Assembly (NCBI GenBank): GCA_037130865.1 | Contig: JBAXSG010000001.1 | Span: 41,429-105,428 of the forward strand | Reading direction: 5' to 3' | Origin: Candidatus Tayloriibacteriota bacterium | GTDB lineage: Bacteria; Patescibacteriota; Minisyncoccia; Phycocordibacterales; PALSA-1337 | Length of the DNA stretch: 64,000 nucleotides | Shown: positions 1 through 64,000 of the stretch, in pieces | Position numbering within the stretch: position 1 is the first letter of the stretch | How the letters are laid out: the number at the start of each line of letters is the position of its first letter | The notes under the pieces: model-generated | Database searches by the model: none | What the model was told of the DNA's origin: nothing | The model's input: only the letters and a program-made list of their open reading frames with translations | Position numbers and translations under genes: made by a program

Positions 1-236
1 GGGATGTACCTGCAGACAGCGCCAAAAATGGCGCAACAATCGGAAAATATTTCGAGGTCGTAAACAAAATTGCGCAAGCACAAAAGAAAGCTTTCAACCA
101 AGAAATGATACTAAGCAAGATTGTCGGTGAGGAAGTCCCCCATGCACATATCTGGGTCTATCCGAACAAAGAGACCAAAGGAGATAAAGAAGATTTTGAA
201 GGAAATAAAAAGAAGATTGTCGCAGCATTAATCTAA
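1..236 (+). CDS. HIT (histidine triad) family hydrolase, C-terminal fragment running off the window start
   Basis: Frame 3 reads ...MILSKIVGEEVPHAHIWVYPNKETKGDKEDFEGNKKKIVAALI*. The HxHxHxx histidine-triad motif is present. Stop TAA at 234-236. Confidence 0.55.
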   Translation, partial: DVPADSAKNGATIGKYFEVVNKIAQAQKKAFNQEMILSKIVGEEVPHAHIWVYPNKETKGDKEDFEGNKKKIVAALI

Positions 237-249
237 AGACCAAGAAAAT

Positions 250-1386
250 CTATAGATTCAATGCGTCTATACCTGGCAATGTTCCATTAGTAAGAAAATC
301 TAACATAGCGCCACCGGCGGTAGATATGAAAGTGAATTTATCTTCGAGCTTGAGAGTCGCTATAGCTGCCAATGTATCACCACCACCAACTATTGAAGTG
401 ATCTTTCCTGCGGCGCCAGCGACATCAAAACGAGCTGCAATCGCCTTTGCCACTTCTTGAGTCGCTTCACAATAACCACCTTCATATAAGCCGAGTGGTC
501 CATTCCAAAGAATGAAACTTGCCGCATCAATCTTCGCTTTCAAGAGCTCTAGTGTCTTCGGACCAGCATCCATAATTTTGTCAGTATTTATGAGACAGTC
601 CACAGGTCTAGTCTCGCGATTCTCAATAACCACATCTTCCGGAAGCATGAGCACTGGATTGGAAAAATATTTCGAAAGATCAAACTCACCAACAGAGACT
701 AGGGATTTTCCGACTTCGTAGCCTTTGCCTTTGAAAAAATCATGAGCCAGAGCACCTCCAACAAACACAGTATCAGCCAGACGAATAAATCTTTCTAGTA
801 GAGGAAGTTTCGTCTCAAACTTGGCACCACCGAGTATAAAGAGGAATGGATGCATGGCATGAAATGCCTGCGAGAGATGCTCGATCTCATTTTGGAGTTG
901 CAAACCGGCATAGCTCGGCAGAAGCTTCGGCACACCAACGATCGAGGCGTGCTCACGATGACAGACTGAGAAAGCATCATTTACAAAAAAATCTCCAAGT
1001 GAAGCCAATTCCTTAGCAAATTGCTGGTCATTGGTCTTCTCACCGTCGAATTGACGAAGGTTTTCCAAGAGAATGCACGAGCCGGCTGACATCTTCGCAA
1101 TCTCGTCAGTGGCATTGCGGATATTTTTCACAAAAGTTGTCGAAACTCCAAGATTCTCCAGCACACCAACAACCGGTTCCAAGGTCGCCTTTTCACCTTC
1201 CTTCACTTCGAGATGGCTTATCAAAACCACCTTCGCGCCTTTCGCACGCAAAAAGTTTATCGTTGGCAAGGCCATACGGATGCGATAATCGTTAACCACT
1301 TTGCCTTTGATGATCGGCACATTGAAATCCACACGCACAAGTGCGCGAACATCTTTCAAGTATTCGATATCGGAGAGAGTTTTCAT
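250..1386 (-). CDS. pgk: phosphoglycerate kinase
   Basis: 378-aa translation from MKTLSDIEYLKDVRALVRVDFNVPI... with PGK N-terminal substrate-binding and C-terminal nucleotide-binding hallmarks (GGGA/GGGD region). The ATG at 1386 is preferred over the upstream ORF start at 1446. Confidence 0.92.
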   Translation of the reverse strand: MKTLSDIEYLKDVRALVRVDFNVPIIKGKVVNDYRIRMALPTINFLRAKGAKVVLISHLEVKEGEKATLEPVVGVLENLGVSTTFVKNIRNATDEIAKMSAGSCILLENLRQFDGEKTNDQQFAKELASLGDFFVNDAFSVCHREHASIVGVPKLLPSYAGLQLQNEIEHLSQAFHAMHPFLFILGGAKFETKLPLLERFIRLADTVFVGGALAHDFFKGKGYEVGKSLVSVGEFDLSKYFSNPVLMLPEDVVIENRETRPVDCLINTDKIMDAGPKTLELLKAKIDAASFILWNGPLGLYEGGYCEATQEVAKAIAARFDVAGAAGKITSIVGGGDTLAAIATLKLEDKFTFISTAGGAMLDFLTNGTLPGIDALNL

Positions 1387-1509
1387 GAATGCACCATAAG
1401 ACTGGCTTGTTTCAAGTATAACATTAAAAACGAAAGAGCCGCGCACAGTTTTTTTGTTTCTGTGCGCGGTCTTGAATGTCAGCGGCTCATTCCATGCCAG
1501 GTGAATAAA

Positions 1510-2148
1510 TCACCGCCGTGCTTTTACGGGTTTTACGGATTCTGCTAGATAAGCCTGAACCATTAAAGCAAAACCACGCTCAATGACGAACTTGTAGCCG
1601 GGGCGATCGTAGGACGCATCTACCCACCGACCACCATCGGCACAGCCAACACGGAGAAAGAACGGGTTGCCTCTGGAATCCTTGACTGAGTCACACATGA
1701 CAACAATCCAATCCAGACCCATCTCCTTAAAGTCCTCATCCGAGAGCGTCTCACGGATTTGGAACAATATTTCAATGTTCGTCTCCAGTGCTTTTCCATA
1801 CTTCAGTCCGCGCTTGTCACCTTCGGCTTGAATGTTCTTGAAGGTGCGGTTACCGTCTTCGAACAGCACCCCTTTCAGCACCGCGATTTCGCGGATGACA
1901 CCAGTCGTCGGCGGCATAACCAGCTTACTGAAAACTTTAGTGGCTGATTTGCTAAAGCGGAAACCCTGATCCATAAGACGCTCTTTCCACTCTGGATATG
2001 TTGTACCGTTAGTGGCAGGAAGTTGGATATAAATTACACCATCAACTTCACGCCAACGCTTTACATGCTCTTTTGCAGCCATGATGATGGCCTTTCTCCG
2101 ACCAGTGGTCGGGATTGTCCTTATACATACGTGATAAGGATTGTTCAA
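1510..2148 (-). CDS. hypothetical protein on an elevated-GC segment, upstream neighbour of the DGR
   Basis: 212-aa ORF with no recognisable motifs. Local GC is visibly higher than the flanking pgk. Start is uncertain (an alternative Met at about 2082). Confidence 0.4.
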   Translation of the reverse strand: MNNPYHVCIRTIPTTGRRKAIIMAAKEHVKRWREVDGVIYIQLPATNGTTYPEWKERLMDQGFRFSKSATKVFSKLVMPPTTGVIREIAVLKGVLFEDGNRTFKNIQAEGDKRGLKYGKALETNIEILFQIRETLSDEDFKEMGLDWIVVMCDSVKDSRGNPFFLRVGCADGGRWVDASYDRPGYKFVIERGFALMVQAYLAESVKPVKARR

Positions 2149-2190
2149 TGTTCTTTACTGTCAATGGTATAGACCTTTTATGACTATCTG

Positions 2191-3273
2191 TCAATGACAT
2201 GAATTCGTCCACAACATTTGAGACTTTCCTGGTAATTGATTATATAACCTTATTTGTTGGCCTAGTTTATAACTATTTCCATGCGAAAGCATACCTAGAT
2301 AAGAGTTAAGCGTGGCCTCATATTTTTCGCTCTTTTCACTATCACCTTCACTATCTATAACTGCCTTTTTAGCCAACAAGTTTCTAAACATCCTCTTCTT
2401 GGTGGTTGTGCGTAAGACGCGATATTTAGGAAAATGAACCCAGCCAAGAAAATCTATACCGGAAGAAACAGTCTCTATCGATACTTTATCGGGATGAAGA
2501 TCCAGTCGCAATTCGCTCTGCAAAAAATCGCGAACTTTCGGGAGAAGACCGGCCAAAACACCTCGGTCATCATGCATAACCAAAAAATCATCGGCGTAGC
2601 GGATGTAATATCTCTGTTTCAGTTCATGTTTAATAAATTGATCCAATTCGTTTAAGTAAATATTTACCAGAAGTTGCGATGTAAGATTCCCAAGTGGCAG
2701 ACCTTTACCAAAACCGCCGGCACCACCAACAGCACCAACGACCTTACCACTAGAAAAACTGGAGATTATTTTCCAAAGCAACCCGAGAGTCGCATCATCC
2801 ACGGTATGCCTTCGTAAAACCCTCATCAAAACTTCATGATCAATAGAAGCGAAGCACTTGCGCACATCACATTTCAAGACCCAACAAGTTCGCCTGTGAT
2901 TTTTCGAAACTTTGCGTGCAAATTGTCTGAAACGATTTAGTGCTTTGTGAGTTCCTTTGAAATCTCTGCATGAATAAGAGTCAAAGATGAATCTCTTATC
3001 AAAAATCGGATACAAAATTCTGTATATAGAGTGATGCAATAATCTGTCACGAACAGTGGCTTTATGTATTATCCTAGTCTTAGGATCATTTATGATAAAA
3101 CTTTCATATAATCCGTGCGCATAGTTGCCATATAACAAATCTCTATATAAATCCGATATATTGCTAGACAGCTTTATTGTAAATTCAGCCACATCGTCTT
3201 TGCGGTTTTTGTCCACCACAAATTCCCGCCAGGCCTTGCATAAATTTTGAAAAGATATAATATCCTCGTACAT
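2191..3273 (-). CDS. diversity-generating retroelement (DGR) reverse transcriptase
   Basis: 360 aa. RT motifs are present: IINDPKTRIIHKATVRDRLLHHSIY (motifs 1/2), GLPLGNLTSQLLVNIYLNELD (motif 4 with the DGR-specific xGNLTSQ signature in place of group-II QGxxxSP) and YIRYADDFLVM (YADD catalytic motif 5). Size and N-terminus (ISFQNLCKAWREF) are typical of DGR RTs. Confidence 0.9.
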   Translation of the reverse strand: MYEDIISFQNLCKAWREFVVDKNRKDDVAEFTIKLSSNISDLYRDLLYGNYAHGLYESFIINDPKTRIIHKATVRDRLLHHSIYRILYPIFDKRFIFDSYSCRDFKGTHKALNRFRQFARKVSKNHRRTCWVLKCDVRKCFASIDHEVLMRVLRRHTVDDATLGLLWKIISSFSSGKVVGAVGGAGGFGKGLPLGNLTSQLLVNIYLNELDQFIKHELKQRYYIRYADDFLVMHDDRGVLAGLLPKVRDFLQSELRLDLHPDKVSIETVSSGIDFLGWVHFPKYRVLRTTTKKRMFRNLLAKKAVIDSEGDSEKSEKYEATLNSYLGMLSHGNSYKLGQQIRLYNQLPGKSQMLWTNSCH

Positions 3274-3332
3274 ATGAATTTAACTCAAAATCAAAATCTT
3301 TCTCATAGTACCCCCCCCGCAAAACGCCACAA

Positions 3333-3698
3333 GTGCTTTTGAAAGAGAAAGTGGTATACCGATCGTGGATATCGCTTCATAGGAATTTTCCGCGAATAGA
3401 AAGATTGGGTATTGGCCAAAAGATAGAGGCCTCTTTTCTGGATATTCTCGAATATACTTTCGTAGCAATGTATCTGGCATCTGACCAGAAAATTCTGATG
3501 CTCAGTAAAACCATAGCCAAACTAGATAAATTGAAATTTTTCATGCAAATAGCGTGGGAAAATAAACTCATACCAGAAGAAAAATATGCCCAGATATCGC
3601 TGGATCTTGAAGAGATTGGCCGCCAACTCGGCGGTTGGAGAAAGGGGTTGCAAACATCCGACCCAACGAAAACTCCCACCACAGGACAAGCCGCGTAG
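3333..3698 (+). CDS. avd: DGR accessory variability determinant (Avd-like four-helix bundle, 23S rRNA-IVS protein family)
   Basis: 121 aa from a GTG start. FPRIERLGIGQKIEASFLDILEYTFVA ... LEEIGRQLGGWRKGLQ aligns along its length with Bordetella phage bAvd (IPRKHGVAREMFLKCLLGQVELFIVA ... IAEVGRILGSWIARVNRKGQ). It lies between the RT and the TR but on the opposite strand. Confidence 0.72.
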   Translation: MLLKEKVVYRSWISLHRNFPRIERLGIGQKIEASFLDILEYTFVAMYLASDQKILMLSKTIAKLDKLKFFMQIAWENKLIPEEKYAQISLDLEEIGRQLGGWRKGLQTSDPTKTPTTGQAA

Positions 3699-3712
3699 TA
3701 GGAGAAATGGTA

Positions 3713-3830
3713 AGTTTCGGAACCACGATGCGATTCCTGTTCTCGGCGTTCCACACATTGTCGTTCAAGAAGCGGTTCACGTTCACCTTGGGAGCTCCAT
3801 CGGAGTCCAGATTCACGTTCGCGACGAAGA
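3713..3830 (-). repeat. DGR template repeat (TR)
   Basis: 118-nt segment homologous to 4163-4280. The conceptual translation VNLDSDGAPKVNVNRFLNDNVWNAENRNRIVVPKLT is rich in AAC/AAT codons. Every TR/VR difference falls on a minus-strand adenine of the TR. Confidence 0.85.
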
Positions 3831-4146
3831 AAATATGCAATAAACCATCCGTTACACCATCGGCCAAATCATGACCGATTGAATTTCATTTGGGACATAG
3901 AAGTCCGCCAGTTCATTGCACCAACTGACTATTTTTTGTTAATAGGAATACATCCACTCTCCTGCAAGACGTATCCGGCAGAATTCTCGAATGTATTTCT
4001 TCACAAGCGTGGCGCGGAAGCCTTGGCCGCCGCACATTCAGACTTGTGATGCTACTATAACAAAATCACCCCAACCTGTGGAGTGCCATCTTTTTCAGAC
4101 GGCACACCACAAGGGTCAGAGTGATTGATAGTCAGAGCGTCAAGCG

Positions 4147-4836
4147 CTAAGACTCGAGGGTCAGTTGCGGAACCACGATGCGACTCCTGCCCTCGGCGTA
4201 CCACACAATGCCGCACAAGAAGCGGTACACGTGCACCTTGGGAGCCCCATCGGAGTCCAGATCCACGCGCGCGACGAAGAGTTCACCATTGGCTTCGAAT
4301 AGGAAGAGCGTCCAGAAGTCTGTGCTGAGCCACTTGTGGTGGTTCTTCACAAACTGGATGATCTGAGGCTGTGGGAGGCACAGCTTTTTCGAATCCTCCG
4401 ACAAACTATCGAAGATTTTTTGATAGTTGCCGTTCTTGATGAGTTCATGAACAGCAACGTTCGTTTCCTTCGTCGGTTCGCTCTTCACATCGCAACCCCA
4501 GTTCTTGAAGTCGCAGTCGATGCCCCAGGTGAAAACTTTCTCTGCCCGAGCAATAGTCTCCTTGCCATCGGTTGGTTTGAGCGTGATGGTTTCCGCGCCC
4601 GAGATGAGCTTAAGGCAACCGCTCACGTTCTCGGTGATTTCTGCAAGCTTCTTCTTCACCGCTTCCATGACCACGGTTTTGAGTTCATTGCCGCGCTCCA
4701 CGAGTTTCTGAATGTTGTCACCGTTGATGACATCATTCTTTTCGAGGTCTTGGATCGCCTCCTCGGTGGCTTTACGAGCTGCCGATGTTGCGACTGTTAC
4801 GACTTGTTCTTTCTGACCAGATGTAATCGGTTTCAT
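4147..4836 (-). CDS. DGR target (variable) protein with a C-terminal VR-encoded ligand-binding segment
   Basis: 229 aa. The C-terminus ...FVARVDLDSDGAPKVHVYRFLCGIVWYAEGRSRIVVPQLTLES* is the diversified copy of the TR-encoded peptide (N->R/D/H/Y/C/I/Y/G/S, D->G, K->Q). There is no obvious N-terminal signal peptide. A ribosome-binding site AAAGGA lies 9 nt upstream of the ATG. Confidence 0.8.
   Translation of the reverse strand: MKPITSGQKEQVVTVATSAARKATEEAIQDLEKNDVINGDNIQKLVERGNELKTVVMEAVKKKLAEITENVSGCLKLISGAETITLKPTDGKETIARAEKVFTWGIDCDFKNWGCDVKSEPTKETNVAVHELIKNGNYQKIFDSLSEDSKKLCLPQPQIIQFVKNHHKWLSTDFWTLFLFEANGELFVARVDLDSDGAPKVHVYRFLCGIVWYAEGRSRIVVPQLTLES
4163..4280 (-). repeat. DGR variable repeat (VR) inside the 3-prime end of the target gene
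   Basis: Offset exactly 450 nt from the TR. There are 15 mismatches to the TR within 3731-3820 versus 4181-4270, all plus-strand T in the TR changed to C/A/G in the VR (adenine-specific on the coding strand). The 3-prime flank (4150-4170) is GC-rich and shows non-adenine mismatches to the TR (IMH versus IMH*-like). Confidence 0.85.
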
Positions 4837-5031
4837 GCCGTTATCATCCTTTCTTTATACGGCTTTCGGCCGGCCGTTGACTAACCTTCATTGGTTTCGC
4901 CACAGCAGACAGTTGCCATCGACATTAACCAAAATAGTTAACATCCTAGCCACTTTCTGCCATGGCGAAAATCGCATTTTATGTTCATTTCCGCAATATT
5001 CAAGGTGCTTTTACTACCCAATAGTATACAC

Positions 5032-5802
5032 CTAAATAGAGACTCTGTCAACCTCTTTTATAAGCTCCACAAATCCAGGAATATTTACACTTTCGCGGCC
5101 GACAAGAAGACCATCGACTTTTCCGATAGTGATAATGTCCGGCGCATTGCGGTATGTCACAGAACCACCATAGAGCACTGTAACTTTGAGACCCATATCG
5201 GCACCATAGAGATCAGCGAAAACTTTTTTAATGAAAAGCGAAGTCTCGTAAACATCTTCTGGCTTCATAGCTTCCGCGGCGCCGATAGCCCAGATTGGCT
5301 CATAAGCAACTATTATTGACTTGGCTGACTTCTTCAATATATCTCCACAACTGGCCTTGATCTGATCTTTCAGAAAACCTAGATACGCGCCGCTTTCATC
5401 GCGAACGGATTCTCCTATGCAAAGTATCGGCGTCAAACCTTGACCAAGTACCGCTTTCAAACGTGCCGCGACTGTTTCGTTGGTGTCGCCGCGCTTGCGC
5501 TGCTCCGAATGTCCAACGATGACATATTCAACTCCAATATCACGCAACATGTGCGCTCCAACTTCACCTGTATGTGGCCCACCTTCTTCTTGAGTAGAGA
5601 CCGTCTGCGCACCCATGTGAAAATGAGCAATCTTCTTGCGAGATGCGCAAGCTGTAATAAATGGCAATGGCGGACAGATCACGACTTCTGTATTGGCTAA
5701 GGCGGGTGCTGCGCGCTTGAATTTGTGCGAAAGTTTCTTGGCCTCAGCGAGCGTGGCTGGGTTCATTTTCCAGTTTCCGACTACTAGTTTTTTGTTAGTC
5801 AT
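5032..5802 (-). CDS. tpiA: triosephosphate isomerase
   Basis: MTNKKLVVGNWKMNPATLAEAKKL... has the canonical TIM N-terminus (GNWKMN) and catalytic residues. The ATG at 5802 is preferred over the ORF start at 5823. Confidence 0.92.
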   Translation of the reverse strand: MTNKKLVVGNWKMNPATLAEAKKLSHKFKRAAPALANTEVVICPPLPFITACASRKKIAHFHMGAQTVSTQEEGGPHTGEVGAHMLRDIGVEYVIVGHSEQRKRGDTNETVAARLKAVLGQGLTPILCIGESVRDESGAYLGFLKDQIKASCGDILKKSAKSIIVAYEPIWAIGAAEAMKPEDVYETSLFIKKVFADLYGADMGLKVTVLYGGSVTYRNAPDIITIGKVDGLLVGRESVNIPGFVELIKEVDRVSI

Positions 5803-5854
5803 TGGATAATTGTAACACAACAAAAATGTCCCGCCATTACGGCCATTGCTGCTA

Positions 5855-7174
5855 TTATCTCACCTCCTTCCATGAAATCATCTTATATTGATTGCCCTGA
5901 CTTCCTCCTTGTTTGATTATTGGGAAATATGGAGGTGGATTGCCAGCCAGATTCACATCATAAGCGATATTACGAGCTGTATAAGCTGTACCGTCTGTAT
6001 AAGTAAATCCAAATTTCTTATTTGTGGCTATAGAACCATTTAGCGTAAGTGTCGAACGATGAGAATAATCTATACCATCTACTCTACAAGCAGATGGATA
6101 GAAAAATCTACCGACGCGACCATTTTCTGCTATAAGAGCTCCATCTATATGCAAAGAATCAGCGCTGACTAAACCGATATTTATATTCTCCTTGGCAATA
6201 AGTCCAAGAGCTTCGGTGTTATCGTATTTTATGTACGACAAATCTGAATTGACTGTTATATTATTTGCAGCAATCGTAAGTCTTGAGCCGTCTATAGTGC
6301 CGTCGACCCAAACATCATCATTGAAAAATAGAAGACCTTGAACTGGTAAAGTATATGTGCCGAGAAAACTCTGTGAGTGAATACTCCAAGTACCCCAACC
6401 GGCTGTAGCACTGGAACATCCAGCAGGTGCTGCGACCAACTCTGTCACTGTATATAAGGTAAATGTATCATCTTGATTTAAGGCGATATGATATCCGTAT
6501 GCAGGACTTTCATCGTATTGGGATCTTGCATAATAAGTACCACTACTACTTGCGACCGTCTGAAGTCCTTGAAAATCAGCACCAAGCCCAGAAAAATCCA
6601 CCACTGTGACCGGCGCTTGCTTACCAGCATAGAAAACACCTGATCCATCTACTGCAGTGGCGCTCGAGATAATATTATTTGCGATTCCATTGAAGTGGAT
6701 GACTCCATTTGCCATGACTGGTCCAGAGGTTTCAGTATCGAATGAAAATATAAGACCATCATTTGAGACTATGGCGTATTTTGTAAATGTTGGAAGACCG
6801 AACACAGCTTCGATAGTGCGAGAGATCTTCGAACTATTCAAATCCACACTCCCTTTCGAACTAACAGATATCTTGGTCGAACCAACGGTTGTCGGAGCTA
6901 CTTCTAGTACATAATTTCCGAGAATATTACCGTCTTTATCGAAAAAATCTTGCTTATATGTGTGTGTTTGATTATCACTGGTAATATTGGCGATATTTCC
7001 TCTAAACGAACTGAGACCAGCCTCTGCAATCTCAAAAGCTTGCTCGCTCTTGACCGCCATCCTTGCATTTACGATCAAGGTCGCGCCCCAATTTACCAAA
7101 CCAATAACCATAGTCACCGCTACAGCAGCAAAAACCAAAACACTTACGAGTATATCTCCTCGAATTGTCATCAT
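5855..7174 (-). CDS. type IV pilus minor pilin / tip-associated protein, PilX-like (large)
   Basis: The N-terminus MMTIRGDILVSVLVFAAVAVTMVIGL is a hydrophobic prepilin-like helix, followed by AVKSEQAFEIAEAGL (PilX_N-like). It is the last gene of the pilB-pilC-pilin operon. Start is taken at the internal ATG-ATG at 7174 and is uncertain. Confidence 0.55.
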   Translation of the reverse strand: MMTIRGDILVSVLVFAAVAVTMVIGLVNWGATLIVNARMAVKSEQAFEIAEAGLSSFRGNIANITSDNQTHTYKQDFFDKDGNILGNYVLEVAPTTVGSTKISVSSKGSVDLNSSKISRTIEAVFGLPTFTKYAIVSNDGLIFSFDTETSGPVMANGVIHFNGIANNIISSATAVDGSGVFYAGKQAPVTVVDFSGLGADFQGLQTVASSSGTYYARSQYDESPAYGYHIALNQDDTFTLYTVTELVAAPAGCSSATAGWGTWSIHSQSFLGTYTLPVQGLLFFNDDVWVDGTIDGSRLTIAANNITVNSDLSYIKYDNTEALGLIAKENINIGLVSADSLHIDGALIAENGRVGRFFYPSACRVDGIDYSHRSTLTLNGSIATNKKFGFTYTDGTAYTARNIAYDVNLAGNPPPYFPIIKQGGSQGNQYKMISWKEVR

Positions 7175-7217
7175 GTATGCAGTTTTTTGCGATGATATTA
7201 TCTTCATATATTTATAT

Positions 7218-7667
7218 TCATAAATTGCGTAGCTGTACAAAAGCAGAGTAAGAAGCAATCGTTATCCGTACAAAACGCACAGCCGATATGTCTGTAGTGG
7301 TGGCGTCGTTACCATCGAAGTATAAGAATGAAGCCACGGAATCATAAACTATAGGTTCTGGTATACCATCGGCATTTGTATCTGAGAAAAATCTGATCGT
7401 ACTAGACCCAATAGCCGTAAGTGGGTATGCCCCACTTGGTGGTGCTGACATCTGACGCATTTCTCTTGAAATCTTTTTCAAAACTATTTGTGAACTCTGT
7501 GATACATCAAATGATCCTGATATAGATTTCTGATATGAAAATATATTAACTTCAAAAGTTGTGATCGCTACCATAATTACAAGGAATATTGAAAGTGCGA
7601 CTAGGGTTTCAACTAGAGTCATACCTCTCGTATTTTGACTATTTTGATTTTTGGGATGAAATAACAT
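7218..7667 (-). CDS. type IV prepilin / pseudopilin
   Basis: Class III signal peptide ...NTRG|MTLVETLVALSIFLVIMVAI with Glu at +5. Confidence 0.75.
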   Translation of the reverse strand: MLFHPKNQNSQNTRGMTLVETLVALSIFLVIMVAITTFEVNIFSYQKSISGSFDVSQSSQIVLKKISREMRQMSAPPSGAYPLTAIGSSTIRFFSDTNADGIPEPIVYDSVASFLYFDGNDATTTDISAVRFVRITIASYSAFVQLRNL

Positions 7668-7672
7668 AATAT

Positions 7673-8122
7673 CTATATTGATGTCGGTGTCACCTCTCCA
7701 GTCAAAACAATCGGTGTGAAATTCTTACAAGACGCGCATGAAACACTTACTTCCACGAGTTTACTGACGATAGTACCTCCTGTAGAAAATGGCGATTGCG
7801 CATTTTCATCGCGAATATACAAAGCTACAGTAAATGGTACGCCTCCTCGAACTACCTCTTGTCTCGCAGACAAAATCCCATGTGGAATCCCATCGACTAA
7901 ACCAACATCTATATATGACATACCGCGCACTATCTCTAACTGCTCACTTGCCAGAGCCAAGGCCAACAATTTTGTTTGATTCGCTCGCGCTACTTGAAAT
8001 AAGCTGGTATAGGCACTATATGCGGCTATCGCCACCACTAGAAAAAGTGCTGAACCAACAACCACTTCTATGAGAGAGAAGCCTCTTCGTGAAATCTCCT
8101 GTTGTGAGTTTTTGTGTGACAT
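7673..8122 (-). CDS. type IV prepilin / pseudopilin
   Basis: ...EISRRG|FSLIEVVVGSALFLVVAIAAY prepilin leader and cleavage motif. The start at Met 8122 avoids overlap with pilC; the ORF track gives 8137. Confidence 0.75.
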   Translation of the reverse strand: MSHKNSQQEISRRGFSLIEVVVGSALFLVVAIAAYSAYTSLFQVARANQTKLLALALASEQLEIVRGMSYIDVGLVDGIPHGILSARQEVVRGGVPFTVALYIRDENAQSPFSTGGTIVSKLVEVSVSCASCKNFTPIVLTGEVTPTSI

Positions 8123-8126
8123 TGAA

Positions 8127-9359
8127 CTAGATAACATTCACAAGTGAATACATCGGTGAGATCATAGAGATAGCAAAGAAAGCAACAGCAGCACCTATAA
8201 AGACGATCAGGAATGGCTCAATAATCGTAGACATGTCCTTGGTCTTTTGTTCAACATCTTCTTCATAATAATGAGCCACACCTGATAGCATATCCGCAAC
8301 CTTACCAGTCTCTTCACCAACACTTAACATCTCTGCCAAGAAAACCGGATAAGTTTTCGTATTTTCAGAAAAAATCTTCGACATCGAGTCTCCTTTACTT
8401 ATGGCTGTACGAGCTTTTATCAAGACAGATCTGAAGTGGACGTTTTGCACAACAGATGCAGTTATCTCCAGAGAATCGACTACACCAACACCGGATTTCA
8501 TAAGCGAAGATAGAGTACGGGCGGTGCGAGCAGCATTGATCTCTTGGACCAGGGATCCTATAAGTGGTATTTTCAAAATCATCGCATGTACCACTGCCTT
8601 ACCAGATGCACGCTTCGACCATAGATATATAGTGCCGCCAACAATCACCAAGATTATAGCTACAAATAGGCCATGATAACGAATAGCGTCGCTGATATTC
8701 AGGAGAATTCTGGTCGAGATCGGTAAAGCTACATTCAAATCCAGGAAAGTCTTCATCAAGGTTGGTACCACGAATATAAACATGAGTACACCGACAATAA
8801 GCATCACTCCGATTATGACTGCTGGATACAACATAGCTCCGCGAATGCGTCTCTCCAATTCATAAGAGCTCTCTAGCTGCGCAGCCAATATATGTAGAGA
8901 CTCAGCCAGATTTCCTCCTTGTTCACCAGCATGAACCATCGATACAAAGAGTGGTGAAAATACTTTCGGATATGCTACCAATGCTTTTGCAAGAGTTTGC
9001 CCGCCATCAACACTGGTATTTATATCTACTAGGACCTTTTTCAAACTAGCATTTCTGGCCTCCTTGATGATTACCCCCAAAGCGCGTGAAAGTGGTAGTC
9101 CGGCTTCTAACATCGATCCCAAATTCCTGGCCATATTTATCTTTTCTATAGGTTTTACTCTGCCAGATAAGAAAGGTATGTTTATATTCAGTTTGAAGAA
9201 ATCAGCACCAAAGACAGAGTTCTTCTTTTCTTTTACAGAAATAACTTCAGTACCATCTTCGCGCAACATATGATAAAGATCATAACGATCTTTCGCTTCT
9301 TTCACAGAAGAATATACTTCGCCGCTAGATTTTTTGGCTTTGAAAATGAATTTGGACAT
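8127..9359 (-). CDS. pilC: type IV pilus assembly platform protein PilC (GspF family)
   Basis: 410-aa polytopic membrane protein with the two GspF repeats (e.g. ...GLPLSRALGV..., ...LLESGVPILEAL-type segments) and three TM regions. It sits immediately downstream of pilB. Confidence 0.88.
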   Translation of the reverse strand: MSKFIFKAKKSSGEVYSSVKEAKDRYDLYHMLREDGTEVISVKEKKNSVFGADFFKLNINIPFLSGRVKPIEKINMARNLGSMLEAGLPLSRALGVIIKEARNASLKKVLVDINTSVDGGQTLAKALVAYPKVFSPLFVSMVHAGEQGGNLAESLHILAAQLESSYELERRIRGAMLYPAVIIGVMLIVGVLMFIFVVPTLMKTFLDLNVALPISTRILLNISDAIRYHGLFVAIILVIVGGTIYLWSKRASGKAVVHAMILKIPLIGSLVQEINAARTARTLSSLMKSGVGVVDSLEITASVVQNVHFRSVLIKARTAISKGDSMSKIFSENTKTYPVFLAEMLSVGEETGKVADMLSGVAHYYEEDVEQKTKDMSTIIEPFLIVFIGAAVAFFAISMISPMYSLVNVI

Positions 9360-9360
9360 T

Positions 9361-11142
9361 TTATTCTGAAACTACACGAAAGACTTCTTCTATCGTCGTC
9401 AATCCTTGGACGCATTTGAATATTCCATCCTCGAGCATGGTAAGCATCCCCTCTTTTTTGGCTTGTGCCTCAATAACACCAGAAGTGGAATTCTTCATAA
9501 CCAAGTCTTTTATACTTGGAGTCATCTTCAAGACTTCATGAATTCCGACTCGACCCTTGAAGCCATCGTCTGCAGCAGTCGTGGCAGCAGCACCATCAGT
9601 AGTGCTAGAAGGTACGGCTTTGTATAGAGAAATGGTCTTCCACGAATCGTCTTTTTTGATTATATTCTCCTTTTTTAGAGCCTCTAGAACGCGTTCTGTA
9701 TCTACAGCTTTCATAAGTTGCGCCAATTGATCAGCCGAAAGTTTATATGCTTGCTTCGAGTCAGTGAGTTTTCTGACCAATCGTTGTCCTATGACTATGT
9801 CCAATGTTGACACCAATAAAAATGGTTCAACTTTCATATCAAGTAGTCTTGGAATAGCGCCTGCAGCGGAGTTTGTGTGCAAAGTAGAGAGAACTAAGTG
9901 ACCAGTCAAAGCTGCATTCACAGCCAAAGCGGCAGTTTCGTCGTCACGGATCTCACCAACCATAATAATATCCGGGTCTTGGCGTACTAGAGTACGGATA
10001 CCTTGAGCAAAAGAAAAACCTATCTCTGGACGGACTTGTGTCTGATTGACTCGAGGCAACTGATATTCTATAGGATCTTCAATGGTAGATATATTTACAT
10101 GTGGTGTATTCAATACATCGAGCATTGTATAGAGCGAAGTGGTCTTTCCGGAACCGGTCGGTCCTGTAGTAAGGATCATGCCTGTTGTGACATTGAGAGC
10201 GTGGTGAATACATTCCAGCGCTTCACCATGAAAATGCAAAGACTCCAGAGTAAAACCAGTGATACTTTCTCGAAGCAAGCGCATCACTATCTTTTCTCCA
10301 TAATATGTCGGCAATATAGAGACACGAAAAGCGACCTTTTCATTATTTAAATCTAGTTTGAAGCGACCGTCTTGTGGCAAACGCTTCTCATCCAACTTGA
10401 GTGCGGCCAAGACTTTTATACGTGCAGAAACTGATGGTCCAGCCTCTTTCGGTAAAACCATTGCGTCATGCAACATGCCATCTATTCGATATCTGACGAG
10501 GACTTGATCATCCATAGGCTCTATATGAATATCAGATGCGCCTTGTATAGCAGCGTGCTTGACCAAAGTGTCTACAATACGCACTACAGGCAAGTCTTCA
10601 GCGAGTTTCTTCAAATCTGTCTCCGAATCGGTGCTTCCGACACGACTTTTTGCCAAATCTTTCAGAGTAGCTGTATCCTTTTGCAAAATATCACCAAACT
10701 CTGCCTTCAAGCTCTTTTGGTATTGGACCAATGCTTCGCGCATAGAGTCCGTATCTGTGAGACGCGGTAAAATCTTTATATTTACTTTCTTTTTTATAAA
10801 ATCTATAGCCGACAAATCGTTCACATCCAACATAGCTACCTCAAGTCCAGCATCACTCTTCTTAAATGCTACGATATTGTGACCACGAGCAATCGGTTCT
10901 GGTATGAGAGACAGTATATCGAAGGGTATTTTTTCTCCTTTCAGGTCTACGAAAGAAATACCTATAACATAGGCTTGCATACGACGGAGATTGTCAGCTG
11001 TTATCCTGCCAGAAGATATCAGTACATCTCCAAGGCGTTTGCTGGAAGCTTCTGATTCTTTCTTGGCGTCGTCGAGATCAGTCTTGGATACAAGTCCTGA
11101 ATCAGAAATAAATTTATAGAGCTGGGCGTCTTCTGCGAACAT
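9361..11142 (-). CDS. pilB: type IV pilus assembly ATPase PilB (GspE family)
   Basis: 593 aa with an N-terminal GSPII-type domain, Walker A TGPTGSGKTTSLY, Asp box, Walker B DPDIIMVGEIRD and His box LVLSTLHTNSAAGAI. Confidence 0.9.
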   Translation of the reverse strand: MFAEDAQLYKFISDSGLVSKTDLDDAKKESEASSKRLGDVLISSGRITADNLRRMQAYVIGISFVDLKGEKIPFDILSLIPEPIARGHNIVAFKKSDAGLEVAMLDVNDLSAIDFIKKKVNIKILPRLTDTDSMREALVQYQKSLKAEFGDILQKDTATLKDLAKSRVGSTDSETDLKKLAEDLPVVRIVDTLVKHAAIQGASDIHIEPMDDQVLVRYRIDGMLHDAMVLPKEAGPSVSARIKVLAALKLDEKRLPQDGRFKLDLNNEKVAFRVSILPTYYGEKIVMRLLRESITGFTLESLHFHGEALECIHHALNVTTGMILTTGPTGSGKTTSLYTMLDVLNTPHVNISTIEDPIEYQLPRVNQTQVRPEIGFSFAQGIRTLVRQDPDIIMVGEIRDDETAALAVNAALTGHLVLSTLHTNSAAGAIPRLLDMKVEPFLLVSTLDIVIGQRLVRKLTDSKQAYKLSADQLAQLMKAVDTERVLEALKKENIIKKDDSWKTISLYKAVPSSTTDGAAATTAADDGFKGRVGIHEVLKMTPSIKDLVMKNSTSGVIEAQAKKEGMLTMLEDGIFKCVQGLTTIEEVFRVVSE

Positions 11143-11226
11143 GGATATATTTTAACATAAAAAAAAGTACACAGCTCCACCCTTTCAAAGGAGCTATGTA
11201 CTTTCCGGCGTGATGCCGAATGATTT

Positions 11227-11937
11227 TTAGTTTTTGCTGTTAGCGCTGCTAGCGACGGTTTTCTCCGGATTGTTTCGGAGATGTAGTATTCCACCGGGGA
11301 AACCACTCGTCCTAAGGACTTCCTGCAGGGGATAGTAGTCCACCTGAAGGCCCTTACCTTCTCTGCCGCTACGGCGATAGATCGTCACGATTGAGACTGG
11401 TGGACAATTGTGTTCGATTTGTCCATTCGTTACGAAGAAGTGGTGTTCTCCCTCATCGAAGTCTGCCAACTCCCCGCCCTTTTCGCTCTGACGATTCAAT
11501 CCCTGAAGACCTAACTCAATCTGAATCGGGCTGAATATCGCCTTAAGCTCTATAAGCTTTCCGGCGAACTTCATCAGAGCTTCCTCATAAGCTCGCCGAG
11601 AAAAGAGTTCAGACGATGCATCGAGACCCAACGCCAACGAGGCTTTGTACAGCAGATCTGGATCTTCGGCCTTGTTGACCATCTGACAAGTTGTCCAGAG
11701 GCCATCACCCGACGGCGGCACTATCTTGGCCATACCAGAAAAGAATTCCTGGTCGATCCTGAACATGGCTTGCTTCGCTGTGTTTTTGCTACAGAAGCAT
11801 GCCTCCGAGACTATAGATGGACATTGTTGAACCTGGATACCGGTCTCTATAAATTTCACCGGACCCGAACAACTCACTGTTGGTTGATTAGTCTGTTTAA
11901 CTTGAGCGACCATTTTTCCTCCTCGTGGTATTGCCAC
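11227..11937 (-). CDS. hypothetical Cys-containing protein on an elevated-GC segment
   Basis: 236-aa ORF with C-x-C and HNCPP motifs and no family recognised. It is co-oriented with, and downstream of, the LeuD-like gene. Confidence 0.35.
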   Translation of the reverse strand: MAIPRGGKMVAQVKQTNQPTVSCSGPVKFIETGIQVQQCPSIVSEACFCSKNTAKQAMFRIDQEFFSGMAKIVPPSGDGLWTTCQMVNKAEDPDLLYKASLALGLDASSELFSRRAYEEALMKFAGKLIELKAIFSPIQIELGLQGLNRQSEKGGELADFDEGEHHFFVTNGQIEHNCPPVSIVTIYRRSGREGKGLQVDYYPLQEVLRTSGFPGGILHLRNNPEKTVASSANSKN

Positions 11938-11961
11938 TTTTGTTTATGTTAATGTTCACGA

Positions 11962-12402
11962 TTATGCGATAGAGTAAGGGATATCATATCCACCACCACT
12001 ACCGTTGCTGATGAAGATTCTCTGTGTCTTTGTGTCAATCTTCAACATGTTCAATGCCCTCGGTATACCACTGACAATGTCGCAGTGATATGAGGGTGGC
12101 AGTACAACACATACAAGACCTAGACTCTTAACACTCGCACGGAAACCATCATCGAAAGACGGTGCAATCACTACCTTGATACCGTAATTCTTGATCTGGC
12201 TCGCGGCGAATGCTCTACTTGGCCCTTGACCGAAACCATTCTCCACAACCATGATTACGGCCGGGGTAACTTGATATCTCTCATCGAGCTTATGGGGGTC
12301 TTTACCCAACCGCTCAAGTTTATCGGTACATACATCACCAGCGCTTATATTTTCGCCTGGCCAATGAAATGCCCTACCTTTAATGATCTGATTATCTGCC
12401 AC
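11962..12402 (-). CDS. aconitase-swivel-domain protein (LeuD-like small subunit)
   Basis: IKGRAFHWPGENISAGDV...VIMVVENGFGQGPSRAFAASQIKNYGIKVVIAPSFDDGFRASVKSLGLVCVVL matches the LeuD/aconitase C-terminal pattern (GxNFGCGSSRExA...GI.xVIAxSFADIF...GLLPI). Confidence 0.55.
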   Translation of the reverse strand: MADNQIIKGRAFHWPGENISAGDVCTDKLERLGKDPHKLDERYQVTPAVIMVVENGFGQGPSRAFAASQIKNYGIKVVIAPSFDDGFRASVKSLGLVCVVLPPSYHCDIVSGIPRALNMLKIDTKTQRIFISNGSGGGYDIPYSIA

Positions 12403-12647
12403 AAACCACCTCCTGTTGTTTCAATGTTTCACCACCTCATGATTCAGCATAAAATCTAGCGAATCTAATAGAACCATATAATAAAAAATGAAACCATGCA
12501 ATAGGCTTTACTTCCTTCATTACTTATGCTACATTACTTCCGTAATCAGTTCGCCCGACCGGCGGACTTATTTGTTAGAAGGGTGCCATCGGCGCCACAG
12601 TAAAATTTAATAAAAACTAAATAACAACGCGCATAAGCGCTAAATAC

Positions 12648-13901
12648 ATGGAAAACATATTTGATTTGAAAGTAATAAACGCAGTCGTAGCACAACTAGA
12701 AGAAGAGCGTGGTATTCCTAAAGAAAAGACTTGGGAGGCTATCGCTATGGCTATGGCTACTGCTTATAAAAAAGAGTATGGAAAGAAAGGTCAGATCGTC
12801 CGTGCTTCATTTGACCAAAATACCGGTGCAACCGAGTTCTGGCAAGTGAAAATAGTCGTCGATCGCAATCAAGTCATCATGGAAGGTGATGAGGATGCTA
12901 CTCATGAGGATATTAAGGACGCGGCTATTGAAGATATCAAGATCCGCTTCAATACAGAACAGCATATGCTTATTGAAGACGCTCGCAGGATCAAGAAAGA
13001 TGCTGTTATTGGTGATGAGCTAGTATTCCCTCTCGAAGCCAAGGCTGATTTCGGTCGCATTGCTGCACAAACAGCCAAGCAGATAATCATCCAAAAGATT
13101 CGTGAAGCAGAGAAGGTCTCAGTCATGAGTGAATATGGTCAAAAAGAAGGCGAGATCGTCGCTGGAACTGTCGAGCGTGTTGAACGCGGAATGGTTCACA
13201 TCGATATGGGTCGCGCTGTTGGTCTTATACCTTATGAAGAGCAGATTCCTAGCGAACGCTGGAAGACTGGCGATCGTATCCGTGCTTATCTCTACGCCGT
13301 GGAGGAAACTCCTCGTGGTATTGTCTTGAAACTTTCTCGTTCACATCCAAAATTCCTTGCAAAACTCTTTGAGACTGAAACTCCAGAGATTGCCAACGGC
13401 ACAGTCGAGATAAAGGCTATTGCTCGCGAAGCCGGTTCTCGTTCCAAGATTGCTGTCATCTCTCATGATCTACACATCGATCCTATCGGTTCAATGGTCG
13501 GCCAACGCGGTGTTCGTGTTTCTACTGTTACCAGCGAACTGTCCGGTGAAAAGATAGATATCGTCGAATGGAATGAGGATCCAGCTTTGTTCATAGAAGA
13601 GGCTCTATCCCCTGCAGAAGTGATCAGTCTTGAACTTGATGAGGTCGCACATCGTGCCATCATCACTGTTACAGAAGAGGAGCAATCTCTCGCTATTGGT
13701 AAAGGTGGTCAAAATGTCCGCCTAGCCGCAAAGCTCACTGGTTGGAAGATCGATATTAAATCTTCTGGCGGAAAAGAGGTCGCTGAAGCAGATGTTGACG
13801 AAATCGAAGCAGCCGTCGAAGACAGCAAGGAAGTGAAAGAAGAGATAAAGAAGGTGGAGGAGGAAATTGCTACTCCAGCCAAAGAAGAGAAGAAGAAATA
13901 A
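12648..13901 (+). CDS. nusA: transcription termination/antitermination factor NusA
   Basis: 417 aa. N-terminal RNAP-binding domain, S1 domain (GEIVAGTVERVERGMVHIDMG) and tandem KH domains (GQRGVRVSTVTSELSGEKIDIVEW). Lys/Glu-rich tail. Confidence 0.92.
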   Translation: MENIFDLKVINAVVAQLEEERGIPKEKTWEAIAMAMATAYKKEYGKKGQIVRASFDQNTGATEFWQVKIVVDRNQVIMEGDEDATHEDIKDAAIEDIKIRFNTEQHMLIEDARRIKKDAVIGDELVFPLEAKADFGRIAAQTAKQIIIQKIREAEKVSVMSEYGQKEGEIVAGTVERVERGMVHIDMGRAVGLIPYEEQIPSERWKTGDRIRAYLYAVEETPRGIVLKLSRSHPKFLAKLFETETPEIANGTVEIKAIAREAGSRSKIAVISHDLHIDPIGSMVGQRGVRVSTVTSELSGEKIDIVEWNEDPALFIEEALSPAEVISLELDEVAHRAIITVTEEEQSLAIGKGGQNVRLAAKLTGWKIDIKSSGGKEVAEADVDEIEAAVEDSKEVKEEIKKVEEEIATPAKEEKKK

Positions 13902-13913
13902 TTTCGCGAAAAA

Positions 13914-14669
13914 CTATTTCAATTGTTTGCGGCCGGTTCTACCGGCTGCTTTCAATTCTATTTTCACTTCACGGATATGCTTCTCTGGTTTTAGATTCTC
14001 TGGCATGGTACCGCCGAGGTCTTTTATTGCTTGACGGACTTTCTCGCCAACCTGTTGATGGGTTTTGCGTGCATCAAGATCACCTCTTACTTGTTCTCTT
14101 TTAAGTTTTGCTTCTGTTTGAGTGATTCTAAACCAATTTGCTCCCAATTCTTCCGAACCAGATCGATCCAATAGTTCGCCAGATCTAATATTTTTCTTCT
14201 CTTCGATTTGTGACAGCGGCATTCCATACAAACCCTTATATCCAGCATCATTGAATAGACCAAAATGTGAAACACCTGCCTGCTTGGCCGCACTGAATAA
14301 AAATCTATTTTTATCAGCCACATCACCTCTCATGTGAATCCTTTTCTCTTTATCAGATAAGTTCTGAAATATTTCTTGCCTGCGCGTTTGAATGGCAAAA
14401 TACGTCTGAGCTAAAGCGATCTGTGGTTTTGTTGGGTCACCGTTTTGTGCGATGAGATAACATGCATACCTATCTAATTTGAAGTCGTCAAGTTTTCTAA
14501 TCGTTCCGTGGCCTACTTGCGTCATATTGCTGATATCAGCAATATGATCGGCAAAATCCTGACCACTGCTAATACATGACTTTTTTGCCTTTTTAATAAC
14601 ATCTACAAAATTCCTCCACTGAACATAACCAAGCACTTGTGCAAGTTCCCTCGCCGTCCAATACTCCAC
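13914..14669 (-). CDS. dinD: DNA-damage-inducible protein D homolog
   Basis: ARELAQVLGYVQWRNF...RYACYLIAQNGDPTKPQIALAQTYFAIQTRRQE...GYKGLYG...FRITQTEAKLKRE...GEKVRQAIKDLGGTMPE matches E. coli DinD block for block. Confidence 0.82.
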   Translation of the reverse strand: MEYWTARELAQVLGYVQWRNFVDVIKKAKKSCISSGQDFADHIADISNMTQVGHGTIRKLDDFKLDRYACYLIAQNGDPTKPQIALAQTYFAIQTRRQEIFQNLSDKEKRIHMRGDVADKNRFLFSAAKQAGVSHFGLFNDAGYKGLYGMPLSQIEEKKNIRSGELLDRSGSEELGANWFRITQTEAKLKREQVRGDLDARKTHQQVGEKVRQAIKDLGGTMPENLKPEKHIREVKIELKAAGRTGRKQLK

Positions 14670-15004
14670 ACCATTTTCATCAAATTTCTTTATAGATTCA
14701 AAATCTTTACTTGGGCCGATAGGTTCAACAACTTCTAACGAATCATTTTTTGATTCATAATATTTTATTAGATTAAATTATTAATACTAAACCGAGAAAC
14801 AAAGTCTAGTCCAAATCACTAGAAATGGGGCTGATAGGCCGATGAAGTATGTCAATTATATCACCAGAAAAAGTTTTGCAATCTACCGTGCGTCAAGATT
14901 TTGTTTTGTAATGCAAAAAATATCTTTGTAGAGAAATTGTTCCATTCCTTATATAGATATATGCCTAATCTGTCTTGATCCTGCTTTCGTGATATACTGC
15001 TCTT

Positions 15005-15697
15005 ATGAAAAAATATCAATTCACAGGTGCTTTTCTAGCCCTATCTTTAATAGTTTCACCAATCCTAGTCTACGGACAAGTTCGTGAACAAAAGGACAAT
15101 CAAAGACCCAATCAAAGTGACAACGAAAATGCCAAGCCGATAATAATGCCTTACCGAGTAGGGACTTCCACTCCAAAAGTATTCAGTTCGACAACTCGTC
15201 AGGATATACAAGAAAATATCCGCCAACAGATCGATCAGAAGCGCAACGAAATTAACGATAACCGCAAAGAGCTTCGTGTCGATATATTCAAACTCCAACA
15301 GAACAATATCACGAGACAACTCGAGCGCTCTTTGGAAAACCTCAAGCAAGTGAGCTCTCGTATCAGTGCTCGTATAACAAAGGCTGAACAAAGCGGAAAA
15401 ACCATGACTTCAGCAAAAGCCTTGCTTGTTATAGCAGAAGAAAAAATGACTGCTGCTGAAACTGCGGTTGCTTTATTTGTAGCTTACAGTCCTACAGCAT
15501 CAAGTACTATCGCTTCTACAAGCACAGCTGCTACTTCCACAAATATTCAACTCGATAAACCTCGTCAGGTTGCTTCTACTGCAATAACAGCGATAAAGAG
15601 CGCCAAAGACGCATTGAATGCTGTTGTTGTTTCCATTGCACAAGACATGGGTATTAACCTTAGTGATAGTCCAATATCAAATACAGAAAATAAATAG
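15005..15697 (+). CDS. hypothetical secreted coiled-coil protein
   Basis: Signal peptide MKKYQFTGAFLALSLIVSPILVYGQ. Gln/Arg-rich heptad region and a low-complexity Ser/Thr/Ala C-terminus. Confidence 0.5.
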   Translation: MKKYQFTGAFLALSLIVSPILVYGQVREQKDNQRPNQSDNENAKPIIMPYRVGTSTPKVFSSTTRQDIQENIRQQIDQKRNEINDNRKELRVDIFKLQQNNITRQLERSLENLKQVSSRISARITKAEQSGKTMTSAKALLVIAEEKMTAAETAVALFVAYSPTASSTIASTSTAATSTNIQLDKPRQVASTAITAIKSAKDALNAVVVSIAQDMGINLSDSPISNTENK

Positions 15698-15721
15698 TTT
15701 AAAAGCATAAAATAAAGCAAT

Positions 15722-16009
15722 ATGGACACAAACAATCAAACAACCCAACCAACAGAACACAGAAAGATTGGACCAATCGTAGTAACTCTAGTGGTTGTAC
15801 TGGTACTAGTCATCGTAGCTCTATACATGTTTGCATCAAGAATAAGCCAGCAAGGTGCTCCAGATATGACCAAGTCCGATACTTCGACGGCTCCAGTAGT
15901 CCAACAACCTCAAACAGTACCAACTGTCACAAACACAGCAGACGATGTTCAATCATTGAAAGATGACCTCAATGCTTCTGTAAGTGGTCTAGATAGTCAG
16001 AATTTCTAA
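15722..16009 (+). CDS. hypothetical small membrane protein
   Basis: One TM helix (IGPIVVTLVVVLVLVIVALYMFA) followed by a Thr/Pro/Val-rich tail. Confidence 0.4.
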   Translation: MDTNNQTTQPTEHRKIGPIVVTLVVVLVLVIVALYMFASRISQQGAPDMTKSDTSTAPVVQQPQTVPTVTNTADDVQSLKDDLNASVSGLDSQNF

Positions 16010-16067
16010 TTTATAGATATATAGATATTTTCTTGCAGTTTTTTCATTATCCGTGTAAACTCACGAC

Positions 16068-17138
16068 ATGAAAAACTACACATCTGCTACTATTAATAAA
16101 GCTGGAAAATCCCAAATAGAAATTGTTGGATCTATTTCTGCTGAAGTTCTCGGCTCTTACCGTGCGAAGGCATTAAAAAATATAAATGATTCCATATCCA
16201 TAGACGGATTCCGCAAAGGCTTTGTACCTGAAAATATCCTAGTAGCCAAGGTTGGCGCCATGGCTATCTTGGAAGAGATGGCGGAGATGGCTATTTCCAA
16301 GGCTTATTTCGATATCATAGTCGATAACAAGATCGATGCTATCGGCAGGCCTGCAACACAGATCACTAAACTTGCAGAGAACAATCCTCTAGAGTTCAAA
16401 ATAACCACAGCTGTCATGCCAGAGATATCTCTACCGGATTACAAGAAGATCGCCGAAAAAGAAGTTAAAAAATCTGCCAAGGATAGTGACGAGCTCAAAG
16501 TAAATGACAAAGATATTGAAGAGGTTATTCTGCGTATCCGTAAATCCCACGCTTCTCACGAAGGTCATGATCATGAGAAAATGTCCCCAGAAGACCACGA
16601 GAAAGCGGTGATGGCTAACCTACCAGAACTAACAGATGATTTCGTGAAGAAATTGGGCGATTTCGCCGATGTTCCAGATTTCAAAGTGAAGCTATCTGCG
16701 ATGATTGCTGAACAGAAACAAAACGAAGCCAAGGATAAGCGTCGTATCCGTATCGCTGATGCAATAGCCGAGGAGACGAAAGTCGAGCTGCCAGATATCA
16801 TGGTGGAAAGCGAGCTTCATCGTACAGAATCACAATTCGCCGCCGATATAGAAAGGATGGGTGTCAAACTCGATGATTATCTGAAACATGCCAAGAAAAC
16901 TCTTGAGGATATGAAAAAGGAGTGGAGGCCTTATGCAGAAAAAAAGGCTAAGTTGCAGCTGATTCTAAACTCTATTTCAGCCGCCGAAGACATAAAGCCA
17001 GAACCGGAAGAGGTTGAAGAAGAAGTAGACCATATCGTCGAACACTATAAGGATGCAGATCGCGAGAGTGCGCGCACATATGCAGAGACCGTCCTCACAA
17101 ATGAGAAAGTGTTCCAGTGGTTAGAGAAGACGGAGTAG
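16068..17138 (+). CDS. tig: trigger factor lacking the PPIase domain
   Basis: The N-terminal ribosome-binding domain carries the GFRKGFVP signature (GFRxGxxP). The C-terminal chaperone arm is present. No FKBP-type PPIase segment is visible in the 356 aa. Confidence 0.72.
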   Translation: MKNYTSATINKAGKSQIEIVGSISAEVLGSYRAKALKNINDSISIDGFRKGFVPENILVAKVGAMAILEEMAEMAISKAYFDIIVDNKIDAIGRPATQITKLAENNPLEFKITTAVMPEISLPDYKKIAEKEVKKSAKDSDELKVNDKDIEEVILRIRKSHASHEGHDHEKMSPEDHEKAVMANLPELTDDFVKKLGDFADVPDFKVKLSAMIAEQKQNEAKDKRRIRIADAIAEETKVELPDIMVESELHRTESQFAADIERMGVKLDDYLKHAKKTLEDMKKEWRPYAEKKAKLQLILNSISAAEDIKPEPEEVEEEVDHIVEHYKDADRESARTYAETVLTNEKVFQWLEKTE

Positions 17139-17167
17139 AAAAGGATGTGAAATTGAAAATAGAAAAA

Positions 17168-17200
17168 GGGTCGTCCACCACCGGACGGCCCTTTTCTGAT
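17168..17200. terminator. bidirectional rho-independent terminator between tig and the downstream minus-strand ORF
   Basis: GGGTCGTCC-ACCACC-GGACGGCCC stem-loop with an A-tract on one side and a T-tract on the other. Confidence 0.6.
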
Positions 17201-17229
17201 TTACCACGACAGCATTATTGTCATCGTGT

Positions 17230-17487
17230 TTATATTGCGTGAACAGCTGCCAGACTAAAGGCTGCTTTCATTGGGGATAGACCCAGAACAGAGGTCTTAC
17301 CACCACCAATAGTCGGTGCAAAAACTGTCCATGCAGATGGTCCGACGCGTCGAAGATTGACCTTCTCATTGCGAGCCGAGACCCAAAGCCGTAGCTTCGG
17401 ATCCCAGTAGAATGTCCTCTTGTGACGGCCTTGTCTAACCACGCAAACACCTTTCAATGGTGTATGAATGTCTTTATTCATGGTCAC
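17230..17487 (-). CDS. hypothetical small basic protein (doubtful)
   Basis: 85-aa ORF in a GC-richer patch with no motifs. It could be spurious. Confidence 0.2.
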   Translation of the reverse strand: MTMNKDIHTPLKGVCVVRQGRHKRTFYWDPKLRLWVSARNEKVNLRRVGPSAWTVFAPTIGGGKTSVLGLSPMKAAFSLAAVHAI

Positions 17488-17586
17488 CCCTTTCCATGGA
17501 ACAGACTATAGCATCCATACCGAAAAAGCTAGTCATTGAATGAGGTCACCTATTTCCGCACTCTGCTGGTAATTATGTGAAATCGC

Positions 17587-18315
17587 TTAATTAGAAAACA
17601 CAACCTTCGACAGGGCAACAATAACCGCTGTTTCAGCCCTTAGAACCTGGTTTCCTAAGCATTTAACAGCTATTTTGCTCTTGTGAAACAAGTCCACTTC
17701 ATCTGCAGACCACCCGCCTTCTGGACCTATGAAAACAAATGTTGGTGACTTAGTATCGATATCTGCATCAGTAAATAATTCTGCTTCAGTGTGGAAAGCT
17801 ACAGACTTCATATTTTCGGTACTATTTGCAAGAGAGATAGCTTGTTCAAGGTTGTTAATAGGCAAAATCGTTGGCACACTTCCACGACCACTCTGCTCAC
17901 TTGCTTCGACGGCGATCTTACGCAGACGCACTTCATTTAAAGATTTCTTCTCACTCCTCTCAGCCAAGACAGGTATTATGTGTGTGACACCGAGTTCGGT
18001 GGCTTTTTCAACAATCCATTCAAAAGTATCCTTCTTTGTAATAGCGGCGCACAAGTAAATATCACGCTTTGGCATATAGTGACTGCGTTCGGAAGAGACG
18101 ACTCGCAAATTTAGTGAATCTTTTTCTCCGCCAGCAATTTCACATTCAAAATCAAAACCAGATCCATCAAAAATGATGACCTTGTCGGCATTTTTCAGAC
18201 GGAATACTCGGCGTATCTGATTCGTAAGTTCAGCGGATTCAATAGAAAATTCTTTCTGAGCGCCTATCTTGCCGCCATTTATATTCTCAGTTAGAAAAAA
18301 TCTATGAAGCCTCAT
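17587..18315 (-). CDS. rsmE: 16S rRNA (uracil1498-N3)-methyltransferase RsmE
   Basis: 242 aa. PUA-like N-terminus and the SPOUT C-terminus ...VFIGPEGGWSADEV...LGNQVLRAETAVIVAL. Confidence 0.85.
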   Translation of the reverse strand: MRLHRFFLTENINGGKIGAQKEFSIESAELTNQIRRVFRLKNADKVIIFDGSGFDFECEIAGGEKDSLNLRVVSSERSHYMPKRDIYLCAAITKKDTFEWIVEKATELGVTHIIPVLAERSEKKSLNEVRLRKIAVEASEQSGRGSVPTILPINNLEQAISLANSTENMKSVAFHTEAELFTDADIDTKSPTFVFIGPEGGWSADEVDLFHKSKIAVKCLGNQVLRAETAVIVALSKVVFSN

Positions 18316-18903
18316 TTATTTCTTGCCAGACAAAACCTGATCGACGATACCGTACTTCTTGGCTTCATCGGCATCCATGAAGAAATCACGATCTACATCT
18401 TTCTCTATTCTACTTAGTGGTTGACTCGTATTTTTAGCCAAAATCTTATTTAAGAGACTTCTCATCTTGATTATATGCTTGGCACTTATCTCAATATCCG
18501 CCGCCTGACCTTCTGTGCCACCAATAGGTTGATGAATCATTACTTCGGCATTTGGTAAGATTTGACGCTTCCCTTTTGTACCACAAGACAATATCACCGC
18601 AGCCATAGAAGCAGCTAGACCGACACCGACCGTGGCGATGTCATTTTTTATATGCTGCATAGTGTCTATAATAGCCAAACCAGCATGGATAGAACCACCA
18701 GGAGAATTTATATACATACTAATCTCTTTCTTTGGGTCTTCGGATTGCAAGAATAGCAGTTGAGCGATAACTATATTTGCCATAGCGTCATCTATTGGAC
18801 CACCAAGAAAGACAACACCTTCTTTGAGTAGGCGTGAGTAGATATCATAAGCACGTTCGCCTTGTGGGCTTTTCTCTATAACTGTTGGGATGAGGTATGA
18901 CAT
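18316..18903 (-). CDS. clpP: ATP-dependent Clp protease proteolytic subunit
   Basis: [39 protein letters not shown]...[19 protein letters not shown]... with the catalytic Ser-His-Asp context. Start is at the internal Met (18903). Confidence 0.93.
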
Positions 18904-19155
18904 ATGTTTTGTTTGGTTAATGAAAACAATATAACACGCAACAGATTGATTGACAAGAGTACTTGGTAATACATATACAAACAACCAGGTTTTCTTGTAC
19001 TCGGCATAAGAGTTTGCGCAAAAACCTACACTGTTGTACTATACACATGTTACCAATTTAATTTTTGATTCCGCTTTTTTAAGCCTTTGTGATAAAAATG
19101 TTATACAATTCAGTCATATCGCCATAGTCTCTAAAAGAGCGAATCACATTCGCAT

Positions 19156-20685
19156 ATGTCATTAAAACTAGTTGCACTTCTCCTCTCGATCGCCGGGGTT
19201 GTCGGTGCGGCTGTTGGTTATTACTTGCGTTTGATCATTTCCTTAGGAAAGAAGGGTTCAATGGAACTCGAAATCAAGGAGATGCTCTTGACCGCCAAAG
19301 AAGACGCAAAGAAGATTACTGCCGACGCCGAAGCCAAGAACGCTAAGATCCAAGAGAATGCCAGAATTGAGATAAAAGAGAAAGAAGACAAAGTCCACCA
19401 AGTTGAAGACCGCCTTATAAAAAAGGAGGATTTTCTAGATAAACGCCAAGTCGACCTCGACAAAGAAGTTGAGTTGGTAAAACAGCGTGTTGCTGAGATA
19501 AAAACCATTCGTGAACAAGCTGATAAGCTAGGACTAGAGCGCGCAGCAGCTTTGGAAAAGGTTGCACGACTCACAGAAGAACAAGCCAAGGATGAGGTCA
19601 TCAAGACTGCTGAGAAGCATTATGAAGAAGACATCATGGTTCGTATGAATAAACTCGACACACAAGGTGAAGAGCTCTTAGAAAATAAGGCTAGAGATAT
19701 TCTTGCTGTTTCTATACAGCGTCTAGCTTCTTCTGTTGCTTCAGATGTTATGTCCACTGTTGTACCGATACCAAGTGATGATGTGAAAGGTAAAATCATC
19801 GGTAAAGAGGGTCGCAACATCAAGTCATTTGAACGCATCACCGGCGTTGAAGTCCTTGTCGATGACACTCCTGGTGCTATTACTATTTCTTCATTTGATC
19901 CAGTCCGTCGTCATGTCGCTCGTCTGGCCCTCGAAGAGCTTCTAAAAGATGGCCGTATACAGCCATCTCGCATAGAACAGGTTGTAGAAAAAGCTAAACA
20001 GGATATAAACAAAACTATCAAAGAGAAGGGTGAGCAAGCCGCATACGAGTGCGGAGTCATCGGCCTCGATCCTCGCATATTACTCATACTTGGTCGTCTA
20101 CATTTCCGCACCAGTTATGGTCAAAATGTCCTCATGCACTCAATGCAAATGTCTCACATTGCAGGAATGATTGCAGAGGAGCTCGGTGCCAATGTTCAAG
20201 TCGCAAAAGCCGGTGCTCTTCTACATGATATCGGTAAAGCACTCGACCATGAAGTTACAGGTACTCACGTCGAGATAGGTCGTCGTATATTGCAAAAATT
20301 TGGTGCCCCTGAAGAGGTTATAAAGGCCATGCAAGCCCATCATGAGGAATATCCTTATGAAACTATCGAGTCACGCATAGTCCAAACCGCTGACGCCATT
20401 TCCGGAGCTCGTCCAGGCGCACGCCGCGACAATGTTGAGAATTATCTCAAGCGTCTTGGTGACCTTGAAGCTATCGCTACTTCATTCAAAGGCATAGAAA
20501 AAGCCTATGCTCTCCAAGCTGGTCGTGAAATCCGCGTCTTCGTCAGACCAGAAGAGATGGGTGATGTTGAATCCAAGAATGTAGCCCGCGAAATCGCTCT
20601 CAAGATTGAAAAGGATCTGAAATATCCTGGTGAAATCAAGGTTATCGTCATTCGTGAGCAAAGAACGGTGGAGTTTGCTAGGTAA
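19156..20685 (+). CDS. rny: ribonuclease Y
   Basis: 509 aa. N-terminal TM anchor, coiled-coil, KH domain (GKIIGKEGRNIKSFERITGVEV) and HD domain (LLHDIGKALDHE...). Confidence 0.93.
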   Translation: MSLKLVALLLSIAGVVGAAVGYYLRLIISLGKKGSMELEIKEMLLTAKEDAKKITADAEAKNAKIQENARIEIKEKEDKVHQVEDRLIKKEDFLDKRQVDLDKEVELVKQRVAEIKTIREQADKLGLERAAALEKVARLTEEQAKDEVIKTAEKHYEEDIMVRMNKLDTQGEELLENKARDILAVSIQRLASSVASDVMSTVVPIPSDDVKGKIIGKEGRNIKSFERITGVEVLVDDTPGAITISSFDPVRRHVARLALEELLKDGRIQPSRIEQVVEKAKQDINKTIKEKGEQAAYECGVIGLDPRILLILGRLHFRTSYGQNVLMHSMQMSHIAGMIAEELGANVQVAKAGALLHDIGKALDHEVTGTHVEIGRRILQKFGAPEEVIKAMQAHHEEYPYETIESRIVQTADAISGARPGARRDNVENYLKRLGDLEAIATSFKGIEKAYALQAGREIRVFVRPEEMGDVESKNVAREIALKIEKDLKYPGEIKVIVIREQRTVEFAR

Positions 20686-20782
20686 TACTGGAATTTCTCC
20701 CAATAAAAACTCAACCCCACCTTCGGTAGGTAGGGTTGGTCGGGGCTAGCCTTTCTTCTAGCTCACCTAATTAATCTTGATG

Positions 20783-21268
20783 TTACTCCATAAAATTCAT
20801 GGGTACAGTTTTACGACCATTCAATTCCACGATTTTACGCGGGCGGTCCTTGTTTTCTAGCTTGATCTTGAATTTGACCCTGAATTTGCCGTCCTTATTG
20901 AGGATTCTGCTCACCTCCTTAGCAAACGCCTCACTTCTTGAACTATGACCAATGTCGATATTTCCACGTCCACTGGACACAACGGATGTGATGTAAACGA
21001 CAATGTCTTCGCGATCAAATATTATCTTGCGACGGAAGACATGATCATAAGTCATCACTGACGCCAGACTCTCCTCGACCAAACCAATTGCTTGCGCGAT
21101 GATTTGCTGGGACACGAGGAATATACGGAAATCCTCATGCACTTTGTTGTTTGTGTGTATGATCTTATCAGCCACCTTACGTAACTTCCTGATATACAGC
21201 CGTAAGACTATGAGACCACCGACACAAGCGACCATAATGATCAACCTGATAACATCTATTAATTTCAC
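20783..21268 (-). CDS. hypothetical membrane-anchored protein
   Basis: 161 aa with an N-terminal TM helix (LIIMVACVGGLIVLRLYI). No family recognised. Confidence 0.4.
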   Translation of the reverse strand: MKLIDVIRLIIMVACVGGLIVLRLYIRKLRKVADKIIHTNNKVHEDFRIFLVSQQIIAQAIGLVEESLASVMTYDHVFRRKIIFDREDIVVYITSVVSSGRGNIDIGHSSRSEAFAKEVSRILNKDGKFRVKFKIKLENKDRPRKIVELNGRKTVPMNFME

Positions 21269-21449
21269 AAAGAGCTCCTTTCTTTGAGTTAAATCGAGTT
21301 AAATTTCATTCGTTCAGACAATACCGTATCACAGATTGAGCTGTTGCGTCAAATTATCAACTATTTTGCAGCCTATTGCCTAAAATATGGCTTACTATAT
21401 AATGTATCTACAGTTAGTCTAGTGTTTATTAGCAATTAATAAAGCAAAT

Positions 21450-21722
21450 ATGAACAAAGCAAGCATTGTAGAAGCAGTTCACGGAGTTCTCGGTGGTACC
21501 AAGGTACAGGCCGAGCAAGCAGTCGAAACCATGATCAATAGCGTCATCGATTCACTCAAGAAGGGTGAAGAGGTGTCTATAGCTGGTCTCGGTATCTTCT
21601 CTGTTAAGCAGCGTGCAGCTCGTCAGGCTCGTAACCCTCGTACTGGTGAGGCTATAAATGTCCCAGCTATGAAGGTTCCTAAGTTCCGCGCCGCAAAGGC
21701 ACTCAAGGACGCAGTTAAATAA
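21450..21722 (+). CDS. hup: DNA-binding protein HU
   Basis: 90 aa: MNKASIVEAV...GLGIFSVKQRAARQARNPRTGEAINVPAMKVPKFRAAKALKDAV, with the HU arm and signature. Confidence 0.9.
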   Translation: MNKASIVEAVHGVLGGTKVQAEQAVETMINSVIDSLKKGEEVSIAGLGIFSVKQRAARQARNPRTGEAINVPAMKVPKFRAAKALKDAVK

Positions 21723-21786
21723 AGCTATTTATAGGTGCTTGACCAGCCTTCGACAGCTGACCAATCTCCTACTATCGAACAAAAGA

Positions 21787-21810
21787 CCTCCGTAAGGGGG
21801 CTTTTTGTTT
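21787..21810 (+). terminator. rho-independent terminator after hup
   Basis: CCUCC-GUAA-GGGGG stem with a GNRA loop followed by CTTTTTGTTT. Confidence 0.7.
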
Positions 21811-21829
21811 ACATAGCCAGGAATCCTCA

Positions 21830-22795
21830 CTATGCGAGCAACCCCTTTCTTTTGGAAAGATAGGTGCGAACCCCTTCTATAAAGTCCGCCTTCTTCTTTC
21901 TGTGCCAATCGTATGATTTTATATAGCAATTTAGAAGTAAAGCAGAGTGTAATACACTTTCATCATAAGGTTTGCCGCCGAAATATCCCACCAGCCATTG
22001 TTCATTTTCTTTGCTTTCATCTTTTGTGATGCCGAGCAACATCGAACGGGCCAAATCGAAGTATCCCACGTTAAATTTCGGATTGGGATCAAAAACAGTA
22101 ACTGGTTCTGTGGCAAATATATTTGAGATATTGAAATCGTCATGGCAATAGCTAGTACTCTTCTGTGTGCTTACATAGCTATTCAATATCGACAGAGCAT
22201 TTTCCAATGATCCGTGCTCATCACCAAGGACATTGTTGTCTCGAACGTATTTTATTCGTCTCTATATTTCTTCGGACGATATCCATTCATTGAAAGAATC
22301 AAATTCAGCCTTTCCGTTGGCCACTCTGCCAAACCCTTCTGCTTTCGGTTCGTGCATCCTCCTCAAAGTCTTCCCAAGATCGACAAAAACCTCCATTTCA
22401 AGTAGCTGTTCCTCGCTATATTTATCGAGTAGAGTAGGCTCGTCTATGAATTCCATAACGAGATAGTGATGGTCACCAATCGTGCCTGTTTCAAATATTT
22501 TCGGCGTCTTCACTCCGATACTCGCCCATTTTTCCAAGAATTCTGATTCGCCTTCAGCAAAATTCAGACTCAAAGGAACCTTGAGAATGTATTTACCATC
22601 CGCTGATTCGATCAAACACACGATCGATCCTACACCTTTCTGCATGTATGAAACTTGAACTTCTTTATCCTTAAAAAGTCTATGGCCTGAAATAAATTCT
22701 TCTATGAGCGGTATGAGCTTTTCTCTTCTCTCATTAAGAGTTTTATGTGCCTCAAATTCTGAAAACTTTGGCTTATTAAGGATTGATATCGACAT
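21830..22795 (-). pseudogene. aminoglycoside/choline-kinase-type phosphotransferase (APH family), interrupted by an in-frame TAG
   Basis: The upstream ORF (22262-22795) encodes the N-lobe (...HHYLVMEFIDEPTL...). The collinear downstream ORF (21830-22207) begins with the catalytic-loop motif CHDDFNISNIF (HxDxxxxN). They are separated by a stop at 22262-22264 and a 55-nt gap. Confidence 0.6.
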
Positions 22796-22801
22796 TGGTT
22801 G

Positions 22802-22872
22802 TGCGGGATGCGGGAGTCGAACCCGCGACATTTGTTTGGAAAACAAAAATTTTACCGTTAAACTAATCCCGC
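22802..22872 (-). tRNA. tRNA-Gly (anticodon TCC), no encoded CCA
   Basis: Reverse complement is GCGGGAT...TTTGT-TTTCCAA-ACAAA...GCGGGTTCGACTCCCGC-ATCCCGC-A. It has a 7-bp acceptor stem, a T-arm GGTTCGA and an A/T-rich D-arm. Confidence 0.82.
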
Positions 22873-22877
22873 GAGCC

Positions 22878-23552
22878 TCACTTTTCTAGAACACGGTCAA
22901 TCGTAGCAAGTATTTTCCTATGTAACAAGACGCCGAGTTCTTTGTCACCATAACTTTTTACACCAAGATGAGCTGTCCCAAATGGTAAGATCCCCGCTTT
23001 TTTTGTCTTCTTATTGAGACGACGGTCGATATAACATGGTAAGAAAGAACTTTTTGGTATCTTTAATTGTCTGACCCAAAATTGCAGCGCAGCATCTTCG
23101 TCACTATCGGGATATATATGAAGCCTAACTCTTATATTTGTATTGGGTACATTGAAACATTTATTTAGCCAAATGATTGAAAACCTAATTATCCTTGGAT
23201 CAGCATTAACTATTCTCAAAATATTGTGGGTCTTACTACCCTCTCCAATATAGATGCCAACGCCGAGCAGGAATAAGTCTCTGTGAGATAGTTTGCCAAT
23301 CATTCCCTCTGCATACCTATCTGCTTCAATAAGAGACCGGATTTTATCTACTCTTTTACCTACAACGCCCATCTTTTGGCCTTTAAGAATTGATTGTTTA
23401 GTTGTTTCGTTTGGCAAAAAATCAACATTTCTTAACCAACAACTTAGGGTGCTTTTCGAGACATTCAATTTTTGTGATATATAGCCATAAGCAAAACCCT
23501 TCTTACGGTAACCAATGGCTCGCTTTTTCAGTGCATACGAATACATATGCAC
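22878..23552 (-). CDS. HTH + LAGLIDADG-like (homing-endonuclease-like) protein
   Basis: N-terminal HTH (GYISQKLNVSKSTLSCWLRN) followed by two degenerate LAGLIDADG-like blocks (DLFLLGVGIYIGEGSK and ...FGTAHLGVKSYGDKELGVL). Its stop is 5 nt from the 5-prime end of tRNA-Gly. Confidence 0.45.
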   Translation of the reverse strand: MHMYSYALKKRAIGYRKKGFAYGYISQKLNVSKSTLSCWLRNVDFLPNETTKQSILKGQKMGVVGKRVDKIRSLIEADRYAEGMIGKLSHRDLFLLGVGIYIGEGSKTHNILRIVNADPRIIRFSIIWLNKCFNVPNTNIRVRLHIYPDSDEDAALQFWVRQLKIPKSSFLPCYIDRRLNKKTKKAGILPFGTAHLGVKSYGDKELGVLLHRKILATIDRVLEK

Positions 23553-23597
23553 TAATTATATCAGACCAGATGTGGTTCGTGCAATTCTTAAATTAAT

Positions 23598-24113
23598 TTA
23601 CCCCCTCTTTTCATCCGGATGATGAACAGCGTGTTCGTGCTCCATAACCTCTTTTATTTCATCTATTTCTTCTTTGATTATCTTCAGATCAACAATATCT
23701 TGCTCCATCTTTATCTCATCAACTTCTTTCTTCATTTCTTTTATGGTCGCTCTCATTCCCTTCAATTCCGCCTCCTCTTCTTCAACCTCTTTCTCTGTCT
23801 TTTCTGTTGTCTTTTTCTGCTTTTTAAGACCACTCATAAGTATCGTGTCACCTATAAAGTATGAAACGAATAGTCCGGTCATGAGCAAAACTATTGTCAT
23901 GATCACTAAGTTGTTCGGCTCATAGAAAATCAACTCCAACCAACCACCTTTGGCTTGTAAGATATCTGCTGTATGCCACACTCCCCTCCAGAAAAGCACT
24001 ATAGCCACACCACCGATGATTGTATAGATTATTGGATATTGACTCAAGTGTTCACGCACATGATCTTCGAGTTTATCGAAAAACCAGACTATTTTTTTGA
24101 ACAATGAAATCAT
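23598..24113 (-). CDS. hypothetical membrane protein with an acidic coiled-coil tail
   Basis: Two TM helices, then an EEEA/KEVDEIK-rich C-terminus ending in HEHAVHHPDEKRG. Confidence 0.4.
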   Translation of the reverse strand: MISLFKKIVWFFDKLEDHVREHLSQYPIIYTIIGGVAIVLFWRGVWHTADILQAKGGWLELIFYEPNNLVIMTIVLLMTGLFVSYFIGDTILMSGLKKQKKTTEKTEKEVEEEEAELKGMRATIKEMKKEVDEIKMEQDIVDLKIIKEEIDEIKEVMEHEHAVHHPDEKRG

Positions 24114-24152
24114 CTTTGTATTTTTTATCTTTCTCTGAAGAAACTCTTACCT

Positions 24153-24227
24153 GTCGGGGCGCCGGGATTCGAACCCGGAGTCACCTCTTCCCAAAAGAGG
24201 CATGTTAGCCGTTACACCACGCCCCGA
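24153..24227 (-). tRNA. tRNA-Pro (anticodon TGG), no encoded CCA
   Basis: Reverse complement ...CCTCT-TTTGGGA-AGAGG...CCGGGTTCGAATCCCGG-CGCCCCGA. Anticodon loop TTTGGGA. Confidence 0.8.
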
Positions 24228-24281
24228 AATATCCCTATTCCACTACAAACTAACTGTCGCATTATCGTAGCATAAAACATT

Positions 24282-24725
24282 CTATAAGACTAGATTTTTT
24301 AACCATTTTACATGTGCGAGACGAGTTCCTTTGTCCATATAGACGCAAAGTACATGAAATTGAAATTCTGACTCTGCTCCCCTACCAGACACCTCACTAC
24401 TCCTTTGCCCAAATTCTGCCATATATGTCTGAATCATTCGACGGATCTGCCTTAACTTGAAATTATGGACATTTTCTTCTGGTTCATGTCCGTTTGGATG
24501 ATTTCTCTGTACTGTCACACTCTTCACCTCAAAAAAGTGTAGAGTTGCTGATGTTGCACGTGAAACATCACTAGACTCGCGCGCAATAATATCTATCTCG
24601 CCCCATTTCTTGCGATAATTCCTCGCAGTAATGATAAAGCCCTTCTTCTCCAAAAACTTACAAGCTATATCCTCACCTATGTTTCCTATTGATCTTGTGC
24701 TCATAAATATTTTCTTAGAATCCAT
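24282..24725 (-). CDS. yraN: YraN/UPF0102-family endonuclease-like protein
   Basis: GNIGEDIACKFLEKKGFIITARNYRKKWGEIDIIA matches the YraN signature (GxxGExxAxxxLxxxGxxIxxRNxRxxxGEIDLIA). Confidence 0.7.
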   Translation of the reverse strand: MDSKKIFMSTRSIGNIGEDIACKFLEKKGFIITARNYRKKWGEIDIIARESSDVSRATSATLHFFEVKSVTVQRNHPNGHEPEENVHNFKLRQIRRMIQTYMAEFGQRSSEVSGRGAESEFQFHVLCVYMDKGTRLAHVKWLKNLVL

Positions 24726-24956
24726 ATTTTCAACACATTTTCAGTGACTTTTAAACTGTCTTATCCCAAAATCCACTGGCTGAGCCACAACAAGAAAAGA
24801 CATCATAAAATACACAAAAACTACGATAATTAGCCGTTTTTTATGTCTTTTATAGACAGCATCCACAGACTTATCCACAGTTTCTGTTTATACACTTATA
24901 CGATTAGCCATTCGTAAAGGAAAAACAGACAAGGACATATAAAGGCCAATGAAGTG

Positions 24957-25027
24957 TGCGGGTAGGGAGAATCGAACTCCCACCTCGTCCTTGGCAAGGA
25001 CGCGTCCTACCATTAAACAATACCCGC
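24957..25027 (-). tRNA. tRNA-Gly (anticodon GCC), no encoded CCA
   Basis: Reverse complement GCGGGTA...CGTCC-TTGCCAA-GGACG...GGGAGTTCGATTCTCCC-TACCCGC-A. Confidence 0.86.
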
Positions 25028-25140
25028 AATTATATATGTAATGACCTTAAAAATCTGACGTGCTTCAGTATAGCGCAACTTTCATTTTTTACAAAATCTT
25101 CTCACATAAATAAACTATCATCGTATCAACTGTTACCGTG

Positions 25141-25212
25141 TGCCCCCGGAGGGACTCGAACCCCCAACATCAGTTCCGAAGACTGGTGTGATATCCATTT
25201 CACCACGAGGGC
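25141..25212 (-). tRNA. tRNA-Arg (anticodon TCG), no encoded CCA
   Basis: Reverse complement GCCCTCG-TG-GTGA-AATGGATA-TCAC-A-CCAGT-CTTCGGA-ACTGA-TGTT-GGGGG-TTCGAGT-CCCTC-CGGGGGC-A. The cloverleaf folds with one mismatch in the anticodon stem. Confidence 0.72.
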
Positions 25213-25292
25213 ATTGATGAATAAACATCATCTCGTGCCACATCATACTACCGCACATAGCCAAAAAGCCCAAATGGTGCTACGATATCACC

Positions 25293-26780
25293 ATGAAAAT
25301 GGCTCAAAACAGCCCTATTCCGACAGAAGTGGTCAATGTTGTAACTGGTTTGGAGAAGGCCGGCTTCCAAGCATATCTAGTAGGCGGATGCGTCCGTGAT
25401 ATTTTTCTTGGCAGAAAACCGAAGGATTGGGATGTCACCACAAATGCAAAACCGGAAGAAATACAAAAAATATTTCCAAAAACTGTTTATGAAAATATAT
25501 TCGGAACAGTCGCGGTGATAAATGAAACAACAGAAGATGAAACAGTCCGTTCTGTTGAAGTCACTCCTTACAGACTTGAGACTGGTTATTCAGATCGTAG
25601 ACATCCTGACCAAGTTTCTTTCAGTGAAAAATTAGAAGATGACCTTAAGAGACGAGATCTCACTATAAACGCTATTGCTGTTTCCTTGTCCGATGGAGCT
25701 ATAAAGGACATCGTTGATCTATATGGCGGTTTTGCCGATATAAAAGCCAAGATTATACGAACTGTAGGAAAACCGTCTGATCGCTTCAACGAAGACGCCT
25801 TGAGAATGATGCGCGCAGTCAGATTGGCCGTAGAACTGGGTTTCACGATAGAAAAAGATACTTATACGGCTATACAGAGCCAAAATAAACTAATAAAAGA
25901 CGTGTCAGCAGAACGAGTTCGTGATGAGTTTACTAAGATTGTTATGTCTCCAAACCCTAAAATAGGGCTTGAAATGCTTCATGAAACGGCTCTACTTAGC
26001 CATTTTTTGCCAGAAATAGAGCGCGGTATTGGTGTAGAACAAAGAGGAACCCATATATACGATGTCTGGGAACACCTAGTTAGAAGTCTCCAACACGCCG
26101 CCGACAAGGAATGGGGGCTAGAAATAAGGCTTTCTGCCCTATTTCACGACATTGGTAAGCCGAAAAGCCGTGGGTTTTCACGTGAAAGCAACTCTTATAC
26201 GTTTTATGGCCATGAGGTAATTGGTTCACGTGAAACACGTCAAATCCTCGAAAGGATGAAGTTTTCACGTGCAACAGTAGAGAAAGTCTATAAACTGTGC
26301 CGTTGGCATATGTTTTTCTCTGATACAGAGCAAATCTCCCTATCTGCTGTCAGGCGTATGATTGTGAATGTAGGGCGTGAAAACATATGGGATCTCATGA
26401 ATGTGCGCATATGCGACCGTATAGGCACTGGTAGACCCAAGGAAAACCCTTATAGACTCCGTAAATACAAGGCTATGATCGAGGAAGCTCTAAATGGGCC
26501 GGTTTCCGTCTCTATGCTTAAAATTGATGGTAAAAGGGTTATGGATGTATGCAAGATACCAGCTGGACCTAAGATTGGTTGGATACTGCATGCCCTCTTT
26601 GAAGAAGTCATCGAGGATGTGAAACTTAATACACCAGAGTATTTGGAAAAACGCGCAAATGAACTATCAGTCATGAATGAAAAGGAACTTAAAGCTCTTG
26701 GTGAAGCTGGAAAAGATAGAAAAGAAGAGGAAGGAGAAAAGAAAGTGCAAGAGATTCGAAAAAAACACTTCGTATCCTAA
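25293..26780 (+). CDS. cca: tRNA nucleotidyltransferase (CCA-adding enzyme), PolyA_pol head + HD domain
   Basis: N-terminus ...AGFQAYLVGGCVRDIFLGRKPKDWDVTTNAKPEEI (GGxVRD...DxD class II nucleotidyltransferase), followed by an HD domain (LFHDIGKP). Confidence 0.85.
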   Translation: MKMAQNSPIPTEVVNVVTGLEKAGFQAYLVGGCVRDIFLGRKPKDWDVTTNAKPEEIQKIFPKTVYENIFGTVAVINETTEDETVRSVEVTPYRLETGYSDRRHPDQVSFSEKLEDDLKRRDLTINAIAVSLSDGAIKDIVDLYGGFADIKAKIIRTVGKPSDRFNEDALRMMRAVRLAVELGFTIEKDTYTAIQSQNKLIKDVSAERVRDEFTKIVMSPNPKIGLEMLHETALLSHFLPEIERGIGVEQRGTHIYDVWEHLVRSLQHAADKEWGLEIRLSALFHDIGKPKSRGFSRESNSYTFYGHEVIGSRETRQILERMKFSRATVEKVYKLCRWHMFFSDTEQISLSAVRRMIVNVGRENIWDLMNVRICDRIGTGRPKENPYRLRKYKAMIEEALNGPVSVSMLKIDGKRVMDVCKIPAGPKIGWILHALFEEVIEDVKLNTPEYLEKRANELSVMNEKELKALGEAGKDRKEEEGEKKVQEIRKKHFVS

Positions 26781-26806
26781 AGGACACACTTATCCCCAGT
26801 GTGTCC
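26780..26806 (+). terminator. hairpin terminator after cca
   Basis: Perfect 10-bp inverted repeat AGGACACACT-TATCCCC-AGTGTGTCCT overlapping the cca stop. The downstream T-tract is weak. Confidence 0.5.
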
Positions 26807-27358
26807 TTTACACTTGTCTTTAATAAATATAAAATATACCCAGATCAGTATTTCGTCCGAGAAATTTAAAGTTATGTTGTGTGTTCGTAACCAACATGAC
26901 AAACGATATACACCTGATCTTTATATAGGTACCGGAATTTCGCCGATACCAAAAAGAAGCCACTGGGTAGGCTTCAACAGAGAGGGATCTTCCTGATCTC
27001 ACTCAAAGTGAAGTTAAGCAAAGATTTTTTAAAGAGGGTAATACCTCAAAGTGCATCCGATCGGTGCTCGGTCATAAAGGTGGTGTGATTGTCTACAAAT
27101 TACATCAAAGCCTCCTTCCGGAGAGCAATAACTTTAAGACATATTGCACACCACTTACCGCTGATGAATGCCGTGAAAAGCTTCATCTAGGACTGGTTTG
27201 GATAGCATCAGTTCTTTCGTCAGTTTTCTTTGCGAGACTTCTAAGACCGTGTCACACGCCGTTCTGTCTGAACCGTCACTGATACGGTCTTTTTGTTGAT
27301 TATACCGGACACACTAAATACTAATTTTTACTTTATACGCCTATATCAGGCCGTATAA

Positions 27359-28126
27359 TTATCCAATAACTATATCGATAGGGCAATGGTCAGAACCCAT
27401 TATTTCATCAAGGATTCTAGCTTTTGTCACGCGTGCAAGTATTCCTTTGGTGGCGAAAAAGTAGTCGATTCTCCAACCAACATTGCGATCTCTGGCAAAA
27501 GTTTTCATATCCCAATACGTATATTTCCCGACCTCACCAGAGTGAAAATGTCGGAACACATCTGTATATCCTGCATCGACAACTTTATCCATCCAAGCAC
27601 GCTCGATTGGTAGAAAACCGGTGTTGTCAATATTTTCTTTGGGACGTGCAAGATCCATCTCTGTGTGAGCTGTATTGATGTCACCACAAAAGATAATCTC
27701 ACGACCTTCATTCTTCAACTTATTTATATAATTCAAAAAGTGATCATAGTAGCGGAGCTTAAAGGACAAGCGCTCTGGACCGCCACCGCCGTTAGGGAAG
27801 TAATTATTCAAAAGGACAAAATCCTTAAAAAACAATGCCAAGAAACGTCCCTCTTGGTCATATTCTGGAATTCCCATGCCATATTCGACTTTATCGGGTT
27901 TTATTTTCGAATAAACAGCTACTCCGCTATAACCTTTGCGGCCTTTTGAGTGATCGAAGTATGAAAAATACCCAGCTGGGTTACGAACACCTTCTTCAAG
28001 CTGATCTGGGTGAGCTTTTGTCTCCTGAATACAGAAAATATCAGGGGACTCGTTGATAAACCAATCAAAACTGCCTTTTTTAACATTTGCTCGTAGCCCG
28101 TTTACATTCCATGAAATGATACGCAT
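27359..28126 (-). CDS. xth: exodeoxyribonuclease III (AP endonuclease)
   Basis: MRIISWNVNGLRA...IFCIQETKA...GDHCPI... are EEP-family hallmarks. Confidence 0.92.
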   Translation of the reverse strand: MRIISWNVNGLRANVKKGSFDWFINESPDIFCIQETKAHPDQLEEGVRNPAGYFSYFDHSKGRKGYSGVAVYSKIKPDKVEYGMGIPEYDQEGRFLALFFKDFVLLNNYFPNGGGGPERLSFKLRYYDHFLNYINKLKNEGREIIFCGDINTAHTEMDLARPKENIDNTGFLPIERAWMDKVVDAGYTDVFRHFHSGEVGKYTYWDMKTFARDRNVGWRIDYFFATKGILARVTKARILDEIMGSDHCPIDIVIG

Positions 28127-28127
28127 A

Positions 28128-29057
28128 TTATTTTTGTTTATTATGAAACTTCTTATGAATATTTTTCAATTCACTGTCGGTCACGTGCGTGTATATTTGT
28201 GTCGTGCCTATATTCGCGTGGCCAAGAAGCATTTGGACTGAACGAAGATCGGCACCATTGCGCAAAAGATCTGTAGCAAATGAGTGGCGAATAACATGGG
28301 GAGTGACTTTCTTGGAAATCCCGGCTCTGACGGCGTATTGTTTTACAATCCTCTCGACGGAACGCGAAGTAAGACGCAAAGAATCTCTATCTGTTGCAAG
28401 TTTTGTACCTGTAATCTGTATGAAGAGGGCATCGTCCATATCATCTCGCTTATCTAGATAGGATTTGAGCCATTTTTTCGACTCTTCAGAAATAAAGACA
28501 ACGCGCACTTTGTCGCCTTTTCCGCGCACAGAAAGCTCATCAAGTTTCAGATTTATATCGCGGGGCAGGGCACAAAGCTCGGAAACACGCAGTCCGGTAG
28601 AGAAAAGTAGTTCCATAAGCGTGCGGTCGCGCAAACCTCGTAGAGTAGCCGTGTCTGGAGCATCTAGTAGACGACCGAGCTCCTCCATAGTTATAAGATC
28701 AAGTGAGCGCTCTGGTATTTTCGCGAGTTCTATACGATCTGGTGACATAGACTTCACATCCATACGCGCCATGTATTTCAAAAATGCACGCAAAGCAATC
28801 ATATAGTAGTTCTGTGTCTTCCTCTTGAGTGTGGTAAGTGCTGCTCCTTTTTCTTCACGGGTTTCTTGGCGGTTCAACCAGAGACGATACTCACGAACAA
28901 CACTATCATCGATATCTTTAGGGTTTTTCACCTTCGAATGTTCTATGAAACGGCTCAAGTAGCGATCATAATTCTCAACAGTCTTCAAACTGCGGCCTTT
29001 TTCTATTTCAATGTATTCAAGAAACTGCTGTTTTAGATCTGAGATATTGTGCGACAT
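28128..29057 (-). CDS. xerD: tyrosine recombinase XerC/XerD family
   Basis: C-terminal catalytic box ...HVIRHSFATDLLRNGADLRSVQMLLGHANIGTTQIYTHV (R..H.R.Y) and an N-terminal SAM-like domain. Confidence 0.88.
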   Translation of the reverse strand: MSHNISDLKQQFLEYIEIEKGRSLKTVENYDRYLSRFIEHSKVKNPKDIDDSVVREYRLWLNRQETREEKGAALTTLKRKTQNYYMIALRAFLKYMARMDVKSMSPDRIELAKIPERSLDLITMEELGRLLDAPDTATLRGLRDRTLMELLFSTGLRVSELCALPRDINLKLDELSVRGKGDKVRVVFISEESKKWLKSYLDKRDDMDDALFIQITGTKLATDRDSLRLTSRSVERIVKQYAVRAGISKKVTPHVIRHSFATDLLRNGADLRSVQMLLGHANIGTTQIYTHVTDSELKNIHKKFHNKQK

Positions 29058-29265
29058 GGTTATAGTGTAACAGGTGAATCATATTCATGGATACTTGACA
29101 TATATAGTATTGGATGATAGGGTATTTGAGAAAGAGAACAAGGAGGTCAATTGAACAAAGACCCGCCCGAGTAAAAGACGGCCCTCTGCGGACTGTGGGA
29201 CACCTAAAGAATGTGTTGCCACTGCTCCGCCGAGGGTCGTTTAAATTTACTGTTGTTTTTCCAAC

Positions 29266-29294
29266 AGATTTGCATCAAAACCCTATTCGTGCTA
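29266..29294 (+). promoter_or_regulatory. candidate sigma70-type promoter for rpsO (TTGCAT-17-TACTAT)
   Basis: Consensus-like -35/-10 hexamers with 17-nt spacing. The -10 ends 13 nt before the rpsO ATG, implying a very short leader. Confidence 0.4.
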
Positions 29295-29307
29295 CTATAT
29301 TCGCACA

Positions 29308-29577
29308 ATGCTTACAACACGACAAAAGACGAAAGTTATCAAAGAAACAGCTATTCACGCCAAGGATACTGGTTCTTCAGAGGTTCAGGTCGCTATTTTG
29401 ACCAAAAGGATCACAGAATTGACCGATCATTTGAAGAAACACAAAAAAGATAATCATTCTCGCCGCGGTTTGCTCGGTATGGTTGCAGATCGTCAAACAC
29501 ATTTGACTTACCTCAAGAAAAACTATCCTCGTCGTTATTCTTCTATCACAAAGAAGTTGGAGCTCAGGGCTAAATAA
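29308..29577 (+). CDS. rpsO: 30S ribosomal protein S15
   Basis: 89 aa: [13 protein letters not shown]...[29 protein letters not shown], an S15 signature. Confidence 0.93.
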
Positions 29578-29685
29578 TCTAATTTCCATAATAGGGTATA
29601 ATAGTAGTGTGATAAGTCATGGTCTTGTTGTGCGCATTTTAATAATAGTTAGTGTAACGGGCATTTGCCCAAAATTTTAATAAAT

Positions 29686-30207
29686 ATGTCAGTAATAAAA
29701 CATAAGGAACAGCGCGTCGGCGTTTATATCGACACGCAGAACTTGTATCATAGTGGTAAAAATCTTTATCACTCCAAGGTGAATTTCGGCGCCATTGTGA
29801 AAGATGCCGTCGATGGTCGCAGGCTAGTCCGCGCGATCGCCTACGTCATAGCCACAGAATCAGGTGATGAAAATGCCTTTTTCGACGCACTTACCAAGAC
29901 CGGTATCGAAACCAAGGTTAAGGATCTACAAATATTCGGCTCTGGTGCCAAGAAAGCCGATTGGGATGTCGGTATGGCTATAGATGCAGTGAAACTTGCA
30001 CCAAAACTCGACTCAGTTATCTTACTCACAGGTGATGGAGACTTCTGTCCACTCGTCGAGTATCTACAAATGAACCAGGGTTGTCAGGTTGAGGTTGTCT
30101 CATTTGGCAAATCCACTTCTGCCAAGCTTATCGAGGTTGCGGATCATTTCACGGACTTGGATGCTTCGCCAAATAAATATCTCTTGAGATCTGGAGGGAG
30201 AAGGTAA
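29686..30207 (+). CDS. NYN-domain (LabA-like) predicted RNase
   Basis: ...QRVGVYIDTQNLYHSG...SVILLTGDGDFCPLVEYLQ are NYN/LabA motifs. ATG 29686 is preferred over the TTG at 29665. Confidence 0.72.
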   Translation: MSVIKHKEQRVGVYIDTQNLYHSGKNLYHSKVNFGAIVKDAVDGRRLVRAIAYVIATESGDENAFFDALTKTGIETKVKDLQIFGSGAKKADWDVGMAIDAVKLAPKLDSVILLTGDGDFCPLVEYLQMNQGCQVEVVSFGKSTSAKLIEVADHFTDLDASPNKYLLRSGGRR

Positions 30208-30214
30208 AACAAAA

Positions 30215-30236
30215 CTGGTCGCGCGGATGCGACCAG
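30215..30236 (+). promoter_or_regulatory. GC-rich hairpin in the pnp 5-prime region
   Basis: CTGGTCGC-GCGGAT-GCGACCAG, an 8-bp perfect stem about 200 nt upstream of the pnp ATG. Confidence 0.35.
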
Positions 30237-30440
30237 TGGAAGTTGGGTCTCTTGGCCGAAGCCAGATTTATTTAATATTGGCAAAACCTGTGTCGCCATG
30301 CTACATTACTCTTATTGCTACCCAGTATTTTGAGTTTATTAATAGTTAACTTCGCCTCCAGATAGGCAGAGTTGAACGCCGCCTTTATACTTTATATGGC
30401 GCGCTCATTCAAAGCTGAAATCTGTGGGCGACATATTCGC

Positions 30441-32591
30441 ATGACAAAAAAAGAATACTCGATAGATTTCGGCGGTAAGAAGCTTACGGCTGAATTCAAC
30501 GATTTAGCAGATCAAGCCAATGGCGCGGTGATGTTGCGTTATGGCAACACAGTTATCCTCGCAACAGCTGTTATGGGTCGCCTCAAGGATGCCGACTTTT
30601 TTCCATTGACAGTGGATTATGAAGAACGCTTCTACGCAACTGGTCGTATCTTGGGATCACGCTTCGTCCGTAGAGAGGGAAGGCCTTCGACAGAAGCTAT
30701 ATTGTCCGGTCGCATCGTCGATCGCACGATTCGTCCTCTTTTCAATCAGCAGACTCGTAATGAAATACAGGTCATATTGACAACGATTTCTATCGACCAA
30801 GATGATCCAGAAGTTGTGGCTGTTATTGCGGCTTCTCTAGCACTCGGAACCTCGGATATTCCTTGGAATGGTCCGGCTTCTGCAGTCAGAATGTGCAAAA
30901 ACAACGAATGGTTAGTCAATCCTGACTTCAAAGCTCGTGAAGATGCTGGTATTTCACTCGATCTCTTGGCTTGTGGTAAGGATGGCATGATAAATATGAT
31001 CGAAGTATCCTCAAAAGAGGTTGGTGAGACATTGGTAAATGAAGGCTTGGCACTTGCTTCCGCTGAAATCGAAAAGATCCAGGCTTGGCAGAAGAAAATC
31101 ATCGCCGAGATTGGTAAAAAGAAGGCGGTTATCCAACTTCCGGAGATGACTCCTGGGACAAAAGAACTCTTCGATGCTGAGATCGCGCCATTGCTAGAAA
31201 AATACGTATTTTGCAATGAGCCTGGTAAAGAAAAAATACACGAATTGCATGATAAGTGGACTGAACTCTTCGCGGAGAAGTTTCCAGAAGGAAATGCGGC
31301 CATGGCCAATGATATTTTTGAGGAAGCTATCAATAAAACCATTCACGATGGTGCCATAGACAAAAATAAACGTGCTGATAATCGCGACTTCGACACAATC
31401 CGTCCTTTGTCAGTACAAGCCGGCGGTGTTTCTCCGGTGTTGCACGGATCTGGTATCTTCTATCGTGGTGGAACGCACGTCATGTCTGTCCTCACCCTCG
31501 GTTCTCCAGGTGATGCTCAAGTTGTAGAAGGTGTAACTGTGGCTGAAAATAAGCGTTTCATGCACCATTACAATTTTCCTCCTTTCTCAAGTGGTGAAAC
31601 AGGTAAGGTCGGCGGTGTAAATCGTCGCGCTGTAGGTCACGGCGCTCTCGCAGAGAAGGCTTTGTTCCCAGTCATTCCAGAAAAGGATAAATTCCCTTAC
31701 ACTGTACGTCTAGTATCAGAATCTTTTGCTTCAAATGGTTCAACCTCTATGGGATCTGTCTGTGGATCTACGCTCGCACTCATGGACGGCGGAGTTCCAA
31801 TAAAAGCACCTGTTGCTGGTATCGCTTCTGGTCTTATGATGCGCAGCCCGACCGAATATAAGCTCATGACCGACATACAAGGTCCAGAAGATGAACATGG
31901 TGATATGGATTTCAAGGTCGCCGGTACTCGTGAAGGTATAACTGCGGTGCAAATGGACGTGAAAGTCGGAGGTATTCCGCTCAAGATTCTCGCTGAAGCT
32001 TTCGAGAAAGCAAAAACAGCTCGCTACCAGATTATCGACGTTATAGAAAAGGAGATTGCTAAGCCTCGTGAGAAAATATCTCCAAGTGCTCCGGAAATCA
32101 TTGCAATGAAAATAACACCTGACCAGATCGGTCTAGTTATCGGTTCTGGAGGTAAGACAATCAACGAGATCCGCGATGTCACCCACGTGGAAGACATAAC
32201 TATCGAAGATGATGGCTCGGTATTCATCACTGGAAAGGCCGGATCAGCTGAAAAGGCCCGCGAAATCATATTCAATATGACTCGTGAATATATGCCTGGC
32301 GAGAAATTCGACGGCGAAGTCACTCGTCTTATGGACTTCGGTGCCTTCGTAAAGATCGGACCAAACGCAGAAGGACTTGTCCATGTTTCCGAGATTGCAC
32401 CATTCCGTGTCGAACGAGTTGCCACATATCTTATAGAAGGAATGAAAGTCCCAGTCACAGTGAAAGAAGTTGATGATAAAGGAAGAATCAATCTTTCCAT
32501 CAAGGCTGCCAATCCTACTTTCTTCACAAAGAAAGATGAATTACCTGCTCCTCCAAGACCTCCTCGTACTGATTTCAAGAAGAGATACTAG
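30441..32591 (+). CDS. pnp: polynucleotide phosphorylase
   Basis: 716 aa with two RNase PH domains, KH (GLVIGSGGKTINEI) and S1 (GEKFDGEVTRLMDFGAFVKIGPNAEGLVHVSEI) domains. Start is taken at MTKKEYSIDFGGKKL. Confidence 0.93.
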   Translation: MTKKEYSIDFGGKKLTAEFNDLADQANGAVMLRYGNTVILATAVMGRLKDADFFPLTVDYEERFYATGRILGSRFVRREGRPSTEAILSGRIVDRTIRPLFNQQTRNEIQVILTTISIDQDDPEVVAVIAASLALGTSDIPWNGPASAVRMCKNNEWLVNPDFKAREDAGISLDLLACGKDGMINMIEVSSKEVGETLVNEGLALASAEIEKIQAWQKKIIAEIGKKKAVIQLPEMTPGTKELFDAEIAPLLEKYVFCNEPGKEKIHELHDKWTELFAEKFPEGNAAMANDIFEEAINKTIHDGAIDKNKRADNRDFDTIRPLSVQAGGVSPVLHGSGIFYRGGTHVMSVLTLGSPGDAQVVEGVTVAENKRFMHHYNFPPFSSGETGKVGGVNRRAVGHGALAEKALFPVIPEKDKFPYTVRLVSESFASNGSTSMGSVCGSTLALMDGGVPIKAPVAGIASGLMMRSPTEYKLMTDIQGPEDEHGDMDFKVAGTREGITAVQMDVKVGGIPLKILAEAFEKAKTARYQIIDVIEKEIAKPREKISPSAPEIIAMKITPDQIGLVIGSGGKTINEIRDVTHVEDITIEDDGSVFITGKAGSAEKAREIIFNMTREYMPGEKFDGEVTRLMDFGAFVKIGPNAEGLVHVSEIAPFRVERVATYLIEGMKVPVTVKEVDDKGRINLSIKAANPTFFTKKDELPAPPRPPRTDFKKRY

Positions 32592-32637
32592 TCAAGATAT
32601 TAGTCAATGGTCGCGCTTACGCGCTATAATATAGCCC

Positions 32638-33657
32638 ATGGATGAAGACAAAGTTCCGCAACCACCGGTTGTACCACAAACAAAACCAGTAGCACCACTC
32701 AAAACACTCCGTACTTACGAGAGTGATGTCGCTGATATTCTAGCCAAGAGAAATACTTCGGCTGTGACTATTGCTCTGGCTGAAAGCAGAAAAAGTCGTG
32801 GCGGTGAAATCATAGGGAACGGTGATAGCTTCGACTCAAGTCAGACTGGAAAAAAGATTATCGTCATAGTGATAAGTATAATTTTAGTCGTTGGTGGAGT
32901 ATTTGGAGCTTATTATCTATACAGTATAAGCCCATTAGCACCATCACCAGTGGTCTCAAAACCAGCACCTGGATATAGTTCTGTTGTACCTGTAGATTCT
33001 CAGACCGTGCTCACTGTAGACTTGGCAGCTCCATACGACATAGAAAATAAGATCAAATCTGAATTGGCAAAAAGTCAGGCACCAAAAACAATCCGAGAAC
33101 TAGTCTTGGTCGCTACAAATAATACAGACACAAAAAATCCAACCGTTGCGCGTATTCCCGCACCAGCAGTTATAACCGCCTTAAATATATCCATGCCGGA
33201 TATACTGTATCGATCTATTGCTCCAAGTTGGTTGCTTGGTATATATGCAAACGCCCTGGGACAGAAAAGTATATTCGTAGTTGTCACAAATAATTTCTTC
33301 CAAAACTCTTTCGCTGGAATGCTTCAGTGGGAAAATCTCATGGCTGATGACTTAAAAGCTTTCCTTGTACCTAGTGGTGTAAATAACATCGCCAATATAT
33401 CGAACTTCTCTAACCAACAAATCGGCACATCTACAGCAACTAGTACGGATCAATATATATCACAATATACGGTATTGCGTGGACAATTTATAGACAAAAT
33501 TATAAAGAATAAAGACATTCGTGAATTCATTGGGATCGATGGTAAGACAATCTTCTTGTATTCATTTATAGACAATAGCCGCATAATATTTACCGCTGAA
33601 GAAAGTTTGGTAACAGAGATAATCAATCGCCTTGAAAAACAGACAAATCTGCGCTAG
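32638..33657 (+). CDS. hypothetical membrane protein with a Pro-rich N-terminus
   Basis: PQPPVVPQTKPVAP, one TM helix (IIVIVISIILVVGGVFGAYYLY) and a long extracytoplasmic domain. No family recognised. Confidence 0.4.
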   Translation: MDEDKVPQPPVVPQTKPVAPLKTLRTYESDVADILAKRNTSAVTIALAESRKSRGGEIIGNGDSFDSSQTGKKIIVIVISIILVVGGVFGAYYLYSISPLAPSPVVSKPAPGYSSVVPVDSQTVLTVDLAAPYDIENKIKSELAKSQAPKTIRELVLVATNNTDTKNPTVARIPAPAVITALNISMPDILYRSIAPSWLLGIYANALGQKSIFVVVTNNFFQNSFAGMLQWENLMADDLKAFLVPSGVNNIANISNFSNQQIGTSTATSTDQYISQYTVLRGQFIDKIIKNKDIREFIGIDGKTIFLYSFIDNSRIIFTAEESLVTEIINRLEKQTNLR

Positions 33658-33669
33658 ACTGGGGTTGTT

Positions 33670-34035
33670 ATGAATACAAAAGATATAAAATATTTTGAGG
33701 AAAAACTCAATGCTGAGAGAATTGAACTTGAAGAAGAACTCGGTGAAATAGCAAAAAAAGACACTCACAATCGTGGTGGTTGGGAACCTACGGCTGGTAA
33801 CATGGAAGTAGACAACGCCGATGAGAACGAAGTTGCTGACAAATTTGAAGAAATAGAAGAGAACACCATCATTGCAAACCAGCTCGAGAACCAGCTGATA
33901 GAGGTTAAGGCTGCTTTGGATCGTATAAAGACTGGCAAATTCGGCCTCTGTGAGAAATGCGGCAAACCTATAGAAGCCGGTCGTCTTGAAGCCAATCCTT
34001 CTGCTAGATTATCTATCAAACACGAGCACAACTAG
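33670..34035 (+). CDS. DksA/TraR-family C4 zinc-finger protein
   Basis: Coiled-coil N-terminus and C-terminal ...GKFGLCEKCGKPIEAGRLEANPSARLSIKHEH (CxxC...CxxC-type TraR/DksA finger). Confidence 0.78.
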   Translation: MNTKDIKYFEEKLNAERIELEEELGEIAKKDTHNRGGWEPTAGNMEVDNADENEVADKFEEIEENTIIANQLENQLIEVKAALDRIKTGKFGLCEKCGKPIEAGRLEANPSARLSIKHEHN

Positions 34036-34134
34036 GGTTTTTTGAGCAATATTTGAACAATACTTGAGAACTTCTTGAGTATTTCTTCATAACTTTTTCA
34101 TCAGAATTTTATCACATCGCTGTATGATGCTTGT

Positions 34135-35685
34135 ATGAGCATTGCTCAATCATATAGCGCACAACTAGTTGGTCTAGATGCTGAAATAATAACTATCGAG
34201 GTAGATATCTCAAATGGTCTACACTCTTTTTCTGTTATTGGACTCGGTGATCGCTCAGTAGAAGAGTCGAAAGATAGAGTTTCGGCTGCAATAAAAAATA
34301 CTGGTTATACATCTCCTAAACAAAAGAATCAAAAACTGGTTGTTTCTCTGGCGCCAGCCGATGTCCGAAAAGAGGGGCCAGCTTTTGACCTAGCTATTGC
34401 GATCGGTTATCTGGTTGCATCATCGGAAATAGAGTGTGGTCCAAAATACGAAGTGACAAAAAACATATTTCTCGGCGAGCTTTCCTTGGAGGGAAATATC
34501 CGTCGAGTCAGCGGTATCCTGCCTATGCTTTTTTGTGCTCTAAGAAATGGCTTCGGACATGCTTTCATACCAGCAGAAAATGCTCGTGAAGCTTCGTTAG
34601 TACAGGGTATAGATGTGTATGCAGTTTCTACACTGGCAGAGGTGATAGGTCATATAACTGGAAAAAAGACGCTGCAAAAGATTTGTATGGATGATCTTTT
34701 CTCTCAGACCATCTTATTCCAAGACAAATCTACACATCCGGACATATCATTGGTCCGAGGCAATGAAGTCGCAAAAAGAGGATTGGAAATAGCGGCCGCC
34801 GGTGGGCACAATATGCTTATGTATGGATTGCCGGGTACTGGTAAAACTATGCTAGCTCAAAGTCTTCCAACTATATTACCTCCACTTTCTTATGAACAAT
34901 CAATCGAGGTAACAAGTATACATTCGGCGGCGCGCGCCCTAACGTCTGAGTTCATAACCACACCGCCATTTCGCGCGCCGCACCATACCGCCTCTCATAT
35001 CTCTATTATTGGCGGTGGCACTTTTCCAAAACCTGGAGAAATAACTTTGGCCCATCGTGGTGTCATTTTTCTAGACGAATTCCCAGAATTTGACCGACAA
35101 ACTATCGAAGCATTGCGACAACCACTCGAGGAAAGACGAATCACGGTGTCTAGAGCAAAAGGAAGTCTGACATTTCCTGCACAGACTATTTTATTGGCTG
35201 CGATGAACTCTTGTCCTTGTGGAAAACCGAAAAAGAAAGGCTGTATGTGTAGTGAATCAATGATCAGAAACTATTGGCGCAAAATATCTGGACCGATTAT
35301 GGACCGTATCGACATTTGGGTGCACATAGACTCTGTAGAATACAAAAAGTTGTCCGCTCCACCAGAAGAACATAGATGGAGCTCAGCAATCATGGCTGCG
35401 AGAGTACGCAAAGCGCGTGCAAAACAACAAGAACGCTTCAAACAGATCGGCCGACCAATCTATTTCAATAGCGAGATGGGTGCTGCTGATATTGAAAAAG
35501 TCATCGTTATGGATGATCGCGCACGATTTGCATTGGAGACTTCAGCACGTAAGTTCAATCTCTCTGGCCGCGCCTTTCACCGCATAATAAAAGTCGCCAG
35601 GACCATCGCTGATCTGGACGATATAGAAATAATCACACAAAAACAAATACTGGAGGCATTACAATTCAGAAAAAAGAGTACTTAG
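34135..35685 (+). CDS. comM: Mg-chelatase-like AAA+ protein YifB/ComM
   Basis: Lon-protease-like N-terminal domain, Walker A LMYGLPGTGKTMLAQSLPTILPPLS, Walker B VIFLDEFPEF and a C-terminal Mg-chelatase domain. Confidence 0.88.
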   Translation: MSIAQSYSAQLVGLDAEIITIEVDISNGLHSFSVIGLGDRSVEESKDRVSAAIKNTGYTSPKQKNQKLVVSLAPADVRKEGPAFDLAIAIGYLVASSEIECGPKYEVTKNIFLGELSLEGNIRRVSGILPMLFCALRNGFGHAFIPAENAREASLVQGIDVYAVSTLAEVIGHITGKKTLQKICMDDLFSQTILFQDKSTHPDISLVRGNEVAKRGLEIAAAGGHNMLMYGLPGTGKTMLAQSLPTILPPLSYEQSIEVTSIHSAARALTSEFITTPPFRAPHHTASHISIIGGGTFPKPGEITLAHRGVIFLDEFPEFDRQTIEALRQPLEERRITVSRAKGSLTFPAQTILLAAMNSCPCGKPKKKGCMCSESMIRNYWRKISGPIMDRIDIWVHIDSVEYKKLSAPPEEHRWSSAIMAARVRKARAKQQERFKQIGRPIYFNSEMGAADIEKVIVMDDRARFALETSARKFNLSGRAFHRIIKVARTIADLDDIEIITQKQILEALQFRKKST

Positions 35686-36743
35686 AAAGGATTTCGTGCG
35701 CCACGAATCTCGAAGTGCACATGAGGTCCGGTAGATTCACCAGTGGAACCTAGTAGGGCAATCGTCTGACCTTGCGCTACATACTGACCAGCAGAGACAA
35801 GCACCTTGGAGGCGTGTCCGTACAGTGTTTGTGTTCCATTATTATGAGAAATGATGACAAAACTACCATAACCACCGTTCCATCCACCTGTTCTGGCAAC
35901 GATTACAGTTCCTGCGGCAGAAGCGTATATTGGAGTACCTGTCCTATCAGCCAAATCAATCGCATTGTAACCATGTAGACCTTGAGTTCTACGACCACCA
36001 TCGATAGGACGAATATAATAACCTGGATACATTGGTCCATTTGTATCATGTGCTGGGTTATTTCCAACAATAATCTTTATGGGAACAGATATGATTATTT
36101 CAGCGTTCGGTATGATGATCGTATCTCCAACGGCTAGAGTGGAAGTTAAAGAAATATCATTGTAAGCAAGCACATCACCGATATCTGCTTTATATTTCTT
36201 AACGATAGCTTGTATAGTATCGCCTTTTTTCACTGTGTAATTGATTCCGGATATAGGAAGAATGACAAGAGTATCTCCTACATGCAAAGCTGATTTGCTA
36301 TTTATGTTGTTGGCCCACAAAACAGTACTTACTGACACGCCAAACATCTTCGCAACACTAGAAACAGTGTCACCACTCTGAACAACATAGGTGCTGATCT
36401 GTGTATTTATCGGTGTGTCTGAACTTGTATCATTTGTCATGGCGATATCTGCTACAAGTGTCTCTCCGGAACCTATAGGGGAGATCTCGCCGGCTTTATC
36501 AGGATTTGGGTCTATATTGTTTGCGGCTTGAAGCAAAGCTATGTTCTGTGAGTTAGAAGATGAGGCAAATCGGTCCAATTTTGCTGAAACTGGCTGATTC
36601 CAAAGTGATGCCAAAAAAGAAAAAAGACTGGCATTGGCAGTCTTGGTTTGCAGTATGGCAGGTAAACTTATCGCTATGATAAGTGTAATGGTCCAGACGA
36701 AGAAACGCTTATTTGTTTCAGGATTATAGTGTGAATTTTTCAT
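35682..36743 (-). CDS. LysM-domain M23 family metallopeptidase
   Basis: N-terminal TM. Two LysM repeats (YVVQSGDTVSSVAKMFGVSVSTV..., YTVKKGDTIQAIVKKY...). C-terminal M23 motif ...LYGHASKVLVSAGQYVAQGQTIALLGSTGESTGPHVHFEIR. Confidence 0.85.
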   Translation of the reverse strand: MKNSHYNPETNKRFFVWTITLIIAISLPAILQTKTANASLFSFLASLWNQPVSAKLDRFASSSNSQNIALLQAANNIDPNPDKAGEISPIGSGETLVADIAMTNDTSSDTPINTQISTYVVQSGDTVSSVAKMFGVSVSTVLWANNINSKSALHVGDTLVILPISGINYTVKKGDTIQAIVKKYKADIGDVLAYNDISLTSTLAVGDTIIIPNAEIIISVPIKIIVGNNPAHDTNGPMYPGYYIRPIDGGRRTQGLHGYNAIDLADRTGTPIYASAAGTVIVARTGGWNGGYGSFVIISHNNGTQTLYGHASKVLVSAGQYVAQGQTIALLGSTGESTGPHVHFEIRGARNPF

Positions 36744-36964
36744 TATGAATATCTCTCTTCTGAAATGTTACCTCTTGACTCATATGGCTCTGTTGAGCCA
36801 TTATTCTGACATCAAATTCGGAGTAACCTTAACAGAGTAGCAGGGTGACAGCCATTGTCAATGACCCATATACACAAGATGTGCACAGCCATATAAGTTG
36901 ACTGAATGTCAAAATATATTATGTTTTATAACATCTGACGCCTTCTGCATGCTAATATATCCGC

Positions 36965-38965
36965 ATGCTCAATGACGCTCAACAAAAAGCTGTGGAGACG
37001 ACCAATGGTCCTCTGCTTATTATCGCCGGAGCCGGATCGGGGAAGACTAAAGTCATAACACATCGTATTTTAGGCCTTATTAAGAAGGGTGTGGCGCCGC
37101 ATTCTATACTGGCCATAACTTTCACGAACAAAGCCGCAAATGAGATGAAAGATCGAGTCGGCGCACTCTTATCTGAAGATAAGTCTCTAAATAGGCCTAT
37201 TTCCATAAGCACGGATTGGCGCGAGAGGCCCTTTGTGAGCACATTTCACGCACTCGGTGTGCATATCATCCGCGAAAATGCGCAACTCCTCGGGCTAACA
37301 AGACATTTCACAATATATGATCGAGGAGATTCGAGGCGTGCAGTGAAAGAAGCTATGGCGCAGTGTTCTCTGGACCCGAAAGCACATGATCCTGGAACTA
37401 TTTTGAACATGATATCGCGCGCAAAGGGTGATGGTATGAACCGATTGGAGTATTTCGACCGCGCAAAAGGCTATATCGAAGAGATGGTCGCCAATATCTG
37501 GGAAAAATACGACGCCATATTGGCAAAAGAGAAGTCACTGGACTTCGATGATCTACTTTTGAAGACGGCCTTGTTGCTAGAAAAATATCCTGATGTGAAA
37601 AATCACTATGCGGAGATCTGGAAATACATCCATATCGATGAATATCAAGATACCAACCGCGTCCAGTACAAGATTGCGCGTGCGCTTGCAGAAAAAAGCA
37701 GAAATATTTGCGTGGTGGGCGATGTCGACCAGAATATTTACTCTTGGAGAGGTGCGACTATAGAAAATATTCTGAATTTCGAGAAAGATTATCCGGAAGC
37801 AACGGTTGTCACGCTGGAAAAGAACTATAGATCTACAAAAACGATCTTAGCGGCGGCAAATTCTGTGATTTTGAAGAATAGAATGCGACGAGACAAGACT
37901 TTATTCACCGACAATGAGCATGGCGAGAAGATTGCGCTCATTGTTTCATACAGTGAAACCGAAGAAGCTCGTGCTATCGCCGACAAATCGCGTGAACTTA
38001 TATCCGCTGGTACTTCACCTAGTGAGATTGCTGTCTTGTACCGTGCAAATTTCCAATCACGTGTGCTCGAAGATTCATTTATAAAAAAACAAATACCATA
38101 TCAGTTGCTCGGCGTGAAATTCTTCGAAAGAAAAGAGGTGAAAGATGTTATATCTTATGTTCGCGCAGCATTGAACCGAGATAGTTGGGGTGACATCGCG
38201 CGTATCATAAATATTCCGCCACGCGGAATAGGGAAGGTGACATTGGCGAAGATTTTGTCAGGGGCGCCGACCGAAGGTGCTGTACAAGCAAAGCTATCTG
38301 GATTCTGGAAACTGCTGGATGATATAAAAGCAGAAATAGCTGAAAAAGGCCCAAGTGAAGCCGTAAAATTCGTAATCCAAGAAACGGGAATTGAGCGTAT
38401 GTATCGCGAAGGAGTAGGGGATGACGAAGAACGTTTGCTCAACGTGCGCGAATTGGTAACCGTCGCGGCACAATATGATTCACTGAAAAGCGAAAAGCGC
38501 AAGACGCAAGGCGCAAGTGAGTCGCAAGACGAAAAATCCGACGAAAATTTAACGGAAAATCGCGCCATCGAGGCCTTCCTAGAAAATGCAGCACTCGCAA
38601 CTGATCAAGATGAACTGGAGAAAAAAGAAGACGCGGTGAAACTCATGACTGTGCACGCCGCCAAGGGTTTGGAATTTGAATATGTATTCATCGCGGGTCT
38701 TGAGCAGGATCTTTTTCCATTTAAACATATGAATGACGCCGAGATTGACCAAGCTGGTGAAGAAGAGGAGCGTCGTCTGTTCTATGTAGCTCTCACGCGT
38801 GCGAAAAAGAAACTTTTTTTGAGTAATGCCATCATCCGTACAGTCTATGGAGCACAAAGAGTGTGTGCGCCATCGGAATTCATTGCGGACATAGAGAAAA
38901 CTCTGATCGAAGAGTCTGTGCCAGAGAAACCAAGTGGTGCCAAGGCGATATTTATTGATTTTTAA
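36965..38965 (+). CDS. uvrD: ATP-dependent DNA helicase UvrD/PcrA family
   Basis: Motif I IIAGAGSGKTKVITHRI, motif II IHIDEYQDTN, motif V/VI ...MTVHAAKGLEFEYVFIAGL... and a C-terminal ...FYVALTRAKKKLFLS. Confidence 0.9.
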   Translation: MLNDAQQKAVETTNGPLLIIAGAGSGKTKVITHRILGLIKKGVAPHSILAITFTNKAANEMKDRVGALLSEDKSLNRPISISTDWRERPFVSTFHALGVHIIRENAQLLGLTRHFTIYDRGDSRRAVKEAMAQCSLDPKAHDPGTILNMISRAKGDGMNRLEYFDRAKGYIEEMVANIWEKYDAILAKEKSLDFDDLLLKTALLLEKYPDVKNHYAEIWKYIHIDEYQDTNRVQYKIARALAEKSRNICVVGDVDQNIYSWRGATIENILNFEKDYPEATVVTLEKNYRSTKTILAAANSVILKNRMRRDKTLFTDNEHGEKIALIVSYSETEEARAIADKSRELISAGTSPSEIAVLYRANFQSRVLEDSFIKKQIPYQLLGVKFFERKEVKDVISYVRAALNRDSWGDIARIINIPPRGIGKVTLAKILSGAPTEGAVQAKLSGFWKLLDDIKAEIAEKGPSEAVKFVIQETGIERMYREGVGDDEERLLNVRELVTVAAQYDSLKSEKRKTQGASESQDEKSDENLTENRAIEAFLENAALATDQDELEKKEDAVKLMTVHAAKGLEFEYVFIAGLEQDLFPFKHMNDAEIDQAGEEEERRLFYVALTRAKKKLFLSNAIIRTVYGAQRVCAPSEFIADIEKTLIEESVPEKPSGAKAIFIDF

Positions 38966-38971
38966 GAATTC

Positions 38972-39853
38972 GTGTATGATGTAGAAATGAGCCCTGAAAA
39001 ATCCCTAAAACCAAAAAAATCCCTCGGTCAACACTTTCTACATTCGCCGTCGGCGCTAAAAAAGATTGTTGAGGCCGCGAAGATAATGCCAGATGAAACC
39101 GTACTCGAAATAGGCCCGGGAACTGGTATTTTGACTGAAGCACTTCTCGCAACTGGCGCGCAAGTGGTGGCGATAGAGAAAGATGCACGCGCATACGAAG
39201 TTTTGTCACAAAAATTCTCAAAAGAGCTCGCTAGTAAACAGTTAAAACTGATTATCGGCGATATTTTGGAAGAAAATTTTGAAAAACTTGGTGCCGAAGA
39301 TATCAAAGAAGGGAAATATGCCCTCGTCGCGAATATTCCTTACTACATAACTGGCGCGATTCTAGAAAAATTCCTCGAACACACACCGAGACCGAACCGT
39401 ATGATCTTATTGGTGCAAAAAGAAGTGGCTGAACGCATCATCGCTCGTGATAAAAAAGAAAGCGTACTTTCTATATCTGTAAAAGCCTTTGGTACGCCAC
39501 ATATAGTGGCGATTGTACCGCGTGGAGCATTTGTACCAGCACCAAATGTAGACTCCGCAATACTGGAGATAACGGATATATCCGATGTGCGTTTCAACCC
39601 AAATATTGAAAAAATGGCTCTAAATAGCCAAAAAACGCTTGCAATACCTAGATTTTTCAAGATCGTCAAAGCTGGTTTCGCACACAAAAGAAAGTTTGCG
39701 CGCAGAAATCTAGAAAATTTGGCTGGAACAGAAGAATTCATAACTCGTGAAAAAATCGAGGAGATTTGGCAGAAAATAGGACTGGATGAAAAAATCAGGC
39801 CTGAAGATATGACTGTAAAAAACTGGTTAGAAATATTGACATTGAGTTGTTAA
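38972..39853 (+). CDS. rsmA: 16S rRNA (adenine1518/1519-N6)-dimethyltransferase
   Basis: KKSLGQHFLHSPSALKKIVEAA...VLEIGPGTGILTEALL...ANIPYYIT, KsgA/RsmA motifs. Confidence 0.9.
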   Translation: MYDVEMSPEKSLKPKKSLGQHFLHSPSALKKIVEAAKIMPDETVLEIGPGTGILTEALLATGAQVVAIEKDARAYEVLSQKFSKELASKQLKLIIGDILEENFEKLGAEDIKEGKYALVANIPYYITGAILEKFLEHTPRPNRMILLVQKEVAERIIARDKKESVLSISVKAFGTPHIVAIVPRGAFVPAPNVDSAILEITDISDVRFNPNIEKMALNSQKTLAIPRFFKIVKAGFAHKRKFARRNLENLAGTEEFITREKIEEIWQKIGLDEKIRPEDMTVKNWLEILTLSC

Positions 39854-39903
39854 CAGTTTGCTTAGTTAGACATCGCGCAATCTGCTATAATCTACAAGGT
39901 ATT

Positions 39904-40773
39904 ATGCCAATTATCCCAAAGAGCAGGCAGACTATTGTAGTATCTGTAATATGCCTTTTAATCGTGGTGGCTACTCTAGTCATCGTCTATGGTTTTCCTG
40001 GAAATAATCCAGCAAATAACGGTGTCGTAGCCGATGCAACCGCCTCTCTCGCTTCACAAAACATGTCCACGAGTACTGATTGGCAGAAATCCTTCTACGA
40101 GGTCTCTGGTACATCTACAAAACCATATGGTGCAGATCTTGCTGCCACCACAAACTCTGGATCATCTACGGAAATATTGACGAATACAGATATTTTGGGA
40201 AGGAATTTTCTCACAGTGTATTCACAGATGCATCAAGCTGGTATAGAAAGTGATTCGCAAACAGTAAGCACAGTCGCAAACAAGCTTGCATCAAACAGTC
40301 TGGCTGGTGTGGGTTCTCCAAATATATATTATGGCAATGACATAAAAATCGTGGCGGATTCTTCTGCTAATGCTGGTACATACGCAAAATCTCTAAGTGT
40401 TATCTTGTCTGGATCTATACCTTCTGAAAATGAAGCCGTCATCGCAGACAATGCTTTTCAGAAAAATGACATGACTATATTAAAAAAAATAGATCCTGTG
40501 ATAGCAGGGTATAATAAGACCATAAAATCTCTGTTGGCCACACCGGTCCCTCAGTCTGCCAGCCAGTATCATATCGATCTTGTAAATGGTTTCAGTATGC
40601 AAGTCTACAATGCGACCGCTTTGCGACATGTAGACAGTGACCCTGTTCTTAGTCTTGCAGCGATAGGTCAAGTGATTCCAGCACTTCAGCGTATCAGTAC
40701 GGCACTGGTGAATCTACAGAGATATTTCAATACAAGTGGTGTGACTTTCATAGCTCCTACACCTGGCCAATAA
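39904..40773 (+). CDS. hypothetical secreted / membrane-anchored protein
   Basis: N-terminal TM/signal (TIVVSVICLLIVVATLVIVYG), Ser/Thr-rich. No family recognised. Confidence 0.4.
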   Translation: MPIIPKSRQTIVVSVICLLIVVATLVIVYGFPGNNPANNGVVADATASLASQNMSTSTDWQKSFYEVSGTSTKPYGADLAATTNSGSSTEILTNTDILGRNFLTVYSQMHQAGIESDSQTVSTVANKLASNSLAGVGSPNIYYGNDIKIVADSSANAGTYAKSLSVILSGSIPSENEAVIADNAFQKNDMTILKKIDPVIAGYNKTIKSLLATPVPQSASQYHIDLVNGFSMQVYNATALRHVDSDPVLSLAAIGQVIPALQRISTALVNLQRYFNTSGVTFIAPTPGQ

Positions 40774-40792
40774 TTTTCAATAATTAAAATCT

Positions 40793-42424
40793 ATGAAAAT
40801 AAATGAATCATATAAAAAAATAGTCAGCATCATACTCTTAACAGCTATAGTGTTTTCTTATGTACAAGTGGTGGCGCCACAAAGAGCAAGTGCTGTTGCA
40901 GGAATAGCAGATGTAACCGTCGTCACTGTAGCCGCAAATACTAGCCCTACCGAGCTACAAAACACTGTAAACTCTTGGATGGAGCGCATAAAAAACTTCA
41001 TCTTGGACCGTCTAGCAACAGCTATAGCAAACGCTATCTTGAACCAGATGACCGCCAGTGTTATAAACTGGATAAATAATGGCTTCCAAGGTAGCCCTTC
41101 ATTTATGACAAACCCTGAAGATTTTTTCCTGGATGCTGCCGACCAAGTAACTGGTCAATTCATCGCTGAAACAGGTATTATGTCGCAACTATGTTCGCCG
41201 TTTAGTATAAATATCCGCGCAAACCTGGCTCTTGGTAGCGCACAATCTTCTCGTGGAAGTTACGCTTGTACTTTGAGAACAGTTGTAGCAAATGCAAAAA
41301 ATATCCCAAACAACATAACTCTAAATGGACAAAACATTCAAGGATTTATGGATGGAGATTTCCGACAAGGTGGTTGGGTTTCATTCAACTCAATAATGAT
41401 GGACCCACAAAACGATCCATTCTTCGCATATCATTCAGCTGTTGGTGATATAAGAGCAGCCGTTACCACAAAGAAAAATGCTATCAATCTAGATCTGTCT
41501 GCTGGTGCTGGTTTCATGTCATTTAAAGTGTGTGATCCTGTACCTGTTGGCGGAACATATATAGATGCCTCTGGTGCAAAAGCGGTAAACACTCCTGCTC
41601 CTGCAGATCTTGTTGGTCCTCCAGCTCCTCCTCCAAAAAATTGTCACACGGAAACACCTGGATCCGCTATTTCTAACAGCTTGACTAAGACTCTTGGTGT
41701 GCCGTTCGACAAGCTTACACTGGCAAACAATATAAACGCTATTATAGACGCCTTGGTCTCACAGATGGTCATGCAGGTGCTTGGTGGTGGTTTGCGTGCT
41801 ATGAGTAGTGGTAGTAGTGGTGGTCCTTCATACACTAGTCAGATATACGATACATCATTGAAAGACAATTCAAATTCCGCATACTCCGTATATGGCCAGA
41901 GTAGCGATCCAATATTGGGAATTGTTCAGGAATATAAATCAAACTACGATACAGCAGTCTCGTTGATGCAGGGCGGTCAGGCAAACTTGAATTCTGCAAA
42001 GGCCTGTCTTGCAGGAAAGTATAGTGGTTTGTCTTCGGTGATAAGCAATCCGAAAATGACCCAGCAAGATAAGGCCAAGTATCAGAACATTATGAGTGAT
42101 ATACAATCACGAATAAACTCTATAGACAGTAGCTTGCAAAACCAGGTAAGCGTGCTTCTAAGCACATTTGGCCGCGGCGCAGCAGATGGTTATGCCAAGC
42201 TTGCTCAAGCACAAAATGTAAACCAGGTGCTTATATCAAACAGTTACGATGGTACCGCCAGTGCTACTGCAGCCGCTTCCATATCAGCAGAGCTACAAGC
42301 AGGAAAGCTTGATACCTCGAGAACTGACCTGCAAAATGCTCAAAATACAGCAAGTAGTCTAAACTCTGGTGCGGATTCTTATAACCAATTCTGTAATAGT
42401 ATATCTGTGCCAGTCATACAATAA
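40793..42424 (+). CDS. hypothetical secreted protein, first gene of the type IV secretion-like cluster
   Basis: Signal peptide MKINESYKKIVSIILLTAIVFSYVQVVAPQRASA. 543 aa. Pro-rich linker PAPADLVGPPAPPP. Confidence 0.4.
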   Translation: MKINESYKKIVSIILLTAIVFSYVQVVAPQRASAVAGIADVTVVTVAANTSPTELQNTVNSWMERIKNFILDRLATAIANAILNQMTASVINWINNGFQGSPSFMTNPEDFFLDAADQVTGQFIAETGIMSQLCSPFSINIRANLALGSAQSSRGSYACTLRTVVANAKNIPNNITLNGQNIQGFMDGDFRQGGWVSFNSIMMDPQNDPFFAYHSAVGDIRAAVTTKKNAINLDLSAGAGFMSFKVCDPVPVGGTYIDASGAKAVNTPAPADLVGPPAPPPKNCHTETPGSAISNSLTKTLGVPFDKLTLANNINAIIDALVSQMVMQVLGGGLRAMSSGSSGGPSYTSQIYDTSLKDNSNSAYSVYGQSSDPILGIVQEYKSNYDTAVSLMQGGQANLNSAKACLAGKYSGLSSVISNPKMTQQDKAKYQNIMSDIQSRINSIDSSLQNQVSVLLSTFGRGAADGYAKLAQAQNVNQVLISNSYDGTASATAAASISAELQAGKLDTSRTDLQNAQNTASSLNSGADSYNQFCNSISVPVIQ

Positions 42425-42426
42425 AA

Positions 42427-44301
42427 ATGTTCAATAAACACAAGTACAAATTCATAAGTCTGGCGCTACTAGTTGTACTGGCTGGTGTTGCTTTGCCGAT
42501 ACATTTTGCGCATGCAGGTTTATCTGATCTGCTTGGAATAGGAAATATTCCATCTGCGGTTATATTGTTTGTTATATCTGTAGGTATGACTGTAGTGTTC
42601 CATGTGGTTGGATTCTTACTGACTATGGCTGGTGGTTTATTGAACATATCCATAAATCTTACTCTCCATATAAAAGACTTCGTACAAAATACAGCCGGTG
42701 TCTACCTTGTATGGCAGACCATACGAGATGTATCTGGAATGCTTATAATATTCCTACTTCTCTATACATCTTTCCGAACAATTCTTGGTATCGATCAGGG
42801 TATAAATAAGCTGATAAAAGATATTATCATCGCTGGTATACTCATAAACTTCAGCTTCTTCTTGGTTGGTGTAATGATAGATGCTTCAAACATGATCTCT
42901 TTGTCTGTATTCAATGCTATAGCTCCAGCACAGGGAACTACTTGTAATGTTGGTTCTGGTAATTTTTCCAGCTGTTCCGTATCTAGTATGTTGGACTCAT
43001 CGACATACGACGGAGGATTATCTTCTATAATAATGCAAAATTTGAAGATTACTGGACTATTTTCTGCAAAATGGATGAGTCTAGATGTGGTAAATATGAG
43101 CGCAACCCAATTTAAGATATTGTTCATACAGATAATCGGTATCTTAGTGATGGGTGGTCTGGCAATAAGTTTTATTGTAGCTGCAATCGCTTTTGTAGTA
43201 AGGCTCGTAATGCTTATATTTATATTGGCCTTCTCACCAGTCTGGTTTGCCTCGTGGATATTCCCTGACATGAAACCGCTGTCCGACAAATTCTCTAGTG
43301 CTTTGAAGGGTCAACTCGTCTTCATGCCAGTCTATCTGTTCTTGTTATATGCGGCCATAAAGATATTAGAGACAATGAAGCTCGGTTCGTCTGCAACTTC
43401 AATAGATACCTCTTCAGCCGCGGTTGCTGCAAAAGGAGCTTTGTCTCTACTCATAAACTCTACTTTCGTCATCGCTATGATCAACCTACCACTCATGGGT
43501 GCAATAAGTGTGGCTGGATTGACAAATAGCTGGTTCGACAAGATGACAAGTTCGATAAAAAATAAGACAACAAGTTTTATTGGAAGAAATACTCTTGGTA
43601 GGGCAGCAGCGAAGTTTGAGAATTCTAAATTTATGCGTGACCAATATAACAATGGAAATCCATTGGTTAGCCGCGCACTCTCTTTGGGTCTTTCTAAGAC
43701 AAGAACAGCTGGATTTGGTGGAGGAAAAGGTTCTGGTTTCGATGATGTAAGGAAGAAAAAGGTAGAGGCTTATACGAAGATAGCACAAAAGGGTGATCTC
43801 AACGATGAAGAAAAAGATGCAATAAAGAAAAATACAGAAAACAGCGCGGATTACAAAGAAAACCAAGCTAAAATAGCTGCACTGAAGAGTGGTCGAGTAC
43901 AAGAATTGCAGGACAAGAAGAAGGTTTTGAGGGAGGAGATGGAAATTCTTGCAAAAAGCTTAGGTTCGACAAAAGCAGGATCTGCTGAACAGAAAAACAT
44001 AGCAACAAAGATAGAAGCAAACAAAGAGCAGTCGAAAAATGTAAGAGAGGAGTTATCAGAACATACAGATGCGATAAAATCTCATGAGGAGGCAAATACT
44101 ACACTTGTAAAGAAGGCGCAAGATGAAAGAAAATCAGCACTCGTAATGAAGTGGAAGGCTAAGGGTGGTGTATACAAGGAAGCTGCCAAAAAATACGGGA
44201 AAGATGAGACGACTGCAGATAAAATCAATAAAGCCTTGCGAGAAGAGGCACAAAAGATAGCAGCATCTACTCCTCCTACTACTCCACCAGCGGCATCTTG
44301 A
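42427..44301 (+). CDS. VirB6/TrbL-like polytopic membrane protein with a charged coiled-coil tail
   Basis: At least seven predicted TM helices in the first 400 aa, then a Lys/Glu-rich coiled-coil C-terminus. Its position is adjacent to the VirB4-like ATPase. Confidence 0.5.
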   Translation: MFNKHKYKFISLALLVVLAGVALPIHFAHAGLSDLLGIGNIPSAVILFVISVGMTVVFHVVGFLLTMAGGLLNISINLTLHIKDFVQNTAGVYLVWQTIRDVSGMLIIFLLLYTSFRTILGIDQGINKLIKDIIIAGILINFSFFLVGVMIDASNMISLSVFNAIAPAQGTTCNVGSGNFSSCSVSSMLDSSTYDGGLSSIIMQNLKITGLFSAKWMSLDVVNMSATQFKILFIQIIGILVMGGLAISFIVAAIAFVVRLVMLIFILAFSPVWFASWIFPDMKPLSDKFSSALKGQLVFMPVYLFLLYAAIKILETMKLGSSATSIDTSSAAVAAKGALSLLINSTFVIAMINLPLMGAISVAGLTNSWFDKMTSSIKNKTTSFIGRNTLGRAAAKFENSKFMRDQYNNGNPLVSRALSLGLSKTRTAGFGGGKGSGFDDVRKKKVEAYTKIAQKGDLNDEEKDAIKKNTENSADYKENQAKIAALKSGRVQELQDKKKVLREEMEILAKSLGSTKAGSAEQKNIATKIEANKEQSKNVREELSEHTDAIKSHEEANTTLVKKAQDERKSALVMKWKAKGGVYKEAAKKYGKDETTADKINKALREEAQKIAASTPPTTPPAAS

Positions 44302-44319
44302 GATAAAAAATAGTGGCAA

Positions 44320-44982
44320 ATGAACTTACAAAAAGACACCAACATGAATACTGACCAACACCCAATACAACTGATAAAAGAGCGTTTTGCTGAACTTCCA
44401 CCAGAAGTGCAAGCCGCTGTCACTGCATCTGACTTGAAAGATAAGATGCGTGCGATTGGTGATAAATACAACCTCCTTCTAGACAAACAGAGTGATCTCC
44501 AGAGGTTAATCTTGATAGTTATGTTGGGACTTATGTCATCGAGTGAATTCGTGCCATCTCTTATGGAAGAATTGAAGATAAGCCGCACTGAAGCAAATTT
44601 GATAGCCAATGATGTCAGTGAACAGATATTTGCCCCTATCCGTACACATTTGAGAGAATGGGAAGAGCAAACAGAAACAGATCTCGAGCGCCTTGGAGAC
44701 TTCACTATAGACCATACCCAGACGGCGGGGAATGAGTCTCTATCTACAGAAGACAATGCTGGCAACGGTATGCTTGTGGAAAGACGACCTACAATTCTAG
44801 ATAGTATAGAGAACCCTCAACCAGCCAAGAGGACATTTGTCACAAAAACATCAGAAACACGTACAGAGCCACTCACTGACCATCTCTTGAGCACTCCTGT
44901 CACAGTTCCACCACAAAGGATTGTACAGCCAAGCACACAGACCCAGAAGTCAGCAGACCCCTACAAGGAATCAATCGCTTAG
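44320..44982 (+). CDS. hypothetical acidic protein
   Basis: 220 aa with no motifs, inside the T4SS-like cluster. Confidence 0.35.
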   Translation: MNLQKDTNMNTDQHPIQLIKERFAELPPEVQAAVTASDLKDKMRAIGDKYNLLLDKQSDLQRLILIVMLGLMSSSEFVPSLMEELKISRTEANLIANDVSEQIFAPIRTHLREWEEQTETDLERLGDFTIDHTQTAGNESLSTEDNAGNGMLVERRPTILDSIENPQPAKRTFVTKTSETRTEPLTDHLLSTPVTVPPQRIVQPSTQTQKSADPYKESIA

Positions 44983-44994
44983 TGTGATATAATT

Positions 44995-45447
44995 GTGACA
45001 ATGCGCTTTCAAGTTCCTCAATTTATCGAGATTGAAGATAAGATATTTGGCCCATTGACGCTGAAGCAGTTTATTTATTTGGCTGGTGGTGGTGGGTTGT
45101 CTTTCATGGTGTACATATTCCTTAACAACCTTTTCTTGTCTGCGTTACCGATCTTGATCATAGTGGGTATATCTGGATTGTTGGCATTCTTCAAGATAAA
45201 CAATAAACCCCTAATAAACGTTATCGAATCTGCTTACAAATATTATGTCGGCGACAAGCTCTATATCTGGAAGAAGGTGGCCAATCCACAACCAACAATA
45301 GAGCCGGCGACTACCAATGATATGAAAAATTATGCCTCCATCATGGTCCCAAAGATGTCAAATAGTAAATTGAAGGATCTAACCTGGAGTTTGGATGTGC
45401 AAGATAGTAGATATGCAAATAAAAACTCAAAGAGTAACAACCGCTAA
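44995..45447 (+). CDS. small two-TM membrane protein (VirB3/PrgI-like position)
   Basis: 150 aa. Hydrophobic segments LAGGGGLSFMVYIFLNNLFLSALPILIIVGISGLLAFF. It is located two genes upstream of the VirB4-like gene. Confidence 0.35.
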   Translation: MTMRFQVPQFIEIEDKIFGPLTLKQFIYLAGGGGLSFMVYIFLNNLFLSALPILIIVGISGLLAFFKINNKPLINVIESAYKYYVGDKLYIWKKVANPQPTIEPATTNDMKNYASIMVPKMSNSKLKDLTWSLDVQDSRYANKNSKSNNR

Positions 45448-45456
45448 AAAAATATC

Positions 45457-46104
45457 ATGGCACAAAGCACAAAAACAACTCAAGATTTTATACCAATACA
45501 AGAAATACGCGACGGTATAATCATACTGAAGGGCGGTGGTATGCGCTCAGTTATATTGGCGTCATCTCTGAACTTTGCTTTGAAGTCTGGAGATGAGCAG
45601 GCGTCAATCTTGATGCAATTCCAAAACTTTTTGAACTCTCTGGATTTCTCTGTGCAGATTTTCATTCAGTCAAAAAAGCTTGATATAAGGCCATATTTGG
45701 CTCTTCTGGAAGATCGTTACAAAGAACAAAATACGGATCTTATGAAGATCCAAGTTCAAGAATATATCGGATTCATAAAAGCTTTCGTGGAGAGTACAGA
45801 TATTATGACAAAAAGCTTCTTTATTGTTGTTCCTTATGATCCACCAATGCTAACTGCCAACAATAACCCGATCACAAATCTTTTTGGCGGTAAAAATTCC
45901 ACCGGTAATACCTCAGCTTCTGCTGAAAAACAAAAAAGTTTCAGTGAATATAGGAGTCAGTTGGAACAGCGTTCAGCTGTGGTAGAACAAGGTCTGGTTC
46001 GTTGTGGTGTGCGCGCAGCAGAGCTTGGAACAGAGGAGATCGTCGAGCTCTTCTACAAACTCTTCAATCCAGGCGAAACAGAAAAGCCGATACAGATAAC
46101 ATAA
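45457..46104 (+). CDS. hypothetical T4SS-associated protein
   Basis: 215 aa (...DFIPIQEIRDGIIILKGGGMRSVILASSLNFALKSGDEQ...). It resembles N-terminal regions seen in Gram-positive conjugative ATPase partners, but this is not certain. Confidence 0.35.
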   Translation: MAQSTKTTQDFIPIQEIRDGIIILKGGGMRSVILASSLNFALKSGDEQASILMQFQNFLNSLDFSVQIFIQSKKLDIRPYLALLEDRYKEQNTDLMKIQVQEYIGFIKAFVESTDIMTKSFFIVVPYDPPMLTANNNPITNLFGGKNSTGNTSASAEKQKSFSEYRSQLEQRSAVVEQGLVRCGVRAAELGTEEIVELFYKLFNPGETEKPIQIT

Positions 46105-46116
46105 AATATTAAAATC

Positions 46117-47931
46117 ATGTCATTCCTAGGAAAAATCTTCAATAAAAAAGAACAATCACCGATTGTTTCTATACTGCCACAAGAAATATATCAGGCTGGA
46201 GTCTTGGAATTGCGTGATGTTATAGCACCATCAGCTCTGAAGGTCACTCCAAAAGAATTAAATCTTGGCGAAAAGGTTGCACGTACACTCTTCGTCATTT
46301 CATATCCACGCTTCTTGGAAGAGAGTTGGTTTGCACCGATCATCAACCTCGACAAAGTCTTCAATGTCTCCATATTTATTCATCCTGTGGATACTGCAAA
46401 GATTTTGCGACATTTCCAAAAGAAGGTGGCTGAAGTACAGAGCCAGATATCTAGAAGGGAGGACAAGGGTCTTGTGCGCGACCCTTCACTAGATACCGCT
46501 TACCAAGACCTAGAAACACTGCGTGACCAGCTTATGCAGGCTCAAGAGCACCTCTTCGATGTGGGTATATATATCACCATATTTGCTGATAGTGATAGTG
46601 AGTTGGACAAGCTCGAATCCGAGATCAAATCCATGTTGGAGTCCAAGCTTATATATGTGAAGCCAGCATTGTTCCAGCAAGAACAGGGCTTTAAGAGCGT
46701 TATACCTATAGCCGATGACCAACTTTCTGTGCATTCCAAACTCAACTCTTCACCACTTTCGAGTATATTCCCATTCGTTTCATTTGATCTGACGGAAAAC
46801 AAGGGTATCCTTTATGGTATAAATCGTCACAATTCTTCTCTAGTCTTGTTTGATAGATTCTCTCTAGAAAACTATAACTCTGTGACCTTCGCTGTCGCTG
46901 GTGCTGGTAAATCTTACTGCACAAAGCTGGAAATCTTACGCACACTCATGTTCGATACCGATGTCCTTGTTATTGACCCTGAAAAAGAATATGAATACAT
47001 GGCTGAAGCTACTGGTGGAAAATATTTCAATATCTCATTGAACTCTGAACACCATATAAATCCATTTGATTTGCCAGTACCAGCAGAAGATGAATCAACT
47101 TCAGATGTCTTGCGTTCAAATATCATAAACTTGGTCGGTCTTTTCCGTATAATGTTCGGCGGTTTGTCACAAGAAGAAGATGCCATCATAGATCGTGCCA
47201 TCACTGAGACTTATGCTTTGAAAGATATAACAGCAGACTCTGATTTCCGTAATGTTGAGCCACCTCTTCTCTCTGATTTCGAGCTAGTCCTCGCTGGGAT
47301 GGAAGGTGCAGAGTCTCTAGTAGAGCGTCTGACGAAATATACGAAGGGAACATGGGCTGGTTTCATCAACAGACCATCCAATGTCGACATAAATAACAAA
47401 TTTGCTGTCTTTTCACTCCGTGATATGGAAGATGAGCTCAAACCGGTGGCTATGTATATAGTTACACACTATATATGGAACATGGTCCGCAGAACGAAGA
47501 AGAAGCGTCTTCTTGTGGTCGATGAAGCTTGGTGGATGATGAAATCCGAAGATACGGCCTCATTCTTGTTCGGAATAGCAAAGAGATGTCGCAAATACTG
47601 GCTTGGTTTGGCCACAATAACGCAAGATGTGGATGATTTCTTGAAATCTCCTTATGGTCTACCGATCCTAACAAACTCTTCTATACAGGTTTTGCTAAAA
47701 CAATCGCCGACAATAATAGATCATATCCAAGAGACATTCCATCTAACAGATGAAGAAAAGTATTTGCTTCTAGAGTCCGATGTTGGAGAAGGTATCTTCT
47801 TCGTTGGTCTCAAACATGTGGCCTTAAAAGTGGTCGCTTCGTACACAGAAGACCAGATCATCACCACAAATCCAGAACAGGTCCAACAAATCCAGCGTGC
47901 AAAGAAGGAGCTAGAGGCGGCAGGGCAGTAG
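46117..47931 (+). CDS. virB4: VirB4/TrbE-family conjugation/secretion ATPase
   Basis: 604 aa. N-terminal ...LGEKVARTLFVISYPRFLEESWFAPIINLD..., Walker A FAVAGAGKSYCTK and Walker B RLLVVDEAWWMM. Confidence 0.8.
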   Translation: MSFLGKIFNKKEQSPIVSILPQEIYQAGVLELRDVIAPSALKVTPKELNLGEKVARTLFVISYPRFLEESWFAPIINLDKVFNVSIFIHPVDTAKILRHFQKKVAEVQSQISRREDKGLVRDPSLDTAYQDLETLRDQLMQAQEHLFDVGIYITIFADSDSELDKLESEIKSMLESKLIYVKPALFQQEQGFKSVIPIADDQLSVHSKLNSSPLSSIFPFVSFDLTENKGILYGINRHNSSLVLFDRFSLENYNSVTFAVAGAGKSYCTKLEILRTLMFDTDVLVIDPEKEYEYMAEATGGKYFNISLNSEHHINPFDLPVPAEDESTSDVLRSNIINLVGLFRIMFGGLSQEEDAIIDRAITETYALKDITADSDFRNVEPPLLSDFELVLAGMEGAESLVERLTKYTKGTWAGFINRPSNVDINNKFAVFSLRDMEDELKPVAMYIVTHYIWNMVRRTKKKRLLVVDEAWWMMKSEDTASFLFGIAKRCRKYWLGLATITQDVDDFLKSPYGLPILTNSSIQVLLKQSPTIIDHIQETFHLTDEEKYLLLESDVGEGIFFVGLKHVALKVVASYTEDQIITTNPEQVQQIQRAKKELEAAGQ

Positions 47932-47952
47932 AGGTGGTATAATTCGTTTATT

Positions 47953-48468
47953 ATGGCTTATAAAAGGAAATCAGACGGCTGGATACTGTTGTATATATTT
48001 GCAGGAGGGATGGATTTTATACAATTCTTCATACTAGAGTTAATCTTTGTGTGGTTTTTTGGGGCTGGCGCAGCTATAAACGAGGTTATAGATCCTATTG
48101 TTGGGGTAATATTGGCTGGTTGGATACAGTTTATCAAGAAAGTGTCTTTGGTTTCCCGCCCACAAAGACTTGTCTCCATGTTTGCGACAGAGGCTGCGGC
48201 CGCACTGACTGGTGGTATAGCTCAATTCTGGATTCTTGATGTTTGGTACATACACAATGATGTAAAAAAGGAGGATAATGAAGCCGAGCAGCAAGAGTTA
48301 CAAAAAAATTTGAGGCCAGAACAAGATGAGCCTATAAATAAAGTTGGTAGTGATGGTGTACCAACACGCCTACCAGAGAAAGCTACACAAGAGGCGGCTG
48401 TAAGTAATATCAGATCAACACCACCCTTAAATATAGTGGCTGGTACCAGTAGACCGCGTGGAAGATAG
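47953..48468 (+). CDS. hypothetical membrane protein
   Basis: 171 aa with three or four hydrophobic helices and an acidic/Gln-rich tail. Confidence 0.35.
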   Translation: MAYKRKSDGWILLYIFAGGMDFIQFFILELIFVWFFGAGAAINEVIDPIVGVILAGWIQFIKKVSLVSRPQRLVSMFATEAAAALTGGIAQFWILDVWYIHNDVKKEDNEAEQQELQKNLRPEQDEPINKVGSDGVPTRLPEKATQEAAVSNIRSTPPLNIVAGTSRPRGR

Positions 48469-48518
48469 TGCATAACCACTTTAGCTATTTTCTCATTTAC
48501 TTGATAAAATACTAGTTA

Positions 48519-49577
48519 ATGAAACCTCGTAATTCTATTGTATTTGTCTGTCTGGTCGCTTCGATAATAACCAGTGTTGTTTTCTCGATCAAAGCTGCAC
48601 AAGCTCAACTAGTTCCTGTGTCTATAAGCGTACTCCAGCTTTCAATATTACCGAAAAATCCAAGCCCAAATGAGTCTGTTGTTGTAAAAGTAGAAAGTTA
48701 TGCCACAGATATCAGTGGTGCAACTATATCTTGGTCAGCAAATGATACGGTTATGAAGAAAGGGGTAGGACTGACAACATTTACTACACAAGCTCCAAAG
48801 TTGGGAAAAACACTAACTATACAAGTAAATGTCGTGACTCCTTCTGGACAACAATACAACGAGAGTTTACCTATAAAATCTGGTGGTGTAGATTTCATCA
48901 CAGAATCCAGTGGTTACACTCCTCCTTTTTTCCTAGGAAGATTGCCGGTTGTTTATGAAAACACTGTGAGAATCGTGGCTGTGCCGCATTTGGCAAATTC
49001 TGCTGGTGTGGAATATGATCCATCGACGCTGATATATAAATGGGAAAAAGACAGTGGCGAGGTTTTGTCTGACATGTCTGGATATGGAAAGAGTTCTATT
49101 GACCTGAAAGGGGATATCATACCTAGACCTTATTCACTTACTGTCACCGTGAATACAAAAGATGGCACAAATACAACAAAAGGAACTGTGTCTGTAATAC
49201 CACAACGAGCTAGTCTGGTTTTTTATGTAAATGATTCTTTGTATGGTCCTTTGTACAACAGATCTATAGATACAGTAAATCTTGGTACACAAAAAGAACT
49301 TTCTGTAGTCGCTGTTCCATTTGGTTTTGATAAAGTTTTAAATGGTCTAGGTAATCTTGTTTTAAATTGGTCAATAAATGGCACCTACAACTCCGACTTG
49401 GGTTCTAGTAACAATATTGTCTTGAGAGCACCAGACGGCTCAGCTGGTTCATCTGATATCAATCTTAGTATAAGCAATAAAAGGGAATTCCTACAGAGCG
49501 CTAATAGCGGCTTCGCCACAAATTTCAGTGGAGCTACTGATTCGACCAATTCAACAAGTAATCCTGTAACATTTTAA
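48519..49577 (+). CDS. hypothetical secreted beta-rich protein
   Basis: Signal peptide MKPRNSIVFVCLVASIITSVVFSIKAAQA. Ser/Thr/Asn-rich with repeated beta-strand-like segments. Confidence 0.4.
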   Translation: MKPRNSIVFVCLVASIITSVVFSIKAAQAQLVPVSISVLQLSILPKNPSPNESVVVKVESYATDISGATISWSANDTVMKKGVGLTTFTTQAPKLGKTLTIQVNVVTPSGQQYNESLPIKSGGVDFITESSGYTPPFFLGRLPVVYENTVRIVAVPHLANSAGVEYDPSTLIYKWEKDSGEVLSDMSGYGKSSIDLKGDIIPRPYSLTVTVNTKDGTNTTKGTVSVIPQRASLVFYVNDSLYGPLYNRSIDTVNLGTQKELSVVAVPFGFDKVLNGLGNLVLNWSINGTYNSDLGSSNNIVLRAPDGSAGSSDINLSISNKREFLQSANSGFATNFSGATDSTNSTSNPVTF

Positions 49578-49582
49578 ATAAT

Positions 49583-51040
49583 ATGAAAATGAAAAAAGAA
49601 AAAATTATCATTCTAGGAATAGTTGCGTCAGTATTGTTTGGTGGTGTTGTTAATGGTCAAACTACTAAAAACACTCCAACATCAGTCTCTGGGCCAGTTC
49701 CAACCTCAACAACTACTCAATCTCTAGGCTCTCTAAACATCCTATCACCAGGAACAAATTCAATCTCAGACGGAGTGACACCGTCAGCTGCTGCAAAACT
49801 TGATCAAAACCTACAGTTTCAAAATAATGGTGGTTTAGTGAACACACCAACTAAATCTCCTGGTAGCTACACCCTTCTAGAACCACTGCCTTGTATTGAG
49901 GCATTGAAAAATGGTGCTCCTGGTATCGAGTGTATAAATGGTCAAGTGGTAGATATGAATATAAAAGGTTATGTTCAGTATATGTTCAACTTGCTTATAG
50001 CAATATCAGCCGTGGCTGCGGTGTTCATGATTGTTTTGGGAGGATTCGAATATATGACATCAGACGCTATACAAGGAAAAAGTGAAGGAAAAGAGAAGAT
50101 TAAACATGCTATTGAGGGCCTTCTTCTGGTTTTGTGTTCTTATTTGATCCTACGAACAATAAATCCACAGTTTGTGAATATACCAAATACTTTAGTGGCA
50201 CCGCTAACTACTCAAGTAAAGACTGGCGTCCTAGATTTTTCAACAGTTTTAAATGATCAGGCCAATTTCGCCATAAATAATAGAAACTATGCAGTAACAA
50301 CTCTAAATAATGCCAAAACAACCATCGCCAATCTATCTACACAACACAACACAATCTCTGAACAGTTGATGTCTAACCAAAATACAGATGGTACACCTTT
50401 AACTGCTAGTCAGAGGGATACATTGATTCTACAAAATGCAGAGTTTCAAGATCAAATAAACCAAATGAAGGCAGTAGTTGTTGTTAATTCAGGTGCTCAA
50501 GCATTTCAAACTAGTGTCACATATGCTGCTCAAGGAAAAACTGATATGACTTTAGATGCTAATATAGCTAATATTGACAACATATACAAACAAGATGCAA
50601 CTAGTTTAGTTGATGGTGGTCTGGCCGCACAACCATACACCACAGCAGATGGTTATAAAACCACAGCGGCACAACAATTAAAAGATCAAGCTTCTTACGC
50701 AAAAGGTTTGTTGTTGATTCAACAAAGCCAGCAAATAGACTCTAGTAATCTTGGTATAAAAACTATTGTAGGTTCGACTGCTGCTGGTGCAGTCACTGGA
50801 GCGACCGTAGCTGGTGCCGGTGGAACATTTGTAGTCCCTGTAGTAGGAACTGCTGTTGGTGCTGGTGGTGGTGCTGTTGTTGGTGGTGGTATAGGACTTG
50901 CATCAGGTCTTGCCGTCACTGCAAAAGGGTTGTACTTATCTGCAGAAAACAGCTCTAGGTATAAAGATATTGTTGCCTCTATCCAAGACCCTAAACTACA
51001 AGAGGAACTCAAATCTGCAGCGATAAAAGCTGGTCAATAA
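49583..51040 (+). CDS. pilin-like protein (TrbC/VirB2-like double hydrophobic helix) with a Gly/Ala-rich C-terminal region
   Basis: Signal/TM N-terminus. A central pair of hydrophobic helices (MFNLLIAISAVAAVFMIVLGGFEY ... LLLVLCSYLILRTINPQF) is separated by a short charged loop. The C-terminus is GAVTGATVAGAGGTFVVPVVGTAVGAGGGAVVGGGIGLASGLAV. Confidence 0.35.
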   Translation: MKMKKEKIIILGIVASVLFGGVVNGQTTKNTPTSVSGPVPTSTTTQSLGSLNILSPGTNSISDGVTPSAAAKLDQNLQFQNNGGLVNTPTKSPGSYTLLEPLPCIEALKNGAPGIECINGQVVDMNIKGYVQYMFNLLIAISAVAAVFMIVLGGFEYMTSDAIQGKSEGKEKIKHAIEGLLLVLCSYLILRTINPQFVNIPNTLVAPLTTQVKTGVLDFSTVLNDQANFAINNRNYAVTTLNNAKTTIANLSTQHNTISEQLMSNQNTDGTPLTASQRDTLILQNAEFQDQINQMKAVVVVNSGAQAFQTSVTYAAQGKTDMTLDANIANIDNIYKQDATSLVDGGLAAQPYTTADGYKTTAAQQLKDQASYAKGLLLIQQSQQIDSSNLGIKTIVGSTAAGAVTGATVAGAGGTFVVPVVGTAVGAGGGAVVGGGIGLASGLAVTAKGLYLSAENSSRYKDIVASIQDPKLQEELKSAAIKAGQ

Positions 51041-51066
51041 TTATAAACACTTAAGATACATCACCC

Positions 51067-52356
51067 ATGTCCAACCGAGCAGCAACAATCACAATCATCA
51101 TCTTGGTACTTGTCCTCATACTTCTTGGGGTGGGATATTGGTGGTATATGTCACATCTTTCAACACCTGGTCCTATAACAAATAGCTCGAACCCTACTGG
51201 TTTTGTCCCATTAAATCGTGACTCTGGCAGTGGTAGTCAAAGCTCTTCTACTGGAAATGGTTCTATCACAAATTCGACGACTACTGGAAACCAACAAATC
51301 GGTACTATCAAAACAAACCCTATACCTGTTCTTCGTCTCCTAAGTAATACTCCTGTAGGTGGATATGCGGCCAGCACAACTGGTACAACAACGGTGATGC
51401 GTTGGGTTGATAGGGGCCGCGGCAATGTCTACCAGACTCGAGGTGACACATTGAACATAACAACTCTCTCTAACACACTCCTTCCACGCCTTTATAACAG
51501 CTCTTGGAACAAAGATTTGACGGCGTTTATTGGCCAAACATTGCAAGATGATAGTGAAACTCCGACTTCTATATATGCCCAGCTCCAGTCTCGCGCGATA
51601 ACTTCAACAACAAGTGCCTCAACATCCTTTGATTTGCGTGGAAAAAATCTACCAGATAACACTATCGGTTATGCTGTTTCTCCCAAAAAGGATCAGGTCT
51701 TCCTGCTTGTGAAGGGTGATACTGTATCTACTGGATATGTAACCAACTTCGATGGCACAAAGGCTGTACAGATATTTACAACTCCTCTTGCTCAATTAAA
51801 TGTTGATTGGCCATCTGACAATATAATCTCCATAACAAACAAAGGAACTGCTGATAGGGCTGGTTATCTCTATTTCGTAAATCCAAAGACTGGTGCTTGG
51901 ACAAAAATCCTTGGCCCTCTAAATGGTCTAAGCTCTCGTGTCAGCCAAGATGGTAAAAAAGTCTTCTTCTCAGTCGCCGGATCTAACGCCGATGTAAAAT
52001 CTGCTATATATAATATCGCCAGCAGCACAATAACAGACGTGGTTATACAAACTCTCGCCGATAAGTGTGTTTGGGGTAATTTCTACAAAGAAATAGTTTA
52101 CTGCGCGGTACCATTCCAACCTGTTTCTGGTACATATCCAGATGATTGGTATTTGGGCTCTCTCTCAACCATAGACAAGATTTGGCAGATAAACTCTATA
52201 ACAGGGGAGACGAAGCTTGTGAACAACCTTATTGGTCAAGCCGACAGAGTTATAGATGCTTTCAGTCTCGTCTTAGACAACAAAGACAACTTCCTGTTGT
52301 TTATGAATAAAAACGACTTGTCCCTTTGGTCACTTGATCTAGTAAGAAGTAAGTAA
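51067..52356 (+). CDS. hypothetical membrane-anchored protein with a beta-propeller-like C-terminal domain
   Basis: N-terminal TM (ITIIILVLVLILLGVGYWWYM), a Ser/Thr-rich linker and PD40/TolB-like repeat character (DGKKVFFSVAGSN...). Confidence 0.4.
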   Translation: MSNRAATITIIILVLVLILLGVGYWWYMSHLSTPGPITNSSNPTGFVPLNRDSGSGSQSSSTGNGSITNSTTTGNQQIGTIKTNPIPVLRLLSNTPVGGYAASTTGTTTVMRWVDRGRGNVYQTRGDTLNITTLSNTLLPRLYNSSWNKDLTAFIGQTLQDDSETPTSIYAQLQSRAITSTTSASTSFDLRGKNLPDNTIGYAVSPKKDQVFLLVKGDTVSTGYVTNFDGTKAVQIFTTPLAQLNVDWPSDNIISITNKGTADRAGYLYFVNPKTGAWTKILGPLNGLSSRVSQDGKKVFFSVAGSNADVKSAIYNIASSTITDVVIQTLADKCVWGNFYKEIVYCAVPFQPVSGTYPDDWYLGSLSTIDKIWQINSITGETKLVNNLIGQADRVIDAFSLVLDNKDNFLLFMNKNDLSLWSLDLVRSK

Positions 52357-52382
52357 AAAAGCCCCCTCAGGGGCTTTTTTGT
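52355..52382. terminator. bidirectional rho-independent terminator
   Basis: AAAAAA-GCCCC-CTCA-GGGGC-TTTTTT sits between the convergent genes at 51067-52356 (+) and yidC (-). Confidence 0.8.
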
Positions 52383-52393
52383 TGCTTATTGTT

Positions 52394-53152
52394 TTATATC
52401 TTCAAGAGTTTCTTTCTAACATATAACTCCTGACCTAGTGTAAATAATGTGCTCACAGACCAATATATTGCGATTATAGAGGCCGCTTGAGGGTATCTGG
52501 CTGGAATTAGCCAGTAAACTGATGCGAAGGCTAGAATCGGCATAAAATACTTCATGTTTGTATTCATAGATGACATCATATCTGCTGTAGATCCTGTTTT
52601 TGCCACCGTGTTGCCATCTTGTGCATTCTTTTTGGCTATCAAGCGAATCTGATGTGATGCGAGGGAGTAATGTAGTTGAAAAAACTGAATAACACCAGTT
52701 AGAAGCGCCAGTATTAAGCTTTTACCAAGTAGGTTTATACCTAGAAGGCTGATGTGTGCGGTTGGCACATGAACAAAACTATAAAGAAGTTCTGGTTGCA
52801 CTGTTGGCACAATTTTATAAAAGACTGAGATCAGTGCTATTAAGATTGGTAATTGAATAATAATCAAAAGAACACCAGAAAGTGGCTTGATTTTCTTTGT
52901 TTTGTACAATTCCATCGTCTTTTGTGCTTGCATCTGACGATTGTCGGCATGCTGGGCTTTTATTTTATTGAGTTCAGGTTCAGCATCCTTCATACGAACT
53001 TGGGTTAGAAGAGCACTCTTAGAGAGGGGATAGAGGATCAGACGAACTATCGCTGTAAAAAGGATGACAGCAAGTCCAACATCTATACCTGGGATGTTCA
53101 TCAGAGCCACGAGGCCATTATAAAGAGGAAGGAAGATGAAAGTATTGTACAT
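52394..53152 (-). CDS. yidC: membrane protein insertase YidC (short form)
   Basis: 252 aa. Five TM helices with the conserved hydrophilic groove context (...LPLYNGLVALMN...LLIIIQLPILIAL...). Confidence 0.85.
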   Translation of the reverse strand: MYNTFIFLPLYNGLVALMNIPGIDVGLAVILFTAIVRLILYPLSKSALLTQVRMKDAEPELNKIKAQHADNRQMQAQKTMELYKTKKIKPLSGVLLIIIQLPILIALISVFYKIVPTVQPELLYSFVHVPTAHISLLGINLLGKSLILALLTGVIQFFQLHYSLASHQIRLIAKKNAQDGNTVAKTGSTADMMSSMNTNMKYFMPILAFASVYWLIPARYPQAASIIAIYWSVSTLFTLGQELYVRKKLLKI

Positions 53153-53190
53153 AAGTATATTTAAATAATTAAATGATTATTGAATATCTA

Positions 53191-53553
53191 CTATAGCACA
53201 CCCGCCTTACTAAGGAGAGTTTTCAGATCAGTGGTGAGTGTCTTTAGGTTGGCCCCAATGGACGCGGCTTTACAAAGAACAATGACTTGGAAACCTGGTT
53301 TGACCAAAACACCTGTAAGTTTCAAGGCTTCGTATGTTCGCCTTCGGGCCAAATTCCTAGCAACCGCTGTTTTGGCGATCTTTTTTGAAACAATGGCTGC
53401 AAAGCCGTTTCCTAAAACCGGTTTTGGTGTCTTAAGGGTCTTTGGAGTCTTGACGAGGACTTTTAGAGTAAAAAAGGGGGAGTGAAAGGACTTACTGTTT
53501 TCCATAACAGCAGAAACTTGCTCGGTAGTGAGCCTTTGGGTTTTTTTAAGCAT
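53191..53553 (-). CDS. rnpA: ribonuclease P protein component
   Basis: 120-aa basic protein, MLKKTQRLTTEQVSAVMENSKSFHSPFFTLKVL..., starting 2 nt after the rpmH stop. This is the classic rpmH-rnpA-yidC order. Confidence 0.82.
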   Translation of the reverse strand: MLKKTQRLTTEQVSAVMENSKSFHSPFFTLKVLVKTPKTLKTPKPVLGNGFAAIVSKKIAKTAVARNLARRRTYEALKLTGVLVKPGFQVIVLCKAASIGANLKTLTTDLKTLLSKAGVL

Positions 53554-53555
53554 TA

Positions 53556-53690
53556 TTAGACCGCGACACGCTTGCGACCCTTCGCACGGCGTCTTGCAAG
53601 AGCCTTGCGGCCGCCTGGAGTCTTCATGCGTACTCGAAAACCGTGTGATTTGGAGCGCTTTCGCTTCTTGGGGTTGTATGTAAATGACAT
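53556..53690 (-). CDS. rpmH: 50S ribosomal protein L34
   Basis: Reverse-complement translation [44 protein letters not shown]. It was missed by the ORF track because it is 44 aa. Confidence 0.9.
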
Positions 53691-53835
53691 GTCAGCAATA
53701 ATACATTATTTATACAGAAGCGCAAGCTTCCAGAAGGTTGGGAAGTGTTTCCTAATGCGTAATCCACATGTTATCAACATATTTTTGAGCACTCCACAAG
53801 TTTGCAGAATTATAAACAAAGGTATACTTAGACCC
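53691..53835. promoter_or_regulatory. rpmH-dnaA divergent intergenic region with DnaA-box-like 9-mers
   Basis: TAATCCACA (53760-53768) and TTATCAACA (53771-53779) each differ by one base from TTATCCACA. CACTCCACA is nearby. Confidence 0.45.
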
Positions 53836-55182
53836 ATGCAAGATTACTCAAAACTTTGGCAGACAGCCCTTATAGAGATAGAGTCCGCCGTATCACAAGC
53901 CAATTTCTCCACATGGTTCAAGGAGACTAGGATTGTAAGGGAAGCTGATGGTGTTATATATCTTGGTGTTCCAAATTCATTTACACAAGAATGGCTCTAT
54001 AAGAAGTTCCATAACTCTATTTTGCGCATATTACGCCAGACAAACGAGCAGGTTAGGGCACTAGAATACATTATAGAGAAAGAAAATGGCTCAAAGAAGG
54101 AAGATGGTAAGAAAAAGGCTGTTTTGGCACCAACAATCTCTATGCCTTTGCAGGATTTTTATATCAACAAAGAAGATAATTTGAATCCAAGATACACTTT
54201 TGAAAGTTTTGTCGTTGGTTCTTTCAATGAACTAGCTCACGCCGCCTCCCAAACAATAGTGACCGCTCCTGGTCAAACCTATAATCCATTGTTTATATAT
54301 GGAGATCCTGGTCGTGGCAAAACACACCTTATACAAGCGGTTGGAAATAAAATAAAAAAGGATATGCCGGACAAAAAAGTCTTTTATCTTACTTCAGAGC
54401 GTTTCTGTACTGAGTTCTTCGCCGCTCTTCAAGAAAATAAAGCCAACCAATTTAAAGAGAAGTATAGGAAGTATGATGTGGTGATTATGGATGATATCCA
54501 ATTCTTCTCTGGTAAAGAAAAGTTTCAAGAGGAGTTGTTCCATTTCTTCAATACCTTCAAAGATAGTTGCAGACAGCTTGTATTCTCGTCTGATAGACAC
54601 CCAAATGTCATCCCTGGGCTTGAGGAGCGTCTGAGAAGTAGATTCAACACTGGTATGGTTGTAGACCTCCAAGAGCTTGATCAAGAGTCTAGAATGGCTA
54701 TAGTTAGGGCTAAATGCGCCACACAAAACATAACCATGTTGGCCGAGGTTGTAGAGCTTATCGCCTCATCAATAGGGGACAATATCCGTGAAATAGAGGG
54801 GGTGGTTAATATCATCGCTTGCCAAACACAACTCAAAAACCGTGAGTTAAACTTAAATGAAATAAAGAATATCCTAAAAAACAACACGAAACCAAAGAAA
54901 ATGGTGTCTGTTAAGGATATAGTTAAGGTTGTTTCAGATTTCTACAACATAGACGAACAGAGTATATTCGATAAAACCAGACGTAAAGAGGTTGTTAGGC
55001 CACGCCAAATGATTATGTACCTTTTGCGTGAGGATTTTGGTATTTCTTTTCCTTCGATTGGAGAGAAATTAGGTGGAAGAGATCACACCACAGTGATTCA
55101 CTCTTACGAGAAGGTGAAAGAGGAGTTGAAAAGAGATACTATATTATCTCAGGAGGTGGCACAGTTGAGGTCAATGATTTAG
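53836..55182 (+). CDS. dnaA: chromosomal replication initiator protein DnaA
   Basis: Start at MQDYSKLWQTALIEIES. AAA+ Walker A GDPGRGKTHLIQAVGN, Walker B VVIMDDIQF, and a C-terminal DnaA-box binding HTH (...LLREDFGISFPSIGEKLGGRDHTTVIHSYEKV). The ORF-track N-terminal extension overlaps rpmH and is rejected. Confidence 0.93.
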   Translation: MQDYSKLWQTALIEIESAVSQANFSTWFKETRIVREADGVIYLGVPNSFTQEWLYKKFHNSILRILRQTNEQVRALEYIIEKENGSKKEDGKKKAVLAPTISMPLQDFYINKEDNLNPRYTFESFVVGSFNELAHAASQTIVTAPGQTYNPLFIYGDPGRGKTHLIQAVGNKIKKDMPDKKVFYLTSERFCTEFFAALQENKANQFKEKYRKYDVVIMDDIQFFSGKEKFQEELFHFFNTFKDSCRQLVFSSDRHPNVIPGLEERLRSRFNTGMVVDLQELDQESRMAIVRAKCATQNITMLAEVVELIASSIGDNIREIEGVVNIIACQTQLKNRELNLNEIKNILKNNTKPKKMVSVKDIVKVVSDFYNIDEQSIFDKTRRKEVVRPRQMIMYLLREDFGISFPSIGEKLGGRDHTTVIHSYEKVKEELKRDTILSQEVAQLRSMI

Positions 55183-55401
55183 GTTTTAGTTGTTGATAAG
55201 TTTGTGGAAAAGTTTGTAGTTAGTAATAGGATAAGTTGGTGGTAAGAATGGTTTTAAAAAACAATCAAAAACAATTCACTTGTTATTAAAAAATAAAACT
55301 TAAAAAACCAAGCTTTTAGGCCACAGAAAAACTTGTTCACATAAATACACCCTTAATAGCGATTAATTTATTTAAATAAGAACAATAATACTATTACTAA
55401 C
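55183..55401. promoter_or_regulatory. dnaA-dnaN intergenic AT-rich region, candidate oriC DNA-unwinding element
   Basis: 219 nt with a strongly AT-rich core (TTTTAAAAAACAATCAAAAACAATTCACTTGTTATTAAAAAATAAAACTTAAAAAACC). Degenerate DnaA boxes TGTGGAAAA and TTGTTCACA are present. Confidence 0.5.
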
Positions 55402-56508
55402 ATGAAAATCGAGATTCAGACACAAAAAATAAAAGAGATTATCCAAAAAATAGACCGCATAGCTGGAAAACACACCACTCTTCCTGTTTTGTCTTGTATT
55501 TTGATTGAGTTTAATAAAAACACAGCAATTTTCAAAGCTACAAACTTAGATGTTGGTATTGAAGTGTCTATACCAATCAAATCAGAAGGTTCTGGCGCTG
55601 TAGCAGTACCAGCACACACCTTAAGTGCTTTTATATCTCAACTACCAGACCAAAATGGTGTTGTTTCTATGGAAATAGACGGTGGAAACATAAAAATAAC
55701 CACCCCACACTCAAACGGAGTAATAAAGACAGTACCAATTGATGATTTTCCAACAATACCAAAAGTTGTTGATGGTCAAACATACGATCTTCCAGCAGAT
55801 GTTTTTATAAAAGGCCTCAAATCTGTGTGGTACAGTGCCTCAGTTTCCAGTATAAAACCAGAACTTTCAAGTATTTACATATATCGCGATGGTGAGTATA
55901 TAAACTTTGCGGCTACAGACTCATTCCGTTTAGCAGAGAAGAAAGTGAAGGCGCCAAACACAGCCAAAATGGGGGATATTTTGATTCCATTCAAAAATAT
56001 TGCTGACATAGTCAGGTTTCTGGAGGGTGTTGGTGGAACAGTGAAAGTAACAACCAGCAAAAACCTAATTTCTTTTAGTGAAAATGGTACATACCTAGTT
56101 TCAAGAGTGATTGACGGTGTTTTCCCAGATTATCACCAAATCATTCCTAAAAGCTTTATAACAGAAGCAGTAATCTTAAAACAGGACTTTATAAACGCAC
56201 TCAAAATATCAAATATATTCTCAGATAGGTTCAATCAAATCAAACTAGTGATCGACCCGAAGAAAAAAGTTTTTGATATCCAAACAAAAAACAGTGATGT
56301 TGGTGAAAATAAAACCTCCGTTTCAGCGGCATTGTCTGGTGAACAAATAGAGGTCAATTTCAACTACAAATATGTTGCCGACTGTTTCCAGTCTATAGAA
56401 GCCGACAGCCTCTCATTACAACTTGGCGGCCTCAACAAACCAATGCTTATCCGCTCCGTTTCTGGTGACCAAACATTTTTATATATAGTGATGCCAATGA
56501 ATAGATAA
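55402..56508 (+). CDS. dnaN: DNA polymerase III beta sliding clamp
   Basis: 368 aa with a three-domain beta-clamp architecture: MKIEIQTQKIKEIIQKIDRIAGKHTTLPVLSCILIEF..., ...IRSVSGDQTFLYIVMPM. Confidence 0.92.
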   Translation: MKIEIQTQKIKEIIQKIDRIAGKHTTLPVLSCILIEFNKNTAIFKATNLDVGIEVSIPIKSEGSGAVAVPAHTLSAFISQLPDQNGVVSMEIDGGNIKITTPHSNGVIKTVPIDDFPTIPKVVDGQTYDLPADVFIKGLKSVWYSASVSSIKPELSSIYIYRDGEYINFAATDSFRLAEKKVKAPNTAKMGDILIPFKNIADIVRFLEGVGGTVKVTTSKNLISFSENGTYLVSRVIDGVFPDYHQIIPKSFITEAVILKQDFINALKISNIFSDRFNQIKLVIDPKKKVFDIQTKNSDVGENKTSVSAALSGEQIEVNFNYKYVADCFQSIEADSLSLQLGGLNKPMLIRSVSGDQTFLYIVMPMNR

Positions 56509-56519
56509 TGGAATAGGTA

Positions 56520-56780
56520 ATGTTCAATATAAATCATCTTTTGGATAGGATGCGCGCCATTCGCAACAGCGATGTTGGTTTGCGTACAACAACACAGGCT
56601 GCCCTAAAGAAACACACCAATATAGATGTTCCAATCGAATCTATACAAGTTAAATCTGGAAGAGTTTCAATCAAAAACATACCAGGAGCTGCTAGAGCAG
56701 AAATCTTTATGAAGAAGACGCAAATTCTAGAGGAAATTAAAAACAACACTGGTAGCAGTAAAATAGTAGAGATAAACTAA
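56520..56780 (+). CDS. small DUF721 (DciA-like) protein
   Basis: 86 aa. ...IESIQVKSGRVSIKNIPGAARAEIFMKKTQILEEIKNNTGSSKIVEI fits the DUF721 pattern (v.v.n.awaqel...~iLeeln...g..i.~I). It occupies the usual position downstream of dnaN. Confidence 0.4.
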   Translation: MFNINHLLDRMRAIRNSDVGLRTTTQAALKKHTNIDVPIESIQVKSGRVSIKNIPGAARAEIFMKKTQILEEIKNNTGSSKIVEIN

Positions 56781-56795
56781 AAACAAACGAATCTA

Positions 56796-59393
56796 TTATT
56801 GTGTTTGTGCTACGTGGAAATTTAGACTGGCCTGGCCTTTATTGTAGACACCGTCGTAAACAGTCACAGATAAAACATTGTCTGCAGACAAGTCGGTGAC
56901 GTCGGCTGGCACAAAACTTATATTGAGAGGACTCTGTGTTGAAGTAAGCACGTATTTTCCATTTATATACACATCAGTCTTGGTTATTTGGTAAACATTG
57001 TTTGATCTTATTTGTATAGACAAAGGCAACTGTGGGTCTATGGTTGAACCTTCAATAGGGGACACAATGCTTATTTGGGGCGATTTCTCTGGAGTATGGA
57101 CGTCGTCGGTGGCCGTTGGGATTGGTGTGGGAACAGTCTCTCTGAAATCAGGGTGTGATTTAACATAGTTTGTAAACCAATTACGAACACCATATTCCCA
57201 ATACTGGAATTGGGAGTCTTTGGTTGGGTCTATTGGCGCCAAACCACGAGGGTCATCTTTGTTCAACCAATAAAGAATTGAGTGGACATTATTGAAGACA
57301 ACCTCTTTTTTTGTTTCTACTGGGGTGTACGGAGTTGCTACTTTTCCAGATATTGTATCTACCCAATATGAAATGCCTCCTTGCCAGACGCCATGTAATA
57401 CCGGCTTACCACTAGTATATGGTTGAGGAGGAGCCACAAAATTACTTGGAGGAAAATTCTTGGCTACTTGTGACATGAAAGCGCCCCAAAGAGGAGAAAT
57501 AATCAAACCAGCAACATTGTGTTGCATTGGAGTGTTGTCGTTGTTTCCAGCCCAAGCACCAACAACCAAATCTGGAGTGTAACCAAGAGTCCAAACATCA
57601 CGGTAGTCGTTTGTTGTACCTGTTTTTATAGCTACAGTACGGCCAACACTTTCTCCTATTGGTTTCAAACTAGCCATACGGACATTTGTATCAGAAAGAA
57701 TGCTAGAGATTTGACGCACCGCCTCTGCTGGCACAACTTGTGATGGGTTTAAGGTTGCCTTTTCCAAAACATTACCCTTACTATCATCGACTTCTAACAC
57801 AGATCTGTAAGGATTACGGACACCATCGTCAGCAAAGACACCATAAGCACTAGTGATATCAAGAAGAGAAACCTCACCACCACCAAGAACAAGTGTTAGA
57901 CCATATCTATTTGGGTCACTAAGGGTGGTTATACCCATTTCTTGGGCTGTTTGTAAGGAATCACCAATACCTGCTAAGTAAAGAGCTTTAACCGCTGGTA
58001 TATTGCGAGATTGGGCCAATGCTTGTCGTACAGTGAGTGGACCTTCGAAGATATTGTCGTATTCTCCAGGTGAATAACAAGGCGTGCTGGAAGAATATGC
58101 ACCACTTGGGTTTTCCCAAAAACCAGTTAAATTGTTGAATAGCAAATCTGGAGCAAGTGCTGGGTTTTTTGGCCTACCATCGACAGTACACTCTGTAGAA
58201 AACTCTGTTTCTGCATCGAAAAGAACAGTTTCTGGCGTATAACCCTTTTCAAACAAAGTTGTATATACAAAAGGTTTGAAAGTAGATCCTGGTTGGCGGT
58301 TTGCCAAGGCGACATTGTAATTACCATCGATACTTTCATCGAAATAATCTTTTGATCCAACCATAGTCAGAATATCTCCAGTTTTTGGATCTATAGCGAC
58401 CACGGCGGTATTACTAGCGTTGTAGTTTTCAGAGAGTGAGGCACTAAATTTTGTTACTACATCCTCTGCTTTTTTCTGCATATCATAATCAAGGGAGGTG
58501 ATAACTTTCAGGCCACCATTTAGAACAACATCCTCACCATATTTTTGTGTTAAATAATCTTTCACATACATCACAAAATGTGGGGCACGAATACTTCCAG
58601 CACTACGGGATGAGAAGATAACCTTTTCTTTTAAAGCAGCTTGGTATTCTTTGTCGGAGATCATCCCAAGAGACTTCATTCGTGATAGGACAGTTTTCTC
58701 TCTCGCATCCAAAGCGCTCTTATGTAATCCGTTTGGGGAATAATAGCTCGGCGCCTGTGGAATAGCCGCGAGATAGGCCGCCTCGGCGATAGTTACATTT
58801 TTTGCTGGTTTACCAAAGAATATTTGAGAGGCTTCTTCTATACCATAAGTGGTTCCACCATAAGGAGTTTCGTTGAAATATGCCTGCAAAATCTGATCCT
58901 TCGTCATCACTTGAGTGAGTTTGATAGCTAGAACCAACTCTTTTATCTTTCTAGTTATAGTTTTGTCTTGGGTCAATAAAGAATTTTTTATAACTTGTTG
59001 AGTGATAGTAGAAGCACCTTGGTTGTAACCACCTGTAGATATGTTGGCCAAAAAAGCTCGGATTATAGAGAGCGGTTCTATGCCGGAGTTGTGATAAAAA
59101 TTTGAATCCTCTATAGCGATCGTCGCCTGTTGAATATAAGGAGATATTTCAGAAAGGGTAACAGTTTTTCTTTTTATATTTGCTCCAGTGTCGTAAAGAA
59201 GTATTGTTCCAGTACGGTCATAGATCTTCGTAGACTCCACAACCTGTCTACTTGTGAATGAACTCAAATCTGGTATTGGTAGAGTTGCTACCCACAAAGC
59301 CATTAAACCACAAGAGATGAAGACAACAGATAAAACAATCAATAAAAGCGACTTTATATGTCGTTTATGTTTGCGATAATGATGACGTATCAT
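56796..59393 (-). CDS. class A penicillin-binding protein (PBP1A-type transglycosylase/transpeptidase) with an Ig-like C-terminal extension
   Basis: N-terminal TM, GT51 motifs (IAIEDSNFYHNSGIEP, GASTITQQVIKN), transpeptidase SxxK/SxN/KTG (STFKP..., KTGTTND) and a roughly 150-aa extra beta-rich C-terminus. Confidence 0.9.
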   Translation of the reverse strand: MIRHHYRKHKRHIKSLLLIVLSVVFISCGLMALWVATLPIPDLSSFTSRQVVESTKIYDRTGTILLYDTGANIKRKTVTLSEISPYIQQATIAIEDSNFYHNSGIEPLSIIRAFLANISTGGYNQGASTITQQVIKNSLLTQDKTITRKIKELVLAIKLTQVMTKDQILQAYFNETPYGGTTYGIEEASQIFFGKPAKNVTIAEAAYLAAIPQAPSYYSPNGLHKSALDAREKTVLSRMKSLGMISDKEYQAALKEKVIFSSRSAGSIRAPHFVMYVKDYLTQKYGEDVVLNGGLKVITSLDYDMQKKAEDVVTKFSASLSENYNASNTAVVAIDPKTGDILTMVGSKDYFDESIDGNYNVALANRQPGSTFKPFVYTTLFEKGYTPETVLFDAETEFSTECTVDGRPKNPALAPDLLFNNLTGFWENPSGAYSSSTPCYSPGEYDNIFEGPLTVRQALAQSRNIPAVKALYLAGIGDSLQTAQEMGITTLSDPNRYGLTLVLGGGEVSLLDITSAYGVFADDGVRNPYRSVLEVDDSKGNVLEKATLNPSQVVPAEAVRQISSILSDTNVRMASLKPIGESVGRTVAIKTGTTNDYRDVWTLGYTPDLVVGAWAGNNDNTPMQHNVAGLIISPLWGAFMSQVAKNFPPSNFVAPPQPYTSGKPVLHGVWQGGISYWVDTISGKVATPYTPVETKKEVVFNNVHSILYWLNKDDPRGLAPIDPTKDSQFQYWEYGVRNWFTNYVKSHPDFRETVPTPIPTATDDVHTPEKSPQISIVSPIEGSTIDPQLPLSIQIRSNNVYQITKTDVYINGKYVLTSTQSPLNISFVPADVTDLSADNVLSVTVYDGVYNKGQASLNFHVAQTQ

Positions 59394-59414
59394 ATCGCGA
59401 TATTATAACACTAA

Positions 59415-59657
59415 CTACCAATTATCACCGCTCAAGAGGTCCATATCCTCCTCGTCTTCAGTTTCTTCAGTCTCTATTTCCAAATCCTCTGGAACCTCTT
59501 CCACCAAAACCGGATCTATTACATCCAAAACCTTCAACTCATCTACCTCTTCCTTTTCTATTTTGGGTGTAGCCTTCACGATGGGGGTGACGAGCGGCCG
59601 CTTTTTTTTGTCTGATTTTGTGTGACGGGTAGCCGTCCTTTTTTGCACTTTTGTCAT
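59415..59657 (-). CDS. hypothetical small basic/acidic bipartite protein
   Basis: 80 aa: a Lys-rich N-terminal half and an extremely acidic C-terminal half ending ...DEEDMDLLSGDNW. Upstream of the PBP gene. Confidence 0.3.
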   Translation of the reverse strand: MTKVQKRTATRHTKSDKKKRPLVTPIVKATPKIEKEEVDELKVLDVIDPVLVEEVPEDLEIETEETEDEEDMDLLSGDNW

Positions 59658-59698
59658 TGTGCATAATTTGTAACAAAACAGATTTATTTTGGCAAGAA

Positions 59699-60163
59699 CT
59701 ACCGGCTGTGGATAATTGCGGCGTGTGTCAGGGCTACAGCTATCGCATCATATTCGTCATCAAGCATTTTTTTCTTTGGTAAAGAGACAAGGAGATTTAC
59801 CATTTTTATCATGCGAGATTTATCGCTCGATCCGTCGCTAGTCACAGCGGTTTTTATTTGCATAGGGCTGTATTCGTAAATAAGGACGCCTCTTTTTATT
59901 GCTTCATACATGATAATACCTCGCGCCTCAGCAACACGCATTCCGGTTTTTTGGTTTGTTGATATGAAAAGAGTTTCTATTGCCAGTGCGTCTGGTTGGA
60001 ATTTTTCTATAATTTTCGATATCTCCACACCGATCTCGCCGAGGCGTTTGTGTATATCATCTTTCGCCGATGTGCGAAAACAATCCGAGTAGAGGACGGT
60101 GTTTTTTTCGATTACTGCGATGCCGAGTCTTTCATAGCCAGGATCTATACCTAGGATTCGCAT
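59699..60163 (-). CDS. ruvC: Holliday junction resolvase RuvC
   Basis: MRILGIDPGYERLGIAVIEK...YEYSPMQIKTAVTSDGSSDKSRMIKMVNLLV... with the RuvC catalytic acidic residues. Start is at the internal Met 60163. Confidence 0.9.
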   Translation of the reverse strand: MRILGIDPGYERLGIAVIEKNTVLYSDCFRTSAKDDIHKRLGEIGVEISKIIEKFQPDALAIETLFISTNQKTGMRVAEARGIIMYEAIKRGVLIYEYSPMQIKTAVTSDGSSDKSRMIKMVNLLVSLPKKKMLDDEYDAIAVALTHAAIIHSR

Positions 60164-60164
60164 G

Positions 60165-60695
60165 TTATTCTGCGTTTGTGAAGACTTCTTGAACCTCATC
60201 ATTGTTTTCTAGATCTTCTACGATTTTTCCCAACTTTTCTATGTCGGCATCTTCCAAAGGAGTTGTGGTTGTGGCTTGCCATCCTTCATGTGTTTTTGTA
60301 AATGCCCACGAGGCGCTTCCTTGAGCTGCCAATTCGAGTTCATGTAGAGCCAATATGTGTTTAATCTCTTGTGCAGCCTTGTTTTTGTTATCAGTTAAGG
60401 CTTCTATGAGGATTGCTACGCCACCAGGACCGTAAGACTCATAGAGGTGCAGTTCCATAGCTGTACTGTTGTCGGTGGAACCTTTTTTCACCGCACGATC
60501 GATCGTGTCGTTTGGTAGGTTTTCTTTGCGGGCTTTGTCTATCGCGGCAGCGAGACCTGGAGAGAGGATGTTGCCTTTGGCTTTCTTCGACTCTACTGTT
60601 ATAAGACGGACGAATTTACCAAAAGCTTTGCTCTTTTGAGCGTCGTTTTTGGCTTTCAAGTGCTTTATTTTTGAGAATTTATTGTGTCCGGACAT
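60165..60695 (-). CDS. yebC: YebC/PmpR-family transcriptional regulator (short form)
   Basis: MSGHNKFSKIKHLKAKNDAQKSKAFGKFVRLI... matches the conserved YebC N-terminus ([23 protein letters not shown]). 176 aa is shorter than the usual roughly 240. Confidence 0.78.
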   Translation of the reverse strand: MSGHNKFSKIKHLKAKNDAQKSKAFGKFVRLITVESKKAKGNILSPGLAAAIDKARKENLPNDTIDRAVKKGSTDNSTAMELHLYESYGPGGVAILIEALTDNKNKAAQEIKHILALHELELAAQGSASWAFTKTHEGWQATTTTPLEDADIEKLGKIVEDLENNDEVQEVFTNAE

Positions 60696-60729
60696 GGTCG
60701 TTGTTGGTTATGGTGGTATTATACACGAA

Positions 60730-61047
60730 ATGAAGAAGATTTATATCAACCCTAGAATAATACAAGCGATGAGGCTTTCTGAAAATGAGAAGGTTGTTTG
60801 GAGTGTACTTCTTGGCCAGCAGTTCGGTAAAACTCCTGGGAGGATTGCTAGGTTGGCGGGAATCCCTAGAACAACGGTTGCTTATATACTCAAAAAATTT
60901 CATAAATATGGACTTGTTATAAGAGAGGTAGGCGTTTCTGGACACAGGTGTCCTGTTTGGAGATACAAGAAAGGATTGGAGTTTATGCATTATAAAAACA
61001 AAGAAGACAAAGTTCCTTTGGAAATAAGGTTTGATCACGAATGTTAA
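60730..61047 (+). CDS. small winged-helix (MarR/ArsR-like) DNA-binding protein
   Basis: 105 aa from MKKIYINPRIIQAMRLSENEKVVWSVLL...GRIARLAGIPRTTVAYILKKFHKYGLVIRE (HTH). Upstream Mets would overlap yebC. Confidence 0.45.
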   Translation: MKKIYINPRIIQAMRLSENEKVVWSVLLGQQFGKTPGRIARLAGIPRTTVAYILKKFHKYGLVIREVGVSGHRCPVWRYKKGLEFMHYKNKEDKVPLEIRFDHEC

Positions 61048-61108
61048 GTTTTGAGCCGTATTTTTGTGCCTAGGGGGGCACAAGCAATTCGAGCACATAT
61101 GCGAAAAC

Positions 61109-61123
61109 GACGAAATTTTCGTC
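61109..61123 (-). terminator. palindromic hairpin GACGAAA-T-TTTCGTC, candidate ruvB terminator (T-tract on the minus strand)
   Basis: 7-bp perfect arms followed on the plus strand by AAAAAC, which is a T-run on the minus strand. Confidence 0.45.
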
Positions 61124-61172
61124 AAAAACGCCGCGCAACCCAGGCCTAGAATTAGACCTAACTATAGCCACG

Positions 61173-61197
61173 AAAATGACGAACTTTTCGTCGTTTT
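61173..61197 (+). terminator. palindromic hairpin AAAATGACGAA-CTT-TTCGTCGTTTT, candidate terminator for the plus-strand wHTH gene
   Basis: 11-bp arms with one mismatch, followed by a TTTTTCC T-tract. It is a sequence relative of the hairpin at 61109-61123. Confidence 0.45.
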
Positions 61198-61265
61198 TCC
61201 ATATGGTGTCGCGGAGCATGTGTCCCACCAGCCTCCTTTTTGTTTTTATGAGAAAATTGTGGCCA

Positions 61266-62318
61266 CTAAAGCAACTTCGCCGATCCTGGCCGGCCACCCT
61301 TCACACCAATATGCCCATACGCCTTCTCAGTTGCTGTGCGACCACGCGGTGTTCGTTCAAGCAAACCAAGCTGTATCAAATACGGCTCATAAACTTCCTC
61401 AATCGTCGCCATCTCTTCAGACAAAGCGGCAGCAATAGTATTTAGTCCGACTGGCCCACCACCAAACTTATTTATAATCACTTTCAAAATATCACGATCG
61501 GCGCCAGTGAGTCCGATTTTATCGACACCCAACATATCCAAAGAAGCTTCAACAACATCTTTATTCAAATCCTTTTTTTGTATTTGTGCCAAGTCACGAC
61601 TCCTTTTCAGATGATAATTGGCTGTTCGAGGGGTGAATCGTGAACGGACAGCGATCTCAGCCAAAGCTTCAGGTTGAGCCTTTATTCCTAAAATCTTCGC
61701 AGAGCGACGGACAATCTCAGCTATTTCTTCATTTGAATAAAACTCCAACTTGAAGACTCCACCAGAGAAGCGTGAACGCAAAGGCGCAGATATCATAGCC
61801 ACACGCGTGGTTGCAGCTATCAAAGTAAATGGTGGCAACTCAAGTTGTATTGTTCTTGCTGAAGGTCCTTTGCCGATGATGATATCGAGAGTACCAGATT
61901 CCATAGCAGGGTAGAGAACCTCCTCAATAGCTTTGTTAAGACGGTGGATCTCGTCGATAAACAAAATATCTCCAGCCGACAAATTTGTCAGGATAGAAGC
62001 AAGGTCGCCAACTTTGAGAATTGCCGGACCGGAAGTGACTTTGATTTGCGCGCCAGTCTCTTTTGCGATCAAATGAGCAAGAGTCGTCTTTCCAAGTCCT
62101 GGAGGACCATAGAAAAGTATGTGTTCTGGTGGATGGTTGCGCTCTTTTGCAGCCGTAAGGAGGATACGCAGGTTTTCTTTTGTGTTTTTCTGGCCGATAT
62201 AGTCATCCCAGCGAGTTGGTCGTAGGGTTTGGTCTAGAAAACCAGTCTCTTTTTCATCCACGGCCACTGGAGGTGTCTTTGCGGCTCTGTTTGGCTGTTT
62301 TTTATTTTCTCTTGACAT
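61266..62318 (-). CDS. ruvB: Holliday junction branch-migration helicase RuvB
   Basis: Walker [19 protein letters not shown], Walker [11 protein letters not shown], sensor and winged-helix C-terminus. 350 aa. Confidence 0.93.
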
Positions 62319-62630
62319 AATAGATAGTTTATGCTAGACTTATGGAGGTTACAAATGGAGGGCTGAAAAGCCCAAAACTCGAGCTTATGAATCTCTAAGC
62401 AATGGCCTTCCCAGGTTTGGGCATAGTGCTAAGGACATTTTGGTCATTACGCTTGTCGTAATGCCACTGGAATTATCCTCGGGACTCTGCCTCGCTTCCG
62501 ACATCACGTCGAAAGATTTTGCTTAGAGACTCTTGTGCTTGAGTCTAACTTTACCTGAACCTATCCTACCGTTTTAGCTATACAAAAAGCAATTGACAGT
62601 AGGGGATAATTTGAGCTGTAAGGATTTTCT

Positions 62631-63920
62631 TTAATTTTCCAAAGAGATCACACGCCTAAGTTCATCCATAGAAGTAACACCGGCCAATACTTTCGTCACA
62701 CCATCTTGTTTCATTGTTAGAAGACCTTGGCCTTTTGCGGCATCCCAGATTTCTCGATCACTTGAATTTTGTTGTACCACAGCCTCTATTTCACGAGTCA
62801 TTAATATGGCTTCATATATACCTATTCTGCCTTTGTAACCAGTTTTATTACATCGATCACAACCAACCGGAACATATATTTTCGAACGATCTGTTGGAAC
62901 AAGTGTTTTATCTTCTATGCCAGCAACAGTATCTTCGATCTCTTTTTTATCTTGTACCAAATCAATAGAGACTTCCTTTTTGCAATACTTACAAAGTCGG
63001 CGCACAAGGCGTTGTGCCATAGAAACACGCAAAGCCGAAGGAATAATTTTTGGATTTACACCAAGCTCAGCTAAACGAGGGAATGTTCCAGCGGCATCAT
63101 TTGTGTGGATGGTAGAGAAAACCAAGTGACCAGTAAGAGCTGAGTTGATGGCAATATCTGCAGTTTCATTGTCACGAATTTCACCGATCATAATAATATC
63201 TGGATCTTGGCGGACAGCAGCACGTAAACCATCGACGAATGTATAACCTTTGTCGTTGACCTGTGTCTGGACGATTCCAGGCAAGTGGTACTCAATAGGA
63301 TCTTCAATAGTGATAATCTTCACATCGCTTGTGTGGATCTTTTTCAGAAAGGCATAGAGAGTGGTGGTTTTTCCAGAACCAGTTGGTCCTGTAGTAAGAG
63401 TCATACCATCTGGGCGTTGTATTTCTTCAAGCAAGATTTTCAACAGTTTCGGATATATACCAAGCTCTTCAAGAGGAACACTGATAGATTTTGGATTCAA
63501 GAGACGCATAACAACCGACTCATCATATGCTCCTGGTAAAATAGAAACACGAACCTCAATATCACCGATAGGTAGATGAATACTAAAGCGGCCATCTTGC
63601 GAAGATTTCTTCACATTTAACTTCATACCAGAAATAAGTTTGATACGAGAGAGGAGCAGGGCATAGGTTTCATTGTCGAAACGAGTGACATCTTGCAAGA
63701 CACCATCTAGACGATAACGCAGACGAACATATTCTTCCTCTGGCTCCAAATGCATATCTGACGCCTCTAGTGCCAGTGCACCCGCCACCACAACTTCCAA
63801 AATTCGAGAAACACGGTAACTCTTTTTCATTGTTATGGTATTTTCCAGTATAGATATTACAGTTGGAAGACTTTTTGCCTTTTCCACAATGACAGATATT
63901 TCCTCGGCTGATATTTGCAA
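62631..63920 (-). CDS. short GspE/PilB-family secretion ATPase (second copy, lacks N-terminal GSPII domains)
   Basis: Walker A LTTGPTGSGKTTTLYA, Asp box, Walker B DPDIIMIGEIRD, His box LVFSTIHTNDAAGTF and a tetracysteine CKYC...GCDRC zinc motif (PilB/GspE-like, not PilT-like). 429 aa. Confidence 0.85.
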   Translation of the reverse strand: MQISAEEISVIVEKAKSLPTVISILENTITMKKSYRVSRILEVVVAGALALEASDMHLEPEEEYVRLRYRLDGVLQDVTRFDNETYALLLSRIKLISGMKLNVKKSSQDGRFSIHLPIGDIEVRVSILPGAYDESVVMRLLNPKSISVPLEELGIYPKLLKILLEEIQRPDGMTLTTGPTGSGKTTTLYAFLKKIHTSDVKIITIEDPIEYHLPGIVQTQVNDKGYTFVDGLRAAVRQDPDIIMIGEIRDNETADIAINSALTGHLVFSTIHTNDAAGTFPRLAELGVNPKIIPSALRVSMAQRLVRRLCKYCKKEVSIDLVQDKKEIEDTVAGIEDKTLVPTDRSKIYVPVGCDRCNKTGYKGRIGIYEAILMTREIEAVVQQNSSDREIWDAAKGQGLLTMKQDGVTKVLAGVTSMDELRRVISLEN

Positions 63921-64000
63921 TGAGCCGGCCTTACTCTCGTAAGCAAAAGAAAGGTCACGGTATCCTTTCCATGCTTTTTCAAGACTTTGTAAAGATGATA

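Follow-up and report, generated by a model that had tools for sequence, protein, structure and literature searches.

DGRs of Patescibacteria and related systems

DGRs are abundant in Patescibacteria, and both their mode of spread and the functions of their small target proteins are poorly known. [quoted passage not shown] 2018, PMC5758913), and one clade of cellular DGRs, clade 2, is restricted to Patescibacteria (Roux et al. 2021, PMC8144416). The element examined here, which lies in a 64-kb stretch of DNA (the whole of which we call the window), is a DGR of this known, Patescibacteria kind. In common with the B3 and clade 2 DGRs, it is chromosomal and cellular, has a single adjacent target and adenine-specific mutagenesis, encodes a small target protein with a C-terminal variable repeat (VR) and no recognisable Pfam or transmembrane domain, and carries its template repeat (TR) between the target and an avd on the reverse strand, with the reverse transcriptase (RT) next in order; in its core mechanism, it does not differ from them. 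What is particular to this DGR is its position between tpiA and pgk, the presence, downstream of the RT, of an orphan gene from a second family of targets, and a set of sister genomes that record a swap of the target/TR module and a deletion of TR and avd.

With the prototype DGR of Bordetella phage BPP-1 (mtd-avd-TR-brt), the element shares an RT with an I/LGxxxSQ motif, an Avd protein of the four-helix-bundle type, a TR/VR pair ~125 nt long in which A changes to N, and a VR at the 3' end of the gene for a CLec-fold protein; the IMH/IMH*-like differences at non-A positions of its 3' end and the hairpin after its VR may be further counterparts. Unlike the BPP-1 DGR, it is not phage-borne, its avd follows the TR and is encoded on the opposite strand, its target is not a tail fibre, and its post-VR hairpin, a putative equivalent, is short and not clearly GC-rich. 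Also among the closest known systems are two DGR variable proteins of CLec fold, Treponema denticola TvpA and the archaeal AvpA. Taking the evidence below together, we consider it probable, with good confidence, that the locus is a Patescibacteria-type chromosomal B3 DGR with an orphan target in a mosaic tpiA-pgk junction, spread most likely by homologous recombination.

Organization of the locus

On the minus strand, tpiA (triosephosphate isomerase; 5032..5802; Pfam TIM, 4.7e-67 over 5032-5823) forms the upstream flank and pgk (phosphoglycerate kinase; 250..1386; Pfam PGK, 5e-103 over 250-1446), the homologues of which are from Patescibacteria/Paceibacteria, the downstream flank, with 3,645 nt between the tpiA stop (5032) and the pgk ATG (1386). 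In coding order, this gap contains a 229-aa target with its VR, the TR, a reverse-oriented avd, the RT and a 190-aa ORF. Since the same sequence was assembled, letter for letter, from five independent samples, the arrangement is not an assembly artefact.

A sigma-70-like sequence, TTGACA-17-TATACT, overlaps the tpiA stop (5023..5051, minus strand; 11 of 12 consensus matches), is conserved in the sister lineages L088 and L089, and is a candidate promoter of the DGR target gene. The spacer between tpiA and the target, or target 5' UTR, is predicted by RNA folding to form a long imperfect hairpin (4895..4971, minus strand), with the segment 4837-5031 reaching -60 kcal/mol (z = -3.8) and none of 200 shuffles being equally stable. 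This hairpin is ~90% conserved in L088 and L089, and the breakpoint of the L088 target module falls immediately 3' of it. Upstream of pgk lies an extended -10-like box, TGTTATACT (1415..1423, minus strand), and a similar box, GTGTATACT, follows the tpiA stop (5023-5031), compared with a single GTGCTATACT box in empty junctions; the paired 9-nt boxes can be read either as a duplicated insertion site or as two independent promoters.

The DGR and its predicted mechanism

The target, or variable protein (229 aa; 4147..4836, minus strand), consists of a helical N-terminal segment that precedes a C-type-lectin-like domain. Its VR (4156..4280, minus strand), covering codons 186-227 of the 229, was delimited by its match to the TR (3706..3830, minus strand), which contains 32 adenines and nine AAY codons. 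The VR sits on the C-terminal surface of a protein of CLec/FGE-like fold, the feature by which CLec DGR variable proteins are recognised, and a ligand-binding role may be envisaged for this protein as well as for the product of the 190-aa ORF. TR and VR differ at 18 of 125 nt, with 16 of the mismatches at TR adenines and the other two at the extreme 3' end; there, the last 8 nt of the pair contain two changes outside A positions, T>G and T>C, as expected of IMH versus IMH*. Between this genome and L089, 15 of the 17 differing VR sites coincide with TR adenines, with A making up only 26% of TR positions. Such a pattern points to diversification of the VR between lineages in nature and suggests that the DGR may be active at present; against current activity in this population, the VR is identical in 5 of 5 assemblies carrying this sequence, each of which represents a consensus only.

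Directly 3' of the VR and across the target stop codon, DNA folding predicts a small hairpin (4130..4155, minus strand) that is short and mixed in AT and GC; though not clearly GC-rich, it is a candidate DGR target-recognition hairpin, and hairpin/cruciform-type repeats follow the VR in only 34% of DGRs (Wu et al., PMC5758913). A long hairpin with a T-run (4065..4125, minus strand; z = -4.5 for 4040-4175), 97-100% identical in L089, is probably the intrinsic terminator of the target gene.

The RT (360 aa; 2191..3273, minus strand; Pfam RVT_1, 3e-27; PHROG 1423 RT, 9e-109) carries LGNLTSQ, of the I/LGxxxSQ type, at aa 194-200 and YADD, of the YxDD type, at aa 226. The avd gene (accessory variability determinant; 3333..3698) lies on the plus strand, opposite to TR and RT, and matches Pfam bAvd above the gathering score (1.4e-12) and PHROG 3206, 'Avd protein of DGR' (5e-18). 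The reverse orientation of avd recurs in L012, L023, L032, L042, L080 and 12 metagenome loci. Neither a further TR copy nor a second RT occurs within the 64 kb.

By analogy with described DGRs, we infer that the TR would be transcribed from the minus strand, running antisense to avd and probably in a transcript shared with the RT. The TR RNA would then be copied into cDNA by RT and Avd, with misincorporation opposite adenines, and the cDNA would overwrite the VR at the 3' end of the gene for the C-type-lectin-fold target. The nine AAY codons alone could give rise to about 15^9 = 4x10^10 protein variants.

An orphan target gene

Downstream of the RT lies a 190-aa ORF (1510..2082, minus strand; longest ORF to 2148), an orphan of a second DGR-target family whose product has a C-type-lectin fold. 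A GC-rich hairpin with a T-run behind it (1439..1469, minus strand), read directly from the sequence and conserved in L088, is probably its terminator. The family comprises 878 representatives and serves as DGR targets elsewhere. For example, in 12 of 34 of its loci of at least 6 kb, a TR, a reverse avd and an RT lie directly downstream, and TR/VR mismatches at these family loci fall on A at 15 of 15 sites in L134, 15 of 16 in L136 and 11 of 13 in L100. Profile comparison of the two target families gave an hhalign probability of 0.8%, which is not significant; they are related at the fold level only.

That this DGR makes use of the 190-aa ORF, be it as an accessory factor or as a second target to diversify, is very improbable. 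Its position immediately after the RT, in the same orientation, would suit such a role, as would its conservation alongside the RT in L088 (93% aa identity, with the lowest dS of the locus, 0.13). However, the window holds no TR for it: in local alignment the TR scores 17 against the 3' end of the ORF, where shuffles score 20 +/- 2.9, and the stretch equivalent to a VR is 98% identical between this genome and L088. Moreover, the ORF is absent from the DGRs of L089 and L012 at the same junction, and the RTs adjoining its family elsewhere fall in another part of an NJ RT tree, the branches of which are long and unsupported. We conclude that the ORF is intact and under purifying selection, an orphan or retired target without a template here and not an accessory gene. 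Where the sequence-only reading saw a hypothetical ORF at 1510-2148, an ORF is indeed present and GC-rich, but as a member of a DGR-target family it is not a random passenger.

Base composition

The GC content of the insert is elevated in places, as had been noted: 1510-2148 has a GC of 0.488 (98th percentile of equal-length windows in the 64 kb), and 3850-4850, at 0.506 (99.4th percentile), holds the GC maximum of the entire window. The target gene has a GC of 0.522 and, at 0.67, the highest GC3 of 64 ORFs. The insert is heterogeneous rather than uniformly rich, with only the target gene and the 190-aa ORF being GC-rich, the RT at 0.387 (9th percentile) and avd at 0.426 (57th percentile). The flanking tpiA (0.473) and pgk (0.453) both exceed the window mean of 0.42. 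The further proposal that raised GC marks an imported island is not supported: the GC of RT and avd does not exceed that of the host, and the same split recurs at unrelated loci, where the target is GC-rich in 23 of 23 and the RT GC-poor in 11 of 11. In all hosts examined, high GC and GC3 are a general trait of these families of DGR target genes, so that inferring horizontal transfer from GC is misleading for these DGRs.

The junction in relatives

In all 79 loci having both genes, tpiA precedes pgk on the same strand, and the gap between them is below 150 nt in 71 of the 77 Paceibacteria species representatives counted, a subset of the 79. Empty junctions are also found in five closer relatives (L006, L007, L172 and two more; PGK identity 79, 78, 78, 77 and 69%). 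Given these tight gaps, the 3.6 kb here are an insert. The sequence-only reading had proposed that two co-oriented, normally adjacent genes are separated here by an inserted DGR cassette, which is borne out by these counts, by the 3,645-nt gap as against the empty junctions of the nearest lineages without a DGR, and by the complete DGR (target with VR, TR, avd and RT) identified within it.

Synteny also limits that proposal. Adjacency of pgk and tpiA without the insert is found in relatives, but DGRs occupy the same junction in two sister lineages (L088; L089-91) and in one distant genome (L012), so the idea of a recent acquisition private to this genome has to be given up in favour of a shared, repeatedly remodelled insertion. 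In L012 (PGK ~59% identical), the junction contains a target, TR, reverse avd and RT, with 17 of 21 TR/VR mismatches at A. The RT overlaps the pgk start in both L012 and L089, and at the junction of L070 an orphan from the family of the 229-aa target persists.

Mosaic history

Between this genome and L088, avd, RT and the 190-aa ORF are 92-99% identical at the nucleotide level (RT 93%), whereas target and TR cannot be aligned; L088 has a TR/VR pair of its own, with 19 of 22 mismatches at A. L089 carries the same target family as this genome (78% aa identity) but lacks TR and avd, and the backbones of L088 and L089 are 96-99% identical. Protein identities are incongruent across the locus. TpiA is 84% identical to that of empty-junction relatives and 93% to that of L088 and L089.

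Synonymous divergence from L088 falls into three tiers, with dS of 1.45-1.90 for T2SSE/F, 0.55-0.77 for TIM, PGK, HIT and RecJ, and, in the DGR core, 0.38 for avd, 0.25 for RT and 0.13 for the ORF, suggesting spread by homologous recombination. The sister-genome comparison covers ~20 kb, and the 'background' divergence derives from roughly 6 kb per side, where genes for the type IV pilus and ComEC could themselves be recombinant or fast-evolving parts. The tpiA-pgk-HIT-recJ block is much closer to one other lineage (0.55-0.77) than the surrounding genes are (1.5-1.9), and neither pgk nor tpiA is an inert native flank. The target+TR module, the avd-RT-ORF core and the tpiA-recJ block each have their own divergence age, and the locus is a recombination mosaic that a small number of lineages have in common. 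We infer that the cassette would have spread through homologous recombination in the conserved flanking genes and not by a mobility function of its own.

Alternative origins

Self-mobility is one alternative to such recombination. Phages and plasmids often carry DGRs (PMC5758913), the GC of the insert is atypical in parts, and similar 9-nt boxes stand at both of its ends, against one in empty sites. Nevertheless, it is scarcely credible that the insert is, or is left over from, a genomic island, prophage or integrative element with its own mobility that brought the DGR into the operon by site-specific integration. Pfam scans of its main ORFs reveal no integrase, transposase or recombinase domain, PHROG scans of the same ORFs return no phage-family match beyond RT and Avd, and no tRNA lies within 17 kb (the nearest is at 22.8 kb). 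The boxes fit the consensus of an extended -10 promoter, and a target-site duplication need not be invoked for them, the heterogeneous GC (target and ORF high, RT low) is intrinsic to the gene families, and DGRs of the CPR clade are described as cellular (PMC8144416). Among the features of an island, an empty site in relatives is present, uniformly atypical composition is absent, and the only flanking repeat is the 9-nt promoter-like box.

More can be said for a single entry of the DGR into the tpiA-pgk junction in a Paceibacteria ancestor, followed by precise losses and in-situ divergence, although we regard this as unlikely. It draws on the complete DGR of L012 at this junction, the RT of which is 56% identical to that of this genome, near the PGK identity of 58.5%, on the overlap of RT stop and pgk start in L012 and L089, suggesting long co-residence, and on the orphan in L070. 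However, all RTs of the group are 47-57% identical to the one here, so that of L012 is not specifically close. Many clean losses would be needed to leave a tight junction in 71 of 77 representatives and in 5 of 5 lineages at 69-79% PGK identity. Furthermore, the DGR core diverged from that of L088 more recently than the flanks did (dS 0.13-0.38, against 0.55-0.77 and at least 1.5), and target and TR are unalignable despite the 93% identity of the RTs. A bolder form of exchange is possible but tentative, in which the type-IV-pilus/tpiA-pgk neighbourhood is a recombination hotspot and DGR cassettes are swapped between species by transformation and homologous recombination via the glycolytic flanks. 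The cassettes exchanged would be target+TR modules, avd-RT cores and orphan CLec genes, and the contrast of GC-rich targets with GC-poor RTs would mark a distinct target-gene pool that is shared widely, or GC-biased gene conversion at these hotspots; if true, this would show how, in ultra-small bacteria, a retroelement that is non-autonomous can move and re-assort along with its targets.

A documented series of exchanges

The element is ordinary in kind, and its interest lies in an unusually well documented, recombination-prone locus. Close relatives provide a series of an empty junction, a full cassette, another target/TR module on a near-identical avd-RT core, and a cassette without TR and avd, showing that exchange takes a target and its template together, independently of the enzyme genes, and that housekeeping flanks travel with the element. 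Additionally, a family of ~880 cluster representatives, so far annotated as no more than 'hypothetical', can be given the label of CLec-fold DGR targets.

A complete DGR at the tpiA-pgk junction

The tpiA-pgk region of the window is encoded on the minus strand except for avd, and runs from tpiA (5032-5802; Pfam TIM, 4.7e-67) through a 229-aa ORF (4147-4836), the target of a diversity-generating retroelement (DGR), a 360-aa reverse transcriptase (RT) with LGNLTSQ and YADD motifs (2191-3273; RVT_1, 3e-27; PHROG RT, 9e-109) and a 190-aa ORF (1510-2082, the longest ORF reaching 2148) to pgk (250-1386; Pfam PGK, 5e-103). The plus-strand avd is a 121-aa ORF at 3333-3698 (Pfam bAvd, 1.4e-12; PHROG ‘Avd protein of DGR’, 5e-18). 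Two direct repeat copies lie on the minus strand, namely the variable repeat (VR, 4156-4280), occupying the final 42 codons of the 229-aa ORF, and the template repeat (TR, 3706-3830), with mismatches at 18 of 125 positions, 16 of them TR adenines and 2 at the extreme 3' end. The element, comprising a target with VR, TR, avd and RT, is a complete DGR and shows every defining DGR feature open to testing, with an IMH/hairpin and present-day activity remaining only putative; this bears out the sequence-only reading that a DGR and an additional ORF lie between the two glycolytic genes.

A TR-(avd)-RT order in which avd runs on the reverse strand is known as ‘architecture B3’, reported in 90% of candidate-phyla-radiation (CPR) DGRs (PMC5758913), and the window DGR is one more example of this already known kind. 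Neither a second TR nor a second RT was found within the window, and an Rfam scan of 1-7000 returned zero RNA families at E <= 1. By its PGK homologues, the organism belongs to Patescibacteria/Paceibacteria, and NCBI lists the target protein under ‘Candidatus Taylorbacteria bacterium’. Five independent samples yielded an identical DNA assembly, which rules out a chimera.

Insertion into a conserved gene pair

In a junction scan with one genome per species, 80 Paceibacteria pgk loci were returned; all 77 that include tpiA carry tpiA then pgk on one strand, with a gap below 150 nt in 71. The adjacency proposed for the two genes thus holds, although the usual Paceibacteria order is tpiA then pgk, and not the pgk-tpiA order in which they had been paired. 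In the nearest element-free lineages (PGK 79, 78, 78, 77 and 69% identical to the window gene), tpiA and pgk are closely spaced in every case and the surrounding backbone is the same, T2SSE-T2SSF-pilins-450-aa protein-TIM-PGK-HIT-RecJ-RNaseH-ComEC-SOD. Together, the 71 of 77 loci and these five lineages support both the adjacency and the proposed insertion into a conserved gene pair. Extended -10-like boxes, much alike, flank the insert at 1415-1423 and 5023-5031 (TGTTATACT / GTGTATACT), while empty junctions hold a single GTGCTATACT box; the paired boxes could be an insertion site that was duplicated, or two independent promoters. Of the features that mark a genomic island, the empty site was the only one found for the insert, which encodes no mobility genes in Pfam and PHROG scans of its main ORFs and has no tRNA nearby.

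DGRs at the same junction in relatives

The sequence-only reading suggested horizontal acquisition, but a single recent event is at odds with the presence of DGRs at the same junction in three further genome types, represented by the comparison loci L088, L089-L091 and L012. L088 (PGK 91% identical) is ordered TIM, a 232-aa target, TR, reverse avd, RT, a homologue of the 190-aa ORF and PGK. Its avd, RT and 190-aa ORF share 92-99% DNA identity with the window, whereas its target gene and TR are unalignable with those of the window and form a valid TR/VR pair of their own (19 of 22 mismatches at adenines). The breakpoints of this swap lie near the TR/avd 3' end (~3650-3700) and directly after a conserved 5'-UTR hairpin (~4895). 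This 77-nt imperfect hairpin (4895-4971, minus strand) in the tpiA-target spacer marks the swap's 5' breakpoint; its region has a z of -3.8, and its conservation in L088 and L089 is ~90%. Rfam gave no match to it, and it may act as a tpiA terminator or in regulation or recombination.

In L089-L091, the backbone is 96-99% identical to that of L088, the target belongs to the window family (78% aa), and the RT (82% aa) is intact, its stop overlapping the pgk start by 4 nt. Similarity to the window remains at 97-100% up to the exact 5' TR edge and then ends; TR and avd are absent (site L089:8690-9131, by direct alignment), as is the 190-aa ORF. A TR suggested in L089 by local alignment proved spurious, direct alignment showing both TR and avd to be missing. 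This DGR looks disabled, or dependent on a remote TR. The more distant L012 (PGK 59% identical) carries a different target, TR, reverse avd and RT, here too overlapping pgk, and at the L070 junction an orphan gene of the 229-aa family is all that is present (HMM E 2.7e-52).

DGRs also recur in the wider neighborhood. A DGR RT lies within 10 kb of pgk in 6 of the 80 species-representative loci (L012, L016, L023, L032, L042 and L080) and in L007 as well; its place varies, some being in the pilus cluster, some at the junction and some after pgk. The orphan gene of L070 lies in this neighborhood too. Of 12 DGR loci found via the 190-aa family, two (L114, L170) have tpiA/pgk within 6 kb. This recurrence may mark a hotspot or some functional connection to type IV pili or competence.

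Base composition

Elevated GC had been taken as a sign of import. Two stretches are indeed GC-rich relative to equal-length windows, 1510-2148 (GC 0.488, 98th percentile) and 3850-4850 (0.506, 99.4th percentile), but the RT falls in the 9th percentile (0.387) and avd is average (0.426), with tpiA (0.473) and pgk (0.453) themselves above the mean of 0.42. Third-position GC (GC3) follows the same split: the target gene ranks first among 64 ORFs (0.674; z = +4) and the 190-aa ORF fourth (0.512), with the RT at 0.366. The target and 190-aa ORF are GC-rich and the RT is GC-poor, so the insert does not form an island of uniformly high GC.

The split extends beyond this genome. Among metagenome loci carrying a 190-aa ORF homologue (L092-L171), the homologue exceeded the remainder of its locus in GC in 23/23 cases, by 15 points on average and with GC3 as high as 0.85, and the adjacent DGR RT fell below that remainder in 11/11 (mean 4.5 points); targets in two sister genomes have a GC3 of 0.64-0.66. 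Elevated GC characterizes these target-gene families and does not signal recent import into the window genome. GC-rich targets beside GC-poor RTs in Patescibacteria DGRs have gBGC, a shared gene pool and codon constraints as candidate explanations. A 236-aa ORF upstream of T2SSE (11227-11937, minus strand) is a GC outlier too (GC 0.495, GC3 0.52), with no Pfam domain and a homologue in L007 at 33% identity.

The 190-aa ORF and its family

The ORF previously labeled hypothetical turns out to belong to a DGR-target family. A word-indexed homologue search gave a single match, the L088 orthologue, whereas exhaustive phmmer gave 878 cluster representatives (393 with E below 1e-10), overturning the suggestion of an ORFan; an apparent ORFan can be a word-seeding artefact in fast-evolving CPR proteins. 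A 12-sequence alignment of the family retrieved 80 metagenome loci, 34 of them 6 kb or longer. In 12 of these 34, a second copy of the family member's 3' end, an avd on the reverse strand and an RT with 47-56% identity to the window RT come next, within 0.4-0.9 kb. Adenines account for nearly all differences between the two copies (15/15 mismatches in L134, 15/16 in L136, 11/13 in L100 and 16/19 in L126), and the family is a DGR-target family.

Within the window, no cognate TR for the 190-aa ORF was found, the rest of the 64 kb giving no match, and its match to the window TR scored under the shuffle mean, rejecting it as a second target of that TR. The ORF is intact (dN/dS 0.22), and the window and L088 share 98% identity in its VR-equivalent. 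RTs accompanying its family elsewhere group apart from the window RT, in a different part of an NJ tree with weak support. We interpret the ORF as a target that has been orphaned or retired.

The 229-aa and 190-aa proteins both have a C-type-lectin fold, but the two families have no detectable sequence relationship: profile-profile comparison aligned only the C-terminal 43 columns, at 0.8% probability, and common ancestry is not claimed. BLASTP among these two proteins and ORF 11227-11937 gave no match, arguing against paralogy, and the window holds no second family member. Pfam, PHROG and PADLOC scans assigned neither protein to a family, a PDB sequence search with both profiles returned nothing meaningful, and a sub-threshold HMD_N hit of the target (17.6 bits; cut-off 27) was disregarded.

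Retrohoming and the proposed spread of the element

The window and L089 VRs differ at 17 positions, 15 of which are window TR adenines, although adenines make up 26% of the TR; this pattern points to mutagenic retrohoming having occurred after the two alleles separated. The five same-strain assemblies show one VR only, which is uninformative because assemblies give a consensus sequence. Not all target variation follows the adenines: between the window and L089, identity is 97-100% in the 5' UTR and first 180 nt of the target and in the 300 nt that separate VR from TR, but only ~71% in the middle of the target outside the VR (4296-4655, codons ~61-180), which indicates intragenic mosaicism independent of DGR mutagenesis.

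The locus as a whole is a mosaic too. By protein identity, the window genome, L088/89, L006 and L007 are all about equally far apart in RNaseH and the flanking pilus genes, whereas TIM, PGK, HIT and RecJ are 90-93% identical between the window genome and L088/89 and 66-84% in all other pairs; window ComEC is 72% identical to L006/L007 vs 61% to L088. Between the window and L088, dS is 1.45-1.90 for T2SSE/F, 0.55-0.77 for TIM/PGK/HIT/RecJ, 0.38 for avd, 0.25 for the RT and 0.13 for the 190-aa ORF, values for which the ‘background’ divergence is not secure because the comparison covered ~20 kb of the sister genomes. The simplest reading of the element's spread is repeated homologous recombination between related lineages, in which conserved glycolytic and repair genes would serve as arms.

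Gene content around the block also varies among close relatives (L088:12011-12988, L002:15802-16554): the dehydroquinase gene of the window genome and L089 is missing from L088, which carries an additional 325-aa gene between pgk and HIT.

Follow-up and report, generated by a model that had tools for sequence, protein, structure and literature searches.

A chromosomal CPR-type diversity-generating retroelement of a Candidatus Taylorbacteria genome, with a proposed permuted arrangement of its template RNA

Genes and repeats of the locus

The chromosomal cassette described here belongs to a Candidatus Taylorbacteria genome, where it is flanked by tpiA and pgk; it lies within a 64-kb stretch of DNA that was analyzed as a whole and is called the window below. 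The genes and repeats of this diversity-generating retroelement (DGR) are the following.

2191–3273, minus strand: DGR reverse transcriptase (RT), 360 aa, with LGNLTSQ and YADD; from the open reading frame and homology
3333–3698, plus strand: avd, 121 aa, on the strand opposite to RT, template repeat, and target, and divergent from RT
3713–3830, minus strand: template repeat (TR), the RT-proximal copy, with 30 adenines and nine AAY codons
4147–4836, minus strand: target (variable-protein) gene, 229 aa, with the variable repeat at its 3′ end
4162–4170, minus strand: IMH-like 3′ boundary motif of the variable repeat, CCGCAACTG, whose TR counterpart is CCGAAACTT
4163–4280, minus strand: variable repeat (VR), about residues 186–225 of the target, ending 14 nt before the stop codon
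5023–5051, minus strand: promoter-like site before the target (TTGACA, 17 nt, TATACT), a consensus match alone (11/12 positions)

Read along the minus strand, the target with its C-terminal VR is followed by a predicted terminator, a predicted promoter, a structured RNA domain of ~220 nt, and TR. Behind TR stands a stem-loop with its U-tract, and the cassette closes with avd, which has the reverse orientation, and RT. This layout, TR-(avd)-RT with avd reversed and in a CPR host, is that of architecture B3, to which 90% of CPR DGRs belong (Wu et al. 2018, PMC5758913). About 100 relatives were compared overall, comprising 23 target-selected genome loci and RT-selected metagenome loci; metagenome relatives of this RT number more than 590. 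Avd was antisense in 55/55 of the RT-selected relatives with enough upstream DNA. A preliminary description of the locus had announced a complete DGR with RT, Avd, TR, and a VR in a target gene, and the tests of repeats, RT, and Avd reported below bear this out. It had overlooked that avd runs antisense and that RNA elements lie between VR and TR.

Adenine-specific differences between TR and VR

Ungapped comparison of TR and VR (offset 450) gave 15 mismatches over 118 nt. In the RT-proximal copy, all 15 fell on a plus-strand T, and hence on an adenine of the minus, coding strand, and were distributed as T>C (8), T>A (4), and T>G (3). As this copy contains 30 T per 118 bases, the hypergeometric probability that every mismatch hits a T is 4e-11. 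The claim that the differences within the 118-nt pair all affect coding-strand adenines was thus reproduced on recomputation, and tabulation by base left a single base only. Homology extended 4 nt past the repeat and reached 3709/4159; the single mismatch in this extension, at 3712, is a non-A one. No further copy of TR or VR was present in the 64 kb.

Inside the repeat, 12 codons differed between TR and VR, and the amino acid was altered in 11 of them. Nine of these 11 were Asn (AAC/AAT) in TR, the same count as given previously, and all the AAY codons of TR (9/9) were altered in VR.

The mismatch at 3717/4167, where TR has A and VR has C (CCGAAACT versus CCGCAACT), must be read separately. 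It was seen again in most loci whose TR has A there, and TR itself carried C at the equivalent position in 25/55 scored loci. Because of this recurrence and of the TR copies with C, we consider it a fixed, clade-wide difference of the 3′ boundary and not an outcome of random A-mutagenesis. The earlier view that the pair bears the signature of mutagenic retrohoming stands as regards the A-only pattern, but does not extend to this boundary position. Across target families, VRs kept CGCAA at the boundary, and TRs had CGAAA or CGCAA; a GC-rich IMH of the BPP-1 type was not found at this element.

The same cassette with A-specific TR/VR mismatches recurred in genomes (23 loci) and in metagenomes (about 45 loci), and 816/873 of the TR/VR mismatches in related loci lay at TR adenines. 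When the VR of the nearest relative (L004) was compared with the present one, 15 of the 17 differences between these two lineages occupied TR-adenine positions (p = 4e-9).

The reverse transcriptase and Avd

A possibility was that the repeats are an ordinary duplication that has diverged next to an unrelated group II intron or retron RT. The identity of the RT bears on it directly. The product of the 2191–3273 ORF contains LPLGNLTSQ and YADD, in agreement with the initial reading of a 360-aa RT with GNLTSQ and YADD. It aligned over its full length with Brt of the Bordetella phage (31% identity, E 8e-48), and PDB chain 8ub7_A (Brt) was by far its best match among solved structures (E 9.5e-40); group II intron RTs matched with E values between 1e-14 and 2e-11, and retron RTs with values no better than about 1e-4. 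The duplication would find some favor in NCBIfam, where the best match of the RT was the group II intron RT/maturase model TIGR04416 (137.7 bits, cutoff 300). Models of retron and Drt proteins matched more weakly, for example that of the retron St85 RT (52.6 bits, cutoff 235), and all these matches stayed below cutoffs. Judged from similarity scores and motif, the RT is a member of the DGR clade and nearer to Brt than to the RTs of group II introns or retrons, which is how the grouping check proposed at the outset came out.

The product of 3333–3698 matched Pfam bAvd PF22296 (E 1.4e-12, 48.5 bits, above the cutoff of 40) and NCBIfam DivGenRetAVD (E 2.7e-16, 59.8 bits, below the curated cutoff of 80), so that the protein first recognized as Avd-like does resemble Avd. 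A search of 1400–5200 against Rfam (E ≤ 1) returned no match, including to Phage_DGR, group II intron, and retron RNA. Collectively, mismatches restricted to one base, with the same bias in about 70 related loci, the likeness to Brt, the presence of Avd, and the Rfam result refute the ordinary duplication, to which we attach a negligible probability.

The target gene

The target protein matches a hypothetical protein encoded in a Candidatus Taylorbacteria MAG at 100% identity. It combines a helical N-terminal region (about residues 6–67) with a C-terminal alpha/beta domain that includes VR, and its AF2 models had pLDDT values of 91 and 92.5. We collected 159 homologues of about 230 aa, all the named ones from Patescibacteria, and the variable columns of the family share the same C-terminal positions. 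Pfam and NCBIfam searches with the target and 68 family members yielded only sub-threshold noise and no Pfam family. We infer that the VR-bearing domain is a divergent, putative C-type-lectin-like domain with the recoded residues on one face; DGR variable proteins known with the C-type-lectin fold are Mtd and Treponema TvpA (PDB 2Y3C).

A 212-aa ORF is related to another DGR target family; BLASTP found no similarity between it and the target.

A predicted terminator, a predicted promoter, and a structured RNA between the target and TR

The 316-nt gap from the target stop to TR contains a terminator, a TG-extended −10 box, and a structured RNA of ~220 nt, and a further stem-loop follows TR. The elements, some of which are predictions, are the following.

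3669–3704, minus strand: stem-loop and U-tract right after TR, overlapping the last avd codons on the other strand
3831–4053, minus strand: structured 5′ domain of the TR RNA, from covariation
3837–3919, minus strand: P3, with hairpins at 3893–3906 and 3859–3879
3920–3944, minus strand: single-stranded linker between P2 and P3
3945–3999, minus strand: P2, helix of the 5′ RNA domain
4012–4035, minus strand: P1, helix of the 5′ RNA domain
4054–4082, minus strand: predicted promoter of the TR RNA (TCCACA, 17 nt, TG-extended TATAGT), from sequence conservation
4058–4126, minus strand: long hairpin and T-run downstream of the target stop (DNA fold −26 kcal/mol, z = −4.5)

The 4058–4126 hairpin starts about 20 nt past the target stop codon. 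Together with GGGGGATTTT, it is kept in 23 loci, and a terminator-like match was also found. It is predicted to be an intrinsic terminator and possibly serves also as the DGR hairpin after VR. The −10 box of the predicted promoter (tgTATAcT) is kept across the 23 family loci, and a −10-like box stood directly upstream of the RNA in 36/37 RT-selected loci.

For the 5′ domain, RNAalifold predicted 49 pairs, 42 of which showed compensatory changes, and 94.6% of cells were paired, versus about 44% with slid partners. Of 80 RT-selected loci, 61 had the domain according to covariance model R1 and 38 according to R2, with covariation scores of 0.80 and 0.92, respectively, versus about 0.13. In independent RT-selected sets, 95.7% and 92.4% were paired, and none of 500 shuffles equaled the score. 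The domain lay between promoter and TR in 52/55 RT-selected loci with enough flank, whose target families were varied.

We also considered a small protein encoded in the VR–TR spacer, and rejected it because the open frames are not conserved and vary in frame, strand, and length.

The stem-loop at 3669–3704 was kept in the 23 family loci and in 62/63 loci examined, and it appeared in the single-sequence fold as well. We predict that it acts as terminator of the TR RNA and/or as a protein-binding stem-loop. That this 3′ hairpin would be a bidirectional terminator, serving avd too, was rejected because the avd strand has no U-run after it.

Intact and decayed cassettes

We asked whether the element could be a fossil, in which TR/VR differences record past homing while the target is no longer diversified. 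Cassettes of this kind do decay, as seen from the closest relative (L004–L006), which has lost TR, the 3′ hairpin, and avd and kept RT. Likewise, another relative (L024) shows one TR/VR mismatch only, and the protein cluster holds a single sequence at at least 90% identity, both of which would fit a fossil. Against this, none of the ORFs for RT, avd, and target is disrupted here and the catalytic YADD is present, while the promoter box, all the RNA helices, TR, and the hairpins agree with the family consensus. That 9/9 AAY codons depart from TR, and that two lineages with near-identical flanks have VRs different at A sites, also speaks against a fossil, and we judge one clearly unlikely. Our preferred reading, of which we are highly confident, is that the locus is a complete chromosomal Patescibacteria (CPR)-type DGR, for which we propose the TR-RNA mechanism given below, its activity being predicted from sequence.

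Proposed pairing of the linker with the 3′ flank of TR

Inspection of sequence classes drew our attention to a complementarity between two short segments, which we then submitted to a permutation test.

3923–3934, minus strand: linker strand AAAUAGUCAGUU, putative primer-like strand, after which comes a near-invariant GGUG
3705–3716, minus strand: 3′ end of TR plus flank, AACUUACCAUUU, with complementarity to the linker strand

Cognate linker:flank duplexes averaged −7.13 kcal/mol, against −5.26 kcal/mol for non-cognate ones, and 0/10000 permutations were equally good. With the register fixed, covariation was observed at positions 4, 7, 8, 10, 11, and 12; position 6 was mostly unpaired, and position 1 was G-C in just 45% of loci. 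When the 5′ domain was joined to the 3′ tail, RNAalifold predicted no cross pairs. That the linker strand and the TR 3′ flank covary is suggestive of a permuted DGR RNA, in which 3923–3934, paired with 3705–3716, would be the upstream strand.

We propose, as a plausible though tentative model that falls a little short of being probable, that CPR B3 DGRs use a circularly permuted DGR RNA. In this RNA, a large structured domain recruiting RT and Avd would sit 5′ of TR, together with a primer-like strand whose pairing to the TR 3′ end would fix where cDNA begins; P3 would be the stop, and a single stem-loop with U-tract would end the transcript. An alternative is that the 5′ RNA stands outside the reverse-transcription machinery, whether as a leader, as an element for stability or regulation, or as a small RNA of its own. 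Priming would then take place downstream as in BPP-1, from the 3′ stem-loop and read-through antisense-avd RNA. Consistent with this, for many DGRs, CPR ones among them, Handa et al. predicted stem-loops that bind Avd immediately 3′ of TR, as well as up/downstream duplexes, from a region of only 40 nt before and 100 nt after TR. A conserved stem-loop follows TR here too, and the priming role proposed for the linker strand is drawn from analogy. On the other hand, the RNA occupies the same place in the RT-selected loci whatever the target family, and the covariation between the linker and the TR 3′ flank keeps to a fixed register, the end of which coincides with the limit of TR/VR homology. Moreover, a U-tract lies behind the TR stem-loop, TR and avd are only about 45 nt apart, and the Rfam Phage_DGR model, which detects the BPP-1 spacer (104.7 bits), has no match in 1400–5200 of the window (E ≤ 1). 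Overall, we regard a 5′ RNA foreign to reverse transcription as somewhat unlikely.

Proposed mechanism

Under the permuted-RNA model, a TR RNA of about 385 nt would be made from its own promoter, as the conserved −10 boxes and hairpins suggest. It would fold into P1, P2, P3, and the long-range duplex between 3923–3934 and 3705–3716, a structure that covariation supports. RT and Avd would copy TR into cDNA and misincorporate opposite adenines, a step proposed because the proteins are homologous to Brt and Avd and the mismatches are A-only. By analogy with BPP-1, the cDNA might start at G3718 of the conserved CG, taken as first templating base, in which case TR bases 3′ of it, including A3717, would never be transferred. 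The stop may be the P3 helix, whose end lies 6 nt upstream of TR. Finally, the cDNA would replace VR, as the TR/VR pattern and the differences between lineages suggest, and this replacement would recode up to nine Asn codons and a few other A-containing codons.

Significance of the proposed RNA layout

The element itself is ordinary, as one more of a class catalogued by thousands in Patescibacteria. The DGR is of an already-known type, and the proposed RNA layout is, in our view, the interesting part. To our knowledge, DGR reverse transcription is understood in biochemical and structural terms for a single phage element, whose essential RNA is downstream of the template. The commonest CPR DGR class has avd where BPP-1 has this RNA, and the accessible literature does not describe its RNA organization: neither the RNA upstream of TR in CPR DGRs, nor the promoter and terminators, nor the linker:flank duplex. 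As far as Rfam 15 and that literature show, the permuted-RNA family seems to be undescribed. With its promoter, three helical domains, covarying linker, and terminal stem-loop, the defined RNA amounts to a construct of ~385 nt for CPR DGR reconstitution, and the model supplies explicit compensatory mutations for in vitro work. The RNA signature could also serve to locate TRs and to orient DGR cassettes in fragmentary metagenome contigs.

Comparison with known systems

CPR B3 DGRs (Wu et al. 2018, PMC5758913; clade 2 of Roux et al. 2021, PMC8144416) share with the present element the gene order, the antisense avd, the Patescibacteria host, the chromosomal location, the A-specific mutagenesis, and a small unannotated target with a C-terminal VR. 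As no difference was found in the element itself, we consider it a member of this group.

A structured non-coding RNA attached to TR is likewise known as RF03022 Phage_DGR (RT-10 motif, Weinberg et al. 2017, PMC5737381). The apex of the BPP-1 stem-loop, GCUACGGCUU, resembles the P1 consensus, GGCUACGGCUU, a tetraloop-capped stem of about 9 bp. This apical likeness is short and could be due to chance, and the P1 loop in the window is CAAG, not UACG. Phage_DGR, moreover, lies on the opposite side of TR and has another overall architecture than P1, P2, and P3.

Compared with BPP-1 (mtd-avd-TR-brt), several features are arranged differently. Avd is antisense here, between TR and RT. The ~140-nt spacer RNA that BPP-1 has downstream of TR (Rfam Phage_DGR) was not found; instead, a structured RNA of ~220 nt and a primer-like strand are upstream of TR and a single stem-loop is downstream, the reverse of BPP-1. 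Unlike in BPP-1, the TR RNA has its own predicted promoter, past the target terminator. The boundary, CGCAA in VR and CGAAA/CGCAA in TR, has no BPP-1-like GC-rich 14-bp IMH. The two systems are alike in their homologous RT and Avd, in the size of TR (118 nt here, 134 nt in BPP-1), in A-only mismatches on AAY codons, and in a VR that ends the target gene and is followed by a hairpin, which in the present element looks like a terminator. In BPP-1, the Sp47-56 primer strand of the downstream spacer pairs with TR117-129, an internal nucleotide serves as the primer, and TR is flanked by a stop duplex (bioRxiv 10.1101/2023.10.23.563531). Here too, a strand outside the copied part of TR is predicted to pair with the TR 3′ end.

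The repeat pair and the proteins of the cassette

The two copies of the repeat, the template repeat (TR, 3713-3830) and the variable repeat (VR, 4163-4280), both read on the minus strand, lie exactly 450 nt apart and aligned without gaps, with 15 mismatches in 118 nt. At all 15 the 3713-3830 copy had a plus-strand T (minus-strand A), which in the other copy was replaced on the plus strand by C (8), A (4) or G (3). T accounts for 30 of the 118 bases of this copy, and the probability that all 15 mismatches hit T by chance is 4e-11. A repeat search of the region returned this pair as the largest repeat, and BLASTN across the 64 kb found no third copy. In the frame of the 229-aa target ORF (4147-4836, minus strand), 12 codons differed within the repeat and 11 of them changed the amino acid; 9 of these 11 were Asn (AAC/AAT) in the template, and 9/9 template AAY codons were altered in the VR. 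Both the adenine-only differences and the Asn bias of the preliminary description were thus reproduced.

The reverse transcriptase (RT), whose grouping had been left to be checked, is closest to Brt of Bordetella phage BPP-1. The 360-aa ORF 2191-3273 (minus strand) does carry the two motifs reported for it, GNLTSQ (within LPLGNLTSQ) and YADD, and matches Pfam RVT_1. Of all solved structures, 8ub7_A, whose sequence is BPP-1 Brt, matched it best (E 9.5e-40, residues 3-317), far ahead of group II intron RTs (1e-14 to 2e-11) and of retron RTs, for which E was about 1e-4. Compared directly by BLASTP with brt of AY029185, it was 31% identical (E 8e-48). No NCBIfam model passed, the top one being a group II RT/maturase model with 137.7 bits (cutoff 300). 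ORF 3333-3698 scored above cutoff with Pfam bAvd and below cutoff with NCBIfam DivGenRetAVD. The Avd-like assignment therefore stands, with an addition that had gone unmentioned: avd lies on the plus strand, opposite to RT, TR and target.

A Candidatus Taylorbacteria MAG encodes a hypothetical protein 100% identical to the target, which had 159 homologues of about 230 aa, the named ones all from Patescibacteria. No Pfam domain was found in the target or its homologues. The family alignment showed a conserved scaffold, …FFVAxVxxxxxGxLxVxVxRFSxxxVWxAExRxRVVVPQL, in which the x positions correspond to TR Asn codons. An AlphaFold2 model built from this alignment (pLDDT 91) had a helical N-terminus (about residues 6-67) followed by an alpha/beta C-terminal domain, and Foldseek gave no match to it in the PDB. 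As modelled, the C-terminal domain is probably a very divergent C-type lectin fold, the fold that Roux et al. expect for uncharacterised targets of Patescibacteria (CPR) (PMC8144416).

Relatives and genomic surroundings

Target-based searches yielded 38 genome loci, all in Patescibacteria MAGs. In 23 of the 38 the order was target, ~300-nt gap, TR, antisense avd and RT, and in nearly all of these 23 family loci TR/VR mismatches lay at TR adenines. An RT-based metagenome scan gave >591 relatives, and 80 were retained. Antisense avd was present in 55/55 of these RT-selected loci having at least 950 nt upstream of RT, 816/873 TR/VR mismatches were on TR adenines, and the targets belonged to several different VR families. 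The adenine-only mismatches, the best match of RT to Brt, the avd match and this recurring cassette together support the earlier interpretation as a diversity-generating retroelement (DGR). The B3 order, TR-(avd)-RT, makes up 90% of the CPR set of Wu et al. and is almost never found outside CPR (PMC5758913), and Patescibacteria DGRs form their own RT clade 2 in Roux et al. (PMC8144416). Taken alone, the element is therefore one more ordinary example of a class already known, the CPR B3 DGRs.

Some relatives (L022, L023, L089 and L118) had two target paralogues or two VRs fitting one TR, one of the two sitting downstream of RT or on the other strand. At another, L024, TR and VR differed at one position only. 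Between RT and pgk in the window lies a 212-aa ORF (1510-2148, minus strand) with no Pfam or NCBIfam match; tblastn (E down to 1e-28) related it to VR-bearing CPR DGR targets at five loci (L107, L087, L077, L086 and L063). Across the 64 kb no TR matching it was found, and the syntenic relative L004 lacks the ORF. By homology, it belongs to a second family of DGR targets, as an orphan, a remote or a fossil one. Directly upstream of tpiA, a type IV pilus/T2SS-like cluster (5855-9359 and beyond, minus strand) encodes a 467-aa protein, two pseudopilin-like proteins and one GspF-like protein, to which the relative adds a GspE-like ATPase. Its adjacency may be incidental, because the DGR target lacks a pilin-type N-terminus. 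A cluster of four tRNA genes, Gly-TCC, Pro-TGG, Gly-GCC and Arg-TCG (22801-25212, minus strand), is unrelated to the DGR.

A conserved structured RNA upstream of the TR

The distance from target stop to TR was 297-377 nt in 23/23 family loci, and the gap sequence was conserved. It contains a ~220-nt conserved structured RNA, preceded by a putative terminator and promoter.

Features around the TR (all on the minus strand)
4058-4126: hairpin with T-run (CTCTGACCC…GGGGGATTTT in the family), fold z = -4.5
4054-4059: TG-extended -10 box, TATAGT (tgTATAcT in the family), with TCCACA 17 nt upstream
4012-4035: P1 of the structured RNA
3945-3999: P2
3920-3944: linker
3837-3919: P3
3669-3704: stem-loop and UUUU after the TR, overlapping the last avd codons on the opposite strand

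RNAalifold predicted 49 pairs in this 5' RNA domain, 42 with compensatory changes. Of the alignment cells, 94.6% were paired versus 42-47% when partners were slid, and the covariation score was 0.61 versus 0.12-0.17, a value reached by 0/500 shuffles. Two covariance models derived from the 23 family loci were then applied to the RT-selected loci, an independent set. Linker and P3 (the 3' half) turned up in 61/80, always on the RT strand and just upstream of the TR, and P1 and P2 (the 5' half) in 38/80. Overall, the structured RNA was present in 52/55 loci with enough flank. A -10-like box stood directly upstream of the RNA in 36/37 RT-selected loci. In the RT-selected alignments, which were fitted to the models and so favour them, 95.7% and 92.4% of cells were paired versus 30-48% when slid, with covariation scores of 0.80 and 0.92. 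Folding the single RNA sequence from the window recovered P1 and P2, as well as both hairpins of P3 and the hairpin after the TR (z = -3.0). Rfam 15 at E <= 1 gave no match for this RNA, while the identical search identified the BPP-1 spacer as RF03022 Phage_DGR.

In the family alignments, P1 and the inner hairpin of P2 (3960-3983, minus strand) both end in the apical motif GGNUACGNCU, and the G-U pair beneath it is invariant. The two look like a duplicated protein-binding module.

Proposed pairing of the linker with the TR flank

In virtually all loci the TR is followed by a short linker, a stem-loop and UUUU. The TR-to-avd distance is only 14-66 nt, too short to hold a spacer like that of BPP-1 unless the transcript continues into avd in antisense. 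Where the TR/VR homology ends, the VR has CGCAA in practically every locus, and the TR has CGCAA or, in this family and many others, CGAAA, whatever the target family and reading frame; the window mismatch 3717/4167 is this fixed boundary difference.

The linker strand just 5' of a near-invariant GGUG could pair with the 3' end of the TR and its flank, and the sequence classes of the two shifted jointly (AUGAAGA/UCUUCAU, AAAGAAA/UUUCUUU, CAGAGA/UCUC). In the window the two complementary strands are AAAUAGUCAGUU (3934-3923) and AACUUACCAUUU (3716-3705). Mean RNAduplex energy was -7.13 kcal/mol for cognate versus -5.26 kcal/mol for non-cognate partners, and 0/10000 permutations did as well. In a fixed register, with the boundary G and the G that precedes GUG as anchors, 78-100% of loci had positions 2, 3 and 5 paired; positions 4, 7, 8, 10, 11 and 12 matched their own partner significantly more often than permuted ones (p <= 0.005), with several Watson-Crick types each. 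The minimum-free-energy consensus fold did not propose this helix.

Divergence and decay in the closest relative

The closest relative, L004-L006, occupies the same tpiA-[DGR]-pgk site, with target 78% and RT 83% identical. Its VR offered a between-lineage form of the population-variation test: 17 positions differed from the window VR, 15 of them at TR-adenine positions (p = 4e-9), and the sequence just downstream of the VR was 98-100% identical. L004-L006 retains target, terminator, promoter, the entire 5' RNA domain and an intact RT but has lost TR, the following hairpin and avd, in place of which stands ~110 nt of unrelated sequence (about 6985-7130; window about 3290-3830). Judged on its gene content, it is a disabled DGR, evidence that cassettes of this type decay. 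The window cassette has all its parts intact.

Identity to L004 was uneven. From 5077 to 4637 (target promoter and first 67 codons) it was 98-100% in nearly all 50-nt windows, the exceptions being one at 78% and one at 90%; it was about 50-82% over the lectin-like scaffold (4636-4287), 94-100% from the VR 3' end to the 5' RNA (4186-3837), and 82-85% in tpiA, RT and pgk. This mosaic across 3837-5077 suggests that lineages have recently exchanged segments of the cassette by recombination.

A proposed permuted-primer model and comparison with BPP-1

The DGR itself is of a known kind, the CPR B3 DGRs. What is of interest is the conserved, covariation-supported RNA and a testable permuted-primer model, both obtained by comparing loci. 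We found no description of this RNA organisation in Wu et al. 2018, Roux et al. 2021, Weinberg et al. 2017, Handa et al. 2024, Paul & Eren 2022 or a literature text search, and an earlier one may still exist. The survey of other DGRs in the BPP-1 study was confined to 40 nt before the TR and 100 nt after it (bioRxiv 10.1101/2023.10.23.563531).

In BPP-1, cryo-EM and mutagenesis showed that a primer strand, Sp47-56, pairs with TR117-129; synthesis begins at TR G117 from internal A56, which an essential G follows, a stop duplex joins the TR-flanking sequences, and an 11-bp stem-loop with a UNCG tetraloop binds Avd (same source). In the model that we propose here, the primer-like strand would be the linker, and the end of its paired stretch, followed by GGUG, would lie against the conserved CG in the TR. 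The first templating base would be G3718, and the TR bases 3' of it, A3717 included, would never be copied, which would account for the fixed C of the VR. The 10-bp closing helix of P3, ending 6 nt before the TR, would provide a natural stop. The consensus apex of P1, a ~9-bp bulged stem, is GGCUACGGCUU and resembles GCUACGGCUU of BPP-1, a short match that may be due to chance; the P1 loop of the window is CAAG. By analogy with BPP-1, we tentatively consider, at a little under even weight, that the RNA of CPR B3 DGRs is permuted relative to the phage paradigm.

Follow-up and report, generated by a model that had tools for sequence, protein, structure and literature searches.

A poly-C tract near the 5' end of avd as a candidate contingency switch of a DGR in CPR/Patescibacteria

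Adenine mutagenesis carries a cost for its target gene when it runs unchecked. We know of no general regulator by which the mutagenesis of a DGR is restrained, and its restraint is an open question. The locus described here lies in a window of 64 kb, the whole stretch of Candidatus Tayloriibacteriota DNA that was analysed, and contains a DGR whose accessory gene avd is broken near its 5' end by a run of eight C. The question is therefore what this run represents: an error, a decayed or differently started gene, a site of recoding, an element of the opposite strand, or a means of control. From comparison of the locus with its relatives, the tract is on balance probably a slipped-strand contingency switch on Avd and thus on DGR mutagenesis, which in the window would stand in the OFF state, one C short.

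The element in the window and the reading frame of avd

The element is a CPR-type DGR, as is evident from the motifs in the translation of its reverse transcriptase gene (RT), which include LGNLTSQ (of the form I/LGxxxSQ) and YADD, from the adenine-specific pair of template repeat (TR) and variable repeat (VR), and from the position of avd between TR and RT (Table 1). Over the 124 nt in which TR and VR align there are 17 mismatches, 16 of which lie at plus-strand T, in other words at template A on the minus strand. The gene order, running from the target gene with its VR through TR and avd (on the opposite strand) to RT, is that of DGR architecture 'B3', TR-(avd)-RT, as defined in PMC5758913. 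The RT protein is identical in nine public contigs, and its best match among the NCBIfam profiles, which include no DGR-specific RT model, is a sub-threshold one to group II RT. No similarity was found between the ORF at 1510-2082 and the DGR target protein.

Table 1. Positions of the DGR parts and of the features at the RT/avd junction in the window
Feature	Position	Strand	Basis or remark
DGR reverse transcriptase gene (RT), 360 aa	2191..3273	-	LGNLTSQ and YADD motifs; Pfam RVT_1 E = 3e-27
CATATG, abutting start codons of RT (minus) and avd (plus)	3271..3276	both	sequence
avd 5' leader frame: ATG, 12 codons and C tract, TGA 3340-3342	3274..3342	+	putative OFF product of 22 aa
C8 homopolymer, hypermutable tract in the favoured reading	3311..3318	+	sequence; C8 in 6/6 assemblies
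Imperfect inverted repeat directly 3' of the tract	3320..3341	+	fold of 3305-3350; covariation in relatives
avd main frame, open after TAG 3306-3308, stop 3696-3698	3309..3698	+	Pfam bAvd E = 1.4e-12
DGR template repeat (TR), read on the RT strand	3707..3830	-	TR/VR alignment
Variable repeat (VR), 3' end of the target gene	4157..4280	-	TR/VR alignment
DGR target gene, 229 aa, without confident domain	4147..4836	-	ORF; sole Pfam match sub-threshold

The start codon of RT, which reads CAT at 3271-3273 on the plus strand and ATG on the minus, abuts an ATG at 3274-3276 on the plus strand. An earlier note on this DNA had pointed to this CATATG and to the C8 that puts ATG 3274 out of the avd frame, and both were verified on the sequence. 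As assembled, the frame from ATG 3274 reads MNLTQNQNLSHSTPPAKRHKCF and is ended by its TGA, with the C8 occupying codons 13-15. The avd frame is closed upstream by a TAG, and its first canonical start codon is GTG 3333; together with TTG 3339 and GTG 3351, this makes up the only set of downstream start candidates in that frame. Full-length Avd would have the junction peptide ...HSTPPRKTPQVLLK..., for which a change of frame on the C8 is needed. Indeed, a single additional C (C9) fuses ATG 3274 to avd and gives an Avd of 141 aa, again as the earlier note had it. No other C or G run of at least seven occurs in the 64-kb window (GC 41.9%), in which about 0.2 C runs of at least eight would be expected from independent bases. 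In public annotation the avd of this strain is handled inconsistently, being 76 aa, 97 aa or not called.

The protein encoded by the avd frame is recognisable both by profile and by fold. Pfam bAvd matches it at 48.5 bits against a cut-off of 40 bits, and NCBIfam DivGenRetAVD with E = 3e-16 at 59 bits, below its 80-bit cut-off. When the PDB was searched by sequence, using the family profile, no match was significant, and a fold search was needed in its place: Foldseek aligns the AlphaFold model (pLDDT 87) to the bAvd structures 4dwl and 8ub7 with TM 0.8-0.9 (0.83-0.89). In the model, helix 1 comprises residues 20-36 and the body of the four-helix bundle begins at about codon 3330-3333, while residues 1-19 form a coil of low pLDDT. 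Coverage is confined to the bundle in the bAvd profile of Pfam, in the Avd profile of NCBIfam and likewise in the Foldseek alignments to 4dwl. The N-terminal extension is thus predicted to be a disordered tail and not more of helix 1, at odds with the earlier proposal that it lengthens that helix as in bAvd.

Tract length and frame among related loci

The closest ortholog (P0001/L006, 94% nucleotide identity) carries C9, and its avd, which begins at the same CATATG, is in frame, the protein starting MNLTQN...; a further relative (L007, 86% amino acid identity) has C8 and is broken like the window locus. Since L006 reads in frame through its C9, and since 12-13 of the 13 relatives that lack the tract are in frame from an upstream ATG, the comparison supports the frame from ATG 3274 as the authentic 5' end of avd.

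Beyond these orthologs, an uninterrupted tract of C7-C13 is found at the homologous position in 124 of 142 distinct related avd loci from CPR/Patescibacteria, with C10 in 51, C9 in 32, C11 in 16, C8 in 13 and C12 in seven, and CATATG recurs in 16 of the 124. In the flanking ORFs, CCC is the rarest Pro codon (18%) and a mere four of 106 Pro-Pro pairs are written CCCCCC; only two other C or G runs of at least eight occur in 545 kb of flanks, and where the tract is absent, the relatives encode TP, SP or other residues at that position. Taken together, these features indicate that the tract is kept at the nucleotide level and not for the protein. Phage-borne relatives were also considered as a source of the tract, and were set aside: only distant homologs were found, and 0 of 32 have a C or G run of at least seven near the 5' end.

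The length of the tract varies between loci whose flanks are otherwise nearly the same. Each of the six clusters defined by flanks of at least 95% identity contains more than one tract length. L124 and L116 have no mismatch in 3,343 bp other than C10 versus C11, and L118 and L136 have a single mismatch other than C9 versus C11, such near-identical pairs differing by 0-1 mismatch per 1.6-3.3 kb; L168/L169 (C9) and L008 (C8) are 99.4-99.8% identical. In the favoured reading, such length changes would arise by replication slippage, at a high rate within populations. The consensus length is nevertheless constant within a lineage, being C8 in six of six assemblies of the window strain and C10 in 10 of 10 loci of another (L202-L211), given which the switching would appear not to be extremely fast. 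Differences in homopolymer length also arise from sequencing error, and single low-coverage pairs are hence weak evidence when taken alone.

Near-identical contigs in related loci are also separated by differences in the VR only: the DGRs of this family are active on the same timescale as the change in the tract. As an anecdotal observation, the VR is invariant across the six assemblies of the C8 window strain, and varies in related lineages where an in-frame ATG precedes the tract, L168/L169 (C9) and L202-L211 (C10).

In terms of frame, and by a liberal criterion of what is in frame, the upstream ATG is in frame with avd in 37 loci, has one C too many in 43 and one C too few in 35 (n = 115), a distribution which is indistinguishable from uniform (chi-square p = 0.64). 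The ATG is also out of frame in both loci whose tract is interrupted. A full avd ORF (107-140 codons) is present in each of the 82 out-of-frame loci, and a reading of them as pseudogenes was rejected on this ground. Compensating downstream starts are similarly not supported as a general explanation, since the stretch from the tract to codon 27 has an ATG, GTG or TTG in 39% of out-of-frame and 51% of in-frame loci, without enrichment. In other words, with intact ORFs and no enrichment of downstream starts, the out-of-frame loci are neither pseudogenes nor users of other starts. The earlier assertion that avd must start at GTG 3333 accordingly finds no backing in the family, where the equivalent codon is GTN or ATN; orthologs with a GTG- or TTG-initiated short Avd and a normal spacer were looked for among the relatives, and were not found there.

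Competing readings of the tract

The explanation which we favour is as follows. avd would start at ATG 3274, back to back with the start of RT, and be interrupted 12 codons in by the poly-C tract, whose length would be altered by slipped-strand mispairing during replication, moving the ATG into or out of frame with the Avd bundle. With the C8 of the window, translation from ATG 3274 would stop at TGA 3340, a heritable and reversible OFF (or strongly reduced) state, from which C9 would restore the 141-aa Avd. In the Bordetella phage system both Avd and RT are required for mutagenic retrohoming, and the tract would thus act as a switch on the DGR itself, deciding stochastically which cells run it. 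That OFF frames lower Avd and DGR activity is suggested by the break in the frame. Two of the features by which contingency loci are known are present across the family: an uninterrupted homopolymer (of about 7-8 nt or more) in the 5' part of an ORF, and variation of its length between conserved flanks in closely related genomes, with both ON and OFF frames represented.

Several other readings of the tract have to be weighed against this switch. The earlier note offered a choice between an indel of sequencing or assembly and a phase-varying slippage tract; of these the second fits far better, given the C8 in six of six assemblies and how uniformly the frames are scrambled in the 115 loci. Homopolymers are classical sites of indel error, and the assemblies derive from related samples of one site, yet it is extremely improbable that the true tract is C9 and avd an ordinary intact gene. 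The C8 is repeated in five other assemblies of the same strain (L001-L005), which match the window with 100% identity along 3-9 kb and come from four read sets or assemblers, with different runs and with pipelines that include MEGAHIT k141 contigs, Logan and JGI. Furthermore, the exact in-frame version of the window Avd is absent from a collection of 5.8 billion protein sequences (best match 92% identical), which also means that no direct ON variant of the window strain was found in public data, and an implausible error rate would be required to put two-thirds of the 115 related loci out of frame. A functional short Avd starting at GTG 3333, TTG 3339 or GTG 3351, to which the tract would only add or remove a dispensable tail, is very unlikely. 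It would accord with helix 1 of the model beginning at residue 20 and with the Avd profiles of Pfam and NCBIfam and the bAvd structures spanning residues of about 19-129 only, and at the window locus the product of GTG 3333 could hold the complete bundle. Against it, GTG 3333 is not preceded by a purine-rich ribosome-binding sequence, any ATG, GTG or TTG from the tract to codon 27 is lacking in 61% of the out-of-frame relatives, the tract-less relatives all use the upstream ATG, and a P-x-V motif upstream of helix 1 is conserved. It is also quite unlikely that the selected feature belongs to the RT strand, where the G run, sometimes with the hairpin that precedes it, would act in cis within the 5' region of RT or within the DGR RNA (as promoter spacer, as an element akin to a ribosome-binding site, as a structure, or as a processing or pause site) and the scrambling of the avd frame would be collateral. 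On that strand the tract does lie 13-56 nt upstream of the RT start, the G run is followed by a TAnnAT-like hexamer (TACTAT, 3310..3305) with weak conservation in the family logo, and a longer hairpin is possible in minus-strand RNA, where the U-rich antisense of the KEK codons is able to pair with the G run. The promoter scan is blank at the tract, however, and the logo has no consensus at the -35 position; an RT promoter with the G tract as spacer is on this basis not supported, and was kept as a minor rival only. As a Shine-Dalgarno sequence of RT in general the G run is too variable in its distance from the start and mostly too far from it (mostly 16-22 nt), an in-frame ATG 4 nt past the G run being confined to one subclade. 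Moreover, the consequence for the avd frame persists and would still need explaining.

The main rival is recoding, which we regard as a serious if minority possibility: Avd would be made from any tract length through slips of the ribosome or RNA polymerase, with the length tuning a low level of Avd and the OFF state being leaky. The slip would be of -1 on C_CCC_CCC in the window and of +1 on CCC_C in C10-type loci, helped in many relatives by a hairpin. Bases 3312-3318 do form such an X_XXY_YYZ heptamer in phase with the ATG-3274 frame, and after a -1 shift on it reading would continue exactly in the frame of avd, from CGC 3318-3320; CCC_N sites are, in addition, prone to +1 slips. In about 45% of the related loci a covarying hairpin of 9-10 bp abuts the tract, its pairing being 78.9% as against 71% in shuffles (0 of 500 as high) and its double-sided changes 49 as against 20 expected, which is more like a frameshift stimulator than part of a replication-slippage switch. 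The inverted repeat of the window is a weak counterpart of it, with a stem that starts 1 nt after the tract (z = -1.0); the fold of 3305-3350 has -3.7 kcal/mol on the plus strand and -10.1 kcal/mol on the minus, with z of about -1 for both. A wobble-pair test of the family hairpin (35 G·T/T·G versus 20 A·C/C·A; fully paired stems 23 versus 24) assigns it to neither strand, a point against the RT-strand reading. Uniform frames and intact avd ORFs would be equally expected where recoding makes the frame irrelevant. Leaky OFF states through frameshift suppression are described for the (AG)n repeat of Mycoplasma bovis mod1, as tested in E. coli (bioRxiv 10.64898/2026.04.01.715767). There too a repeat shifts the frame in a small-genome bacterium, and by analogy the OFF state of avd may give low expression; that case, though, concerns a dinucleotide repeat in a restriction-modification gene and is an experimental one.

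Several points speak against recoding, the variability of the frame among them. The window resembles the -1 frameshift cassettes of dnaX and of IS elements in that an inverted repeat comes after an in-phase heptamer. The programmed frameshifts that are known have a fixed direction, whereas here the shift needed is 0, +1 or -1 in equal shares of the orthologs. A stimulator usually stands 5-9 nt downstream of the heptamer, as against a spacer of 0-1 nt in the family and 1 nt in the window, and more than half of the loci, the window included, have either no hairpin or a weak one, the hairpin showing no correlation with frame state across related loci. Programmed transcriptional slippage is documented mainly, and typically occurs, at A or T homopolymers of 9 nt or more; here the tract is of C, and one-third of the orthologs are in frame in the DNA. 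The length changes in the DNA are, moreover, real, such that expression must change with them unless recoding is both frame-blind and efficient. Recoding may nonetheless make the OFF state leaky, and a control of two layers can be envisaged, formed by the tract and by the covarying hairpin next to it in many relatives, in which replication slippage would set the heritable frame and frame-agnostic slippage of ribosome or RNA polymerase on the C run, in both directions, would pass a small fixed fraction of Avd at any tract length. Such an arrangement we consider rather unlikely. Were it true, CPR cells would never fully lose the DGR, its operation at full rate would be limited to rare lineages, and a recoding site without a fixed genomic frame would be conserved over a large part of CPR.

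Known parallels and significance

The nearest parallels to the proposed switch are the polyG/C contingency tracts of Campylobacter jejuni, which are of comparable length, consist of G/C in an AT-rich genome and lie in the 5' part of ORFs (PMC4965091). As in those loci, the run is uninterrupted and of about 8-13 nt, its lengths are not limited to multiples of three, ON and OFF states occur among close relatives, and the downstream ORF is intact. There are differences, in that the gene which would be controlled here encodes an accessory protein of a targeted-hypermutator retroelement, and not a surface antigen or a restriction-modification enzyme, and that the tract occupies one homologous site in more than 100 species from several CPR lineages in place of one pathogen species; the switch in avd, moreover, is proposed from the comparison of genomes. 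Further contingency loci with G/C tracts are those of Neisseria, Haemophilus and Helicobacter, and the C tracts of bvgS and fim in Bordetella pertussis. With the DGR of Bordetella phage BPP-1 (mtd-avd-TR-brt) the window element shares its RT motifs, the adenine-specific TR/VR mismatches and the four-helix bundle of Avd (PDB 4dwl, 8ub7). Unlike in BPP-1, avd lies on the opposite strand between TR and RT with the starts of avd and RT abutting, and its product is longer than bAvd by a proline-rich tail at the N-terminus, of about 19 residues, which carries the C tract.

Searches of the literature on DGRs and Avd with homopolymers, phase variation, slippage or frameshift, and on phase variation in CPR, returned no prior report. 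If the reading as a switch is true, the locus would be, within the literature searched, the first of the contingency type on record for CPR/Patescibacteria. CPR elements accounted for 126 of 372 DGRs in a 2017 survey, and 90% of them had the B3 architecture (PMC5758913). A conserved switch would imply that in a very large group of DGRs a targeted hypermutator is gated both stochastically and heritably, a form of bet-hedging on evolvability. The switch could be tested in existing metagenomes, the tract and the VR being about 1 kb apart. There is, in addition, a consequence for annotation: gene callers mis-start or miss avd in about two-thirds of tract-type loci, and for this reason surveys that require an intact avd may under-count or misclassify the DGRs of CPR.

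The avd frame and its upstream start

The setting of the C run is a complete diversity-generating retroelement (DGR), arranged in the order target gene with its variable repeat (VR), template repeat (TR), the accessory gene avd on the opposite strand, and reverse transcriptase (RT). TR and VR differ at 17 positions, 16 of which are plus-strand T, i.e. adenine on the RT strand. The plus-strand avd ORF scores over the gathering cut-off of Pfam bAvd and reaches E = 3e-16 for NCBIfam DivGenRetAVD, under the trusted cut-off, and the AlphaFold model of Avd (pLDDT 87) superposes on the Bordetella phage Avd structures 4dwl and 8ub7 with a target-normalised TM of 0.8-0.9. Homologs are hosted by Paceibacterota, Moranbacteria, Zambryskibacteria, Taylorbacteria and further lineages of the Candidate Phyla Radiation (CPR). 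Directly downstream of RT lies a conserved ORF (1510-2148, minus strand; 190-212 aa), with a counterpart at 2-583 of the related locus L006. The ORF is matched by neither Pfam nor NCBIfam and is not similar to the DGR target protein; adjoining RT in both the window strain and the L006 relative, it may be a DGR-associated gene.

Features of the DGR locus (window coordinates) and substitution clusters in related contigs (contig coordinates)
Feature	Position	Strand	Basis or remark
RT gene	2191-3273	minus	Pfam RVT_1 E = 3e-27; LGNLTSQ and YADD motifs
RT start ATG (plus-strand CAT)	3271-3273	minus	read from sequence
avd-side ATG, adjoining RT start to give CATATG	3274-3276	plus	read from sequence
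C8 homopolymer	3311-3318	plus	read from sequence
Imperfect inverted repeat	3320-3341		window counterpart of relatives' hairpin
TR, 124 nt	3707-3830		TR/VR alignment
DGR target gene	4147-4836		carries VR
VR, 3' end of target gene	4157-4280		TR/VR alignment
Substitution cluster outside VR	L202 1438-1471
Substitution clusters outside VR	L089 645-732, 2580-2647
Substitution cluster outside VR	L120 2728-2761

Reading the window sequence bears out all the coordinates of an earlier note, which had described the CATATG, the C8 run, the frame break and a GTG at 3333. The frame opened by the ATG at 3274 reads MNLTQNQNLSHSTPPAKRHKCF and terminates at TGA 3340-3342, while in the avd frame a TAG at 3306-3308 blocks any extension upstream and the first canonical start is GTG 3333; translation with one further C fuses the two into a 141-aa protein, as that note had said of nine C. 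C8 is the sole C or G homopolymer of at least 7 in the 64-kb window (GC 41.9%), for which about 0.2 C runs of at least 8 are expected assuming independent bases. The identical RT protein is encoded on nine public contigs, and the five that were fetched (two ENA, two Logan run and one JGI assemblies) are 100% identical to the window across 3-9 kb and carry C8 in every case, which rules out an assembly accident as its source. An in-frame version of the window Avd is absent from the protein collection, where the best match is 92% identical. Because of the frame break, avd is called inconsistently in these five assemblies (76 aa in L002, 97 aa in L004, uncalled in L001, L003 and L005). Among relatives, many Avd entries in databases begin at internal codons (e.g. 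P0002, P0021, P0033), and automated surveys of DGRs may miss some avd genes in CPR genomes.

Judged against its relatives, avd really starts at the upstream ATG. The best match, P0001, begins MNLTQNHPHSTPPRKTPQVLLKEK, and its locus, L006, has 94% DNA identity to the window, the same CATATG and a C9 run that is in frame; the homolog P0002 (86% amino-acid identity; locus L007) has CATATG and C8, its frame broken exactly as in the window, and at the counterpart of 3333 it reads GTA, which is no start codon. An N-terminal motif, (T/S)PP(R)(E)(A/L)P(K/Q)V, precedes helix 1 in longer homologs. The earlier suggestion that the N-terminal extension lengthens helix 1 does not hold: the helices of the AlphaFold model span residues 20-36, 41-65, 70-96 and 102-129, residues 1-19 are coil (pLDDT ~50-68), and both Avd profiles and bAvd structures align to the bundle only. 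Nor is the claim that Avd must start at GTG 3333 supported by family comparison of downstream start codons, and no purine-rich ribosome-binding sequence precedes this codon in the window sequence. Such a start is nevertheless possible for the window locus, since its product would contain the complete bundle.

A length-variable C tract in related loci

Using an alignment of 71 Avd homologs, 160 loci were fetched from species-representative genomes and metagenomes, and each was anchored on the codon equivalent to V21 of Avd. An uninterrupted C run of at least 7, typically ending 14 nt before the anchor codon, is found in 124 of 142 distinct upstream sequences (C7 in 4, C8 in 13, C9 in 32, C10 in 51, C11 in 16, C12 in 7 and C13 in 1), such that, from sequence comparison, the tract is a family trait. 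That it is a consequence of proline coding is ruled out, as CCC is the least used proline codon (18%) in long ORFs of the same loci, CCCCCC accounts for just 4 of 106 Pro-Pro pairs therein, and 545 kb contain just two further C or G runs of at least 8. Relatives without the tract have TP, SP or unrelated residues at its site, and among distant phage-borne avd genes (26-41% identity) it is present in 0 of 32. Three tract-poor loci contain a (CA)n repeat instead, of four to five units about 15-30 nt upstream of the anchor codon in L017 and L019, and of ~10 units about 40-75 nt upstream of the avd match (101-484) in L145. A different slippery repeat at the same leader site suggests selection for mutability as such.

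Tract length is polymorphic in all six clusters with flanks at least 95% identical, one of which comprises C8, C9, C10, C10, C11, C11 and C11. L124 and L116 are identical across 3,343 bp apart from C10 versus C11, a single substitution plus C9 versus C11 separates L118 from L136 across 1,654 bp, and L168/L169 (C9, in frame) share 99.4-99.8% identity with L008 (C8, out of frame). From these alignments the tract mutates faster than its surroundings, homopolymer length being also prone to sequencing error and some contigs being of low coverage. A separate kind of change is seen in otherwise identical Moranbacteria contigs (L036, ~2515; L142/L147, ~2475-2513), where a differing 37-nt segment directly upstream of the tract swaps the avd leader and RT start region (MTGFSKIPPPP... 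versus MNPPPP...; C11 versus C12).

Tract-bearing loci were scored as in frame where any ATG up to 75 nt upstream, open to the tract, lay in the avd frame, a test which is liberal towards 'in frame'. By this measure 37 are in frame, 43 have one C too many and 35 one C too few, which cannot be told apart from a uniform split (chi-square p = 0.64; binomial versus 1/3 p = 0.84). Where the tract is lacking, an upstream ATG is in frame with avd in 12-13 of 13 loci, with two interrupted tracts, C4TC6 and C5AC4, as the sole exceptions. Moreover, the full avd body of 107-140 codons is kept in 82 of 82 out-of-frame loci, and an ATG, GTG or TTG lies between the tract and codon 27 in 39% of them versus 51% of in-frame loci. 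Therefore, the out-of-frame loci are neither pseudogenes nor, family-wide, genes with relocated starts; on this comparison it is at the tract that their avd frame must be bridged. When the near-identical pairs are considered along with the reproducibility of C8 and these frame statistics, sequencing error is ruled out as a general explanation of the length differences.

Possible switching, recoding and RT-strand roles

The simplest reading is that the tract would be a classical contingency locus, in which replication slippage on a G/C homopolymer close to the 5' end of the ORF would move Avd between ON and OFF (upstream ATG in or out of the avd frame), the window representing the 'one C too few' state. 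Such a switch would control the DGR, because mutagenic retrohoming in the Bordetella phage system requires Avd together with RT (PMC5758913). Recoding at the C run is the chief rival and might also act in addition to a contingency switch. Read from ATG 3274, the tract forms a perfect C_CCC_CCC heptamer on which a -1 slip leads into the avd frame, CCC_C sites for a +1 slip are available in C10-type loci, and a 9-10 bp hairpin with compensatory changes adjoins the tract in ~45% of relatives. A conserved programmed frameshift, however, is argued against by the shift required, which is not constant among orthologs, by the weakness of the hairpin in the window (z ~ -1), and by the lack of correlation between hairpin and frame state. 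For repeat switches, leaky OFF states are already on record (bioRxiv 10.64898/2026.04.01.715767).

The hairpin is formed by an inverted repeat at the 3' end of the tract (e.g. in L011, L020, L023, L035 and L044; alignment A2), and its compensatory changes include GAGAATTAC/GTAATTCTC, GAGGATTAC/GTAATCCTC, GAGAAGCAC/GTGCTTCTC and GAGGATTGC/GCAATCCTC. Pairing stands at 78.9% versus 71% in shuffles (0 of 500 as high), with 49 double-sided changes versus 20 expected from shuffles. Candidate roles are to stimulate frameshifting, to enhance DNA slippage, or to act on the RT strand as an RNA element that G·U pairs with the antisense of the KEK codons would extend.

A further proposal, that the G run acts on the RT strand as an RNA element, a ribosome-binding element or the spacer of a promoter, drew no support and is an unlikely possibility. 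On that strand a mini-ORF (3306..3280, minus; ATG AGA AAG ATT TTG ATT TTG AGT TAA, MRKILILS*) begins 4 nt beyond the G run and, in the same frame as RT, stops 6 nt short of the RT ATG, an arrangement repeated in L006 and L007, and a subclade (L033, L050, L060 and others) has an ATG 4 nt past the G run, in the RT frame without a stop. Such elements might serve as a coupling ORF or, with the G run as ribosome-binding site, as an alternative start of RT. A perfect TATAAT at 3256-3261, within RT codons 5-6 and 12 nt upstream of the avd ATG, may double as the -10 box of a nearly leaderless avd mRNA; a promoter scan found no -35 for it. The corresponding GATAT(A/G)ATAT, which specifies D-I-I-S at the RT N-terminus, is conserved in relatives.

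Taken separately, DGRs and homopolymer contingency loci are both familiar. In the literature searched, no paper connects homopolymers, phase variation or frameshifting with the control of avd or DGRs, and no account of phase variation among CPR bacteria was found. Comparative sequence evidence supports the proposal that a conserved hypermutable tract gates a targeted hypermutator across many CPR lineages.

DGR activity and VR variation

Most substitutions between near-identical contigs fall within VR, as in L169 versus L168 (20 of 23 mismatches; VR 2196-2317), L120 versus L025 (18 of 26) and L089 versus L095 (16 of 33), and the lineage of the homolog P0029 (L202-L211) has two VR alleles with 15 differing positions (VR 3377-3486). 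Such VR-concentrated differences between samples are, as read from these contigs, direct evidence of recent DGR activity in the family. VR is identical in six assemblies of the window strain (C8) and in the L116/L124 pair, both tract states of which are out of frame; an invariant VR in out-of-frame strains fits a silent OFF state, in numbers far too small for a test. Contigs that are identical elsewhere also differ by small clusters of 4-9 substitutions outside VR, inside avd and at the 3' end of RT; these could be recombination patches, strain mixtures in the assemblies or off-target mutagenesis.
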